DNA of 64,000 nt, from contig CM060731.1 in the NCBI GenBank assembly GCA_030704615.1, positions 44,082,001-44,146,000 of the forward strand, read 5' to 3'. The stretch comes from Takakia lepidozioides. Taxonomy: Eukaryota; Plantae; Bryophyta. Below the pieces are notes generated by a model. It made no database searches. It saw only the letters and a list, made by a program, of their open reading frames with translations, and had not been told where the DNA came from. The translations under genes and the position numbers were made by a program. Numbering within the stretch: position 1 is the first letter of the stretch; every line of letters begins with the position of its first letter. Positions 1 to 64,000 of the stretch are shown here, in pieces.

Positions 1-778
1 CATACCAATGGTAACGATCTGCAGACGCTATTCGGGTTGGTGCAAGAATGGTATACTCAAGATGCCCAAGGGATGGTATTCACCAAGAATCGAGATCTTG
101 TGGACGTGGTTGTCATCCCTATTGTCTTCGAGTAAATAATTGGAGCGTTGACTGATCATGTTGGGTTACACTCCTCTGTTCTACACTGAGTTGCACTAGT
201 TTGGAGTTGCACTGCTGACTAGTTGTGTTACACCGTTTAGAGTTACAGTACAAAGGGTTACACTACTGGGTTACACCACTGAGGGTTACACCACAATGGG
301 TTTCATTGGAGAGTTTTTTTTTCTATTCTGACGTTACGGCTTTGTTTGTGTTGCAGTGATCACTAGAGTGTTGCTGTTTTAGAGCGCCGAGGTCGGATAG
401 TACATTTGGACTCCCATAAAACCATTGCCCGACCCAAACTCATTGAAGGAATTTTGCGAAATTTTGCCATAGCGTTCTTTGATTGCATGCCTGAATCTGA
501 TGACTTCAGTTACGTCATGGAGAGGATGGAATGGTTTGAGGCCAGTGTCCCCCAGCAACGGAGCTGTTGGGAGTGCGGCTATTATGCACTTTGTTTTGTG
601 CAATTTTTACTTGGAGTGGAAGTTCAATGTGAAAACCACAGAAGATCGAACCCGTCATAGGCGGGCGTTTACTGCAAGTTGGTTCGACGAGTCAACCATG
701 ATAGCTTCCTGTACTCATATGATTAGTTGGCTGTGTGACGAGATGGACAAAGACTTGGTCAAATGGCCAAAGAAATAA
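1..778 (+). pseudogene. Ulp1/Peptidase C48 SUMO-protease-like pseudogene (3' part), transposon cargo
   Basis: Exon 1-131 (...VVVIPIVF), GT-AG intron 132-356, then D-H-*-SVAVLERRGRIVHLDSH...VPQQRSCWECG. This matches the Ulp1 motifs IP..HW, (Y/H)LDS and PQQ..xCG. The conserved Trp is a TAG stop (364-366). A probable frameshift leads to the ...SWFDES...KK* frame ending at 778. Confidence 0.75.
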
Positions 779-2080
779 ATAGCGTCTCTTGATGCATTTT
801 TTGCTTCTATGTGGTTTGTTCGTAACACTTCACAATTTGGGTTTCATGCAATGGGCTTACATGGGGTTACACCTTATTGGGTTACATGAAGTGGAGTCAT
901 AGACAAGTACTTGGGTACACCTTGGAGCCCTGGGGCAATGGGCTTACACTTTGTGGGTTCACACATAAGTGATGGGTTACACCGTGCCGGGTCTCACAAC
1001 GTGGGGTTACACTTATGGGTTACATGCAATGGGCCTCTCAGGGTTACATGGTTGGGCCTTCCTGGCTATGTCAGGGTCACGTAGCTGAAACAGTATAGTT
1101 TCGTGGCATGTAACCCCACCTCGACTATGCACACTTGTTTTTTTTTTTTTTTTTTGTTTTTTCGCACTGAAGTTTTTGTGCACTGAAGTTCTCAGAGTTA
1201 TACTACATGGGGTTACAAACATGAGGGCTATGTACAATGGGTTACATACGATGGGGTCACAATAGTGGGGGTAACATCTGGTCGGGCTACATACTTCTTG
1301 GAGTTACAACACTCTGGGTTACACTCACTCAAGAGGGTTACACAGTTCTGAGTTACACTGTGCACAGTGACAGTGGGCAGGGTTGCCTATACAAGGGCTA
1401 CGTGTCGTGGAGATACATAAGATGGGGTGATGTAGCATCGGGGTTTACTGCATGCACCCCAAATTGTACAATGGGTTACATGCGATGGGGTGACAACAGT
1501 GGGGGTTACATGTGGTCGGGATACATACTTCTTGGGGTTACACGACAACAAGTTACACTCCGGAGGGCTACACTGGTCCATAACATAGGTTGAACGGAAT
1601 GATTATCTATCTCATGGATTACACGTCCATGGGTTACACACAAATTGGGTTACACATAGAGGGGTTACACATATATGAGTTACACATGCAAGGTGGGTTA
1701 CAGATAGAGGGGTTGCACATAGAGGGGTTACACATACAGGGGCTAGTGTTGGCGACTAAAGGTGCTCGACTTCAGCGTCTTCCCACTCTGTATTGAAGGG
1801 TCATGTAACCCCGGCAGACTAACCCAGACCCTGTAGTCACACTGCAGTCATTGACTTATAATTCTCAGAGTTATACCACTGACAACAATATTCTCTGGGG
1901 TTACATACTGGGATACACTGTTGATAGTTACATTGCAGTTACACTTGGAGTTACACCACAATGAGTTACACTGAAGAGGGTTACACTGTGTGGAGTACGA
2001 CATATGCGAGTTACACTAAGTAGAGCTATGTTACGTTATGAAACCCCAGACGGTGTAACCCTGCGTTGTGTCACCCCGGC
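165..2080 (+). repeat. Degenerate GGGTTACA(C/T) motif array in the Ulp1 intron and the region between the two genes
   Basis: Dozens of GGGTTACA/GAGTTACA/GGGTCACA copies. Includes a duplicated ~80-bp block at about 1231-1310 and 1465-1545. Confidence 0.9.
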
Positions 2081-2220
2081 CCATGGGTGTCCCATTGAGT
2101 GGGTTACATAGGTTAAATGTGGATGGAATGGCAAAGTGAATAACAACCCATGAACAGACATGTACTTCATATTAAACCTGGTGATCACAAAATAAGTGTC
2201 ATTGCCAATGGACTCAATGG

Positions 2221-5200
2221 TCACTTACTATGGAACCGGTCTACGAAATCCATTTTCCTGGCAAGGGACGTGTTGTTTCCATCATTATTTTTTATGAATG
2301 GAACTGCATGAAGAGGGTGCAACAGACCTTTGTCGATTCTGACTTGTAAAGTGGACAGCCTCCCACGAACACAACGAAGCTCGGCAAGCAGATGTTTGCG
2401 CATTGTTTCACTCTCATTGCCAAGAAGCGACATGGACTTCATCTCAGATTCAATTGATGAAACATCCGACGGCTCCTGCCGACCACGTTGGGATGATGCT
2501 GAGCACTCCGTAGGCTCTGCTAGATTCACAACTTCCTCCTCTGCATCAATATCTGGAAGTTCCGATTTCATCAACATGTCAAGACCTCCATGAATGGTCC
2601 CGAGCTTTGTGACACAGAGCTTCACAATAAGCCCTTCCTTCAGATTTGGCTTCATCAATTGAAGAACGCGGATTTGATGTTTGCACAAGTTACCCTTCAA
2701 AACCCATGGACAATCGCAACAAGCCCAGGTGGTTGCAGGTGCATAGATTGTGTAGCTTCGACCAGCCGTTTGAACACTATCCACAATCGCCGGATGACCG
2801 GGAACAGTGGGCAAATGAACATTGACGTCAGGGATCTCCCTCACAGTCCAAACATCATTGCTGATAAATTCCTTCTGTCGTACATTCCTTTTGAAGCCTT
2901 TCGATTTCAAGTTATTTCTATACCAATAGTGGGTTAGAACAAGACCCACGAGTTTGCTGATTAGCCAATCAATTCTCTTGCCATCAAGCCTTTGCTTTCC
3001 CGAGCGTAAACGAGCCTTCAAATTTCCGTGCCAAGAGACATTGGTATCCTGACTTGCATGGGGAATATTACGAGCCCCCGTGATCCACATGCTCAGTTTT
3101 GGGACCCATTCCATTCTGATGTAATGTAGGAAGTCACGCGCAAGCGGATAGGAATAATGCAAATCTTCCAGTCGCTCCAGCGCCCACTCTTCTGGGGTGA
3201 CTCCCACACAGGCGTTAATGCCGTACATTACGTCACCAAGCTGTTTCAAAACAGCATTGCGAGTGTATGGATCGGGCATCCTACGCCACGAATGTTTCAG
3301 CCAAGCGCGGCGAACATGCCAAAGGCATAGAAATATTGCTATGTCCCCAAACGATTCCTTGCACGCACACACATCAAATGCCACCCAATCCATCAATGTA
3401 ACTCTTAGCAGTGTAACTCTTGTCAGTGTAACTCCTTGCAGTGTAACTTTTATCAGTGTAACTCTTAGCAGTGTAACTCTTATCAGAGGAACTCTTAGCA
3501 GTGTAACTCTTCGTAGTGTAACTCTTCAAAGTGTCACTCTTAGTAGTGTGACTCATGTAACCCCTCGTGCATCTGGCCATGTAACTATCAGTGAAACTCA
3601 CAACAGTGTAACCCAACGCATATAACCCCTCGCAGCGCTGTAACGCAATCCATGTTACACCGTATAACTCTCAAAGCGACCCAACCCATATAACCCTCTG
3701 CGATGCTCCCAGTGTAACTCACAGGCTATAGTAGTGCAACCTAATCCACGCAAGACTGTAGATGACACGCCGTGTAACTCCCAGTGTAACTCGCAGTGTA
3801 ACCCTCTGTCTACCTCATAGCAGTGTAACCCTCTGTCCAACTCAAGGCAGTGTAACCATCTGTCTAACTGATAGTGTAACCCTTAGTGTAACAGACAGCA
3901 CTGCAACCCAATCCATGTAACCCCTCGAGTAACTGACAGTGTAACTCCAAGTTTTACAAGCAACAATGCACCCCCTCGTGTAACTGGCAGTTTAACTCTT
4001 ACTGTGATTCTCAGTGTAACTAGCAACAGTGTAGCCCAATCCATGAAACCCCTCATGCATGCAATTGTAGTGTAAATTACTGTGTGACTCAGAACATTGT
4101 AACTTCTAGCCGTGTACCTGATAGCATTGAATTCTGCGTCTGCATCGTCGACAACAAAAGCATTTGGCCTCCAATCTAGTTTGCTCTGAAAAAGTCGGTC
4201 GCAAAGACGTTTCATCCAGGGGCTCAGGTCAGTCGTTTTGTTTCTCGCTGATATAATATAAGCAACAGGTATGCCGTTGAGCCATTTGTCGAACACCATC
4301 ATGGTATACATTGGGAACCGCAATGTCACAATGGTACAAAAATGAATAAGGTGAGTATTGTAATATTAGCAACAGTTGCATGGCACTCACATTTCAGAAT
4401 GCAATGAAAGGTAAAGCGTGACACAAATACCGTTGGTCCCAAATGTTGCATCGCAGGATACCACACGGTTGTGTCCCAGGTCGATCATTTTTTGTTTTTG
4501 CCACTCCGTTTGTATTCCAATCTTGAACTTCAAATCACCTGCCACTGGCGCTGTCTCTTCATGGTACAAGAAGACGCTTTCAGGATTGCTATCGACCCAC
4601 ATACGTACACTTTGTGCATCATCTGGATGTTTTTTGTAACTCTCAATCGCAAGCTTGTCGGCAATGTTTCTCACGTCGTACTCGAACAAGAAACAATCGC
4701 GACTCCACTCCATGCTTGGCTGAGACGCACAAGCTTCCTGGAGCTGTTGAGTATGTTGTGTCATAATCATAGCTGGAGATAGGCCACTGCGAAGACTATC
4801 GACGATCCACTGTTTTATATCTTGGCTGAGACGAGGGGCATGCAAGAATCGTGTGAAATGGGAAGAGGGGTCAGCTGAACCATGCCATGGCTTTCCTTTT
4901 GCATCCACATGCTGTTTCTGGAAGTATGTGATGATTGCCAACTCTGGATCTAGAAAACACTGGCCAACTTTGAAGCTACACGTACACCCACGTTTGTATG
5001 ACTCTCCGAAATCCGCTCCCTTACGTTTGATTCGCTTGACTGGTTTTTGATTATCGGAGGCTGCTATCGGTTTTTCTTTCTTCTTCACAATCGGCGGGTC
5101 CGTGCGCCTATCTAACGGGCCGTAGCAGCAGTGGTACCTGCAAAGAAAGCATACAAAGCGAGGAGAGTTATCGCCATATACGACTTTGCTAGGCGAGCAG

Positions 5201-5621
5201 AAAGAAGTGGGGCTAGGAATGTTATACAACCCTCGTAAGTGACTTACTTATGCCACTGACGATAACTGTTTGCACGCGGTGTCGTCAGATCTGGCAACTC
5301 ACAGTACCTTCGATCTTGAACATAAAATTGGGTCTTTCCATCCATTCTACTCCTTTCTCCCTCCAGAAAATCAGGAATGCGAGACCATGGAACGATAGCT
5401 ACTTCGATGGATATCCGTTTCCCTTTTCCCTGGGAAACCTGGCGTATCCAACGGAGGTTTGTGTGATTGAAAAGCCCGTCTATGGGCAGCTGTAGGATGC
5501 ATTTCAAATGAGATACCAAATGCTGCAAATGACAGAGTTCTCTAGCCTCGTCTTTCAAACCATTTGATTCCAATGTTGCTTTGCGTTCCTCGTCTAGCAC
5601 CTTTGCGACAGCACACGCCAT
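2221..5621 (-). pseudogene. MULE-type DDE transposase with SWIM zinc finger (At4g13970/At1g60560-like family), probably inactive
   Basis: Exons about 5621-5248, 5137-~4423, ~4317-4118 and ~3358-2221. Motifs: YHCCYGP, KRGCTC, IGIQTEWQ, CDATFGTN (D1), FVVDDADAE (D2), CLWHVRRAW (CxxH), CDCPWVLKGNLCKH (SWIM). The third catalytic motif reads DTNVSWH, so the E of TNxxxESWH appears deleted. Two acceptor sites look mutated. Confidence 0.8.
3398..4105 (-). repeat. AGTGTAACTC motif array filling a transposase intron (GAGTTACACT on the gene's sense strand)
   Basis: ~15-bp period units such as AGCAGTGTAACTCTT at 3398-3550, then degenerate GTGTAAC(C/T)C copies up to about 4100. Confidence 0.9.
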
Positions 5622-5739
5622 TAGTGACAACAGTACCACCAGTACAGTACAAATCATAGAACACACACGAGCAACGCAGCGGAGCCCTCGGGACCGCACG
5701 ACGTCTGCGCACCTGGTGAAAATGACACGCGATGATGGA

Positions 5740-7035
5740 GTTACACGTGGGTTTTGATGTCACCGAATCGTGTAACCCATTCAAAATATCTGACACCTCT
5801 CGGAGCCCGCCAATTTTTGTCGGGCACTAAGGGGCTACACGAACAGGGGTGACATGCGTTGGGGATAAAAGATCCGGGGTGACACGAGCTAGGAGTGACA
5901 CGAATCGGGGGATACACGGAGGGGATTGACACAGTATCGGGGTTACATGGTGGGGTTACAATGTGAGAGTTACACAATGAGGGTTACACGAGGCGGAGTT
6001 ACAAGGGCTGACGTGCAGATGGTTACAGGGATGATGGGGTTACACGATGAACTAGAATTACACGGAGAGGGGTACATGGGATAACATGATACAAGCTTGC
6101 ATTGGGGTTACGCGATGCGGGTTACATATGGTGGGAATTACATGGGATCACATAATGGGAGGGTTACATGATGCAGGATAACATGGAGTGAGGGTTACAC
6201 CCCGCGGAGTAACCGAGGGTTACATGGGTTACAAAGGGTTACAGAGGGTCATGGGGTTACATGGGTTACAGAGGGTTACATGGAATGAGGGTTACATAGG
6301 GGTGAGGGTGACACTTTGCGGTGTTACAGAGGGTTACATGGGTTACATGGTGGTGAGGGTTATAGAGGGTCACAGAGGGTTACATGGAGTGAGGGTTATA
6401 TGGGGGTGAGGGTGACACTCTGTGGTGTTACAGAGGGTTACATGGTGGTGAGGGTTACACCTGGTGAGGGTTACTGAGGGTTACATGGAGTGAGGGTTAC
6501 ATAGGGGTGAGGGTGACACTCTACGGTGTTACAGAGGGTTACATGGTGGTGAGGGTTACACCTGGTGAGGGTTATAGAGGGTCACAGAGGGTTACATGGG
6601 TTATAGAGGGTTACATGGAGTGAGGGTTACATAGGGGTGAGGGTGACACTCTGCGGTGTTACAGAGGGTTACATGGGTTACAGAGGGTTACAGAGGGTTA
6701 TATGGGTTGCAAAGTGTTACAGAGGGTTACAAAGGGTCATGGGGTTACATGGGTTAGAAGGGTCACAAAGGATTACATGAGTTGCAAAGTTTACAGAGGG
6801 TTATATGGAGTGAGGGTTACATAGGGGTGGGGGTGACACTCTGCGGTGTTACAGAGGGTTACATGGTGGTGAGGGTTACACCTGGTGAGGGTTACAGAGG
6901 GTCATGGGGTTACATGGGTTACAGAGGGTTACATGGTGGTGTGGGTTACACTCGGCGGAGTTACAGAGGGTTACATGGGGGTGAGGGTTAAACCCGGGGC
7001 GGGGGTTACAGGGGCTGACGTGCAGGGGGTTACAG
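5740..7035 (+). repeat. Subterminal GGGTTACA minisatellite-like array
   Basis: Dense GAGGGTTACA / GGGTTACATG units. Higher-order blocks (GTGAGGGTGACACTCTGCGGTGTTACAGAGGGTTACATGG) repeat at about 6302, 6405, 6507, 6637 and 6827. Confidence 0.9.
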
Positions 7036-7802
7036 GGACTGGCGGACTGGTGTTGCAGAACGACGACGCGCCGGGGGCGACGACGCCGATGGGATGAGAA
7101 CGGGGGTGGGGAGGGATTGACCGAGCCCAGCCGGCTGCCTTTCGATGGCTGCTGGAGGCGGAGAACCGGCCGTACGGGGTGTCAGGGCTGGACCGTCCTG
7201 ACGCGCTCGCATTAAGTTCTTACATTATTCCTATTATCTTCCATTTCCTACATGGTTCGTTTTTTGAAACCTAAAAATTACTACCCGTGTCCAATAAAAT
7301 GAGGCTAACTACCTATCAAAAATTATCCAGAAAATGGACCTTATGTAGGTGCACACCTGGCACCTGCATCGCACTCACCAAAAAATGAACTTGTTTCACT
7401 GTGAAAAATGATAGATTATATGTTTTTAGAGAAGATGGATTTTATGTTTTTGTTTTTGAAGATATGGTTTTATAGCCTTGACCAACTAATTTGAGAGGTT
7501 TTAAGATTTTTGTGGAGTGTTTAATCCCCACAGTCCTAACTCACATTCCTAATCCGTGGTAGGAATGCCATGTCCATGCAGAAAAATGAGGGGCAAAAGT
7601 CAGGTTTAGCATGGGGGTGCTTTGTATGTGTTTCTTGGGGGGGGGGGGGGGGGGTTTGGTGTTTACAAACTACCTTCATTACAAAGATTCAAAAATTGGG
7701 ATTTGGCCTCCATAAGAGGCTATGAAATATTGCTCAAATATCCCTCAAGTGAGGGAGTGACTCCCTTCACACCTACACCTTGGTCCAAATTGTGCCCACA
7801 TC

Positions 7803-8001
7803 ACAAGTTGTAGCCCACTGGTAATGGGCACGTACCACCTCAGAAGTGGTTGTGGGTTCAATCCACCGATTGAAGGTGTCCACCTTCCTAACAGAAGGCA
7901 GTAACCCTTGGGGGTGAAGAGACAGCATAATTTACACTTCCTTCGGGAGGCGTCAAATATTTTTATTTATATATTTTAAATTTTTTTATATAATTTGTTT
8001 T
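7803..8001 (+). mobile_element. Short 5'-truncated non-LTR retroelement insertion (3'-UTR fragment or SINE-like)
   Basis: Flanked by the 10-bp direct repeat TGCCCACATC (7793-7802 and 8002-8011). Has an AT-rich tail. The body is homologous to 27636-27793 and to the LINE 3' UTR at 22192-22299. Confidence 0.7.
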
Positions 8002-9014
8002 TGCCCACATCCAATGGTAAAAATTGTTTGACTCCCACTGGCCTAGAATGTTGTCCAATCAGCGATGGCCACCTAGCAGTCAAGTTTGTGTGGGCCCCTT
8101 CCATGCAAGAGCATTTCCGACACAGTGGTTTTTGGAAATTTGTGGATGTGGCAGACTTTCTTTAAATTGCATGCTACCAATTGGAGATGATCCATGTCGT
8201 CAGGTCTAATGTTAAGGATTAATGAGTCCCGCACCTATGTAATGCCCCAAGACCATTTAAATGAAGCCCAAGCCTACAATGATCCGCTCCTAACCCTTAC
8301 TATATTACACTAGCACACAACCTACTTTGAGAGTATCTCACGTTAGTTTTACAATGTTCTTTGAAAGAAGTATAACCAAATCTTGTCTAAAAACTCTGAA
8401 ATATTAGGAGCACAATTGTCAATTATGACGTGATATGGCGCAACAATGTCGCCACCCAAACCGACATTACATCTAATAAACTTTCTTTTTATGCTTTTTC
8501 ACTTCGACACAATCAAATTTACCTCATTATGGAGGTGAATTTACCTCATTATGGAGGTGACGGCCTACTTGTACTACATGCATGACATTTTTTCATTTCA
8601 TTTTTATTTTTTGTCTTTTGAAAATGAGTTGTTGGACAATGGACGATCGTCCAACTCCAGTCAATTCCAGTTGACAGTGACCATACAACAATGACCATAC
8701 GATTTTTCTTTTTTCTTTTTTCCCAGATAGTCCGAACGATAGCTAGACACCTTCGGTGGTCATATTTTTTTTCAATTTTTATTTATTTTTATTTATTAAA
8801 ACCCCAGTTTTTTTAATTTTATTGTGGGGACCGCGAGAGGTCCCGATTTTAATTAAAAATAAAAATAAATGAAAATTGGCACCACGAATTTATCCAAAAA
8901 AGAACAAATCTGGCAGTCCCGATTTTATACATAAAAACAAAAAGAAAAAACCAATGACTGCCAGCCCAATTTCTGGGTCCCCAGAAAAAACCTTTGACAA
9001 GGAGATGACAAAAA

Positions 9015-12000
9015 TCAATGAGTGCTAATGTAGCCCTCAGTCCACTTCCAAAGCTTATCAGCCAATTCCCTGTCCAATGCTCGCCCGGTCAATGGAGTTT
9101 CATTGCAATCTACGAAGTATTTTCCAGTCACCTCATCCAGGCTCGGGTGTGCTGCAAGATAGGTTTGTGTAGCTGCCCCCTGCCATGAGCACCAACAACA
9201 CAAGCAATTGTCAAGAAACTGCATAGAGCTAACATCTGGGCATTTGTTGAAATCAAAAAGGAAAATTGAATGCTCTCAAGTACCCTCAGTCTCCAAATCC
9301 TTTTTTCCCTCCCGAGGAGAAAGCGGAAGCGTATAACCCAGAAACAAAATAAAAGGTCTCTACTGAAGCTTGTATGCAGGCTGACAACGTGAAGATTTTT
9401 GATGTATACCTGCTGAACATTCTTGTAGATGAAATTGGGCAGAAGGGACTCTGTTCACATCACGATGTAACTGTTGTGTCAGATGATCAATCGAAATGGG
9501 GAGTGATGATGGTTGCGTGAATTTCTTCCTTAGACCATTAGTATGGCATATAATTTTCTGGAAAAATCCAAGCAATATCCATTTTGGAAATGGAGGAGGC
9601 ATAAGAGACTTTCTTACCAAGGAGCCCCAGTGGACCCTTAATTTTGGTGAGCTTGGTCCTGATGGCTCCTGGGTGGAGAGTATTGACTGTTATGTTGATG
9701 CCTTGTTTCTGCACCGAGTCAAGAGAAGCGACACACTGATTAGTGACTCTAAAAGATTGGCACCATACTGTGTTGCACCCATAACTGAACCACCTTTAAG
9801 TCCAGTTCTTATGACTTGCCTTTGACCAGTCTGGTGACTTGAGATGAAGCATTGAACAATCAGCACGGGTTCCCCCCAGGTGCCCACAGTGGAGCTGAGT
9901 AAGGCAGTAGGAATACCAAAGATTGTCATATAGACTTGGTGGGGAGAGAGAATGTACTCATAAGACGTTGTTTGCCGTAGCCTTGTGGCCATTGACCCCG
10001 CGCCCAGTTTGAGCGGACACAAAGGAACAAGTCAGGAGCTGACGCCGGTAGTAAGACTTACCTTGGAGTAAACAATTGATCCGGGTTTTCGAGATATCCA
10101 GAGAGAGAGAGAGGGGGGGGGGGGAGAGAGGCATGCACCGATTTGGCATTCTCTGTCAACATGGGCCATTGAGCATGCACTACGGCTCTATATTCACTTG
10201 TTGTGGAGTTTTCACCCACAACTTGGGCATAAAGCTCGGGTAAAGAAGGTTTGAACAACCATGGGCAGCAAAAAGAGGACCTGGAGACGTTGCGAGAGCT
10301 CCTGACAATGGAGGATGTTGGCAAGCTTTGATTGACCATATCCCGAAAAACCGTAGATTCTGTTCCACACCATCCAGTAAACCCCCTGCTTTCAGAAGAC
10401 CAATGGTAACAGAGCTATAATCGATGTAGAGAGGGCTGGGCACAGTGAGAGGACTATAGGCAAGGGCTAATGTAAATAACAACCAAGGAGTTATCGATAC
10501 CCAATTCATTGTGCAGGTCCTTACGTTTTTGAGTTGATTAGTTGGTCAAATGCTATCCCACCCTTCGGAGTGAATGTATAGATTGCTCCCGATACAACAA
10601 CGATGCGTCCTCTGATGCCAGTCTGCTTGGCAGTCGTCTTCATGGTGTCCAGCAGCAAGTCTGTCAACAAAAAGTGACCTGCACACAGATATGAGGCCCA
10701 AACCCCTGTTAGCCGACCAACATGAGAATTCAATGACTTCTTGCCAGTATTCTTTCAGAAAATTCCCTAGGCCCTGTTTAAGCTCTGGAATTCCCAGGAA
10801 TAATGCCCAACATTGGGATCAACTTAAGGGTTGGTAACAAAGAATCAATCCTGTACAACGAATCTGACATTGAACTTGTAAACACAGCTTGTCTTGCAAC
10901 AGGGGCATACTCTTTTGGAGAGATTTGGCCAGCCTGCTTCACAGTGGGTTTCGCCCATAAGCCCCATGAGGGGAGGATGAGTTACTTTGCCCATAAGAAT
11001 AAGTGCTAAATCTCTAACCTGAAAGACAAATGCACACATCTGTCACTCTTGCTCCCTCAGTGTCCAGACCATTCAGGGCATGAGAGCAAACCCAAATAGT
11101 TGGTGGCAAACATCAACTCCAGGCCATCTGACGTAGATCTAGGCTCGTCAGAGCTGATTCCTCCATTATTTCTGCAGAGAAATATCAAGACATCAGTAAG
11201 CGTAAGCTCTCGTTTCAAATTGTTTTTAAGAAGCTAACAACTTCACTCAATGGCACATACGCATCACATGGTATGATGGAGAACCTTAACTCGCTAATTC
11301 CCTTGATGGTTTGACTAGGGTGTCTCTCTGGTGAGAGTTCTTCCAGGCAGTTTATAAACTGTTTCTGTTTACCAACTTTCAAAATCTCAAGGCTGAGCCA
11401 AAAGCCCGGCCCTTTTGGGATCGAGTTCTTGGACAAATCACACACAGCAGATTGATGTTTGTGTGAAGGGATTCTAGAGGATATCTGGAAAACTCGGATC
11501 AATTGTCTGTTTCAAGGTAAGTGTTACTCCTGCCGTCAGCCCCTGACAAAGGTAGTTTCTGTCCCTTTGCGTTCCACTCAAACTGGGAGGGGGGTCAATG
11601 TCCACAAGCTGACTACGGCAAACGTCTTATGAGTACATTCTTCCTCTATGTCTCTCTCTTATGGAGGCTTTAGCTAGAAGACACCCAAAGTGCTTCGCCT
11701 TACCCTTATGACACCCTGCGCTGCCTTTCATGCAAAATCAGTGCCCTGAGTTGTCATTTTGGACCTTCAGTGGCTCTCTTGTGTTGGTCTATTTTTTTTC
11801 TTCGGCCTCCCATGGATGTTGCAGAAAGTTCATTATCTCTTCCATGAGTTTCTGCGCGGGAAACAATGGGACACATAACCCTTTAAAAGTAGGGAATCAA
11901 CTTACACAAGAATGTTAAGGGGTAAATTGCGAGCCTTGAAGTCTGCAGCAAACTTGCGAACTGAACTCAAACTGCTCAAATCGAGCTGCATGACCTCCAC

Positions 12001-12579
12001 ACGGGCCTTCATGTTTTCCTCCAAAATCTCTGCCTTCACCTCCTCTCCAACTTTCAAATTTCTGATAGCAAGAACCACTCTTGCCCCCCTGTTTGCTAGT
12101 ACCCTTGCAGTCTCCTTTCCAATCCCAGCAGTTCCACCTGCCAATCCATCAGCACTATGATATCAGGAATTCGACCACGCCTCTGTGTCACAGAGAGCTA
12201 AATTCCAAATTGTCCATATGAAACTTGATTTGGTTGAACTGTAGCACTGACCTCTGTAAAGTTTGAGGGAACTTTGCCCACGCTGTTGGGCCTCTCAGCA
12301 GCAGCAGATGAACATGTAAAACCTTTCCTCTAAGAGCTTGAGCGCTCCTTGTGGTACTAATTATACGACCATGACCCAATTTCGTTTGGAAATCCAACAT
12401 CGTCTCAATAAAAGCTGGAAACATAACTCAAAACTGAGGGTTGAGAAGGATGATCCACCTGTGATGATGGCAGTGTAGGAGCCCAACGAGAGACCATCGG
12501 TAACATCTTCAGCGGTGGATCCGGACCCAAAGCCACTCGGTCCAGGTGTGGCCTTCAAGTAGGTCACAAATGCCCCCAT
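9015..12579 (-). CDS. Short-chain dehydrogenase/reductase, TIC32-like (retinol-DH/WWOX-type SDR); 8 exons
   Basis: Exons 12579-12459, 12137-11906, 11171-11092, 10678-10525, 10359-10281, 9708-9618, 9450-9410 and 9179-9015, all GT-AG and in phase. Motifs: GPSGFGSGSTAEDVT, TGGTAGIG, LDLSSLSSVRKFA, FATNYLGHFLLT, YGQSKLANIL, LHPGAI, GAATQTYLA..GKYFVDCN. Confidence 0.92.
9947..10054 (-). repeat. Intronic dispersed repeat, inverted relative to 11523-11643
   Basis: The reverse complement TTACTACCGGCGTCAGCTCCTGAC...CTCAAACTGGG...GGGGTCAATG...CTACGGCAAAC...GTCTTATGAGTACATTCT aligns with 11523-11643. Confidence 0.85.
11523..11643 (+). repeat. Intronic dispersed repeat, inverted relative to 9947-10054
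   Basis: TTACTCCTGCCGTCAGCCCCTGAC...CTCAAACTGGG...GGGGTCAATG...CTACGGCAAACGTCTTATGAGTACATTCT. Confidence 0.85.
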
Positions 12580-12830
12580 TTCTCTTCTCCTTCTAGAACG
12601 GTATCCGTCTCAAAAACTGGGACACTGTGTCCTTAGCCCTCTCCTCAGTAATATTCGGTGTCCAGCTAAAGCTTCTTTCAGCTCTTCAGCGTAGTGATGA
12701 GAGGTCTCCACCTGTCCGTAAATCCTCTCTCTTTCCAACAATTATCTGTCTCTCTCGCACGCTCTCTTCGAACTTAAGTGCCCCCACTTGACAATGTCTG
12801 ATCGTCACAATAATTCTCTCACTTTGCACC

Positions 12831-12831
12831 C

Positions 12832-12862
<31 letters not shown>
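12831..12862. repeat. (CT)n microsatellite upstream of the SDR start codon
   Basis: Visible CT dinucleotide run. Confidence 0.9.
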
Positions 12863-13212
12863 TCAAATCTAGTGCTCGTCCTCCAGTGTAGAATCTTGCA
12901 CTTTCTTTCTTCTCTCACTATACAGGACTTCTCCAAATAGTTAGATCGTCTCCCCCTGTGCGCCGATTCTGTGCTCTTCCCCGTCTACAGCAGACCACTA
13001 TCTGCAATTTTCTCTGTAATTTTCTCTGCTGCCACCCTCCAGCAGACCACCGTCTTTATCATAAATTCAAGGCCTCTGCCCAGTGACTCGGAAAGTTGAA
13101 GATCGCGTGTGGGATGATCTGATCTATATAAAACCTCCTCCATGGCTGCACACAAAGTCATACACGGTTAGTTTGACACTTTCACTAGACGGCGGTGTTC
13201 GGAGGTAAGAAC

Positions 13213-13660
13213 CAGTGTTGTGGGGGTAGTGCCTTTTTAAGGAAACCGCCGGGTCCGGGTTCGGGTTTACTTTTGGAACCAAGTCCGGGTCCGGATCTGG
13301 GATTGAAATTTGGAAAACCCGGGGACGAGCATTGGAGTCGGGACGAGCACTTAGGGACGTTTGGAGGGAGTTTAGTCCAAACCCTAAACTTCCCCACTTG
13401 CTCGTCCCTACTTACCACATCTAAGGTGGACCCCGCATGCCCGACCTTCTAAAACCCAGACCGCACCTGCACTGGCCCACGGGTGGTTCTAGACCTGGCA
13501 CGCGGGTCCGGTTCCAGGTTCATTTCCATTTTAGAAATGAACCCGGGTCAGGGTCCGGTTTTTGGTTTTTGATGGTAACAGGGGTCTGGGTGCGGTCCGA
13601 GTAACCTGGACCCTAACCCGCAGGGTACCCGGGGTCAATACCCAGACCCGCACAACACTG
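13213..13660. mobile_element. hAT-family non-autonomous element (MITE)
   Basis: TIRs CAGTGTTGTG / CACAACACTG. Imperfect 8-bp TSD GTAAGAAC / GTAAACAC. Many ACCCGG/CCGGGT subterminal motifs. Confidence 0.75.
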
Positions 13661-13779
13661 GTAAACACCCTACAGTCACATTTGGATAAGTCAAATCTTG
13701 GCCTTGTTTTTTTGTTTGGGGGACCGTTTTTGTGCTTCCTGGCTTTCTAGTTTGCTGGTCCTACTCGGAGAACACTAGC

Positions 13780-16381
13780 AATAATGTAAAACTTTAACCT
13801 GCTTGCAACAACTCCCAAACTACATCAATCTCTAATGTAGACATGTCAGAAAATCCCATCCACTCACACCTAATCTCACCCTCGACGAAACCCCCCCCCC
13901 CCCCCCCCCTTCTCCCCACACAACTCCGACAACCCCGACGCCTTCACCATTGAAGCAATTCTTGGAGTCAAGACCCAAACGTCAATTGATTCCTTTGGCG
14001 CCACTTGCATGGATACTTACTACCACTGCAAATGGGCTGGCTACCCTTCAGAGGATAACACCTGGCAAATAGAAGATGACCTATTTTGGTTCCCATGATG
14101 ACTGTAATCCCAACCACAATCTCACCTTTCTCACCACCTTCTACAAACACACTAACATTGACTACCTAACCCATATTCACCAGCAACACGCCACCCCCGC
14201 TCAACCTACAAACAACCGATACATCCACAAACCAATCACTGCCCCCAATGTCCACATCTCCATAACCGAATGCAACCCCGACAGAGACATCCAAATTGAC
14301 CAAGCATTAATTCTCCACATGGGTCCCCGCCTTTCCAATATCTACGCTCCACACGGCCGTTTTATTGGGCTCATCCCCAATGATAGTCTACCATGGCTAT
14401 GGGGAAAATACTAAGCTACAAACTCATATCCCCAAATCTTACAACCCCCAAAACAAAACTTCGCCACAGAACTGCACTGGCTAGTAGACCGCTACCTCAA
14501 AGATAGCCCCCCCCAAAAACCACGCTCCCTTTCCAAACTAAAAGGGGCATACGCACACCATACTCTATCTCAGGACATCCTCGACTTACTTATAAATACA
14601 TTCCAGATCACACACTCATACTACTCCAGCCCACTCACATGGCTATGACACTAAACACATTTGTCCACCCACACCAACACGACTGCATCTTTGGCGCCAT
14701 GGGTACTGCTACCCATCACTCATGGGGAGGTCGTGGCTTTGCCCACCCCCCTCCAGGTCCCGTAGCCCACGAAGCTCTCCAATGGGCAAGATTTGCCGCC
14801 CACTCATTCCCCCAAGCGTCCACAATACTCGTACTCACCCAACAAAATGCCCCAGATGCCTCTCATCCTCTTCTACGCCTCCCAAGAAGGGTCAAGTTAC
14901 TAGCTACAATTGAACCAAGTCAGCTTAAATATATGCATATCCCACCTTTTCCCAAATATCTTAGACAGAAAGAACCTACTCTAACCTTGATTCTACTTGT
15001 ACAACACTCCCTACATACCAATATATCGACACCCTTTCTACATCAGTTAAAACAACTACTAATCATAACACACAAAATAAAAGCTACAATCAACCACCCG
15101 CCTACCTCAGACCACTACACACCCACCACATTTCCCAAAATTAAACCAAACAAATCCTGGGATAAGGCGCTACCTCGCCCCCCCCAGAACACCCCATCAA
15201 TACTCATACCCCCTATCCCCTCGATATATCGACAAAACACCACCCTTAAGTACGCCCTGGCCAACTCACACTACACAGATGGATCCCTCACCATACCCCA
15301 TGCAGGATATGGAATTTACCATGTAGGCACATGCCAAGGTGTCGCCCTCAGGCTACCCGGCCCTGCCACCATCCTCAGAGTTGAACTTATGGCCATCCAC
15401 AATGCCCTCTCCCTTATTGATGCCCCCCCCCCTTTTTCTATTACATCTTCACTGACTTCGAAACCACATCTCCCGGCCCTTCTTCCCATCACCACCACCC
15501 AGACCGCAATATCACCGCCGCCATTGTCAACAATGTCACTTCTAAAACCCACCCAGTACACCTCATCAAAGTTCGCTCCCACACTGGCATTCATGCAGTC
15601 CCTACTCGCTTAGCTCGGTGCCTCCAAACCCAAAGTTGACCTCACGGATGACCTTATCCACATTGCCCATACACACCCCTTCTGGTTTATGCACCCCATC
15701 CTTGACCCCCCCCCGCACCTAAAATACACTCAGCTACTCACCAAATACGTGACACTTGGCCACATCTCCTTAGCCAATGCTTACATCCAGTTATACGTGG
15801 CCTTCATATCACACGACACACCATGCAGTCTGACACCTCCACAAACTCTTTTTAAGCTGTGCCGAAACCAGATGGTTCTCGCTCATTAACGCAGGCATCT
15901 ACCAAGGTCGGCCATCAGACCACACAGTACCACCATGGCTACTACCATGCATATGTACCCAATCGCCATGTTCCTGCCCCACTAGGCTCTACCTGAATAT
16001 ACTCCTTGCACATGGCCTACCTATTAACACCCTGCCTCCCACCTCACCATCCCCACAAATCAATATTCACTTCATCGAATTCACATTTTGCCATGACCGA
16101 TATCCCAACGACTCGATTATAGAAAAACGACAAAAATACATCTCGCTCATCCTTGCAATCCGATGACGCGGCTGGAAAACCGGCCCATTAATTGTCATCA
16201 CCGCCGATACTTGAGGCGACATTCATAACACCAGTATCAACAACATACACGACAACTTCAAAATCCCCATCCTCCTCATCCATAAATGTTACAAAGCAAT
16301 CCACCTCATGGCACTCCGTTCCCTCACAACTATTATCACCAACAAACACCAACTAGAATCCGGCTCTTCGAATGCACCCTA
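13780..16381 (+). mobile_element. Dualen/RandI-like non-LTR retrotransposon remnant, copy 1 (C-terminal half: chromodomain, PCIF1-like MTase, RNase H, RLE endonuclease); frameshifted
   Basis: Chromodomain FTIEAILG...YHCKWAGYPSEDNTWQIE (13943-14083). MTase-like F(Q)ITHSYYSSPLT...DCIFGAMG...GRGFAHPP. RNase H HYTDGS...GYGIY...ILRVELMAI...KVRSHTGI. RLE-like IHFIEFTFCHDR...EKRQKY..L...RGW...LIVITA. Homologous throughout to 20165-22196. The 5' boundary is approximate. Confidence 0.8.
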
Positions 16382-16957
16382 GGTCACCCAGGGTACCCCT
16401 GGGTACCCAGGGGATACCATCGACCCTTCTATTTCCTCCGGTCACTCGGTGTCCCACAAGACACATTCCCTCTTTCTTACCTTCTGAGTGACATGGAACT
16501 AAAGGGAGTGTAACTCCACTCAGGATTCCACCGCGTTACACAGGCCTGGGGTTTAAACTCCACTTGAGGTTACATTGGGTTACAGATGAGGAGTGTCACT
16601 GGGCTATATGGAAGGGAATGTAACTACTTGGTATAACTTGCACTTGGTCTCGAAATTTGACTAAGTATAAAATTGACTAGGGGTTACACAAGACGACCCA
16701 GGGTGACACTACTCACAAGCTACCCACAGGGAGATGAACATCACCTCACCGCCTATGCTGCATTTCACCTTACCAGTAGGCTATTCACCACGACTTATTG
16801 ACCTATTTCATTCTAATGTATTTAATAGTGAATTTGGGGGTAGGAGGGGGTGGGGAGGATTTGATAGGGTCCCAATAGAAAGAGCCCATGCTGCCCCAAT
16901 CGGGCGAAAGTATTGTCAGATCACAAGCGTCCATTAAGTTCTTACATTATTCCTATT
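16382..16957. mobile_element. Terminal fragment of the same MULE family as 1-7235
   Basis: Contains GGGTTACA/TGTAACT motifs and ends in the identical 26-mer CATTAAGTTCTTACATTATTCCTATT (16932-16957). Confidence 0.65.
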
Positions 16958-19420
16958 GTTTACCGTCTTGTCCGACCATTACCTCTGCATCCCCGTGTAT
17001 ATAGTACCTATGGGTCCAGTCCTAAATGGCCCCTCGGTAGACACAAGACCGTGTATTCCCACTCCTATTCCCCCCTCATCTATCCTGGCATTCCAAGCCA
17101 AGTTTCGATCCATTTCCGGTAGAGCTCTCTCTGATTTTAAAACAATACTAGATCGATATTCAACAAACCCCACCCTTCACATTTGGGAAGACGCAAGCTC
17201 CAAGTTGGAACAAATATTCACTCAAATTACAGAATCCACGCTACATACATGCACAAAGTTCCCTGATCCAGTACAAACTGAACGATAAAAAATAAACGGA
17301 TGATACCTGACAATAATGCAACAGAGGAAATGGCAAGCACAATTAAACACCCACCACAAAATCCACAAAGCTATTACAATCCTCTCATCTGATCCACGAG
17401 ACCCCCAATGGAGAAATACCCCACCTATTATAGACCTAAACACACTAGCAGCTTGCAATACAGATTGCCCGATACCCCAGAATGATGCAGACATACATAC
17501 ATGGCTCATATCTCTATCCTGAATTGGTCGAGATGCAAAGAAAAACGCTTACAATATCACCAAGCAATATCACCAAGCAAATACAACCAAAAAAATTTGC
17601 TCAATCATACTGTAAGATGCTTCAAGACAAGCCTCGTCTCATACATAAATCAATCTTCAACTCTTCCCCATCTCTTCCTTTGGATGCGATATGCGACAGC
17701 GCATGAACTCTACACACCTCTCCAGCCTCTATCAATAAAACCGTTTTCCCAACAAGCAAAGACCACATACCAACCACAAGCACATGCATGTTTTCAGCCA
17801 TCACATCACATACAACACTATTCATGCCAAGCTAGGCATTACCCTTGGCATGATATAGACGGCTTTAAACTCGAGCGAAGGGGACCCTTACAACTTGACC
17901 TAAACGCTTACCTCACCCCGGAGGTCTACCATTCATGCCTCAAATCTCTCTCCAACTCCAAAGCGCCGGGCCCAGACAACATACCTAATGAAATACTAAA
18001 GGCATTGGACCCACACTTCCATCGATTAATTCATCGCTTCTTTCTGATGTGCTATCAGCTCCATAGAGTTCCCAAATGTTGGAAAAACAGTCGCACAATA
18101 CTAATTTACAAAAAAGATGACCCTACCCAATTAGGCAACTACAGACCTATAGCTCTTACTAACACCCTTTATAAACTATTTACTAGCACGTTGACCACCT
18201 TCCTCACATCCTTCGAAGAGCAGCATCATATTCATAGTGACTCGCAAGAAGGGTTTTGAACTACCAGAAGCACAACCCGACAAATCAAACTCATTATTTC
18301 GGCCTTAAAAGATGCACGTTTTAGTCAAACAAGACATATTTTTGCTATACATTGACTTTAAAAATGCATTTGGCTCAATTGACCATGCGCGTCTACTAGC
18401 CGTCATGGCTGATCTTGGATACCCACAAGATGCAGTCATGCTCATTGGCAATATCTACACTGAAGCCACCACCACATACTCCGGGCCTTCCTTCGACAAT
18501 ACATTACCTATACCAATTCATAGAGGTACCATACAAGGGGACACACTTAGCCTATATCTTTTTATTGTGAACTTCTAGAATCTCTCCTCCGCTAGCTAAC
18601 CCCTCCTCCACTAGCTTGCTCGAGGTAACATATGATACCAATACATTACCTCTCCCAATAACATCCCAGCAGCTGCATATGTAGATGATCTTGTACTGTT
18701 ATCCAATCGACAAGTGAAAAAACTAGAAAGATTCAACAAATGGGCAACAATTTGGAACTAAGCTTACATAAATGTGCTATCACGGCGATCAGCCATTATA
18801 CTAAACATGACACACAAGCCCTGTCAAGAATACTAAATAACACGGTGCTGTATAATACTCAACCCTTCTCATATTTGGACCAAGACAACCCATACACATA
18901 TTTGGGTATACAATTGACACCCTCTCTTAAGTGGAGTACTCAAAAAGACACAACTCAGAAAAAACTCCTCTCACAAGCATCTGCCTTATTGAATTCGTCA
19001 GCCACAATGCGCCAAAAATTATTTATTCTTGACACAATACTCAGAATTTCTATAAAATATCTTTTTCATGCAACGTCATTCTCTATCCCAGACGTAAATG
19101 CACTCGATAGAATCATTATACGCCTATCCAAACAAATATGTGGTCTCTCAAATAGTACCCCCAATGCACTAGTGCAGCTACCCAGGAGCCTCTATGGTAT
19201 TAGTACTACTTTAGCTGAGGCCTACGCCAGAACGTTGGGAACGCGATTGCAGGAAGCTCTAAACGATGTTGGTAAAGTGGGGGATATTTATCAAAGACTC
19301 CTTAAGCATGTCGCCTCTAAATTTGGTGGCTTAGCAAATTTACTAGCTATTAATCCCATTGCATGCACCCACTCCCCAATCACTATGAGCCTCTTCATAC
19401 TCAAACATATGCACATTACT

Positions 19421-20156
19421 CGATGAGCAGACGAGCCATGAGCCATGAGCCATGAGCAGAGTTTTCGATCCTACACCGAAGCAGTTCGGAAGAGGCTTGG
19501 GATATAAGCAAAGCTGAAGGACCAAAGTTATATTCCTAAATAGAAGATATCCCACCTATACCCGCGCGGGCAAAACGGAAAATGGGAAGCTGGAAGTCTG
19601 TGCCGACTTCTCAAAAAAAAAAAAAAAAAAAAAAAAACTGAAAATTGGGAAGCCGGAAGTGTGTGCCGACTTCTCTAATAATAATAATAATCCAGAAAAT
19701 AGGTAGCCGAAAGTCTGCGCCGACTTCTTCTTCTTAAAAAAAAAACCCGGAAAATAGGCAGCCGGAAGTCTGTGCCGACTTTTAAATTTACAAAAAAAAA
19801 CGGAAAATGGGTGCCGGAAGTCTGTGCCGACTTCTAAAAAAAAAGGTCATGAAGGTGTCCACCTTCCTGTTATAAGAGGTAAGAAAATAAAAAAGAGTTG
19901 GACTACAAAAAAAAAGACAAAAAGAAAAAGAAAAAAAAGGCACTGACACCCAAAATATGGGGAATTCCCGAACCTAGTTTTGCATCCGAACCTAACTTGA
20001 ATGTCCTGTGATGAGGGAAATCGTGCACTAGTAGCATTGATAAATTGTCATAAAACAGCTCCACATGCTCTGAAACCAAGGAATATTCCATTAAATATGC
20101 TTAAAATATGTTTTTTTGGGCCTGTGCTCATTCTTAAATATGCTCACTGCTCATAG
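19421..20156. mobile_element. TIR-bearing non-autonomous DNA element inserted in LINE copy 2; contains a hairpin-repeat array
   Basis: Ends are CGATGAGCAG and CTGCTCATAG (inverted), with subterminal (ATGAGC)n. The LINE coding sequence stops at ~19420 and resumes at ~20165, and the chromodomain segment is missing. No TSD is visible. Confidence 0.55.
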
Positions 20157-22191
20157 AAAAACAACTCCCGGGTACTACATTGGTAATATAACACTCCAAA
20201 GATTGGAGTGGTTTTGGGAAAGGTTTCATTCCAACCCACTCCACCTCACATACCCACATACGCCGTCAATATTTGCAACACATGTCTCCAGACTCATCTA
20301 GCGTTACGCACAAGACCTACCACCCAAAACACCCACAACAATAAACAAACTTTCACTTGCACATTCCCACTCGACCCTTCCCGCGCTCCTTCTAGAGTTC
20401 CTCACCACGGAGCTGCAACTCACTCACTCATACTACTCTAACCCTCTCACATGCCCACTAGCTGGTTTATCTACTTACTCGAGTTTACACGACATTGATC
20501 AGCACATTCGATCCTTGGGGACTGCAAGGTTCCACTAGTGGCAAGGGCGAGGGTTTACACACCCCCTAATGTCGCTTCTGCCAGTGAAGCGCTTCATTGG
20601 GCGCGCATTGCTGCACATATATTACCAGAATCATTCACCGTCTTATTTATTCCTAATACTAACCATACCAACTCTAAACACCCAATACTAAGCGACCCCC
20701 TGGAGTATTCACGTTAACTACATTTGAACCTCGCTCAATCATTTATCAACCCCCACCGCCGTGGCGCAATTACATGAAATATGCAGAACCATTACTAACT
20801 AAACTAGTATGTGTACACAACTCACAAAACCCGCAAATACCTACCACTTTCTACCATCAACTGGACCGGATACTAAAACCGGATTTATTTGGTCAGACAG
20901 CCACGGTCCACCCGCCTACCCAAACACCCAACAAATACCCCCGAATCAATCCGGACAAACCATGGAGACGTGTGACCCCAGGCCTATTTGGGCAGCGAGA
21001 CAAAAAACCTTTGTTATACCACTCCCAAATTTCACGGAACCCACAACCTTGAAATTCCCACCACAAAAATGTATATATACTAATGGCTCCTTAAAATATG
21101 CCCAGGCGGGTTATGGTATATATTTGGTTGGCACCAACACCAGAATATATAGCCGTCTCCCTGGTCGCCAGAATATTTTGCGAGCGGAGCTTATGGCTAT
21201 ACATGATGCTCTCAAGTCTCTCCCCTACCAACCTACTTCAATATACTATTATTTATAGACAACTTGGTCTCCCTATACCTTCTCACAAACCAAATTTGCA
21301 TGCCATCATCACAGATCCACCATCCTGATATTATTCTCATAAAAGGAATCGTCGATGTTGTATCCTCTTTACCGCTGCAAATCCATATACATACAGTTCG
21401 ATCTCACACATGCATAATATGTAATGACATAGCAGACCATCTTGCTCAACTTGGTACCATTCAGCCAATCACCAACCCCTCGACCAGCCTTATCCACCAG
21501 TCGCACACATACCCGTTATTTTATAGTGCTACTTGATCTTGGTACATACATCGTTGAATGAGACCTATGGGTAAGGATCCAGTAGAAAGCACAAGGGCTA
21601 GATTCCCAACCATAACACCTATACGGAATCTGCACACACACATTCAAGGCGAGACCAAACTACTCATACAAGAATCCCGCACCTACATAAATTCCTACAC
21701 ATCTAAGTGGGTCTCGTCCCCGCACCTGCTACATAGTATGTCCAATCATTTTTGGACATCCCCCACGGTTACTGATGCACAAATCAAACAAACTTTGAAA
21801 TTTCGGTATGGTATACATGGGCAATCAACGACGGAACTTCTAGCATTGTCGCCGACAGAACCGCTTCCATATCTCAAAATACATCTTTTGGAATTCGCAT
21901 TCTGCCATGATCGAAATCCAGATCAATCAATTATAAACAAACACGAAAAATATGACCCAATCATACATGCCCTCCGTGAGCGAGGCTGGAACACGACACC
22001 TCTAACCATCATCACTGCGGGTGTCAGGGGCGGTGCTCATATCCATAATATCCAGGGTTTGAAGGATAATCTCAACCTACCACCCAAATACACTACACCT
22101 CTACTACGAGCCTTACATTTCATGGCTATCACATCACTCACATCCCTAATCCTCAACAAACGTAAGATTGAAAGTGGCCAGCTAGCCACTA

Positions 22192-22299
22192 TGTGACAGG
22201 TTACGGTGCGGAGTAGAGCCCACCCCCGAAAGGGGGCAGTACCCGCAAAGGGAAGAGGATCTTATTTACTCTAGCTTCGGTTGGTGTCATATATATATA
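22192..22299 (+). ncRNA. Predicted structured cis-RNA in the LINE 3' UTR
   Basis: Hairpins CCCCC-GAAA-GGGGG, CCC-GCAA(A)-GGG and CTAGC-TTCG-GTTGG. Enclosing stems GAGTAG/TTACTC and TGACA/TGTCA. Confidence 0.6.
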
Positions 22300-22814
22300 T
22301 TTACCGTCTTGTTGTTGCATTGTTCAGGCAAACCATGTAGAAAGCCATAGCTACCGCTAACCGAGTTTGTAATGATGTTGTTTTGGCTCTTTAGTCGCTC
22401 TCGAGGTTTTTATTTTCTCTTATCAATCTATTTCGGTTCCGTCACCAACCAGCCCCTGGTATGGCAGTCTCTTATGGAGTGAGTGTGGTATGCACTCACC
22501 CTGTAAGAGACTACAACATGAGAGAAAGTTTGTGCTATGTATCCCTCCACATTCTCAAAAGGAAGGAAGCTCAAAGCAAGCTGAGAGATATGGACAGATG
22601 TACCCAGTATCTGCGGGACGAGAGCTGGTTGTCGCAATTTACCCAGTCAAGGTCCAAAACTCATTCCGAAATTGCCATAGCAATCACACAATGTATCACA
22701 CACAATGTAATGACTTTGAGGGCTGCCTAATAACCGTGATGTTGACCAGCATGCTACTCAAGCTCACATTGTAGGAAACAGAATGGATAGAGGAGCAAGT
22801 CTGATTCCCCTTAA

Positions 22815-23194
22815 CCCTTAAAGGACGAGCTAACTTTTTCCACTTTTGCGAAAAAATATATATACCTTGACTAAACTAGCTATATCTTCCTACCCACATC
22901 CATCCACTTGCATGAACCTTACAACCTCATCCCTCATGACGACATGACACCATCACAAAATCTGGGAAGGTTTGACCATTGCAAATGGGAGATTATAACA
23001 AAAAGAAATGACAAAAATTGGAACCCAAATGAAAAGTACATGACAAAAAATGGTTTGACCATGGAAATTTTCCAATATCCATTACCTACTGTTCATCCCT
23101 GTGGATGACCAGGGTAGGTAGATATATGCTATTTTATCAAGGTGGGCCCTGGTTTTGAGCAGAAAATACAAAAACACCCCTTGTTGTTTAAGGG
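22815..23194 (+). mobile_element. piggyBac-like MITE A
   Basis: TTAA|CCCTTAAAGGACGAG ... CTTGTTGTTTAAGGG|TGAA. Internal homology (CCTACCCAC..CATCCA..ATGAACC, GGGAGATTATAACA) to the elements at 24296 and 27187. Confidence 0.6.
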
Positions 23195-24191
23195 TGAAAA
23201 TCAGAACCCAATGCACTACATCATTTGAGACTTTTACTCTAAATCACAATTCTATAACTCAAGGCACCCAGCTATCACATTTCCCACCTTTTTCTTACCA
23301 CATTTCATTATTTTAATCTACTCTTTTTTTTTTCCTTTAAATCTGCTTAAACCTGCAAATAGGCCGGGACAGAGCACAATACAAGGGTGGGGATTTGACA
23401 GTGGGGCCTGTCTAAGGGGGGATGTCTCCCTTCCTGCCACCCGGGGACCATAACAATAAGTCTCCAATCCCCAAGCGTGCATTAAACCCTCAACCCATGT
23501 ATAGTGTGTTTGGGTAGGTGCGGCGTGTGCATGGTAAGAGCCAGGAAATTATTCTGTGGTCCCAGGTCTCCCTTGATGAGCCTAGTTTTGGCTCTTCTTT
23601 ACATGGAAAACCTTACACTATTATCGTAAATTTTGTAGTGTATTCACACATTCAGCATAAGTTGGATAGGGTCTTCCGGAGCAAAGAATCTTTTCCTAGG
23701 ACCCCTAAAAAATTTCAAAAGTTTTTACGCTGCGGAAATCCTCTCCCCAAGGGATTCCCGGGACTTCGCCCCCCACAACTAGGGTGGTGTACATTGAACC
23801 ACGGTTGAACCACAAATTCCCCATGTAGGCGTCTCAAATACAAGATGTTTTTTTTTTTTTTTTTTTTTTTTTTTCCTCCTAAAAAAGGGGATAGAGGCCC
23901 TTGTAAATCATATTAACGACGTTCTTTACGTGGGACGCATACAATCTTGGTTTCATTTTCAACCCCTGCGCGGTGGTTGGTGCATGGCGATGACAGCTCA
24001 GCCTTTCACTGCCGCCCTACAGAAAATTGCCGGAAGTGCGTAATTCATGTGAATAGCGGGTCAAGCGACAACATGGTCAGCAAATCGTGGACGTCAACCT
24101 TGTGCGGCGCCTGACTTTGAACACGACTACAGTCTACCTTGTGTATGTGTTACACCTCAGGAGTACACCTAACACATACTCCCTAGGGAAT

Positions 24192-25619
24192 GGCCTTGAT
24201 TGAAATGCATCACAATTCAATTGATCACGGACTAAAAGTCCACAATTCTCCACAATTCAATTGAACTATTGGAAATTCTTTGAGATCAATCTTAACCCTT
24301 AAGCGACGAGAGCAGTTTTGGACCATTTCGACAAAAACTGGGCCCACCCTGACACGGGGCCTGTATCTCCCTACCCACTTTCATCCAGAGGGATGAGACG
24401 TTGCAAATTGTTCCCACCTACCAGATGCACAACCACCCCAAAAATGGGCAAATTCCACCGTCGAATTTGAGATATTATAACATATGAAGATGGTGCATTT
24501 TCTACTGAATGCAAATAATGGTCCTCAAATTTACCTTTGACCAAGCCCCTGGGCTATGTTTGGTGGGTGAATGAAAGCCATATTCCATTGGTTGCATACA
24601 TCCCAAAGCACCTGTCAAAATTTCAGGTGAAATTGACAAGAATAAGGCGGTGTTGCTTTGTATGTGGATGGGGAGGGGCTTAAAATAGGTAATTTGCAAA
24701 TCAGATGCTGGAGGTCCCAAAATTGTTGGCCAAATTGGAATGCCAACAGTCAGTGTGAGCATGCCTACATTGAGAGTACACTGGCCAAAAATCAAACAAA
24801 TTGGAGTAAAAATGGTGCTAAGATGGAGGATTTCCTGCTTTCCCCGGCCCTTCAACTCAGGCATAGGGTTGCCGGATTTGCCGCAACGCATCCCAGGCCA
24901 CGTCATGCACTCCCTCGTGTTTGCAGGGCCACGTCATTCAAACCGCCATCATGAAAGGGTGAACATACACCCGTGCCTCATCACCCCCACATGGCCCTTG
25001 CTACAAACCCCCGCCGGATTTTCCATAGGCGCCTGCCACGTTGCCAGTCAACCTGCGTGGGCCCCCACCAATCCACCCAGACCCCATGCTGGCAAAAATC
25101 GCTGATGTCACAAAAATAACTTTTTCCTGGCGCAATCAAGTCGTACATGTAGAGGACATTGCGGCCTACATTTTTCATTCAGGATGGCCCTTCATCCGAG
25201 TTCATCCGGCGAAGCTATGCTTGGATGAAAGCATGACGCAGGTCGGGTCGCTTCGTCGTTTAGGGGTTAATCTACAATTCGATTGAGTTAAGAAAAAAAA
25301 AAATTGAATTGTGAGCACATAATTCAATTGAATTGTGAAGTGCCAGGTCAATGAAATTGTCAACTCATAATTCAATTGAATTGTTGGCAATTCACTTGAA
25401 CTACAAAACTCAAACCTAATTTGCAATTCAATTGAACTGTAATATATAACTATTAGTTTATCAAGTGAATTATGTGCTCACGAGTCACAATTGAATTGAA
25501 TTGTAGATTAAGATTGATCTCAAAGAATTTTTAATAGTTGAATTGTCCTTGCAATTTAACTGAATTGTGCATTTTTAATCCGCAATCAATTGAATTGTGA
25601 TGCATTTCACATCGAGGCC
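24192..25619. mobile_element. Long-TIR (foldback-like) MITE with CAATTCAATTG repeats, interrupted by MITE B
   Basis: The left end GGCCTTGATTGAAATGCATCACAATTCAATTGAT...TTCTTTGAGATCAATCTTAA[B]TCTACAATTC matches the reverse complement of the right end 25495-25619. Confidence 0.75.
24296..25266 (+). mobile_element. piggyBac-like MITE B
   Basis: TTAA on both sides (24292-24295 and 25267-25270). TIRs CCCTTAAGCGACGA / TCGTCGTTTAGGGG. Removing it restores the host element's TIR with a single TTAA. Confidence 0.75.
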
Positions 25620-25846
25620 TATTTGGAACCTATTCAAGGCCTATATGTAACCTATGTTCGTGTTCGATGTTTGTGTTGTTGATGCAGGTTGTGTTCTACA
25701 ACAACCTGAATCAGTTACTTTGTTGACGCAATTCCCCATCCGGCAATTTTTTTCAGACGGATTTGAGAAACAAACTGGAGGTAGGAGGAATTTACTTTGT
25801 CATACCCAGCCGTCAACAGAAACATGTAGGGGTGTGTAATGTTTAA

Positions 25847-27187
25847 CCCCTAAACGGCGAAGCGACCCAAATCGGTCGCTTCAGTCAGCACCAGGATCCA
25901 CCTCCCGATCCACCTCCCGGGATGTGAGTGGATGGAGGTGGGTCCCCAAGATAAAGTGAGGGGGTTAACCCTAAACGCCCATCTCCTTCTCAATGTAGTC
26001 AAACTTTGATCTGTAGCTCAATTTCCCGTCTTGAATTTGAGAAAATTACGTTTTTAATATTTTCCATAGTTGAAGCTATATGTTACCTATAAATCTTGAT
26101 TTTTTCAGAATTGTCTCATAAAAATTGAAATATTATGATTTTCTTAAGCTTAATGTCTTCAAAAAATCATATCAATTACTATACGTATCCAAAATTTATG
26201 AAAATTTTACCTTGGGTGTAAATCACAATGAAAAACACTTTCGTATATTTAAAATTCAAAAAAAGTTTATAAGTTGAAAATTTCGATAGAAAAACTATGC
26301 TGAAGAACAAATTTGGCTCTTGATCCATTGAATTGGTAATTGCTATAAAAGATTCAATAATTGGAATTTTGATGAATTGTAAAGTGGAATAGAAACTAGA
26401 CTTGATTACCTTTACTTTATTAGTTCAACTCAAATGCAAAAAATATCGTTTTCAAAGTGAAAACTAAGTTTGACCAGAGAGGAGCCACTGTAGGGCCTCT
26501 TGGACGTTTAGGGATTAACGAGAAGCACACGTGGGAATTTAAAGCGCCCTAAAATATTAAAAGCTGTGCTCCCTAGAATTTTTCAAAGTGCAAATTCAGC
26601 GTTGACTTGCCTACATGGTAGGCCATATGAGGAATCTTGAAAATAACATCTAGGGCTCAGATTTGATCAAAATGCCAATTTTTTTTACTAGGCACTATGT
26701 AATGTTAGTGTGCACTTACTTACTAGAGGAATTAGAAAACAAATATCACGTCATGGCTCTACTTGGGTAAGAAGCCAAACCATGATAATTTACCCCCCAG
26801 ATTTCAGATACAAAGCACCCCCCCAAATTTTTAGCAAATTGGGGTGAAATTTGGTGTGAGGGTTTGGGATACAACACTTCACTAGAATATAGCATTTTTT
26901 CTCCCAGCAAAATTTTGGAACTTGGATTTTTTGCTTGGTCAAACATGAAGTTTACCCTTTTGTTTTTCCATTTTCCAAAAAATGCACCATCTTCAATTGT
27001 TATAATCTCCCAAACTAAACCCTGGAATCTCCCCAAATTTGGCCAAGTTGTGCATCTGGTACGTAGGAATAAGTTTGTATGGTTCATCCACGTGGATGAA
27101 TGTTGGTAGACAGGTACACGCTGACGTGTGAGTGGGTCCCAGATTTGTCCAAAAATCGAAAAACTGATCTGGTCCCTCACTCAGGGG
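25847..27187 (-). mobile_element. piggyBac-like MITE C (inverted relative to B) with nested element D at about 25969-26514
   Basis: TTAA|CCCCTAAACGGCGAAGCGACCC matches B's right end. The reverse complement of ~26980-27187 aligns with B's left end, followed by TTAA. The inner element reads TTAA|CCCTAAACGCCCA...TGGACGTTTAGGGA|TTAA. Confidence 0.6.
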
Positions 27188-27635
27188 TTAAGTGTGCAAC
27201 TACGTACACCTGTTCATTCAATGGGATGGGCAATACTTTTCCTTCACCTAGCTTTGGTTTTGTATGTTGGACATCAATCACAAAAATGCTTCACCAAACT
27301 TCTAGATGAGGGGATGATGGCTGCGGGCGTTTCCATGGGCTACACCTCTTCCAGACAAAGAGGGAGGTGAACAGTCGATGAATTGGATATGACAGCAGCC
27401 TTGGGTTCTGATGGATTAGATTGAAAAACTTCAGTGGTTTGAATTTTGCATTGGAGTAGTCTGCTTGATTGTCTTCCAGTGTATGAGAATTTGAATGTCT
27501 AAAGCTTAAAGCGGTGTTAAGTCAGGTACCAAGGTAATCTTGACACCTGGAGAGGGTTATTTTCAACCGTCGTTGTCGCGAGGTTCATGAGACATTGTAC
27601 ATTTGTCTTTCATGTATGGTTTGTTAGAGACAACC

Positions 27636-27793
27636 AAGTTATAGCCCAGCCGTAATGGGCACATACATACCACCTCGGAAGTGTGGTTCAGTCCGCCCAT
27701 GGTAACAGAAAGGTGTCCACCTTCCCAGCCCTTCGGGGTCAAGAGACGCCATAGTTTACTATTCTTTCGGGAGGTGTCATATATTATTATTAT
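27636..27793 (+). mobile_element. Non-LTR retroelement 3'-end fragment, homologous to 7803-8001
   Basis: CAAGTTATAGCCCA..GTAATGGGCAC..TACCACCTC.GAAGTG..GGTTCA..AAGGTGTCCACCTTCC..CCCTTCGGGG..AAGAGAC..TTTAC..TTCGGGAGGTGTCATATATTATT. Confidence 0.65.
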
Positions 27794-28620
27794 GATTTGT
27801 AGGATAGCGATAGAGTTGTGTATCGATTTTATGTATGCGCATGATAGGCTCAGTTACACTGTCTATGAACATATTTTAAACATATATAATATTTTATTTC
27901 GAATTATTTGAAAGAATAAAGTAAAGTTAAAAAAAAAAATTTGGTTGGAGAAATTCATTTCCAAAATATTTCTCCTGCAAAATATTTTGTAGGCAAAATA
28001 TCAAAACTATTGATCCTAGAATAGGAAATAGTTCTTTTTTGTGTCTAAAAAATAACTTTATGCCTAAATAGAAAAAGGATAACTTTTAAAGCCTAAAACT
28101 GGCTTGACAAAAATCAATAATATCTCTCCAACATAATTGACTCTATTGTAACTTAACACAAGCACAAAAAATCCCTCGAGTCTTTTTTCAAACTAAAAGC
28201 TTGTAGAAAGAAGCTAACTGCAGAACTTTAGCAAAGTACTAATGAAGTTTAGGGTTTAGGACGTCCCTAAGGCTTAGAATAGAACACATATGAACGTTCA
28301 TTGAAAATCAACTGAATAAGAGGAATGAGCCTCGGGTCCTGGGGGCATAGAGTCAAACCTGGATAAGTGTTACACTTTGGAAGTAACAAAAAAATAACAT
28401 TTACAAAAATTTAATGCTAAAACAAATAAAAGGCTTAGGGTAAGAAAAAAAAAACATTTATGTAAGTAACATTAAACCAGGGTCTGACAATTTCTTTTTT
28501 AAATAACACGTACCTAGTCATTGAAATAATTTATAACAAGTGGCTCCACCACAAGAGGCTTTGTCCTTTGGTGATTTTGCGGTTGTTGTTTTATACTTTT
28601 CCTAGGGCTTCGTGAATCAT

Positions 28621-29120
28621 TCCCATCAACCCTCCATAGACTAGGCTTAATGGATAAGCCTAATTCTCTCCCTAAAGATGTATCCACTATGCCTCTAGTC
28701 CCATCAACCCTCTAAAGACTAGGCTCTCTCTCTCTCAATGCTTAATGGATAAGCCTGGTTCTCTGCCCAGGCAAGAAGTCTCCACAATGCCTCTATCCCT
28801 TGCGGGTCCATCAACCCTCTAAAGACTAGGCTCTCTCTCTCTCAATGCTTAATGGATAAGCCTGGTTCTCTGCCGAGGCAAGAAGTCTCCACAATGCCTC
28901 TATCCCTTGCGGGTCCATCAACCCTCTAAAGGCTAGGAGCTCTAGGCTTAACAGATAAGCCGAGTTCTCTCCGTAAAGATGTCTCCACAATGCATCTATC
29001 CCTTGCGGGTCCCATCAACCCTCTAATGACTAGGCTCTCTCTATCTCTCTCTAGGCTTAATGGATAAGCCTAGTTCTCCGCCTAGGCAAGAAGTCTCCAC
29101 AATGCCTCTGTCCCTTGCGG
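28621..29120. repeat. Tandem repeat (~80-107-bp units, about 5 copies) immediately upstream of PPD2
   Basis: Unit CCATCAACCCTCTAAAGACTAGGCT...GCTTAATGGATAAGCC...GTCTCCACAATGCCTCTATCCCTTGCGGG starts at about 28623, 28701, 28808, 28915 and 29012. Confidence 0.9.
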
Positions 29121-29321
29121 GACAGAGCCAATAAAATAAAATTTAAAAAACACACACACACCCTACCATTTAACATATAACGCTTCCCCTTGTCAAATTT
29201 GCGGCAGTAGAAAAAAAATAAAGAGTGGTAACTTAGCTCTCTATCTTTATCTAAATGCTCCGTTACGGATATCAAGTAGCTAACGAAAAACAAGAGTTGC
29301 TGGGTGGTGGGAAGCTGAGCT

Positions 29322-31253
29322 ATGGCTTCCCTCCTCTCTTCTTCCCTTGGGTATGGCCTGCACAGATCCGTTGACAATACCTGCCCTGTCTTGGGTTCTC
29401 TATCCTTCTCTCCTGTTGGAACTATAATTCACAGGAGGAAATGGGTTTCAATCTTTTTGAGGACGGGGAGGGAGTTGTGCATCGGTACCCCTCGGGCATC
29501 ACACAATCATCGATTGGCCGTGGCCAGCGTGACAGACTTATGCACCTCGAAATCAGCTTGGAGGACTAGTGAGGAGGAATGTGAGAAAGCACATTCAAAC
29601 GGGAGTGTATCTTTCTCGCTTTGCAGTGATGCAACAACAGCGGAGGCCCAGGCTTGTCAATCTAGGATTGTGAGAATGAAATGGAGTGGTTATCTCCAGG
29701 TAGAGACATGGATTGGCAGTAGGAGAGCTGCCCTTTTGTCAATATCGCTCGCGAGCCTTTTGATATCAAATCCGAAGGAAAGCATTGCGGAGGGTGAGTC
29801 CTTCCCACCCCCCAGCCCTCCTCGTCCTGAACTCCTGCATTAAGTAGGCGCTTCTTGAATGTAATTAGGTGTTTCAGGCTACGAAAAAATTAAGTGGATG
29901 CTTGATTAGTGTCTCAGCAGAACTATAATAATTCCTGTATTGTAAAACGACAGCATTCTACCTTCAGATTAGAGCAAACAAGATTCCTGCTTTCCAGTAA
30001 AAAGTATGGGAGGACAAAGGTATCTTGAACCTGGTTAAACCTGGCTTAAACCTGGTTTCTGACTTTGGATGGAACAGGAAGGGAAGAGATAAAGATAAAG
30101 ATAAAAGATAAAGAGAGAGAAGTTCAATTTGACTGGAACTTGCCTGTTTAGAAAGATAGACCTGAACATACACTGTTGGACTTGGAGTTGTGTACCTAGG
30201 AAGTCCGGCAGATTTGAATTGTAAAATGCTGCAGAACTCTATCTGCAACCAAGTCATGAATGAGACAATGGTGCCTTTAGTTGCAAATGTTGTTCAAAGT
30301 GCCCCCTGGTCTGGCAATCTGGTAACTGATCGTTTGAGCAATTGGCAGAGAAACAGGATATTCAAGATTTCAGCTTGGAGCCCTACAATGATGAAAAGGA
30401 GGGCTTCACGCTGCTTAGACCTGCTCTATGGAACAAGGCAAGATTCTGATGCTTATATATTTCTCTTAGCTCTCATTCCTGGTTTGATTTCTCAAAGAAT
30501 TCCCTGAGGCTGGAATCCCATGTTACACTGGTGTAGCAGTGAGATTGCATCCTTAGTCCCTGGGGAACTTTGCTTAAGGGCTAGAAATGAAGTGCCAACA
30601 ATACCACATGCAAGTAGTTGGTGGGGAGAGGAAAGGAATTCCACAAGTGATAAGCTTATATCGGTTGCACTGGAGGGTGATAGGTGGAGAAGGCAGGAGC
30701 TACACTTCTCTTGGAGGATCCAACTACAAGGGGAAACAGCATTGGTGTAGTGGTGAACCCAGTGCGCATTTCATCTCTAAAGGACTTTGGTAGCCTTGAT
30801 GATGTGGCCGACAAGCTCATCGCAGCAGAGCGTCGGAAGGTACTGCCAGCGTACTCAGTTTTCCAATCCCTAACCATGTTAAGATAGCTCAAGATCATCT
30901 GCTCTTTAGAAACACCATTAGTTTGCTCTCAGCTATCCATGTCTGCTCCTCAATCTCCTGAAAAGTAAACTTTACAATGCCTGTGTTTTCAAATTTTGCA
31001 GCCTAGCACAAATGAGGCAAGGCTGGTGAGAACACAAGAGCGTCAAGCACATGGAAATTTCCCCCTTTATCAATTGGAGTACACGTTGGACAGCTCGAGG
31101 GGCAAGAAGCGTATTCTCTCTGCAGTGACAGTAGCTGCACGCAAACTCTACATCCTCAATATTGCCTATGTAGACTCTCCAGTTACACCTGCACCAGCAG
31201 CCTTGGTTGAGGCTTTTCAGCAAGTGTTGGACTCATTTGATTTACTAAGTTAA
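29322..31253 (+). CDS. PPD2: PsbP domain-containing protein 2, thylakoid lumen
   Basis: Exons 29322-29793, 30349-30437 (GC donor), 30684-30839 and 31002-31253. Tat signal SRRAALL. Core: KEGFTLLRP..W.KVEKAGATLLLED...IGVVVNPVRISSLKDFG...ADKLIAAERRKPST...YQLEYTLDSSRGKKRILSAVTVAARKLYILNI. Confidence 0.88.
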
Positions 31254-32046
31254 CATAACCTCTAATGCTATAAATTATAATTCTAAGACAGTAAAAGGAC
31301 CTCCGTTGGTACCAGGCCCTGTGCGATTGCACCTACATCAGCTGCAAAGAGCATGTTCAGACAATTCGTTGTTATGGCCGTATCAGCAGGTCACAGTAGT
31401 CTTATTTGTCTAGGTTTAGATTGAATGAAACTCTTGAATCTGGAACCAACACCTCGGCCTCCACAGCAGATCCTCCGGAGGAATCCTGATACGACTGCTA
31501 GCATCAGAAAACAAAGTGTACAAACCTGGGTATAATATGAGGCACAAACAAATAGCTCCCACAACCATTGGAATATTTCAAGTTTTTAAACCCTCAGAGA
31601 AATACAATATACTCTGCTTCTAAATGGGCATTGAGTTCATGATCAAATGCAGAGGGTAGGTACCTGAAACTGGACAAAACATCCAGATCAGGAATCTTTT
31701 AGGAATCTTTTAAACTCCAACAACATAGACTAAGCCCACAGCACTACTCCATGAATCATTGATCTTCATCATTTTACTTAAAACAGTGACCATGCTACAA
31801 GAAAGCTTTGCTTGGTGGTAAGGAGGATAGGTACATCCCAAAATTGACTGCCACGAGCTCACTGCCCCCTTAAATTCTAGCAATGAAGAAGAAATTCAGA
31901 TTTACTCTTACATGCGCCATGCTTACAGTGGAAGGGTGGACTGGAGGTTAAGGGGACAGCCCGAACAGATGGCAGCAGGAAAGAATCATGTAGGAACAAC
32001 AGAATGACAAATAATAGAGTGAAGATCATGTAGACTAACATATAGC

Positions 32047-35000
32047 TTACATGCGACGGCTTGGCTCTCTAAAGAATGGGTGCTTCAGCGCCTCTTTTGC
32101 AGTGAGTCGTTCCGAGGGCTCAAACTTGAGCAACCCTTGCAGCAAGTCAATGAGCAGACCCCCAGAGTGATCCACGTGTTGCATAATCAGATTCTGCCAC
32201 ATGCCCACGTTCGACCTCCACTTATTGTAAATCCCATCTACAGAAGATGCTATTCAAGATTTAGAGTTGTCTGAAGCATGCCCCATCAATGCATACAGCA
32301 GCACCATCAAGCACAAGTATGCAAGGCAACGATGTCAACAAAAGGCCCGCTCAACAGTACAAGTCCACACTATGGCTACCAAATTTGTAAGATGGGCACA
32401 TATGACATCCCATTACATTGCAACAAAGCAATCTTTGCAGATTTCTTTCAGTTGGCTTTGAAGGTCCTGGGGTTATCAGGTAACCTAAAACTCCCAATGT
32501 TAAGGATCACCACATCTCCAGCTAGCCTGACATGCCGGCATAAAGCATCAAACCTGGGTGGATTTTTGAGGCCAGGTACAACTGTGCCATCAAACCACTG
32601 GTTGAGGTTTTGAAGAGTGAGGTGAGAAAGCACTAAACCCAGAAGAAGTAGATTATAGCACCCAGAAGACGGGTAAGGTGCATGCAGAGGCCATGCGCAC
32701 TATACTGCCATGCATATCTCTCTCTACCAACACCACAGGATCAGAGAAAAAGGCAGTCCAGCAATCGGCCCTGCTACAATATCCAATGCAACAATGACAG
32801 AAGAGGGGTGCGCCTATGCCCTGCCACAATTTCCCAGTCACATTCTTAGAATTAGTTTGCTCAATTATTTATCAATGGGTCTGCAAGCGAAGAAGACATA
32901 CCCGAAGTCGTGGTAGTCTGCGCACAGCTCTGATGCTCTCCCTTGAGATTGCACCCTCAGGCCAATTCAATTCACGTCCATGCCTAAAATACTTCTCGGA
33001 CCGTCGGCTGTCAATCGACACAAAAAGCCCGAGAGATTCACATTGTCTGTCACATTTCCTCCACATCAACATGATCTGAAAAAAACCGCAGTTTAGAGAT
33101 CCCATCTAGGACAGCTCAGATTTCAGATTTCAGAATGCCGCAGACAGCACACAATAAGGCCTGCGCTCAGAGGCCATTAAGATAAAAAGACAAAGACAGA
33201 ACAGAGGAAAGAGGATGATGCTGTCTTTTGTTAGCAGGTCGGCAAGTTTCCATAGCCACACTACCAGTCAAACTCAGGCAGTTCGCTGTAGGCATATTGA
33301 TCTAGAGGCATGAGACCCAATTGTACAACTTTGAGAGGCAATGCCCCCACCTACCCTGCTTGGTAGACTGACCACATGGCCATACTTGTAACATGAGGAT
33401 TTCCAACCAGCACAGCCACTGTCCTAACCACTTGCCTAACATTCAGAAACTCAATGGCTCATGGGAAGTACAGATAAGGTAATAAGATGGAAATGACGGC
33501 ATCTCAGAATAGGAGAGAGAATTTTGTTGGAGACATGACAGTACCAGTGTTAGAAAGGCAGTGATTTATCTCTCAACAAATATATTGATGAAGAATTAGA
33601 ACACATACTCTGCCCTTTTGATCATATGTTGAGGGATGGGCCCCAGCACACGCTCCATCATTGCCAAATGCTCCAAGTTTTCATGCGTCTGGAACAGAGC
33701 ATCCCCCTGCCTCACACCCACATCCCACCACAGAAGTCCATGAGGGAAAACAAAGGAAGGCGGTATGAGAAGATTTCATCGCAGGTAACAGGAGAGGTAG
33801 CGCGCTAGAGATAAGCAGGCAGGGAACCTTGAGGATTATAATGCTCTGATATGGCGGATATCACATACCGAACACAGTTCTACGAGTATACAACCCACGC
33901 TCCATAAATCGCAAGGGTATGTCCACCCAAGACCTGGGACACAGCACTTTTATGATTATCCACTCTCATAACCTCCTCTCCTATCTCTCCCTCAGTTGCC
34001 CCGAAATTTTTTGCACCAGAAGAAACAGAGAAAAAACCTCCAGGTAAGAAGAGAAAGAGAGAGGAAAGAGTATACACAGAGGTAGCTAAACTGTTTTGTC
34101 GGAAAAGCCCTTGTGTTTTGGGCTACCAGATGGACCCGAGTATGGAGACAAAAAAAACTCACCAAGTATGACCTCAGGCGCCCGGTAATGGCGAGTGGAG
34201 ACCACTGAGCAATGGTAGTGGCTGTCAAAGGTGGCACTGCCAAAATCAATAAGCTTAATCTCACTGGATTTGGGCACTCGCTTGAAATGCTTCCCTGTTT
34301 GCGACTTCTGCCAACCAACCAGTTGTCAACACCCAACCTGCTAACCATCCCCTTACTCCGAGATAAACCTTTCAGAATGACTTCCACCAGAATGCCTGGT
34401 TTCAAAAGAAGAGAATACCACCCAAGATGGAGCTATGGAACTTGTAATGTCTCCTTGACCAGGTTAGACTGCTGCCTCTTTGTTAGCTGGTCTGCAATCT
34501 AGACCACCACAAACTGAGTGACCATGACTTCTTGAACCAATTATTCCCATGATGACCCGTATGTGCTCACTTCAATGAGCCACTTGTGCCCTCCAACATT
34601 GGCCTAGCTGAGCTTACCCACAGCACCCACATCATACTAACTCAGAAATTATCCAGCTTTGCAATGCACAAGTTATTATGGTGCATTCTGTCAGTTCTGT
34701 CACACCAGACCTTGTTCAGTACTCTCAAACAGAAGGATCTAATTTGAACTCTAGAATAGGAAGTATGGAAATTTGTTAATTCACTGTCAGCCCAGCAGAA
34801 GGTCACCAAATTATCATTCACTTCAAAGTAACTTGAGGGCTAAGCGGAAAAAAGAGTGCAAGAGTTGCAAGGAGCAAGTTTGGGGTTTCCTTACCTTGAA
34901 GTCTGGAACTTTGACATACTCAGACGAGATCAAAAGAATATTCTCCGGCTTCAAATCGGTGTGGATGAGGGTGAGCTCATGCATATCTGCATCTCACGAC

Positions 35001-38000
35001 GTAAAGCACAGTGAAATTTCTAGTCAGGCCGGAAAAAGCCCCTTGCCATAGCAAGCCTTCAGTCACGCTGAGGCTTTGAACGAGCTTCTAGCTACAGCAA
35101 TTTTTCTCTTCCCTTTTACCAGCTCTCTCCCTCTGCATCCACCCTGTATATTGAGACCAAGTGACTTGTACATGGATGAGTCATTGAACAAAACACAGCT
35201 AAAGAGTTGTGTGTTATAGTGTTGAAATGGCATCTCTTTGTCAATACCATAGCAATCACCATGGCAGCTCTGAGCTTTTAAATACCAGGTACATGAAGGA
35301 TGGATTCTACAGGGGACCATGGTCACAAAAGAATATACAAGCCACAATATGGTAGCTGAGTCTGTCTGTCTGTCTCTCTGTGTCCCACAAACTCACACAC
35401 GCATTCAAACAAGACATTCACTCACAGTTTCAAAAGCATTACAAGCAAAAATGTGAAGAGTTATTTGAAACACACAGGCTACAGACTCCAGGAGTTGCCG
35501 ACCGAAATCGCAGACGAGATCAACAGCAAATGGTCGATAGTTGTTTTTCCGGAGAAAGTCATACAAGCTTGGCCCCAACCGCTCACAGACCTGCAAGCAG
35601 ATTACTTAACTCTTTTGTGTAGCAATGTTTTACATTGTCAAACACTCAAAGTATGTCTCGAGACATTTTCCACTCACTAACCCTGTGGTTAACTCCACCT
35701 GGTGCTTGACAGACCTTTCTGTTGAACTAACTAGTACTCAAACTAACTACCAAAGCTGCCTTCCACAAATACTCCATCAGACATTGGCTCCTGCATGCAA
35801 GCAAGGCTTTCACTGGCATCTTGCAGGGCAGTTCGGCAAGCCCATTGTGGTGCTTGACAATGACAAATTTGTGACTACAGTCCTGCCGTAAAGTTTTGGC
35901 AGTGACTCTATGTGAAGTAATGACACTAAACTGTCTATGAGTACCTGATGATTGGCTGTCAGAGAAAGAAATAGGATCAGGGACATACAATGCACACATG
36001 GTTGCGAAAGTCAAACCAGTCCTTGAGCAGCACACAGCGCCTGCATCCCCACAGAATTCCATCAAAAACTGAGTAACTGTCATCCTTCGGTTCACACCAG
36101 CCTCAAATGGACCTGAATATATGTTATCTTATACATGACAATACTGGAAGTCAGCCAGACAAAAGAAGACAGCCAGGCAAGGTAAAAATATAGACTAAAC
36201 TAGGACATTTGTTCACTACACAGAGAAACGGTATCAGCATTTCCACTCCCATTGAGGTCCTCAATAGAGAAGGACAACAAACCGTGAGCCTGTCTTATCA
36301 TTCTTGGCAAGAGTGCGTAGCACATCGATTTCAATCATGGCCGCATCCCGATACTTCTGCACATTCCGGATCACCTTGATGGCCACATACTCCTGCACAT
36401 CCCTATCCCAGCACTCCAGCACCCGCCCAAATGTTCCTGCACATACCATTTCTGATAGTTACTACCTACTCTAGACGAGGAACGACTTGAGCTGGGCACA
36501 TCCACTTCCAGTGAGCCTATGGTTTGTTGCAGCACATCCATCGGAATTCTGAAACAAACCTCTTAACTGAGGTCCATCATTGACCTAGCAAGGCCAATCC
36601 TATACAAAAGGCAGACACCTGCAGTCCATTCTTATAGGGCGTCACCAAATACAAACCTACAGCAAGATACCCTGAAGTGACAGATTGTAAAAGATATAGA
36701 AGATTTTTACGTCCCTTAACACAGCTGACATGTGTGGTATATCAGACAGCCATACACTCCCAAAAACAGATTCAATCCTCCATAGATAGTCACTATTTCT
36801 CACCAAAGCTGAGAAGAAACGGGGTCAAAACCTCTGAATACAGCACAGTCACATCCCAACTTCTGATAAAAACAGAGCAATACATCACTATGCACACAGA
36901 AAGGAGGAAGAAAAGGAAGAAGGACAGCACACCTTCACCCATCTTGCTAATGATTTTGTCTGCAGGATCACACCCCACAACACAGCCACCACGACACAAC
37001 GTGGTCAGGGAAGGGTGTCAGTCTCTGCCTCTACACCCCCACCTCCCAGCTGTCCATCCTCAACTGTTGCCCAGCCAACCAGACTGACCCACTGACTCTT
37101 GACATAGGGCGCTGAGGAAGCTTAGTGGCTCCTAATCCCTCCTCACAAAGAATCTGCGCCTCCACCTTCAGGATAGGGAAGGCAAGAGCTCTCACCGCCA
37201 ACTCTTTGCAACCGCATGCTTTTTACCTCACCCCACATAGAAAGCTAAGGAAGGACCAAGCCGGAAGTCACGAATGGCTAAACCGTGGGGAGACTAAGAC
37301 CAGGGTTAGCAAGTATGATTACAGCGAGAAGTAATATTCTCTCCCAGCTCAAACATGTAGTGCCCATCTTTGTCATCTTCACGCCAAGGAGGGGAGGCAG
37401 CCCTGCCAGCTCCATTGAAGTATGTAGGCACCCCCCCTGCCCCTGCTGTTGCTGCAGGCACACCCCTTGCCACCCCCAGCTGCTCGTCTTGCCCACTAGA
37501 AGTTGCTGGCTGCGCCTACACAAAGCCCGCGAGAGTCATCATAACTTCCCACCGTGAACAAGTTCGCCTCCCTCCCACCCTCTGTGCCACATCCTTTGTG
37601 GTAAAGTCCGCCAAGGCTTAGTCCAACGACTTGCAAACTTTCCGTCTCTCCCAACTCTGTCTGTCTGTCTCTAACCCACACCACTACACCGCAGCTATCC
37701 GATGCAAGCACATCCGGGTTAGGCAATGCTCCAGACAGGCTAAGAATAGCCTGCAACAACGCCCTATCGACGGTGCTGCACGGACTGCATCCAGCAAAAG
37801 AAACCCTACAACCATCCCCTACCATCCGCTCTTCTCTCTCTCCCACTGTATGCCTCTCTGGTCCGTCAAAGTTCGGGATCAGCTCTAAGGACACAAACTC
37901 CTGCCCATCGGCGTATATAAATCTTAAAACAGTCTAGACATCTGCATGACAGACATACAAAACCTGACACGGGAAGCCAACAAAAATGAAAGGAGATGTG

Positions 38001-38098
38001 TGACCAACCTCTTCAAAGCCATCACCCCGATCGAAGTCCTCTAGCAATGTCAGACGGGCACGCTTCTCCGGCCTTGTGTCATACATCATCCGATCCAT
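32047..38098 (-). CDS. LAMMER (CLK-family) Ser/Thr kinase, AFC-like; multi-exon
   Basis: Exonic motifs [136 protein letters not shown]; stop at 32047-32049. The start Met (38098) is inferred. Confidence 0.92.
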
Positions 38099-38861
38099 GG
38101 CTGCTAATCCTCGCCGCCTACACCTCACAAGCTCCTAAAACCACACCCAAATGTCGAAACCCTACCAAAGAAAACATTTTCCCCCGCAATAAACTCCACG
38201 CGGATATGGCTGCCCTGTGTTCTGGTTGTGGCACCTGCCTTGTAACCTCGTCATATCTTCTGCTACCACAGGAACATGTAGTCTATCAGAAAGATTCACC
38301 TTTGAAGCTCTTCGATTCCCAGAAACATAAGTTAACCTTCGTGCCCTGGAAACAGGCCATTCACACATACAGAAAAATCCACAGATTACCGCCCAAGAAT
38401 CTGACACTGGAATGCAGCGCTCTCAAGGAAAACGCCCCACTGGGGCTCAACATTATTTCTCGGGAACACCACAGAATAAGTATATCTTTGTCATTGATTA
38501 CTCACCCCCATGCAGAGGTAACCTACACAAGTCCATTGTAAGAAACACAGATCGAACACAAGCCCCTGTAATCCTCGATCGAATACCCGCACAATCTCGA
38601 TTTCGGGTGGACCGATGAATCGAGAGAGACGAAGCGATGGCCATCATGGCATGCATGCATGCATGCGGGCGACTATGATGCAAGGGGGCCGACGGACGAA
38701 CTTTTACCAACGACGTTTTTGAAATGTCTGTAGCAACGGTCATTTTCATCCCCGCCGACGACAGCCATTCGACGAACGAACTCCGTTGCGGCATCCTCGA
38801 CCTGTGCTACTTTTTTATTCGTGTGGAAACAGTCTGCCACACTCTGGTCGTTGGTTAACTT

Positions 38862-39147
38862 CTACCACCCACAGAGTTAGCCCTATGTGGTTTTCCTAAA
38901 GTAATTTGCAATCAAATATTGATTAAATAAGAAGGGCACAAGAAAATTCAAACTTCTACCACCCACAGAGTTAACCCTATGTGGTTAACTCTGATCTGTT
39001 TTCCTAAAGTAATTTGCAATCAAATATTGTTTAAATAAGAAGGGCACAAGAAAATTCAAACTGCTACCACCCACAGAGTTAACCCTATGTGGTTAACTCT
39101 GATCTGTTTTCCTAAAGTTATTTGCAATCAAATATTGTTTAAATAAA
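38862..39147. repeat. Tandem repeat (~90-110 bp, 3 copies) upstream of the kinase gene
   Basis: Unit CTACCACCCACAGAGTTAACCCTATGTGGTTAACTCTGATCTGTTTTCCTAAAGT..TTGCAATCAAATATTG.TTAAATAA, with internal inverted repeat CAGAGTTAACC/GGTTAACTCTG. Confidence 0.9.
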
Positions 39148-40065
39148 AATTTAAGAGTGTGTGCAAGAAAATATGCTGAATTTTCTTGTGCACTGTTGGC
39201 CGAGTATCACATTTTGACTCATATGGCACCGGTCTAATCTTTGAAAAAGTGAATGGTCGAGGCAGAATATAGTACAATATACTTCAAAAATTGCCCAATT
39301 ACATATTCTCAATAAAAGTTTATGGAAAAAAAAGTCTTGCGGTTCTCACTCTCCAAGTTATTTCAGCTTCACAAAAACCAATATCATACTTTTGAACATT
39401 GAAACGGAAACTCTCTTATAGCAAGACTTGGAGCATGCCTTGCATCTTACTTTTGATATTGTAGTAGTTCAGTTTACTGTCAAGTTGCTTCTCCTTGCTT
39501 ACACATTGACAAAAACAATAGTATCTTCAAAAGTATGATTTGTACAGAGATTCCAAGAATCCACATTCCATATCCAAGAAAGACTTGGACATTTTACATA
39601 CACCCTAGCTTGAACAAGACAAGCAGTCAGTTCTGCCTCATACCAACAATGACAATCAATTTTTTTTCAACAAGGGCAACTAGCTACAAATCACAGAAAC
39701 AAGATGATATGTTGGAGTATTTGTGGATTTGAGAAGCCCAGAAAGTGGTGGATCTTATTGCTGTTAGTCAAAAGAATCTCAGATCAAGTGTGAGAATGTT
39801 GGGAACCAGGGCACTCGTCTTGCATTAGGTTATAATTGGCTTAGTGTAGCAATATGCATCACCATTTCAAACAATGTATGTGACAACATCAAGAGCCATG
39901 AAAAGCTGGAGAATGGAAGAGAATGGACTGTTGAGCTCAAAAATCCAAAGAAGTCATAAAATGAGAAAGGTAAAAGAGATGAGGAGATAGAAGATAGGAA
40001 ATGTCAATGTTTGATAGCTGAGACTTCACTCACTACATGCATGATGTTAGAGCTTATGCGATGAT

Positions 40066-40398
40066 GATCTTATCCAGAATTACAGCCTTTCTTTAGAAGA
40101 AAATCTTAGCAGTATTGTGGTTGGAAGTGGTTTGAGGTTTTTCGTCTTGCATTAGGATACTGAACTTAATTGGCTTAGTGTAGCAAGCCGAAGATCTTAT
40201 CCAGAATTAGAGCCTTTCTTTAGAAGAAAATCTTAGCAGTATTGTGGTTGGAAGTGGTTTGAGGTTTTTCGTCTTGCATTAGGATACTGAACTTAATTGG
40301 CTTAGTGTAGCAAGCCGAAGATCTTATCCAGAATTAGAGCCTTTCTTTAGAAGAAAATCTTAGCAGTACTTTGGCTGGAAGTGGTTTGAGGTTTTTCC
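40066..40398. repeat. Tandem repeat (~127 bp, about 2.6 copies)
   Basis: GATCTTATCCAGAATTA.AGCCTTTCTTTAGAAGAAAATCTTAGCAGTA...GGAAGTGGTTTGAGGTTTTTC at 40066, 40192 and 40320. Confidence 0.9.
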
Positions 40399-41339
40399 AG
40401 TTTGGTCTGGTAGTCTATTTTGAAATGTACCAACGTCAGCGAGGTTGAACCATCTAGAGGTGGGTTGTGGTTGAAAAAGTATGTGGAATTGCCAAACTAC
40501 TTGAGATGTGACCATGTATCTATTTGGGAGGGGGTAGGGCATTGCACATTCTCCAATGTTTGTTATGATATTGTAATGGTCAAAATAAATTACGTCATTT
40601 GCTATGTTGTCTATATCGAAATTGGAGAAATTGGAAAGTTTGTCTCATCTGTACATCAATTATAGCGTTGGATTACTAGAAGTAGTTCGAAAAGCTTAAA
40701 AATAAATAAGTAAATAATTTGAGAATTTGAGATTTATTTATGCTAACTTTGATAGTTGTCATTTCTTTATAATGAATTCTCTAACAAGAAAGAAGGATCA
40801 AGTGTGACTTGTTCATATGACTATGCAAGAGATGCACAGAGGTAATTTAAGAGCAATGATAGACAAATGGACCAAACTTTGCAATTGACTACAATAGACG
40901 TATATCTGAAACAAGAGCTTCAAGCACAGATGATCACCTGTAATATCATATCTAAATATCGGAATTGATATATTTTATTAATATATCATAATGATCCCTA
41001 ATATTCAAATAAATTTTATTTTTTTCAGATTTTTTCTGATAGGATAAGCTTACATATATTTTTTTAATTTACTAAGAGAAAGATTTTGGCTGAAGCCAAC
41101 ATAAATAAGAGACATTTTTTGGACAAACCAGATATTGTCTGGCCATATTATTATACTAAATGATTATAATCATTGATGCAATAATTATAAATAAATAAAC
41201 ATGAATATTAACTTTTCGGCAAACTGATGGAAATTCTATCGAGGTTTCCAACTTTGAGGTTCTATCACTCATGTATTGTCAATCTGATGACTAATTGTTA
41301 TTCTGTAATTCATCCATGAGATGAAGTCTGTCACTATGA

Positions 41340-41441
41340 GCACTGAGTGCCACCTAAGTGTGGTTGAATTCAAATCCTCCTACCTAGTTTGTGTGGTATA
41401 ATCTTTTTCCTCTTTGTATTTGGCACTTTACGGCAAGGTCA
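41340..41441 (+). mobile_element. Degenerate relative of the tRNA-derived SINE at 43964
   Basis: Shares GCACTGAGTGCCA, CAAATCCT.CTAC, GTGTGGTA and TTACGGC.AGGT in the same order. Confidence 0.5.
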
Positions 41442-43963
41442 GAATTTTCATGAATATTGCCACATAGTCATATGTTGGATGTCACCCATTATAGGCATCT
41501 AAAAGCAGATCTCGAGATCAACCAGCATGTCATGTTGAGCCATAGGTAAGCCAATTTGTGACACGATAACGGAGGAATTGGTAGCTATAAGAACAAAGGT
41601 TGGGGAGGTGCTGAAGGAGATGGCCAGTAGGATTTTGGGAGGTGACAAGGGAGACCAGGGGGACTAGATGGCGAAGGTAAGTAGCGTCTCCAATGGAGAT
41701 GGCAAAGGTAAAAAATTAGATTGTTTGATTTGATGAGATGAGTGCTATGACTCAATTTATGACAATGTTCATTGGAGTCATGAGCATACTAGACAAGAGA
41801 TTGTTCTTCCAATTGTTAGTTGAAGCTTGGTAGAGTGCAATGCAGTTACGTATGCTTTCACCAACGACGGACCCAAGAAAATCTGAATTTATTAAAGTCA
41901 ATGTATTATAGTCATTTTAGTATCAGATGGGGGGGGGTTATTTTTAGAGCATGGGCACTCATTAAGTTAAGTTGTCTGCTAGACCATTCAAAAATGAGTA
42001 CTTGATATTGAAATAAATTTTTGTCTTTCGACTAGAAATGATTATCAATTAAAAATTGATTACCTCTCTTTTCTAAACAAACAAATTTGTATTTGATTCC
42101 TCGTGTGGACCGATAACACAATTTTTTTTCCGGATATATGTTCAATTTTTCTTATTTACATCAATCACATGCAATATGAAATCATACACTAATTTAAGTA
42201 GTCAAGGGATCAGTACACTTATGGTATGAAATATTTTTCATATACATCCAATAGAATTACTACAGGGTTTTCTCACTGGCACACCCCAAAATTTTGATGG
42301 CCATATATGTTGAATTATTTGTTCAAAGTGATTTGAAATAGAAACTACTGATAAATGAAACTGAACAACACAAGTAGCATCAAGTCATGTTTGCTCTTAC
42401 AGTTGAGTAATGTCTTCACATATTGTCTTGCATAACAATCTCCACAAGCAAGGCTACACTCCCCCCACATACACAAGCAAATCAATCTCCTATGTCGACT
42501 TGATTGTAGAATTGCAGTATAATTACAAATTCTCATCATTTTGTTAATGATCACAACTTTGTGTATGCTACGTTATAGATATGGAGTGACATTAGACATT
42601 GACAGCGCAAACATGTAGATGTGTACCTTGAAAGTTGTTGTCAAATTGCACTCAATTTGTAGATATTTGCCCCAATACAATTTCCTACCCTTGGATTATG
42701 TTAATCTGTACATGTAAGTTTTTTGGAATGTGCCCTCTCCCAATGCATTTGGACGTAATCCACGCTGCATAGAAAATTTTCGAGCGGGCGTCATGTTCTA
42801 GGATTGTTTTGGATTTCCTCGAGTTGGCCCTTGTCCGAGCATGCCTCTCAAATCCAAGAAAGTAAAGGGGTGGAAATTTAACCACTTATAAAATGTGCTC
42901 CCAAAAAAAAATCAGCAGAAACCTTGTATTATTCGAAACCAACATAACTTTTTGCCAAAATATACTATTCGGATTTTTTTTTTGTTCTATTAAATTGTTA
43001 CAATATTTAAACTTACTGCAAAAAATTATGAACTCTCTTGAGATGGTTAGCTTACCAAAGTAATTAATAATCTTGGTATACGGTCAATTTTCATGGATCT
43101 GAACTTTCTTTGCGTTACGGACCTTTTTGTGGCTGAATTTTGGTTGTTTGCATTTTCACAAAAATATGATTGCGACAATAGGGGGTAAAGGTCTAATGTG
43201 GAAACATTCGTGGAGATAGAAAGAAAGCACTCTTGCCAAAGTAGACATAATATATGATATTACTTCATCCCAAATGGCTACTGCCTTCTGTTTGGAAGAC
43301 AGACACATGATCGTAACTGGGGCAACCCGGTTGCCCGTTAAACCTCCCCCCAAGGACTCGAAAGTTCTCAAGTACCCACACATGACAGTAGCAGCTGTTG
43401 TCAGGCCCACGCAACTACAGCCCACCTCCAGGCCCATTCCTCCATGGAGAATGGGAGGAGGTAACCACATTGTTGAAGGGCCAAAACATTGTTGATCTGC
43501 ATCAACCCAGATATATAACAATCTAGAGACTATGAGAATTCAGAAAAAGATAGGCCATCACGCAAGTTGTTTGAAATATATAAAGAAAAGTATGCACTAC
43601 ATCCATGATATGACATAAATTCACTGGTCGTCTCAATCTTTTAGGCTAACAATGGCCTAAATCAATATTGTGATTTTCATTAATTTCTCTCTCGTCAAAT
43701 TTTACATATTGGCCATCTCTATCACATGAAAGCTCGACGCCACTGTTACGCATGAAGTTACATAATTATAATTACCCGACATAGATGCAGAAATTTCTAG
43801 TAGCAATTAAGAAAACAAAAAGATGTATTGAAGAAGTAGTGGACCATAATAGGAGGCCACATTAGTCAATTTGTCGCATGATACATCCCCATAGTTCTTC
43901 TATAGTCATAGCATGTTGAGCTAGCATCGCAATGTTTGTTGTACAAACAATTGATAACCAACA

Positions 43964-44200
43964 GTCAGTAGCTCAGTTGGTAAAGTGCACTGAGTGCCAT
44001 CCGGATGACCCTGGGTCAAATCCTGCTACTTGACGGGTGTGGTACGCTCTTCTCCCCCTCCTCTGCGCAGTGTCGCATCAGAAAGCCTTACGGCGAGGTT
44101 ACTGAGAGGTTATTTTCTCCTCTCTCTATCAAGGGGCCTGATTTGTGGCTGTCGCTCCTGGGTGTTTCCCTTTGAAAAATAAAAATAAAAATAAAAATAA
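43964..44200 (+). mobile_element. tRNA-derived SINE
   Basis: A-box TAGCTCAGTTGG and B-box-like GGTCAAATCC. Acceptor-like stem GTCAGTAG/CTACTTGAC, an unrelated body and an (AAAAAT)n tail. Imperfect TSD AATTGAT(-A/TG)ACC. Confidence 0.75.
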
Positions 44201-44705
44201 TTGATTGACCTATGCTTTTATCCAATTTATGAAGAAGTAATAGATCACTTCATTAGTTGTATTGGCACAAGTGCTGAATACAAATCTTCTTGAAGTGCGG
44301 ATCTTAGAAGATATTAAAATTCTTCGACCACTTCACCCTCAAGTAATCCAACAAGGCGGCAAGTGATGTATCAAATTAGCACTAAGCAAATAATCAATCA
44401 ATGATTTCAAATCGAATGCAAAACAATCGTGCCTAAGTGTCAAACATTTAATGTCTATATAAGATGCATTTACGTTTCTATATGATATAATTGTCCGCCT
44501 TTGCATTTGACCTGATGGAAGAATGGACAAAGAAAGTCAACAAGCTGATCCTTCACCTGTCCTTTGGAGTACATATGTTCAATGGTCTCGTCCGTAAGAA
44601 CATGAGTAATCTTTTTACAAGATGGGTCATTGCTCATATGTGCAGGTAGGATGAGGGAACATCATTGCTGATACCTACGAGTTGCAAGTAAATCCCATGT
44701 AGAGG

Positions 44706-45860
44706 GCCAAGTGTCCACTGTCATCTAAGCCCAAGTGCAATCTCCTATGTACCCAAGTGTGTCTCCTATGTATCCAAGGGCATCTCCCATGTGTGTCTTC
44801 TATGTCGAGGCCCATCTAAGCCCACTATGCAATCTCCTATGTATCCAAGTACGTCTCCGATGTCAAGGCCCCATTTATTTTTTCCATGGATTTATTGAGT
44901 AGTAATATATCCAATCATTGTTGACATATCTCCTGTCGAGGCTCCAATCATTGTCTGAGGAAAGCCTTGTGATTTTTCACGATTTTCCAGCGACCAAAAG
45001 TACTTGAAATTCCACATCTCCCACATCGCATGTCCAAAAATCGTGAGACCAAGCCGGTGCACCCCTCCTTGTCGAGGGCTTTCCAACGGTACTAAGCACC
45101 AGCGGTGGGCCCGTAGTTTGGGACATCTCAACGCTACAAAACAACCAAACAAACTGGCTTGCTTTATATATTGATTAGGGTAGCCTGTGCTGTTGGCCCA
45201 AGTGTCCAGTGTAAGTCCAAGTGCAATCCCCTATGTATCTAAGTCCAAGTGCAATCCCCTATGTATGCGTCTCCTATGTCGAGGCCCAAGTGCGTCCTCT
45301 AGGGTAGCCTGAGTCCAAGTGCAATCCCCTATGTATCCAAATGCATCTCCTATGTCCAAACGCAAGTGCGACCTCTAGGGTAGCCTATGCCATTAGCCCA
45401 TGTGTGAAGAATTGAAATTTGAGCCCAAGTGCAATCTCCTATGTATCCAAGTGCTTCTCCCATGTAGAGGCCAAGTGCGACCTTGACTCTCCAGTGTCAT
45501 CTAAGTCCAAGTGCAATCCCCTATGCATCCATAGATACTGCAGTTTGGGAGAACTCCACGTCATTGTTCCAACAAAGCCCGTGTCGAGGCTTCGTATATT
45601 GATATATCCACTTTGCTATTTTTCAAGAATTTTCAGCGACCAAAAGTACTTGAAATTCCAAATCTCCCACGTGAAGGGCCAATCATTGCTCCAGGAAAGC
45701 CCACTTTGCTATTTTTCCCGAATTTCCAACGACCTAAAGTACTTGAAATTAGATATCTCCCATACCGCGGGTGCACCCCTCCTCATCGAGGGCTTTACAA
45801 CGGCACCAAGCACCGGGGCTGGGCCCTCTCGATTCACATTGTCCTAATCAAAGTTCAAAC
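44706..45860. repeat. Repeat-rich element: CCAAGTGCAATC(C/T)CCTATGTATC units plus duplicated CGACCAAAAGTACTTGAAATT / TCGAGGGCTTT.CAACGG blocks
   Basis: Multiple direct copies at 44731-44850 and 45218-45530. Blocks recur at about 44975-45100, 45615-45670 and 45705-45825. Confidence 0.7.
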
Positions 45861-46947
45861 TCTACAAGTTACTCACATATTGATCTTGTCCTAATCAAAC
45901 TTCAAACTCTACAAGTTACTGCTTAAAACTAACTTCGGCCATTTAAAAAAATAAAAACTTATGCCACATAGCTTTATAAAAAGACCCAAGTGGGGTGACT
46001 GAACAAATGGGTAAAACTGTTCCCAAGAGGGAAAACAAAATCTCATAGAGCTAGTAGATATATCAACAAAATTAACTTCTGCCATTGGGTTTTCAGTTTA
46101 TAGTGATCCAACTACTGTGGGTTGTCTATGTGCAAGATCACTACGCATGAGAAAACTGAAAGATTCAAGACACCATGAAATAGAATATGACGAGGGGTGT
46201 GTGGGCTCCTGTAACAAAGATATAAGTTCCCACATATAACTAAAAAGGAACCACACCACCATGCACACCATTCGCAGGGACTAGGGATGTGGTGGCATTG
46301 AGTGCCCAGATGAAAGAATGTGTCACATTTGCATATTACAGAGCTAATACATGCTGCGCATCTGCCCACCAACCTTGCATAAGTATGCAGGAGATAGACG
46401 GAAGGAGGAAGGGAGGGAGGGAGAGATATCATGGACTGTTCTCTGCTAAAACTATCTGTAACATAGGCTTAAGGGCATAGTCCCCATAGGACACAAACCC
46501 TTCCTCTGCCCATTGTGGGATTGTAGTCCACTGAGCTAAGACTCGTCCCTACATGCCCTAGTGTTTGAGTACAAACAAGAACAATCCAGTTACAAGGAAT
46601 TGAGTGCCTGTTGTACGAGCTGGTTTCCACGTCATGCTCGTAAACACTATGTCCATGCCAGCGCTGCTGTAGACCTAATTAAGCCACAGAAAATGGCAGG
46701 GGAAAACATCCGTTTCTCCTTGCCTTGTATAATTTCTGTGCTAAAATTTTCTCCCTACTAGAGTTGATTAAACCTACTACAGCAGTTAAATTCCCTATGT
46801 AGCCCAAAGGAGGGTTAAGGGCTAACTTCCTCTCGATGTGGCCATTTGGTCATTCTTGACAGACATGTGGCAACATAAGCTATGTTTCATATGCGACTAT
46901 GTACGCCTGATAGCATGGCTGCAAGGCTGAAAACCAAAGTACACCTT

Positions 46948-49900
46948 TTAAGCTGCGATGAGAGACTCGGTGCAGGCTGTAGCTGGAGAGCTGTCTTGGC
47001 TCTTCTTCCCAGACCCATACTTCTTGGTGATGAACCTGAGATTGAAACAGTGTTGAATCCGTGTTAGAGAAAATCCCGTTGAACAAACTGCCAGAGGCTT
47101 ACAAATTGATAGGCTTACGATACGAAAGCATAAATTTGTGATTAAGGATTCTCACTGAAGTTCTACACATCTTACCTCTTTGTGTGACCCAGTAGGAAGA
47201 AAGCTGCCTAAACATAACAATGCACCGTGCAGGCTTACACGACAGAAAAGACTCACCAATGCCTGACAATAACAGTTTGTAAGGGCCCAGTTGGGCCATT
47301 TTCACAGACACTGACAACTGGTCAGATAATTGTAGACAGTTTCTTGAGGCTTATACGTTCATGACCCCAAACACACTAGTAGGAGAAGAAAGCAGACACT
47401 AACCTGAAGAAATCCCGCCAAAGCAGCTCATAGACAAGCCAGTTGAGCCCACTATCATCAGTGCTTTTACCTCCTGCGTTTGCTGACACTCCGCCCCTTC
47501 AAGAAAAACACCTCCAGCTTTAGACTCTGTTTGGACTCAAAATCTAGGGTAGCACTGAGATATGATCTTTTATCTTTCAATGGCTTTGAAAACCGAAAGC
47601 TGGCACAACTTATAAATTGTGCTCATCACAAATACTCTGATGTAGACAACCACCCACAGCAATCCTTCTACAAAACAAGTCTACAAAATCGAGGTATTAT
47701 AGCAATGAAACCTACAGTAAGAAATTGTATAAGCAGGCCACAATCAGCTAAACAAGGGATTGCTCTCTTTACACAGTTGTGTCCAACAAAATACTCAATC
47801 TACAAAAGCCAAATGAGTAGAAATGTACATGTAGGACTCCAGACTTACATTGAGAGCAAGAAGACTTCTTTCAAGGCACTGAGAAATAAGGTCTTTGCAA
47901 TAAGTGTTGAAAACTTTCTAGCATCTGATCAGATGGAAGAAAAGAAAATACCTTCAAAGAATATTACAATAAAACAGCAAACAACCAAAGAAACAAACGA
48001 AGACAAGGAACTTCTTGTTTAAGAAAAGAAAAAAGCTTGGGAGTGTAGATCTATCTGCTTTTCTCGAGGTAAGTGGACCGGTGCTCTTCCTATGTAAATG
48101 CATCATCCTTCATGCTGCTTTGAGTTTATCTGCAGAAGACTATCTTTGATCTCTGTAATGACATCGAGCTGCCTGACATCGAGTTCTGGTGGGTTTAAGT
48201 TCAAACAAAACTCCACCACTGGGGTCGTGAGAGAAGGGCATGCTTGCACACAGTTTGCTGGGTAGCAAGTCTTTAGGACTTGGGCTCTTGGCAAACCTGG
48301 CATTGTAATCATGACCTATGTCTATGAGCTTTTCAACTTCTTTTTTCAGCTTCTCGTAACCAGGGTTAGTGATATTCAGAGTGTGGCGTGCCAATCTTTG
48401 AGTGTGACTGACCAGGCAGTAGTAATTGTCTTGATCAATTGAAGAGTCTCCCTGTCATCTGCATAGGCTGCTGAAACTAGGCCTGCAAGCAAGGGTGGTG
48501 GATAGTCACCATCCCATCCATTTGCACAATTTGGGTGATGCAAACCAATAGGTGACCATTATCTTCACTCATGAAGATGAGCTGCAGGCCGACATGTCCC
48601 ACAGCTCGATCTTGAAGAGGCTGTCAAGTTTCGCCGATTCCTAATATTCGGAGGAGAAAGATGTTGACAACACTAAGAGTGACGATGAATCAGATGTGGA
48701 TGGTTACAGGGATGAAGACAATGACAGAGACACAGAAAGTGAAACACAAGAGAAAGGAAGGAAAGGAGGAGCAAATTCTGAAGGCCGAGTACTACAGGAT
48801 GGGATGCTTTCATGGGCAACCAGCTGGTTGTCTCATGTTTGACATGGCCCATGCCTTGCAGGGAAACAAAAACGAGTTGCTCTGGCTTGTGTCTCCCTCA
48901 CCGATCAGTTTGTTCATGAAAGGCTTATCAAGGAGAGATACACTGTAACTCGGAGGGAGCTAGAAAGGCATTTGACCAGCGCTGGCAACATGACGGAGTT
49001 ACTTCTGTTACCTTAAAGGATGGTACCAAAGTGAGGGCACAGGATGTATCAAGAAATATTATTGATGTTGACCGCCGTCTGATGCTGCTGAGAGAGTGGA
49101 GTCTGTATAAGGCTATACGATGTTCCCTTCAAGCTGAAGACATGGGGTGATCAAGGCTTGCGGAAAATGAAGCTCTTACTTGCGAGGATGTGCATCCCAC
49201 TCACAGAATGCCAACAGAGGATCAAATACATGAAAAGCGAAACGAAGAAGAGGCTCGAGACACAGTTCGAGAAATTCGAGTCTGAGTCTGGTCTTACAGA
49301 GCTCTACTTCCGAAACTTCCATAGGCACCATGGATACAACGACCGCGTATCGGCTGCTGGTGTTGTTTATGGAGTGACAGCCTTGCTGGAGACAGCAAGT
49401 GTGGATGGAGAAGGTGATTGCACTGACAAATTTTGGGAGGCATACAAAGCTCTCTCCCCTGATGAATGGGAGGAATTGCGAGCAGGTATGCAGCTGGCGA
49501 TCAAGATCCAACGAGCCTGTCTCCGCGTCAGAAGTGCTGCCATTGCCCAAGAGTGGCGCCATCAGGAATCAGAGGCAGCGTCAATAAATCAAGGCACAGA
49601 TTGGCTTACCTGAATGCCCTGCACACAACCAATCTAGAAAGCAAGGGGAAGTATGACTGAGCCCAACCTTGAACCATTCTTCTTCAGATCCTCAAACATG
49701 TGACGAGGGGAGAGACAGCCCATCGCCAACCAGGGTGAGATCTTGCACGAAAAGTTGGCACCATATAAACTATCACCTGCACCTTCTGGTTTCAAACTGC
49801 TGGTAACTTTGGTTTTGCCAGGTGCTTGCCCTGGAGCTTCCAATGCAAACCTTTGGAGCCGCTTCATGGCTTCATCCTCCCCTCCGACCAGCAATGCTCC

Positions 49901-52900
49901 CCCTGCTGCGTGACTGTCCTGCTATCGTTAACATGGAGAAACAAGATAGTCAATATTGCATGTTTGTTTCCAACTCCAGGTCCTAATATGTAACAAAACT
50001 AGGCGTTTGCCAGCAGGCTTTTCTTCCATGAGCCATAAGATAATGAACAACAGAATCATAGTAAATGGAGGAATTGCCATGCATAATGTGGCCTCTAATA
50101 AATATTGTTTATGCAATCTTGCTTGAGAGCATTTGTAGCTTCTATGCTAGCCTTTTAGCAATGGTCACTCAAATTTTAGCATGAATGCGCCACACTTGAT
50201 CAGCTGTTTCCCTCAATCCAGACCTTCATCAGCACCAGGGGCATAGTTATCTCAAGTCCTTTTTAATTTGAGAATCCATGTTGATTTGTTCTGTGGGTTT
50301 GATTTTATGGTGACAATTTGTCCCCAGGAAACGACTGGTATATGACTTTGATGCACAAGACACCTAACAGAGAAATACATTCATTCAGTTATTAAGGAGT
50401 GGGGAGGAAGCACTTGCACATCATACAAATATCTCAAATGTTCATGTGAGGTGAACCACTGATCCTGATGCTGGCATAACTCAGAAAATTTAATATGCCG
50501 ATCCACGAGATGAAAGGTAAAAGAGAGGAAGAGGAGAGGACCTGTCGCATCGTTGCTGGAGGGCTCAACCCAAGTTCCTGAAGGGAAGGAATGTCACCAG
50601 GCTTCACACCACCACGGACTGGCAAGCCCTTCAGATGCTGCGGTGCATCAACGGTGTCCCGCACACAAACATTTTTTACCTTCTCGCGGAACCCACCATA
50701 ATTGGATGGCATCTCATCCAGCTTGAAGGGTAGATCATCAATGTGGAACAATGTGCTACCCCAGAAGTACTTGGCCTCCACGCCTTGGTCTTTCAATGCA
50801 GCTGATACTTTCCCCTCCGCCTGAGAATAAAAGACAAGTTCAATCAGAAAGTTGGCCCATGTCAACAAACCATGGCTAGCCGTTGCCGCCCACTAAGATT
50901 GCTGCATTTCAGTTTGACTAAGCCTAACACAAATTTCAACCCTCATCCTTGGGTGATAAGAAGTTGCAGGCTTCTTCCACCTATATAAAAACCAGTTGCT
51001 TAATGCTGGCCATTTGCTGACATCATCTCCACTCTCTTTGGCTTGCTTTCACCCTCTTATGACAGCCAGTTCCTTCACCGGTTTCTTGCATCCATCTAGA
51101 ATTAAGCCTGGGCTGCTAGAACTGCCAGCTCAAATTGACAGTTGCCCAAAAGGAATGAACATGAACCTGAAGCTCTTCAAAAGTGACTTCCTGGTGTGCA
51201 TACAAGGCATCTGCCCCAACAGACTGGGCCAATTTCACAATCACTTCCTCTGGCTTTCCAATTCTGATGATCAAATCTGAACCCCTATGTCTCAGATTTT
51301 CCCGCAAGTTCGCAACACACTCCAACAGAAATTTGGCGCGGTAGGGACCTGTCTTATCGAACCCTGACGATGACTTCCCGTAGTCTCTTGGATCAAAACA
51401 GTACACTGGAAGGATGGAGAGAGAATCACGACTTGCTGTCACCAGGGCTTCATTGTCATGCACTCGTAAATCATTCCTAAACCACACAATGGATGCCCTG
51501 CGCAATCCTGCAGGGTTCCCTGGTTCTTTGAACTCTGGCCCGCGAAGTCGGTCGTAGTCTGGGAAAGCTGAAACATAGTTGGTTACCTTCTTTGAGGTGC
51601 TGACAGGGGTAGAAGCTGGAATGTCAAGGGCTACCTGAGACCAAGCATATATAAATATTTATCAATCATTTTAAGAAAAAACGTTTCCTGACACTTAAAT
51701 GTAGTTACAAAACACAACTACAGACAAGGGAAGTTGCAGAGTTTGACCACAGCAATGCCTCACAGCAGACCCACTTGGAAGCTCCAGCTAATTGAAAATG
51801 ACTACCCTTCCTGCTGTGAGTATCTTACATTGACTACCAAATTGTACAGAAGATGCTCCAGCCTAGCATGCAGGACAGCAAGCAGTGGCATAATTTCACT
51901 GAAACTAACAGCTGTAAGATCATTCCTGGTTATTATTTCTCCTTAAACCACTTTCTCTAAAATCTTACTTTAGCAAAATCTGCATTAACACATTCCCTGA
52001 GAAACTTAACATTGCAGCCCTAGAAGAGGACGTATGACTTAGAAGCTTTCAGCTCGTTGTTGTGTGCAATAGACCCCCATTCAGCATGCCATGTACACTT
52101 TGATAATTGGCCTCTGAGGAACAAAGCTCTCCACATAATGCTAGAAACTTTTTGCTCAAAAGTGAGCTTGGACATTTGCATAGTAGGTTTCTCATGTCTC
52201 AACCCTGTGCGTCGTTATCAAGACAAATTCCAGCCACATGCCCATCCCACCCACTCGAAGCACCCCCAGTTTGGGTCCAGATATAGACTGACCTGAACCT
52301 TGGAAGAGGCCATGACTGGTATTGGGCTGTGGCTCTTCTTCTGAGAAGGGGCTGCTGGGGAAGCCAACTTCATAGCTGAGCGCACATTCCGACTGGGTGC
52401 TTGGGGCACCAAACCAGGTTTCGTAAGTACAAGACTGGAGGAGAGTACCGAACCAAGGGCTAGCGAAATAGAGGCAGCGGCTGGGAAGGGCTGAGCAGGT
52501 AGATATTGTCCTGCAGCCAATGTGATCACAGCACTGGTTACATGTGGTGTAGTCATGTGAAGAGGATATTCCTAACTTGACGTCCCACCGCCTTTCATAC
52601 CACATGGAGCTGCCACATTATGCTACAGATAGGGAGACAGGGAAAAGGAGAGCATGGCCTCCAGAAGAGAGAGAAGGGAACCAGAAAATGAGGTAGTGAG
52701 AATTGGAATGGCAGTGTGTGGACGGTCAGTCGCCATGGACGAAAATGCTACATAACTAAACCACCGGCCACTTTGCAATACACTCCTCACGGCAGGGAGG
52801 ACTGTAACGACAATCTCCCGTGACACACTCTCAAAGCAGGATCTTCGCAGAAGGATTCCAAAGCCCTTACCTCCATCTACCTCATTCCCTTCGCAGACAT

Positions 52901-53045
52901 CCTCCACCGTCGACTTCACAGCAGGCTCCTCCAACACAGCAGGTGGGGACGAAGCGAGCGCCGGTGCCGACCCCAATGCGCGCTGCACATTGTGATCCAT
53001 GATGAGCTCCAGGTCTTGCAGAGCGCCATAGGTTGATCTCCCCAT
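46948..53045 (-). CDS. PHR2: Blue-light photoreceptor PHR2 (photolyase/cryptochrome-DASH-like)
   Basis: LRRASIVWFRNDLRVHDNEAL..LPVYCFDPRDYGKSSSGFDKTGPYRA, AEGKV..KYFWGSTLFHIDDLPF, LVGGEDEA..GANFSCKISPWLAMGCLSPR, GLNWLVYELLWRDFFR (47496-47404) and FITKKY..PATACT..* (47035-46948). The N-terminal exons and start codon are less certain. Confidence 0.9.
48495..49580 (+). pseudogene. CDC45: CDC45 pseudogene fragment nested antisense in a PHR2 intron
   Basis: VVDSHHPIHLHNL, an acidic tract, EYYRMGCFHGQPAGCLMFDMAH, ELLWL..SLTDQFVHERL, SVTLKDGTKVRA, LMLLREWSLY, KLKTWGDQG.RKMKLLLARM, VSAAGVVYGVTALLE, GMQLAIKIQRA. Internal stops and frameshifts; N- and C-termini missing. Confidence 0.85.
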
Positions 53046-54042
53046 TCTTACGGTCCTCTCTCAAGCTTTGGCAGGCCAAGCAAGGCCCCCTTGTGAGAAC
53101 ACAGACAAGCCCTGGCTGCAGGGGATGCTAACTTAATCCTCCGTCTCCCAGACCTCCCTTCCCTCTCTCTCTTCTTCTTCTTCTCTCTCGCTCTCTCGCT
53201 CTCTCTCGCTCTAGAGTTTTCCAGCTCTGCAAGTCCAACGTGTGATGGTGGGTTCAACTCTTCATCACTCCTCTCCACGTAATTTGTGTGCAAATGCTTA
53301 TGGCTTTGAGGGTTTTAATTTTTTAATTTTCTCCCGAAATAAAGCTCTCTGCTTTTTCTTTTTTTTGGGAGGAAGCCTTGAGAGCACTAACATAAGTTAC
53401 ACGCGTTTTTTTATTGGCGAATTTTCGCCAGATTTCGACCTCAAAAAATAAAACGGAATATTGTGTCGCAAATCCCCTGTTTTTCCATAGATGAAATCGC
53501 CAAATTTCTCCAAATAAAAATAAATTATGGATGAATTTTCCAAATATGGATGAACAGAATGTACCACTATTTTCTGCAAAACTCTGTAGCCACTCGTGCT
53601 GTTTACCAAATTTCTCAAAAAACACTAATACATAGTGCTTTGTCCAGAAATTTGGCGTTCTGATAAATTTTGAGCCCTATTTTCAAGATTGCCCATTTGG
53701 GCTGCCACGTGGGCACAAGTTCACAAGCCAACGGTTTTGGACACTGGATTTCAGCCCCATAGCACTTTGAAAACTTCAAGGGAGCATATTTTTTATTGGC
53801 TCCTCTAAAGTGGAGACTACACATTGGTGTCAAAAATGAAGCCCCTGTTGTGCTTTCCCCAGGCGTTACCTCCTCTTATTTGCTGAAAACTACTTCTTGA
53901 TATGCTTCTCAAGATAATACCTCCCTAAGATAACATCTTTCTTATTGAACAATTTATGAAAGATAAATGGATGAATTTTCAGGTTTATTATGGAGGAAAG
54001 TAGATTTCACTGTTCGAAAAGAGAAGCCATACGGGTCTAGAC

Positions 54043-54190
54043 CAGTGTCGGGCGGTTACCCTCCGGGACCCAGGTTAACCGCCAGTTCCGGTTCAGGTTA
54101 ACTGAAACCGGGCCCATTCCTACAGAACCTGACCCGGAACCGGAACCTGCCAATGGGGATCGGCGCAGAAACAAACCGGCGTTCCTGCTG
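54043..54190. mobile_element. Probable hAT-like element end
   Basis: Begins CAGTGTCG with dense ACCGG/CCGGTT/GGAACC subterminal motifs like the 13213 MITE. The partner end was not found. Confidence 0.35.
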
Positions 54191-55509
54191 GGTGTGAGAA
54201 TTTGGATCGCTCCCAAATTTGGCACGCACGTCAGCTTGTCGTATCATTGCTCCATCGTCACACCTCCGCAACTCCTAGAAGAACTCCACCACCGGGTTGA
54301 ATCTAGGCACATGTGTTGTAGTCGTGGCAGGAGGAGTAGTAGCACCTTTTGAACTGGTACCACCTACAGAAGTACCGGCACTACTTGTTCCACTACTAGT
54401 GCTGGCAGTGGGAGATATTGGTGCTGATGCCGCTACTGGTCGTGTTGTGCCTCGAGTAATGGAGACGTAGTCAGGAGACCAATACATCCTCTACTCCTTA
54501 ATCTCTGCTACATGTCCTTGCTTGAACTTGTGGTAATCGTCCATAGGCGGGCCTTCCAAATGCTGGAACAAGCACAATCGAGCTGGATGACTTTATCCAG
54601 GAGTTCGACAGCTGGTGTGATTTGCAACAGATGCGCAATCCACAGCTAGTAGCTCCATACATCTCCTTCATGTCGTCCCACAATAATGGCGAAGAAAACT
54701 GCACACCTGTTGATGAAGCCTCCGGGTCTGTGTCAGACTCTAAAGTAGTCGAGGGTGGAGGTGAAGGTGGTCTGAACCGAATACCTCGTCTTGTGAACCC
54801 ACTCTCACTGCTACTGCCTGTAGCCGTACTCCCCTCAACACCCTTGGGTAACTCCGTGATGACACTCACAACGTGCACCTCCCCTACGTGACACTATAAG
54901 GCTCCAGTACTAATTCTAATAGTGACACGGGTGGGCACCTGTTGCAATTTAAGGGTCATATCGCAGTGGCTCAGGGCACCTGCACCTGCATCCACCGCAA
55001 GAACTCATATGGTTGGCTGGTCATCAACCCAGTCTCACCATAGAAGAAACATTGGTGGTCTTGTTGGTCATCACTCCAGCCTCACCACCGACAGCATACT
55101 CTAGGATTGACCGGTGATCAAATCCGGCCTAATCCCTATGAAAGCAAGCGCCCACACAAAACCAACATGGCGCACAGTCAAATATGCAGGTGTTGGGGGG
55201 GATCCAAACACAAGAAATCAAAACATCAACACCCCCACACCAGAATCCATTTGCAGTGCTGATCCTGCAGAATATCCCAGCCCAAAACCCCGGACTGACT
55301 GGCCTCCACCAAGAGAGGCTTTGGCAACTACAAGTACAAAGTAATGGAAATAGTAAAAAGAGGGAGGGGAAGAATAGAGGCTCGACCAAGCAAGATCTAA
55401 TCCTGATCTATGCTATCAACTGCCAGACTTCTCTCAAAGTGCCTCGCTCTGCATGATGGTAAGGTGTAGGAGGTATATCTATGTCCAGAAACCTGTTACT
55501 AACCTTATC

Positions 55510-56157
55510 CTAAGCTATAGTAGCTCGCTCTAACCAACCCTCCTCCTCTCTCTGCCAGGTAGAGACAAAGCAATACTCCCTTATCTCCCGCTCACTGAAC
55601 ACTAAAGAAAATAAAGGTAGGGTCTGATAGTCTCTCAACTCGAAAGCTTTGAGACAGTTGTGGGTGTCCTCATTGCGAATGACTGCATCTCCTTCAAGCA
55701 GAACAAACTTTTTATTGCTAATGAACCCCCGCTCATGGTTGCCTCGTGTAGAGCGTGTCCGGCTGCAACCATGTCTGATTGCAAAAACTTGTGTAGCTCC
55801 TGCTCCTCTGCTCCAGTACACCACGGCCTTGTGGCTGAACACCTTGGTCCCCGGGGCTGTCTTTGGCTGTGTTCCAAGCCTAGCTTCCACCCACTTTGGT
55901 ATGTCACCTACAGCTGCAGAACTGCTTGCTCCAACAGAGTTCTGACTGTCCAAAGCAATATTGAGGCCCTCAATGCCGACTACAGCAGTATGTTGTCTAT
56001 TGCTAATGCCTGACTCCCAATATGCAATCAACTCGTCCAACTGCTCTCCACTCAAATCAGTCTGAGTTCCTTGAGAAACATAAATCTTGGGCCCTTGTGT
56101 GCACAGGCTAAGAGAAGAGACCTGCCCTTCAATTACGTCCTCATTTCCCCCAGCCAT
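55510..56157 (-). CDS. Intronless 215-aa ORF of unknown function, probably a transposon accessory ORF
   Basis: Open ATG-to-stop frame with protein-like composition inside a repeat-like region. No family recognised. Confidence 0.3.
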   Translation of the reverse strand: MAGGNEDVIEGQVSSLSLCTQGPKIYVSQGTQTDLSGEQLDELIAYWESGISNRQHTAVVGIEGLNIALDSQNSVGASSSAAVGDIPKWVEARLGTQPKTAPGTKVFSHKAVVYWSRGAGATQVFAIRHGCSRTRSTRGNHERGFISNKKFVLLEGDAVIRNEDTHNCLKAFELRDYQTLPLFSLVFSEREIREYCFVSTWQREEEGWLERATIA

Positions 56158-56748
56158 ACAAGGACGACATCCCCAGATTTGTCTCTCGTGTAGACCACAA
56201 CATGTTCTAGAAACAGAATTGTGGATCTTTCATAGCACACTCACACTCAAAAAATTCCATAGATTTTTAGCAGAGTCCAAAAAAAAAACTAAATAGATAG
56301 ATATATTTCCCCTTTCTGCAGCTATCCCCCCATAAACTGAGTCAAACGGAGTCCATTTGACAAAGATATGACCAATTAGGCTCTAAATCATTTAAATTAG
56401 ATCAAAAGGGTTTTTTTTTTTTTTTTTTAACACCAAAACTTTCTCGTCATTAAAAACTGCTCCCAAGTCATCTACGAGTTCCCAACATGTCCATGTAGTT
56501 CTCACAGATTCCCTGGATTTCACCTACAGGTGTTTCAAACATACACCGGTGAACTGCTCTGCTCCAGCCAAGATCTGTAGCTATGCTGACTCCGGGGCTT
56601 TGATCCTTCGCACTTGTATCATTCTAAACCAAGTAGCTCCCTGACCCAAGCTCGTATCAACAGTATACACCTCTGCTCAACAGGCTTAGCAACCCATAGG
56701 CTACTTATCCCCAACCTCTACACTCTAGTGAAACAGGATCAGGCCAAG

Positions 56749-58010
56749 ATGAGCAACGAAGAAGAAGGCTCTGCTCAGCTGAGCCCAATTGAAGAAGACG
56801 AAGAGGTCAGTGACATGCACGTTTCCGATGAGCCATACTTCTTTGACGACCAAGTACTGCAACCCAAGCCCGCCCGAGACCAGATCGAGACCACCAACGG
56901 AAGAGGTCAACTCGCCCCAGGAAATGAGATCGTCCAGGGCCGATTTCTCTCCCCAACGTGGAGCCCCTCCGCCTGTAGTATCCAGCATGCTAGCAAGGAC
57001 GGCTCACACCAGCCCCGACCTCAAACGACTTTCCAGCACAGCCAACAGTGACGAAGGCAGCTCGCACTCCGAACCCAAGAGATCCAAGGGCCCCCCCTCA
57101 AACGAGCATCCGCCAATTCTCGAAGGCACTACCTCCTAGCCCACGCCACAACTGTGGATGGGCTATTAGGTCCTCCAACAACATGCGTTGGACATGGAAC
57201 TGCCCATAATCAAGAAGATATGATCCACCGCGGAGCTCCGACAGCTCGGGCTAAAAGCCTCCAAGATCCATGAACTTAGGTACTGCTTGAAAGCTTTCCC
57301 CTACGTACCACAATTATATTTCCCTGCCACTAGACCAGATGGGAAGGATGGGTAACTATACCCACTCACCCAGCTTCCCAAAGGCACAAACATCGACCCC
57401 GAATCGGGCTTGTCTTCAACACCACATCACATAATCATATGATTTGACAAGGATACAGACATGCCCAAGGAGCAGGCCCTATACTGTGCAAAGAAAAGGT
57501 TTGCAGATATAAACATCCCCCTCGGGACTGTTCTGTACTCCCCAATCACGACATACAAAAAAAACGCATGCTGGAAATGGGAGTCCGCATCGACCACACC
57601 CTCATCAGGCCGTAGCCGCGTACCCGCCGAGGCAGCATGACAGGTCTTGCCGCCACCCACCAGGAGATAGTGGCAGAGAGGGATGCACTTACGCTTGTTG
57701 TAAAAAGCCTGGACCCGTTACACTCCCAGGAGGTTACAGAAGCTGCTCTTAGGGAGGCCTTCGGCAAAGATAACATCATTCAAGTCTACTTCAGTAAAAT
57801 CGCCCCAATGGAGAAAACCAAACACTCACATGGCCCTCATCACCTGCAAGAATCCAGCATATACATACAGTGGTGTAACAAGCCCCCAACACAGGTGCTA
57901 GGCAGCTGGTGAAATTCGAGCCACACATGAATAGACTGAACGGCTTAGCACCCCCTGCCAACGAAAGTTTGGAGCGCCTCCGAGTCGCCAATATAAATCA
58001 AGCCCAGTCA
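56749..58010 (+). pseudogene. Decayed LINE ORF1 (gag/RRM-like) remnant
   Basis: Acidic/Pro-rich N-terminus, then frameshifted ...YPLTQLPKGTNIDPESGLS...KRFADINIPLG...LTLVVKSLDP...EAALREAFGKDNIIQVYF...VKFEPH, giving an RRM-like beta-alpha-beta pattern. The family assignment is tentative. Confidence 0.4.
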
Positions 58011-60160
58011 GCCAAAATGGGGGTTTCTGCCCAATGACCCTTCTCGCACTGCAACATGAGGGCCCTCATAAACTGAGCACTGCAGGCCTCCTTGGCACTC
58101 AGCCTACACCCGTGCCTGGGAGACAAGGGCCCCCCCGAGTGCCGTGAATCACCATGGACCCAAGAGAGTCTCTAAAACACTTGCAGGCCACCTATGGGCG
58201 ATTATTGTTGGCTTTGAACTGCTGCAGCAACACTTTGAATGGTTTCCGCCTTCCTGTTCTGCTCCACTCGGCACACATAGCCAGTCTAACTACAGGCTCC
58301 CCGTGACCTAGCTATATTATAATAATGCTTAAAAACAGAAACATCATATCTAGCTTAGCACTAGAAAACTAGATAGAGCATCTCTCTTGAGTGATAAGAG
58401 AACTAAACTCACATGTCTGATAACAAAGAAACACAAAACACAACACAATCTATATATGTAAACTAAACTCACACTGTTGACACAATGACATGAAATACAA
58501 CACCATTACTCGTTAAACTAAGAGTCGAGCCAGGGGCACCCCAAGCTATGGGGACTCCACCCCACAACATCTTATTCTCCCTTCATAAGCACACTCAGAT
58601 TCTAAGCAGTGAAGGAGCTCGGTCGTGCAGACTCAACTCGAGAGAGATGAGCCGCACGACTGACGCTCTCATGAAGATAAGATGGTTCAGGTGTCAAACT
58701 AAACTTGACACCTGACTTAACACTAATCCAAGTGTTAAATACAAATAACTAGCTTTATTCTAGTTAGTTTCACACTGTGTTTATTTAACTTGACAGTGTC
58801 AACACAATGCCGATTTAGTTGGATTTTGTCCTTGATAACCTCTTCATAGAAGGGACAGAAGATCTTGTCTTTCTGCCAATTCGAGTTTTTGGGTTCCGGG
58901 CGCGGATGTCTACAAATGCTTCCACTATTTTATGATCAAACTCGTCTGGTGAGTACCAGTACCTTCGCTCCTTCTTCAGCCTGGTTTGGTTCACAAAATC
59001 CACCCAGTCCGCTCCACCCTTTTCACAAGCATCCTCCATTGCTGCAGAATGAAACGAGGGTGCAAGGACAATGAACGACAGACATAAATCCTATAAAAAG
59101 ACTCACCCTAAGCAAGAAGATGACACAGAATGGAATGGAAACACCGTAGCAAGTGAGAACCTCACCGAGCCGATGAACTTCGAGTTGTTACGAAGGCGAG
59201 TGTGTTTGCGACGCTTCGCGGCTCACCGTGACTTTCCACACCTGGGGAAGAACGGCCGTCTTTCGTTACGGTGATGGAAACGCAAAGAGGAAAATAAAAC
59301 AGTGCGAAGAAACAGGCGCGAAGAGAATGGAGTCGATCGCACATGGAACATGAGAATAAATTAGAAGTAGAAGGGGGAAAGCGGGCATGACACTGCCAAC
59401 GTGGCGCGATTTCACAGGCGCCAACTATCCGCCGTCATCGCATTGAATACGTCCACCGAACGAACGCATCGTACTAAATTCATCCACGGTCCTCGTATGT
59501 GCAACAGACTCATTTCCCATCGGGCCGAGAGTCCATCGGACCGCCAGTCTAGCGGACTGTTCGCTTTGTTGAGGCGAAGCGGCTTATGCACGACGGATGC
59601 AAGCCGCTATACTTGGTCACATAAACAGTCCCATCGTCCGATACGAAATCTGCAATACACGCCCCCATGTGCATACGCTTTCGCCATTTTCGCGCCCATG
59701 TTACCCATGGGTTCCTTTAACGAACTAAACTTGTGAAGGCTCTCATGAGGGATGCAGTACGAAAGGGCTCAACATATCATGACGGATCACAAGCAGAGGA
59801 CGTTATCGACGACATATGTCTGCATTTTCCATATTTATAACATAGAACCAAACCATAAAACGAAGGTTCCTGAAAGCACAACAAGAAGGCAAAAAATAGT
59901 GGAAACATATGCACGATGGTGGCTGTAGTGCCGAGACAGTCCTCTCATGTTCAAGCACACGCTTCATCATCATCATGAACATTGCGCGCAAAAGAGGAAC
60001 AGTCGCGTGCATGGAAACGCCTATCGCAACATCGGACAACAAACAACCGTCAAAAAAGAGCGGCCGGGATTTGGTGGCAACATCATTGCCATTTTCGCAG
60101 CCCTAAAAATGGAGGGCTCAGATGGGTTATGGGAATGGACGGTGGAGATCCTGCGCCGTC

Positions 60161-60310
60161 AGCGGACTGGATGGCAGGGAACTGGCCAGCGGACTGGCAG
60201 GCACTGACGGACTGGCCAGCAGCGGACTGGCGGACTGGTGGACTGGCGGACTGCTGGGCAGCAGACTGGCCAGTAGCGGACTGGCAGCTCATGGGCGGGG
60301 GACTGGCCGC
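60161..60310 (+). repeat. GC-rich (GCG)GACTGG(C) degenerate tandem array, likely a transposon subterminal region
   Basis: About a dozen ACTGG units. The 17-mer GGACTGGCGGACTGGTG at 60224-60240 is identical to 7036-7052. Confidence 0.7.
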
Positions 60311-61111
60311 GCGGCGGACGAGGGCGCGGTTGCTGCAGCTGCGCCCGCGGCTGGGCGACCACGTGCAGCGGTGGGCGGGGAGCCGGGCGTCCGTTTGCGG
60401 GGCCCACCGGCCACATCGCACTTGCCCATTGAAGACCCTATTATCTTAAAATGAGAGGCCGCTGCCCTGTTCAATAAAACCAAAAACAAAAAAAGCCCAC
60501 AGAATATTCTATATAATGAACGAAAAATTCGATAGAGCATCTTACATGTGCACGCGAGGTAGACCTAGAATGGCTGCTCAAGAGCGAAGACTGTAAGCTA
60601 ATTAGTCCCTTCACCTTCAAGCGCTTGGGGATGACGAGGTCTACTTTGAAATCAGACAGGTTACAAGGATGCCATAAATTTCTCATGTAGATTCTCTCAG
60701 AAGTAGACGATTCTAGAATTTCGCCATGCCATTGCTGAAAGTGCATGTTCTGAAGGAAGCTACCAGCTGCATGTAATGCAGTTGCACATTGTCGTCTTTC
60801 GAAATAGTGTCTGTCGTCGGAGTGGGACTGCAGGACTTCGGTCTCTCTCTCCAGGTCATGGTGCGGCGTTATTCGGGTTCAGGGATCAAGAAGAAGGTAG
60901 TACAAATATTTTATTGGGAGGTTGTAGTTTACATTTGTCCGTATCTCCATTCTTAGTGAAGCCCGACGACATGCAGAAGTAGTAATCATAATCTCTTAGT
61001 TCTCTTCTAGAGTCGCTTTTCGATAGGAGCTCGAGCGGAGGGAGCAAAAAGAGAGAGAAGAGGCGAAGGAGAGAAAGAGCGAGGTCAATCTCCCCGCTCC
61101 GTCTTCTTTTA

Positions 61112-63828
61112 ATGCGGAAAGCTGTTGGTTGTCGGAGAGCTTGGCCTCATTTAAAGGATGCATTTCCTTGGAAAAACTCCACTCTTAAGGCCCCTGACAC
61201 TGTCCGCTCTGACTGGTCCGTCGAGTCGCGCTCTGTCCAACAGCTGGAGCTCAACCTTTCTCTTCGATTACCCTCGGAGTTACTATTGGTAGGTAGAGCA
61301 AGAAAAAAGGGATTGCAACTGTATACCGGAAGCACACTCCTGGACGGCAGTGCAACAGGCATTGGAAATTTTGATTGCGCCTCACAGTTTGGAAGATCAT
61401 TGCACTCCCCCCCGTATTATTCAGACAATTCTGTAAATCGGCCTGGCAATGCGGTTCTCGATGTCATCACAAGCAGGCGTTTGTGTAGTGGACCCTTGAG
61501 TTCTTTCTTCCGACATAGCAGCTATGCAAGGTTTGGAAAGCGTCATGGTGCTCCGATATGGTCGACTCCGCACCAAGAAAGACTGCAAAGTAGAAGAAAT
61601 ATGTCAAGGCACTGTAATCTGTCAGGCGATCCTACTTGTATCAAGCAAGAGGAAAATTCTCCATCAAGTATTGGCATTGATGGGGATGATCGGAATGAAT
61701 CATTCTTCAAAGTGCCGGTCTCCAGGCGGGATGAATGTGGGCTAGAGGAAGGTTGGAGCAAAGTACGGATTGGGACTGATCGATTACTGGAGCATCTGGC
61801 ACAGAAGTGGAAACCTGAGCTGTGGATAGATTTGATATCTGTTGGCACCTTGAATTTGCGAAAACCTGGGGACACAGAGAGGGTAGTCTGCAGTGGAGAG
61901 GGGATACAACAAGCAAACAAGGATGAATTGTTGCATCCTACAGAGGTGGATCGTCATGCCCAAACAGAGAAGAATGGTGGACTGTCGAAGGTTGCAGAAG
62001 AGGACAAACCACGCCAGAAGGAACACACTCTACAGTGGGACACAGATAGAGATGCTGGTTGGAAAGTGGAAGGGTTGAGGTCAATCATCGCAGAGCCAAC
62101 ACTCTTCAGCCGCCAAATTGGTGGTTTTGCTCTTTGTTCCAGAAGTATTACCCCTAACTCATTTTGTCAATCTATTAGAAACCCTGGCAACGTCAGTGTG
62201 CGTGAGAGAAAGAGAGTAAATAAGAAAGACTCAGATGAGGGGTATCTATATGGAATATGAAATCAGTAGGCCACAGCCTGGAACATGCTTTTGTAGTGCC
62301 ATTTGTCCCTACTGGTATGCATAACTTTGTGGACCCATGAGAATAATGTATCGGAATTCCACATGTTGTAGGCTACAGCTCGGATGCTGCGTCCAGCACT
62401 CCCGATGTGCCACTGGAGCCTGAGGCACGGGATCACAGGTACAATTCCCCTTCCATGCTCCTCACTTCTGAATGCATTTGTAGCATCTGTCTCTGTAAAC
62501 CTCAGTTGGTTGTTGGCAAAGGCACATCCAGTCGCATTCTTTCCCAAATTTTTGAGAAAACTGAAACTGGTGGCATCAAGTATGCAGCAGCAGCAGCTAG
62601 TACTAGTCCTGTAACGAACTGTACATTTTAGTTCACTCAAATCAAGTTTTGGAATATTAAGAAAGCTTGGGGTGACGCTTTCAGATGTTTCTCTGCATGA
62701 AGACACTTAGCATCGTGCAAGGACAGAATTCCTTGTTTTCCCATTTTGGCTTTATTGATTTCAAGAAGTTATCAATCTAATGTGTAGTGTCTCCTGCCAA
62801 CTGTGTTGACAGTGGACGGGCAGTGGTGGTGGCACTGTGGTGCAATTTTTTGGTGTTTGCTTTGAAAGTGGGAGCATGGCTCATGACTGCGAGTCATGTT
62901 ATGCTGGCAGAGGCTATTCATTCACTGGCAGATGTGGCAAACCAGGTACAAGTTAGAATGGCAAAGCTCCATGTGGAGTTTGTTTCTCCCAAGACAAACT
63001 ACTCATATATTGTGGCACAGTTTCTGTTTATTGTTACTTCCTAGAGGTATGTAGAGCATTGTATGCACCCTCAAAAGTCTTTTAGTTGGTTATATCCAAC
63101 CAGGTCTATCTACACTGGGGATATGTTAATTCTATGGTAGTTTTTCATATACACCAAGTCATCATCTTGTTGAGGAATAAACAGACACCTGGATCAATGT
63201 TGTGCTCTTATGACAGGCCCTGCTTTTGTATGGTCTCGTCAGCTCAAGGCGTGCCCCTGATGCTATTCACCCGTACGTCATGAACTGCCCTCGCTTTTTG
63301 ATCAAAAGATGCAAGAAGAGTTGCAATTCTCCTACAGGACGATATGTAAAGACTTGAATGAGTTAAAGGTTCGCCAAGCGGTGGGTGCTTAGGAACTCTG
63401 ATGGGGCAGCAATTTCTGTGGCGTGATACTTCTGCACTTCTACATTTGAGATGGTCTTTGTCGTTGGAGAGACTGTGAAACCCTGAACAGGAGTTTCATT
63501 CTGAAGATATTAGGGGAGGTACTGTAGTGTGGCCTTGGTGAGAATCTATGTAAGCTGCACTAAGAATAAAAAGGTGTCGGTCAAGGCATGGAGCCTCAAG
63601 TCACAGTAGTCAAATAGACCTCCTTTGCAGAGAATCCATGTTAGTTCCATTGGACGCTCCCTTGTTCCTTCATACTCGAACGTGCCTGTAGCTGATTGTT
63701 CTCCTGGTGGCAGATATGGCTATTCAAAGGAGCGATTTGTGTGGTCATTGATCTCAGCTGTTGGCATCTTTTGCCTGGGCTCTGGGGCAACCATTGTTCA
63801 TGGCATGCAAAATTTGTGGAATGCTGAG
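61112..63828 (+). CDS. MTPC4: Metal tolerance protein C4 / MTP7 (CDF cation-efflux family, SLC30A9-like); 5' part, continues beyond the window
   Basis: Exons ~61112-62241, 62813-62945 (GRAVVVALWCNFLVFALK..SHVMLAEAIHSLADVANQ), ~63217-63272 (ALLLYGLVSSRRAPDAIHP) and ~63714-63828 (YGYSKERFVWSLISAVGIFCLGSGATIVHG). Confidence 0.88.
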
Positions 63829-64000
63829 GTGTGATCTGGTTACTGGCAACTTTCAGTCTCGATGGACAAACAATTTGCACTTGCCGCAGTCTCACCGTCC
63901 TTTGCTCCATTTCCATCACTTCGTCATTACTTAGCACCCTCTCAAATTCAATGGAAAGGATGGAGAACCATTTGTAGTGGAAGGGCAATATTTATTCCCC

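Follow-up and report, generated by a model that had tools for sequence, protein, structure and literature searches.

Two broken copies of a LINE in the window

The window, a 64,000-nucleotide stretch of the Takakia lepidozioides contig CM060731.1, contains two copies of a LINE, both of which are dead. Copy 1 is 5'-truncated and begins near 13874, downstream of a poly-C tract. Its frame-0 ORF (14076-14414) ends with ...DSLPWLWGKY at a TAA. Translation of the same frame past the TAA gave ATNSY...NFATELHWLVDRY...HTLSQDILDLLINTFQITHSYYSSPLTW up to 14642, with the next stop at 14646, and a +2-frame ORF starting at 14639 reads MAMTLNTFVHPHQHDCIFGAMG...WGGRGFAHPPPGP...ASTILVL and continues into RNase H. 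From the ORFs and frames we reproduced the translation given in a first-pass annotation of this DNA, with its stop at 14412 and its frameshift at about 14640. The features of both copies are listed below, with the relatives (P and L numbers), the family profile A4 and the alignment A5 that were used to place them.

13943-14083, +, copy 1: chromodomain of the LINE polyprotein (Pfam Chromo E 2.8e-7, 30.8 bits, cut-off 25.1)
14100-14411, +, copy 1: region A, N-terminal part of the PCIF1-like fold, ending ...LPWLWGKY (tblastn to P0003 and P0056; model alignment)
14412-14414, +, copy 1: in-frame TAA that breaks the copy (translation)
14439-15010, +, copy 1: core PCIF1_WW-like methyltransferase-fold domain (end-to-end match to A4, 188 bits)
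14616-14639, +, copy 1: motif I-like block SYYSSPLT, ECFASPLN in PCIF1 (alignments; Pro at least 90% conserved)
about 14637-14645, +, copy 1: frameshift inside the core (translation)
14681-14695, +, copy 1: D-C-I-F-G block, D-G-Y-F-G in PCIF1 (D, F and G at least 90% conserved in A4 and A5; aligns to PCIF1)
14744-14755, +, copy 1: motif IV position, H-P-P-P where PCIF1 has N-P-P-F (alignments; placed after the fourth strand by the model)
15260-15720, +, copy 1: RNase H (Pfam RNase_H E 0.012 with ORF 14639-15610; tblastn to P0052 residues 75-441)
15750-16415, +, copy 1: CCHC finger and putative restriction-like endonuclease, decayed, to the polyprotein C-terminus (tblastn to P0052 residues 530-746; L007 C-terminal ORF E 1.6e-37)
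17064-17396, +, copy 2: AP-like endonuclease, C-terminal part (match to the L007 APE ORF by tblastn, E 1.6e-12)
17753-19411, +, copy 2: non-LTR reverse transcriptase (RT), frameshifted (tblastn to the L007 RT, E 3e-75)
20149-20690, +, copy 2: PCIF1-like domain (Pfam PCIF1_WW E 0.031; 129 bits against A4)
20536-20538 and near 20565, +, copy 2: stop and frameshift breaking the PCIF1-like domain
21049-21850, +, copy 2: RNase H and the linker after it (Pfam RNase_H E 4.6e-5; tblastn to P0052)
21852-22190, +, copy 2: remnant of the putative restriction-like endonuclease (tblastn to P0052 residues 626-738 and the L007 C-terminal ORF; frame comparison with P0052)

The PCIF1-like domain of copy 1 had been placed at 14382-14842. 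It does lie there, but this range is too narrow for the core, and region A, the roughly 100 residues that precede the core, also belongs to the fold. The domain of copy 2 is 44-47% identical to that of copy 1, and its motif IV reads H-P-(break)-N. Compared with the intact P0052, the endonuclease region of copy 1 retained ITRH and IEFTFCHD, while its KPD has decayed; in copy 2 the part from CCHC to KPD was deleted. Of the copy 2 AP-like endonuclease, only the C-terminal part survives in the window. In conclusion, the window element itself is an ordinary dead repeat.

The domain is a homologue of the PCIF1 catalytic core

The window pieces themselves matched Pfam PCIF1_WW (PF12237, gathering score 31.1 bits) only weakly, with E 0.029 and 14.4 bits for copy 1 (piece 14415-14642) and 14.3 bits for copy 2. 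The natural relatives, in contrast, pass the cut-off. Among the 46 relatives retrieved with the window ORF, 22 matched PF12237. Scores above the gathering score were obtained for P0004 (39.6 bits), P0028 (44.5), P0056 (36.6), P0036 (41.0), P0009 (34.9), L017 (56.7) and L018 (53.9). The family consists of more than 100 relatives, mostly metagenome proteins, with matching neighbouring domains, plus the two diverged window copies. Profile A4, against which the copies were scored, was built from other sequences only, and the breaks in the window ORFs were bridged with X. One phmmer match, the caecilian 'mucin-5AC-like' protein P0035, was found to be a true mucin and was discarded as a low-complexity artefact.

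When A4 was searched against the PDB, PCIF1 chains were the top sequences (6irx E 1.2e-5, 6irv E 2.6e-3); the chains matched come from crystals of human and zebrafish PCIF1. The blocks of human PCIF1 given in the first-pass annotation, SLPVHVFEALHRLFGVSFECFASPLN...DGYFGSRG, are present as such in the HMMER alignment to 6irv. This local alignment of the family profile to PCIF1 ends before motif IV. The blocks shared with PCIF1/CAPAM (PF12237; PDB 6IRV to 6IS0) are P..F...V..L..RY, LP......L...F.(I/V)T, (F/Y)(A/S)SPL(N/T)C and D..FGS.G. We take the D-C-I-F-G block to be the contact with the cofactor adenine, that is motif III by analogy with M.TaqI.

The predicted structure gave the same answer. 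The AlphaFold model of P0003:27-345 (m45e3a36b8283) reached a pLDDT of 82.5, whereas an earlier model restricted to the core was mediocre (pLDDT 71, Z 9.0). Foldseek, which had been suggested for comparison with PCIF1, returned PCIF1 as the best six matches of the P0003 model (E 2.7e-10 to 2e-8), with the next family at E 4.8e-4. VIA-align superposed the model on human PCIF1 417-664 with Z 17.7 and an rmsd of 4.0 Å over 225 residues, versus Z 8.1 for the best non-PCIF1 family. The alignment starts at residue 68 of the model, in region A, and at residue 417 of human PCIF1. Against PCIF1 clusters of the ESM Atlas the model gave TM 0.63 and 0.60.

The resemblance could also be chance or a generic Rossmann-fold likeness, or the sequence could be a piece of host DNA carried by one copy. 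The E of 0.03 obtained in Pfam with the window pieces alone would fit this, as would the two-sequence profiles of these pieces, which found no PCIF1 in the PDB (a 30-sequence profile did match PCIF1). The 324-aa window ORF gave no matches in a word-indexed search of proteins, which we attributed to the length window and to decay. However, the relatives exceed the Pfam cut-off and match PCIF1 chains reciprocally, the Z of 17.7 stands against about 8 for other methyltransferases, and two diverged copies and more than 100 relatives have the same neighbouring domains. This explanation is already contradicted by the relatives' Pfam scores, the PDB match, Foldseek and the structural alignment, and we regard it as extremely improbable. 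The LINE domain is a true homologue of the PCIF1/CAPAM catalytic core (human residues about 417-664), as the first-pass annotation had claimed for the fold.

The homology covers the methyltransferase core. No Pfam match to a WW domain was found in scans of the relatives, and the PCIF1 helical domain, which helps to form the cap pocket, was not found in the LINE domain, the model aligning to human 417-664 only. The LINE domain further differs from PCIF1/CAPAM in having H/Y/F-P-x-x for NPPF and in lying inside a retrotransposon polyprotein, between chromodomain and RNase H; unlike PCIF1, it is probably not an enzyme, judging from its motifs.

By its domain content the host element is a Dualen/RandI-type LINE

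The host was described from the window copies together with relatives. The element L007 encodes on one strand an APE, an RT, the PCIF1-like domain, RNase H and a C-terminal nuclease, and the domain order of copy 2 agrees with it. The position between RT and RNase H that had been claimed for the domain was confirmed in both. The L007 RT matched Pfam RVT_1 with E 9.5e-27, and the APE ORF matched Exo_endo_phos_2 with E 1.6e-4, below the cut-off. RNase H, located between RT and the restriction-like endonuclease, was recognised by Pfam RNase_H in P0052 (E 2.5e-14) and P0016 (E 1.4e-17). The C-terminal part of the intact P0052 contains, in order, CTMCNLRELDTCHHLLGRC, RHN, RLKPDLL, IEFTYCPD and KKTKY, which we read as CCHC, RHN, KPD, E and K motifs. 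This order is that of R2-type restriction-like endonucleases; in Pfam the putative endonuclease of the family gave weak matches only (L_protein_N E 1.4e-3, PDDEXK_7 E 0.077).

The chromodomain was recognised in P0003 at the equivalent relative place (Pfam, 36.6 bits). An origin of the chromodomain from an adjacent Ty3 integrase, as in L001, was considered and rejected for the window, because P0003 contains chromodomain and PCIF1-like domain in one ORF and because the LINE fragment of L001 starts downstream. The polyprotein order is APE, RT, chromodomain, PCIF1-like domain, RNase H, CCHC and putative restriction-like endonuclease.

The host is a fossil Dualen/RandI-type non-LTR retrotransposon, of which the piece described in the first-pass annotation is the central module; the clade label is a provisional one given by domain content. 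The domains of L007 and the order in copy 2 support the Dualen-like LINE proposed earlier. Like Dualen/RandI elements (Kojima and Fujiwara 2005; Kapitonov et al. 2009), the host combines an AP-like and a putative restriction-like endonuclease, RT, RNase H and CCHC in one ORF. The domains listed for Dualen/RandI in the publications covered are APE, RT, RNase H, CCHC and RLE, and a cryptophyte element has in addition a SET methyltransferase and a C48 peptidase (PMC5029228). Neither a PCIF1-like domain nor a chromodomain is present in these lists. The first-pass annotation had described a capture by this LINE. The capture was not made by one copy: the PCIF1-like domain is an old, standard and selected part of the LINE clade.

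Motif IV is degenerate in the land-plant clade while the domain is under selection

The catalytic N-P-P-F of PCIF1 is found neither in copy 1 (HPPP) nor in copy 2. In the model, the fourth strand (E214-217) is followed by HPPN at 218-221. HPPx is probably the equivalent of NPPF, an assignment made from its place after strand 4 and from the family alignment.

Of the 108 sequences, 56 begin motif IV with H, 9 with Y, 8 with F and 19 with N, and every N falls in a distant clade with the motif FASPLN. In the land-plant clade motif IV is H/Y/F-P-x-x, with D, N or T and no aromatic residue at the fourth position, and N-P-P-aromatic was never seen. The earlier caveat that the window has HPP without the aromatic residue was apt and holds for the whole land-plant clade, in which the first position varies among H, Y and F. 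N-P-E-Y occurs only in the FASPLN clade (FASPLN ... ANPEY), whose domain order is that of the plant clade.

Other positions are strongly conserved. The motif I Pro, D..FG, W.G and the motif IV Pro, on the cofactor side, are at least 90% conserved, and some columns are near-invariant at a mean column identity of 20-33% (alignments A5 and A4). Since synonymous sites are saturated in the pairs at hand, codon-position identity was used in place of dN/dS. In all pairs identity was highest at position 2, followed by positions 1 and 3 (0.76, 0.54 and 0.33 for copy 1 versus copy 2), in an alignment guided by protein, which inflates positions 1 and 2. This pattern indicates purifying selection on the domain.

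A non-catalytic binding module is the most likely function

The plant-clade domain would no longer methylate adenine, since motif IV has H, Y or F in place of the catalytic Asn and has lost the stacking aromatic residue. Most likely, to judge by these substitutions, it is a non-catalytic RNA- or cofactor-binding module. Such a domain would hold RNA, and perhaps SAM, without catalysis. Binding could occur in cis, to the element's own transcript or to the RNA:DNA hybrid passed to the adjacent RNase H, and this hand-over would take place during target-primed reverse transcription. An ancestor probably captured an active PCIF1-type enzyme. FASPLN ... ANPEY is still present in the distant clade of identical domain order; this NPEY clade may be active. 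Taken together, we explain the domain as a PCIF1-derived module of a Dualen/RandI-type LINE that is non-catalytic in the land-plant clade, with a probability of roughly 0.6. Of the two options raised before, methylation of the element's own nucleic acid and binding, motif IV makes binding the likelier and methylation the less likely one.

A precedent exists in insects, where Pcif1 has a mutated motif and is inactive in vitro but still functional (Franco et al. 2023, PMC10158991). This natural relative of PCIF1, too, has a mutated catalytic motif, is maintained by selection and serves a role other than catalysis. In contrast to the LINE domain, it is a cellular gene with a WW domain that works with RNA polymerase II, and not a transposon module.

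An active enzyme whose motif IV is unusual would likewise conserve its cofactor-side residues. The domain might be such an enzyme, using the non-canonical H-P-P/H-x on its own RNA (for example at the cap-adjacent adenosine) or cDNA, so that the RNA would be stabilised or shielded from the host. The conservation of at least 90% at the motif I Pro, D..FG, W.G and the motif IV Pro, the purifying selection and the N-P-E-Y of the related FASPLN clade are consistent with activity, and PCIF1-like enzymes from outside the metazoans can show high activity on capped RNA (bioRxiv 10.64898/2026.10.22.757692). On the other hand, the catalytic position of the plant clade varies among H, Y and F and its fourth position among D, N and T, the helical and WW domains were not found, and natural relatives of PCIF1 in which the motif is mutated are inactive (PMC4738411, PMC10158991). 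We consider an active plant-clade enzyme rather unlikely.

Relation to the DIRS1 methyltransferase domain

Iyer, Zhang and Aravind (2016, PMC4738411) assigned the methyltransferase domain of DIRS1 retrotransposons to the PCIF1 clade and considered it inactive. DIRS methyltransferases had been cited by the first-pass annotation as a separate precedent, but the DIRS1 domain had already been assigned to this clade, and for this reason the concept is less new than it was stated to be. Like the LINE domain, the DIRS1 domain is part of a retrotransposon polyprotein, adjoins RNase H and has substituted catalytic residues, and it was proposed to bind the template transcript instead of methylating it (PMC4738411). 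The two elements differ in order, which is RT, RH, MT in DIRS1 (compared by description only), whereas the methyltransferase fold precedes RNase H in the LINE. They also differ in type: DIRS1 is a tyrosine-recombinase element and the present host is a LINE of the non-LTR type that has APE and a putative restriction-like endonuclease, no tyrosine recombinase being found in the window copies or L007.

These similarities raise the question of whether the domain passed between a DIRS1-type retrotransposon and the LINE clade, in either direction, instead of coming from a cellular PCIF1 gene. In that case the LINE would be a new host for the methyltransferase domain already known from DIRS. Such a transfer would agree with the placement of inactive DIRS1 domains in the PCIF1 clade (PMC4738411), with the neighbourhood of RNase H in both element types and with eukaryotic clusters containing RT_RNaseH that match the model (TM 0.44). 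However, the model is nearer to the cellular PCIF1 clusters than to these, the order is reversed relative to DIRS, and the elements lack a tyrosine recombinase. We therefore regard a transfer as quite improbable and keep to a LINE module derived from PCIF1.

Implications

No prior description of a PCIF1-like domain in LINEs was found in the literature. With this finding, a PCIF1-derived module and a chromodomain join the domains listed for Dualen/RandI LINEs, a clade used in arguing how LINE endonucleases were exchanged. Together with DIRS1, two unrelated retrotransposon classes have a PCIF1-clade domain adjoining RNase H, which suggests a shared need in the handling of template RNA.

It is unlikely that some family members are working cap-adjacent adenosine methyltransferases; from the motifs, the FASPLN...ANPEY clade would be the likeliest place for them and the plant clade a less likely one. 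If they are, a LINE would mark its own transcript or RNA:DNA intermediate with m6Am or another form of m6A, the mark would stabilise the RNA, aid translation or evade host surveillance, and the plant clade would represent a later pseudo-enzyme stage. The active sites of the family range from near-canonical (NPEY) to degenerate (HPxx), and thus offer a natural series for the role of a methyltransferase fold after the loss of catalysis, with the NPEY members as candidates for new cap-specific methyltransferases.

Two diverged LINE copies in the window

A C/A-rich stretch of the + strand of the window holds, head to tail, two copies of a single retroelement family that have diverged from each other; their parts are listed below. 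L007 is a contig carrying a relative, and P0052 is a relative protein.

About 13874-16415, +: copy 1, 5'-truncated
14076-14414, +: copy 1, frame-0 ORF closed by a TAA stop at 14412
To 14642, +: copy 1, frame 0 open beyond the TAA stop (ORF reading)
From 14639, +: copy 1, +2 frame ORF of 324 codons, running into RNase H (ORF reading)
About 17000-22190, +: copy 2 (ORF reading, comparison with L007 and P0052)
First part of copy 2, +: C-terminal part of an AP-like endonuclease (match to L007)
17753-19411, +: copy 2, reverse transcriptase (RT) with frameshifts (match to L007)
19430-20100, +: copy 2, foreign or low-complexity insert between RT and PCIF1-like domain
20149-20690, +: copy 2, PCIF1-like domain, stop at 20536, frameshift near 20565
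3' of that domain, +: copy 2, RNase H, then a truncated C-terminal nuclease (match to L007)

The ORF reading of copy 1 reproduced exactly the frame, the stop at 14412 and the frameshift reported in the first-pass annotation. In both copies the breaks were bridged with X only. The PCIF1-like domains of the two copies share 44-47% protein identity, close to the values for RNase H (43%) and for the C-terminal nuclease (53%).

Some 670 bp long, the insert of copy 2 (19430-20100, +) is A-rich and repeat-like and encodes K runs and repeated GKWEAGS-like units. In copy 1 this place is taken by the chromodomain; the insert probably arose later, by insertion or by replacement. Copy 2 also carries a deletion of about 125 codons relative to P0052 (about 21800-21880, +). 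It falls between the KFR(H/Y)G block and LEFAFCHD and took out the CCHC finger together with the KPD motif of the putative restriction-like endonuclease. A minus-strand segment at 40399-40557 weakly matches P0052 residues 536-588 (E 1.4e-4) and is probably another small piece of a related LINE. Just 5' of copy 1, the other strand carries exon-like ORFs (about 9000-12600, -; e.g. MAGGTAGIGKETARVLANRGARVVLAIRNL...) of a short-chain dehydrogenase/reductase gene.

The LINE domain is homologous to the PCIF1 core

In each copy, the N-terminal half of the domain had PCIF1_WW (PF12237) as its sole Pfam match (E 0.03), and the two copies aligned to consistent coordinates of that profile. These matches alone are only suggestive of a PCIF1-like identity. 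With the 324-aa window ORF as query, an exhaustive phmmer search retrieved 47 proteins, one of which, a caecilian mucin, was a false match caused by low complexity. PF12237 was matched by 22 of the other 46, and P0004 (39.6 bits), P0028 (44.5), P0056 (36.6), P0036 (41.0) and P0009 (34.9) exceeded its curated cut-off of 31.1 bits.

A profile of the core domain from 30 sequences (A4) detected 84 further proteins, most carrying PF12237. Against all PDB sequences, its two best matches were zebrafish PCIF1 (E 1.2e-5) and human PCIF1 (E 2.6e-3), with the LINE blocks opposite PCIF1 ...RY...LPV.VFEAL...FGV.FECFASPLNC...D.(Y/F)FGSRG. The X-bridged window copies scored 188 bits (copy 1) and 129 bits (copy 2), and the match placed the copy 1 core at 14439-15010.

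Two AlphaFold models were built from alignments of natural relatives. The core-only model was mediocre (pLDDT 71), and its top match was PCIF1 (Z 9.0). The longer model, of relative P0003 (residues 27-345), reached pLDDT 82.5. In a Foldseek search of 350,542 chains, the six PCIF1/CAPAM entries took the first six places (E 2.7e-10 to 2e-8), and the runner-up family was ZCCHC4 (E 4.8e-4). VIA-align matched it to human PCIF1 with Z 17.7 and rmsd 4.0 A over 225 residues (model 68-319 to PCIF1 417-664; next family Z 8.1). Its top ESM Atlas matches were a chordate (TM 0.63) and a chlorophyte (TM 0.60) PCIF1 cluster. About 100 residues 5' of the Pfam core (window 14100-14411) belong to the fold. PCIF1 has a WW domain and a helical domain, whereas neither was found alongside the LINE domain. 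Together, the sequence-profile and structure-model results establish, by three independent routes, that the LINE domain is homologous to the PCIF1 core.

The module is an old part of a probable Dualen/RandI-type LINE

On a single strand, L007 encodes an Exo_endo_phos_2-type endonuclease, RVT_1 (E 9.5e-27), a degenerate chromo-like stretch, the PCIF1-like domain, an RNase H end and a C-terminal ORF weakly matching a PD-(D/E)xK-type nuclease family. Copy 2 matched each of these L007 parts in identical order. P0052, an intact 749-aa ORF on contig L001, continues after RNase H with CTMCNLRELDTCHHLLGRC, RHN, RLKPDLL, IEFTYCPD and KKTKY, the motif order of R2-type restriction-like endonucleases. AP-like and restriction-like endonucleases together define Dualen/RandI, so this domain content points to a Dualen/RandI-type LINE as the host.

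The order PCIF1_WW then RNase_H also occurs in more distant relatives on contigs L018 (53.9 bits), where a PDDEXK-like part follows RNase_H, and L022; on L017 (56.7 bits on PF12237), the domain alone is visible. The shared order rules out capture by one LINE copy, as first proposed, and indicates that the module is an old, standard part of this LINE clade.

At L001:2800-3760, on a metagenome contig, a 5'-truncated LINE copy adjoins, by chance, a decayed Ty3-type integrase on the same strand, whose own chromodomain-like end could mislead domain assignment. An ORF at L018:4361-4918 (+) matches NDC10_II (E 3.4e-5), a fold related to tyrosine recombinases, 3 kb upstream of that contig's NPEY-clade PCIF1-like/RNase H/PDDEXK module on the same strand.

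The polyprotein also contains a chromodomain after RT and before the PCIF1-like domain (window 13943-14083, +; P0003 residues 1-26). Both exceed the Pfam Chromo cut-off (30.8 and 36.6 bits), and the domain is degenerate in P0056 and P0028. Chromodomains occur in Ty3 chromovirus integrases, and to our knowledge none has been reported from a LINE. Here the domain may direct insertion to marked chromatin.

A literature search, which did not cover the founding 2005 Dualen paper, found no PCIF1 together with a non-LTR retrotransposon domain. The Dualen domain lists consulted give APE, RT, RNase H, CCHC and RLE, and a cryptophyte element adds SET and C48 (PMC5029228). For DIRS1, the concept of a retrotransposon polyprotein with a PCIF1-clade pseudo-methyltransferase has already been published (PMC4738411).

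Selection, motif IV and function

Codon-position identity was compared across seven loci. It was highest at position 2, lower at position 1 and lowest at position 3, which was nearly saturated: 0.54, 0.76 and 0.33 at positions 1, 2 and 3 for copy 1 versus copy 2, and 0.68, 0.77 and 0.41 for P0056 versus P0055, the protein-guided alignment somewhat inflating positions 1 and 2. Some columns of A4 and of a further family alignment (A5) are nearly invariant despite 20-33% mean column identity. Even allowing for the inflation, both patterns together show purifying selection on the domain during divergence of the families.

The Pro of motif I, D..FG, W.G and the Pro of motif IV are conserved in the family, and the motif I block reads SSPLT in the plant-clade LINE domain versus ASPLN in PCIF1. 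By analogy with M.TaqI, these conserved residues map to the cofactor side. At the first position of motif IV, 56 of 108 sequences have H, 19 N, 9 Y and 8 F; copy 1 has HPPP and copy 2 HP(break)N. The plant (SSPLT) clade has D, N or T at the fourth position in place of an aromatic residue. A catalytic residue that varies among H, Y and F speaks against N6 methylation of adenine by the plant-clade domain, one of the roles first suggested.

All N at the first position belong to a distant clade of the same retroelement module (P0094-P0132, L017:7851-8657, L018:7983-8978) that keeps FASPLN, scores 54-57 bits on PF12237 and has N-P-E-Y as its usual motif IV (at least 13 of 31 sequences). Its members are candidate active retroelement-encoded PCIF1-type enzymes.

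The argument against adenine methylation agrees with the verdict of Iyer, Zhang and Aravind on the DIRS1 PCIF1-clade domains, which they judged inactive and suggested as binders of the template transcript (PMC4738411). The insect Pcif1 protein carries a mutated motif and is inactive in vitro, yet it is functional (PMC10158991). With a probability of about 0.6, the plant-clade domain is best read as a non-catalytic module that would bind RNA or cofactor and work beside RNase H for the element's own RNP; a still active enzyme with an unusual motif IV is unlikely.
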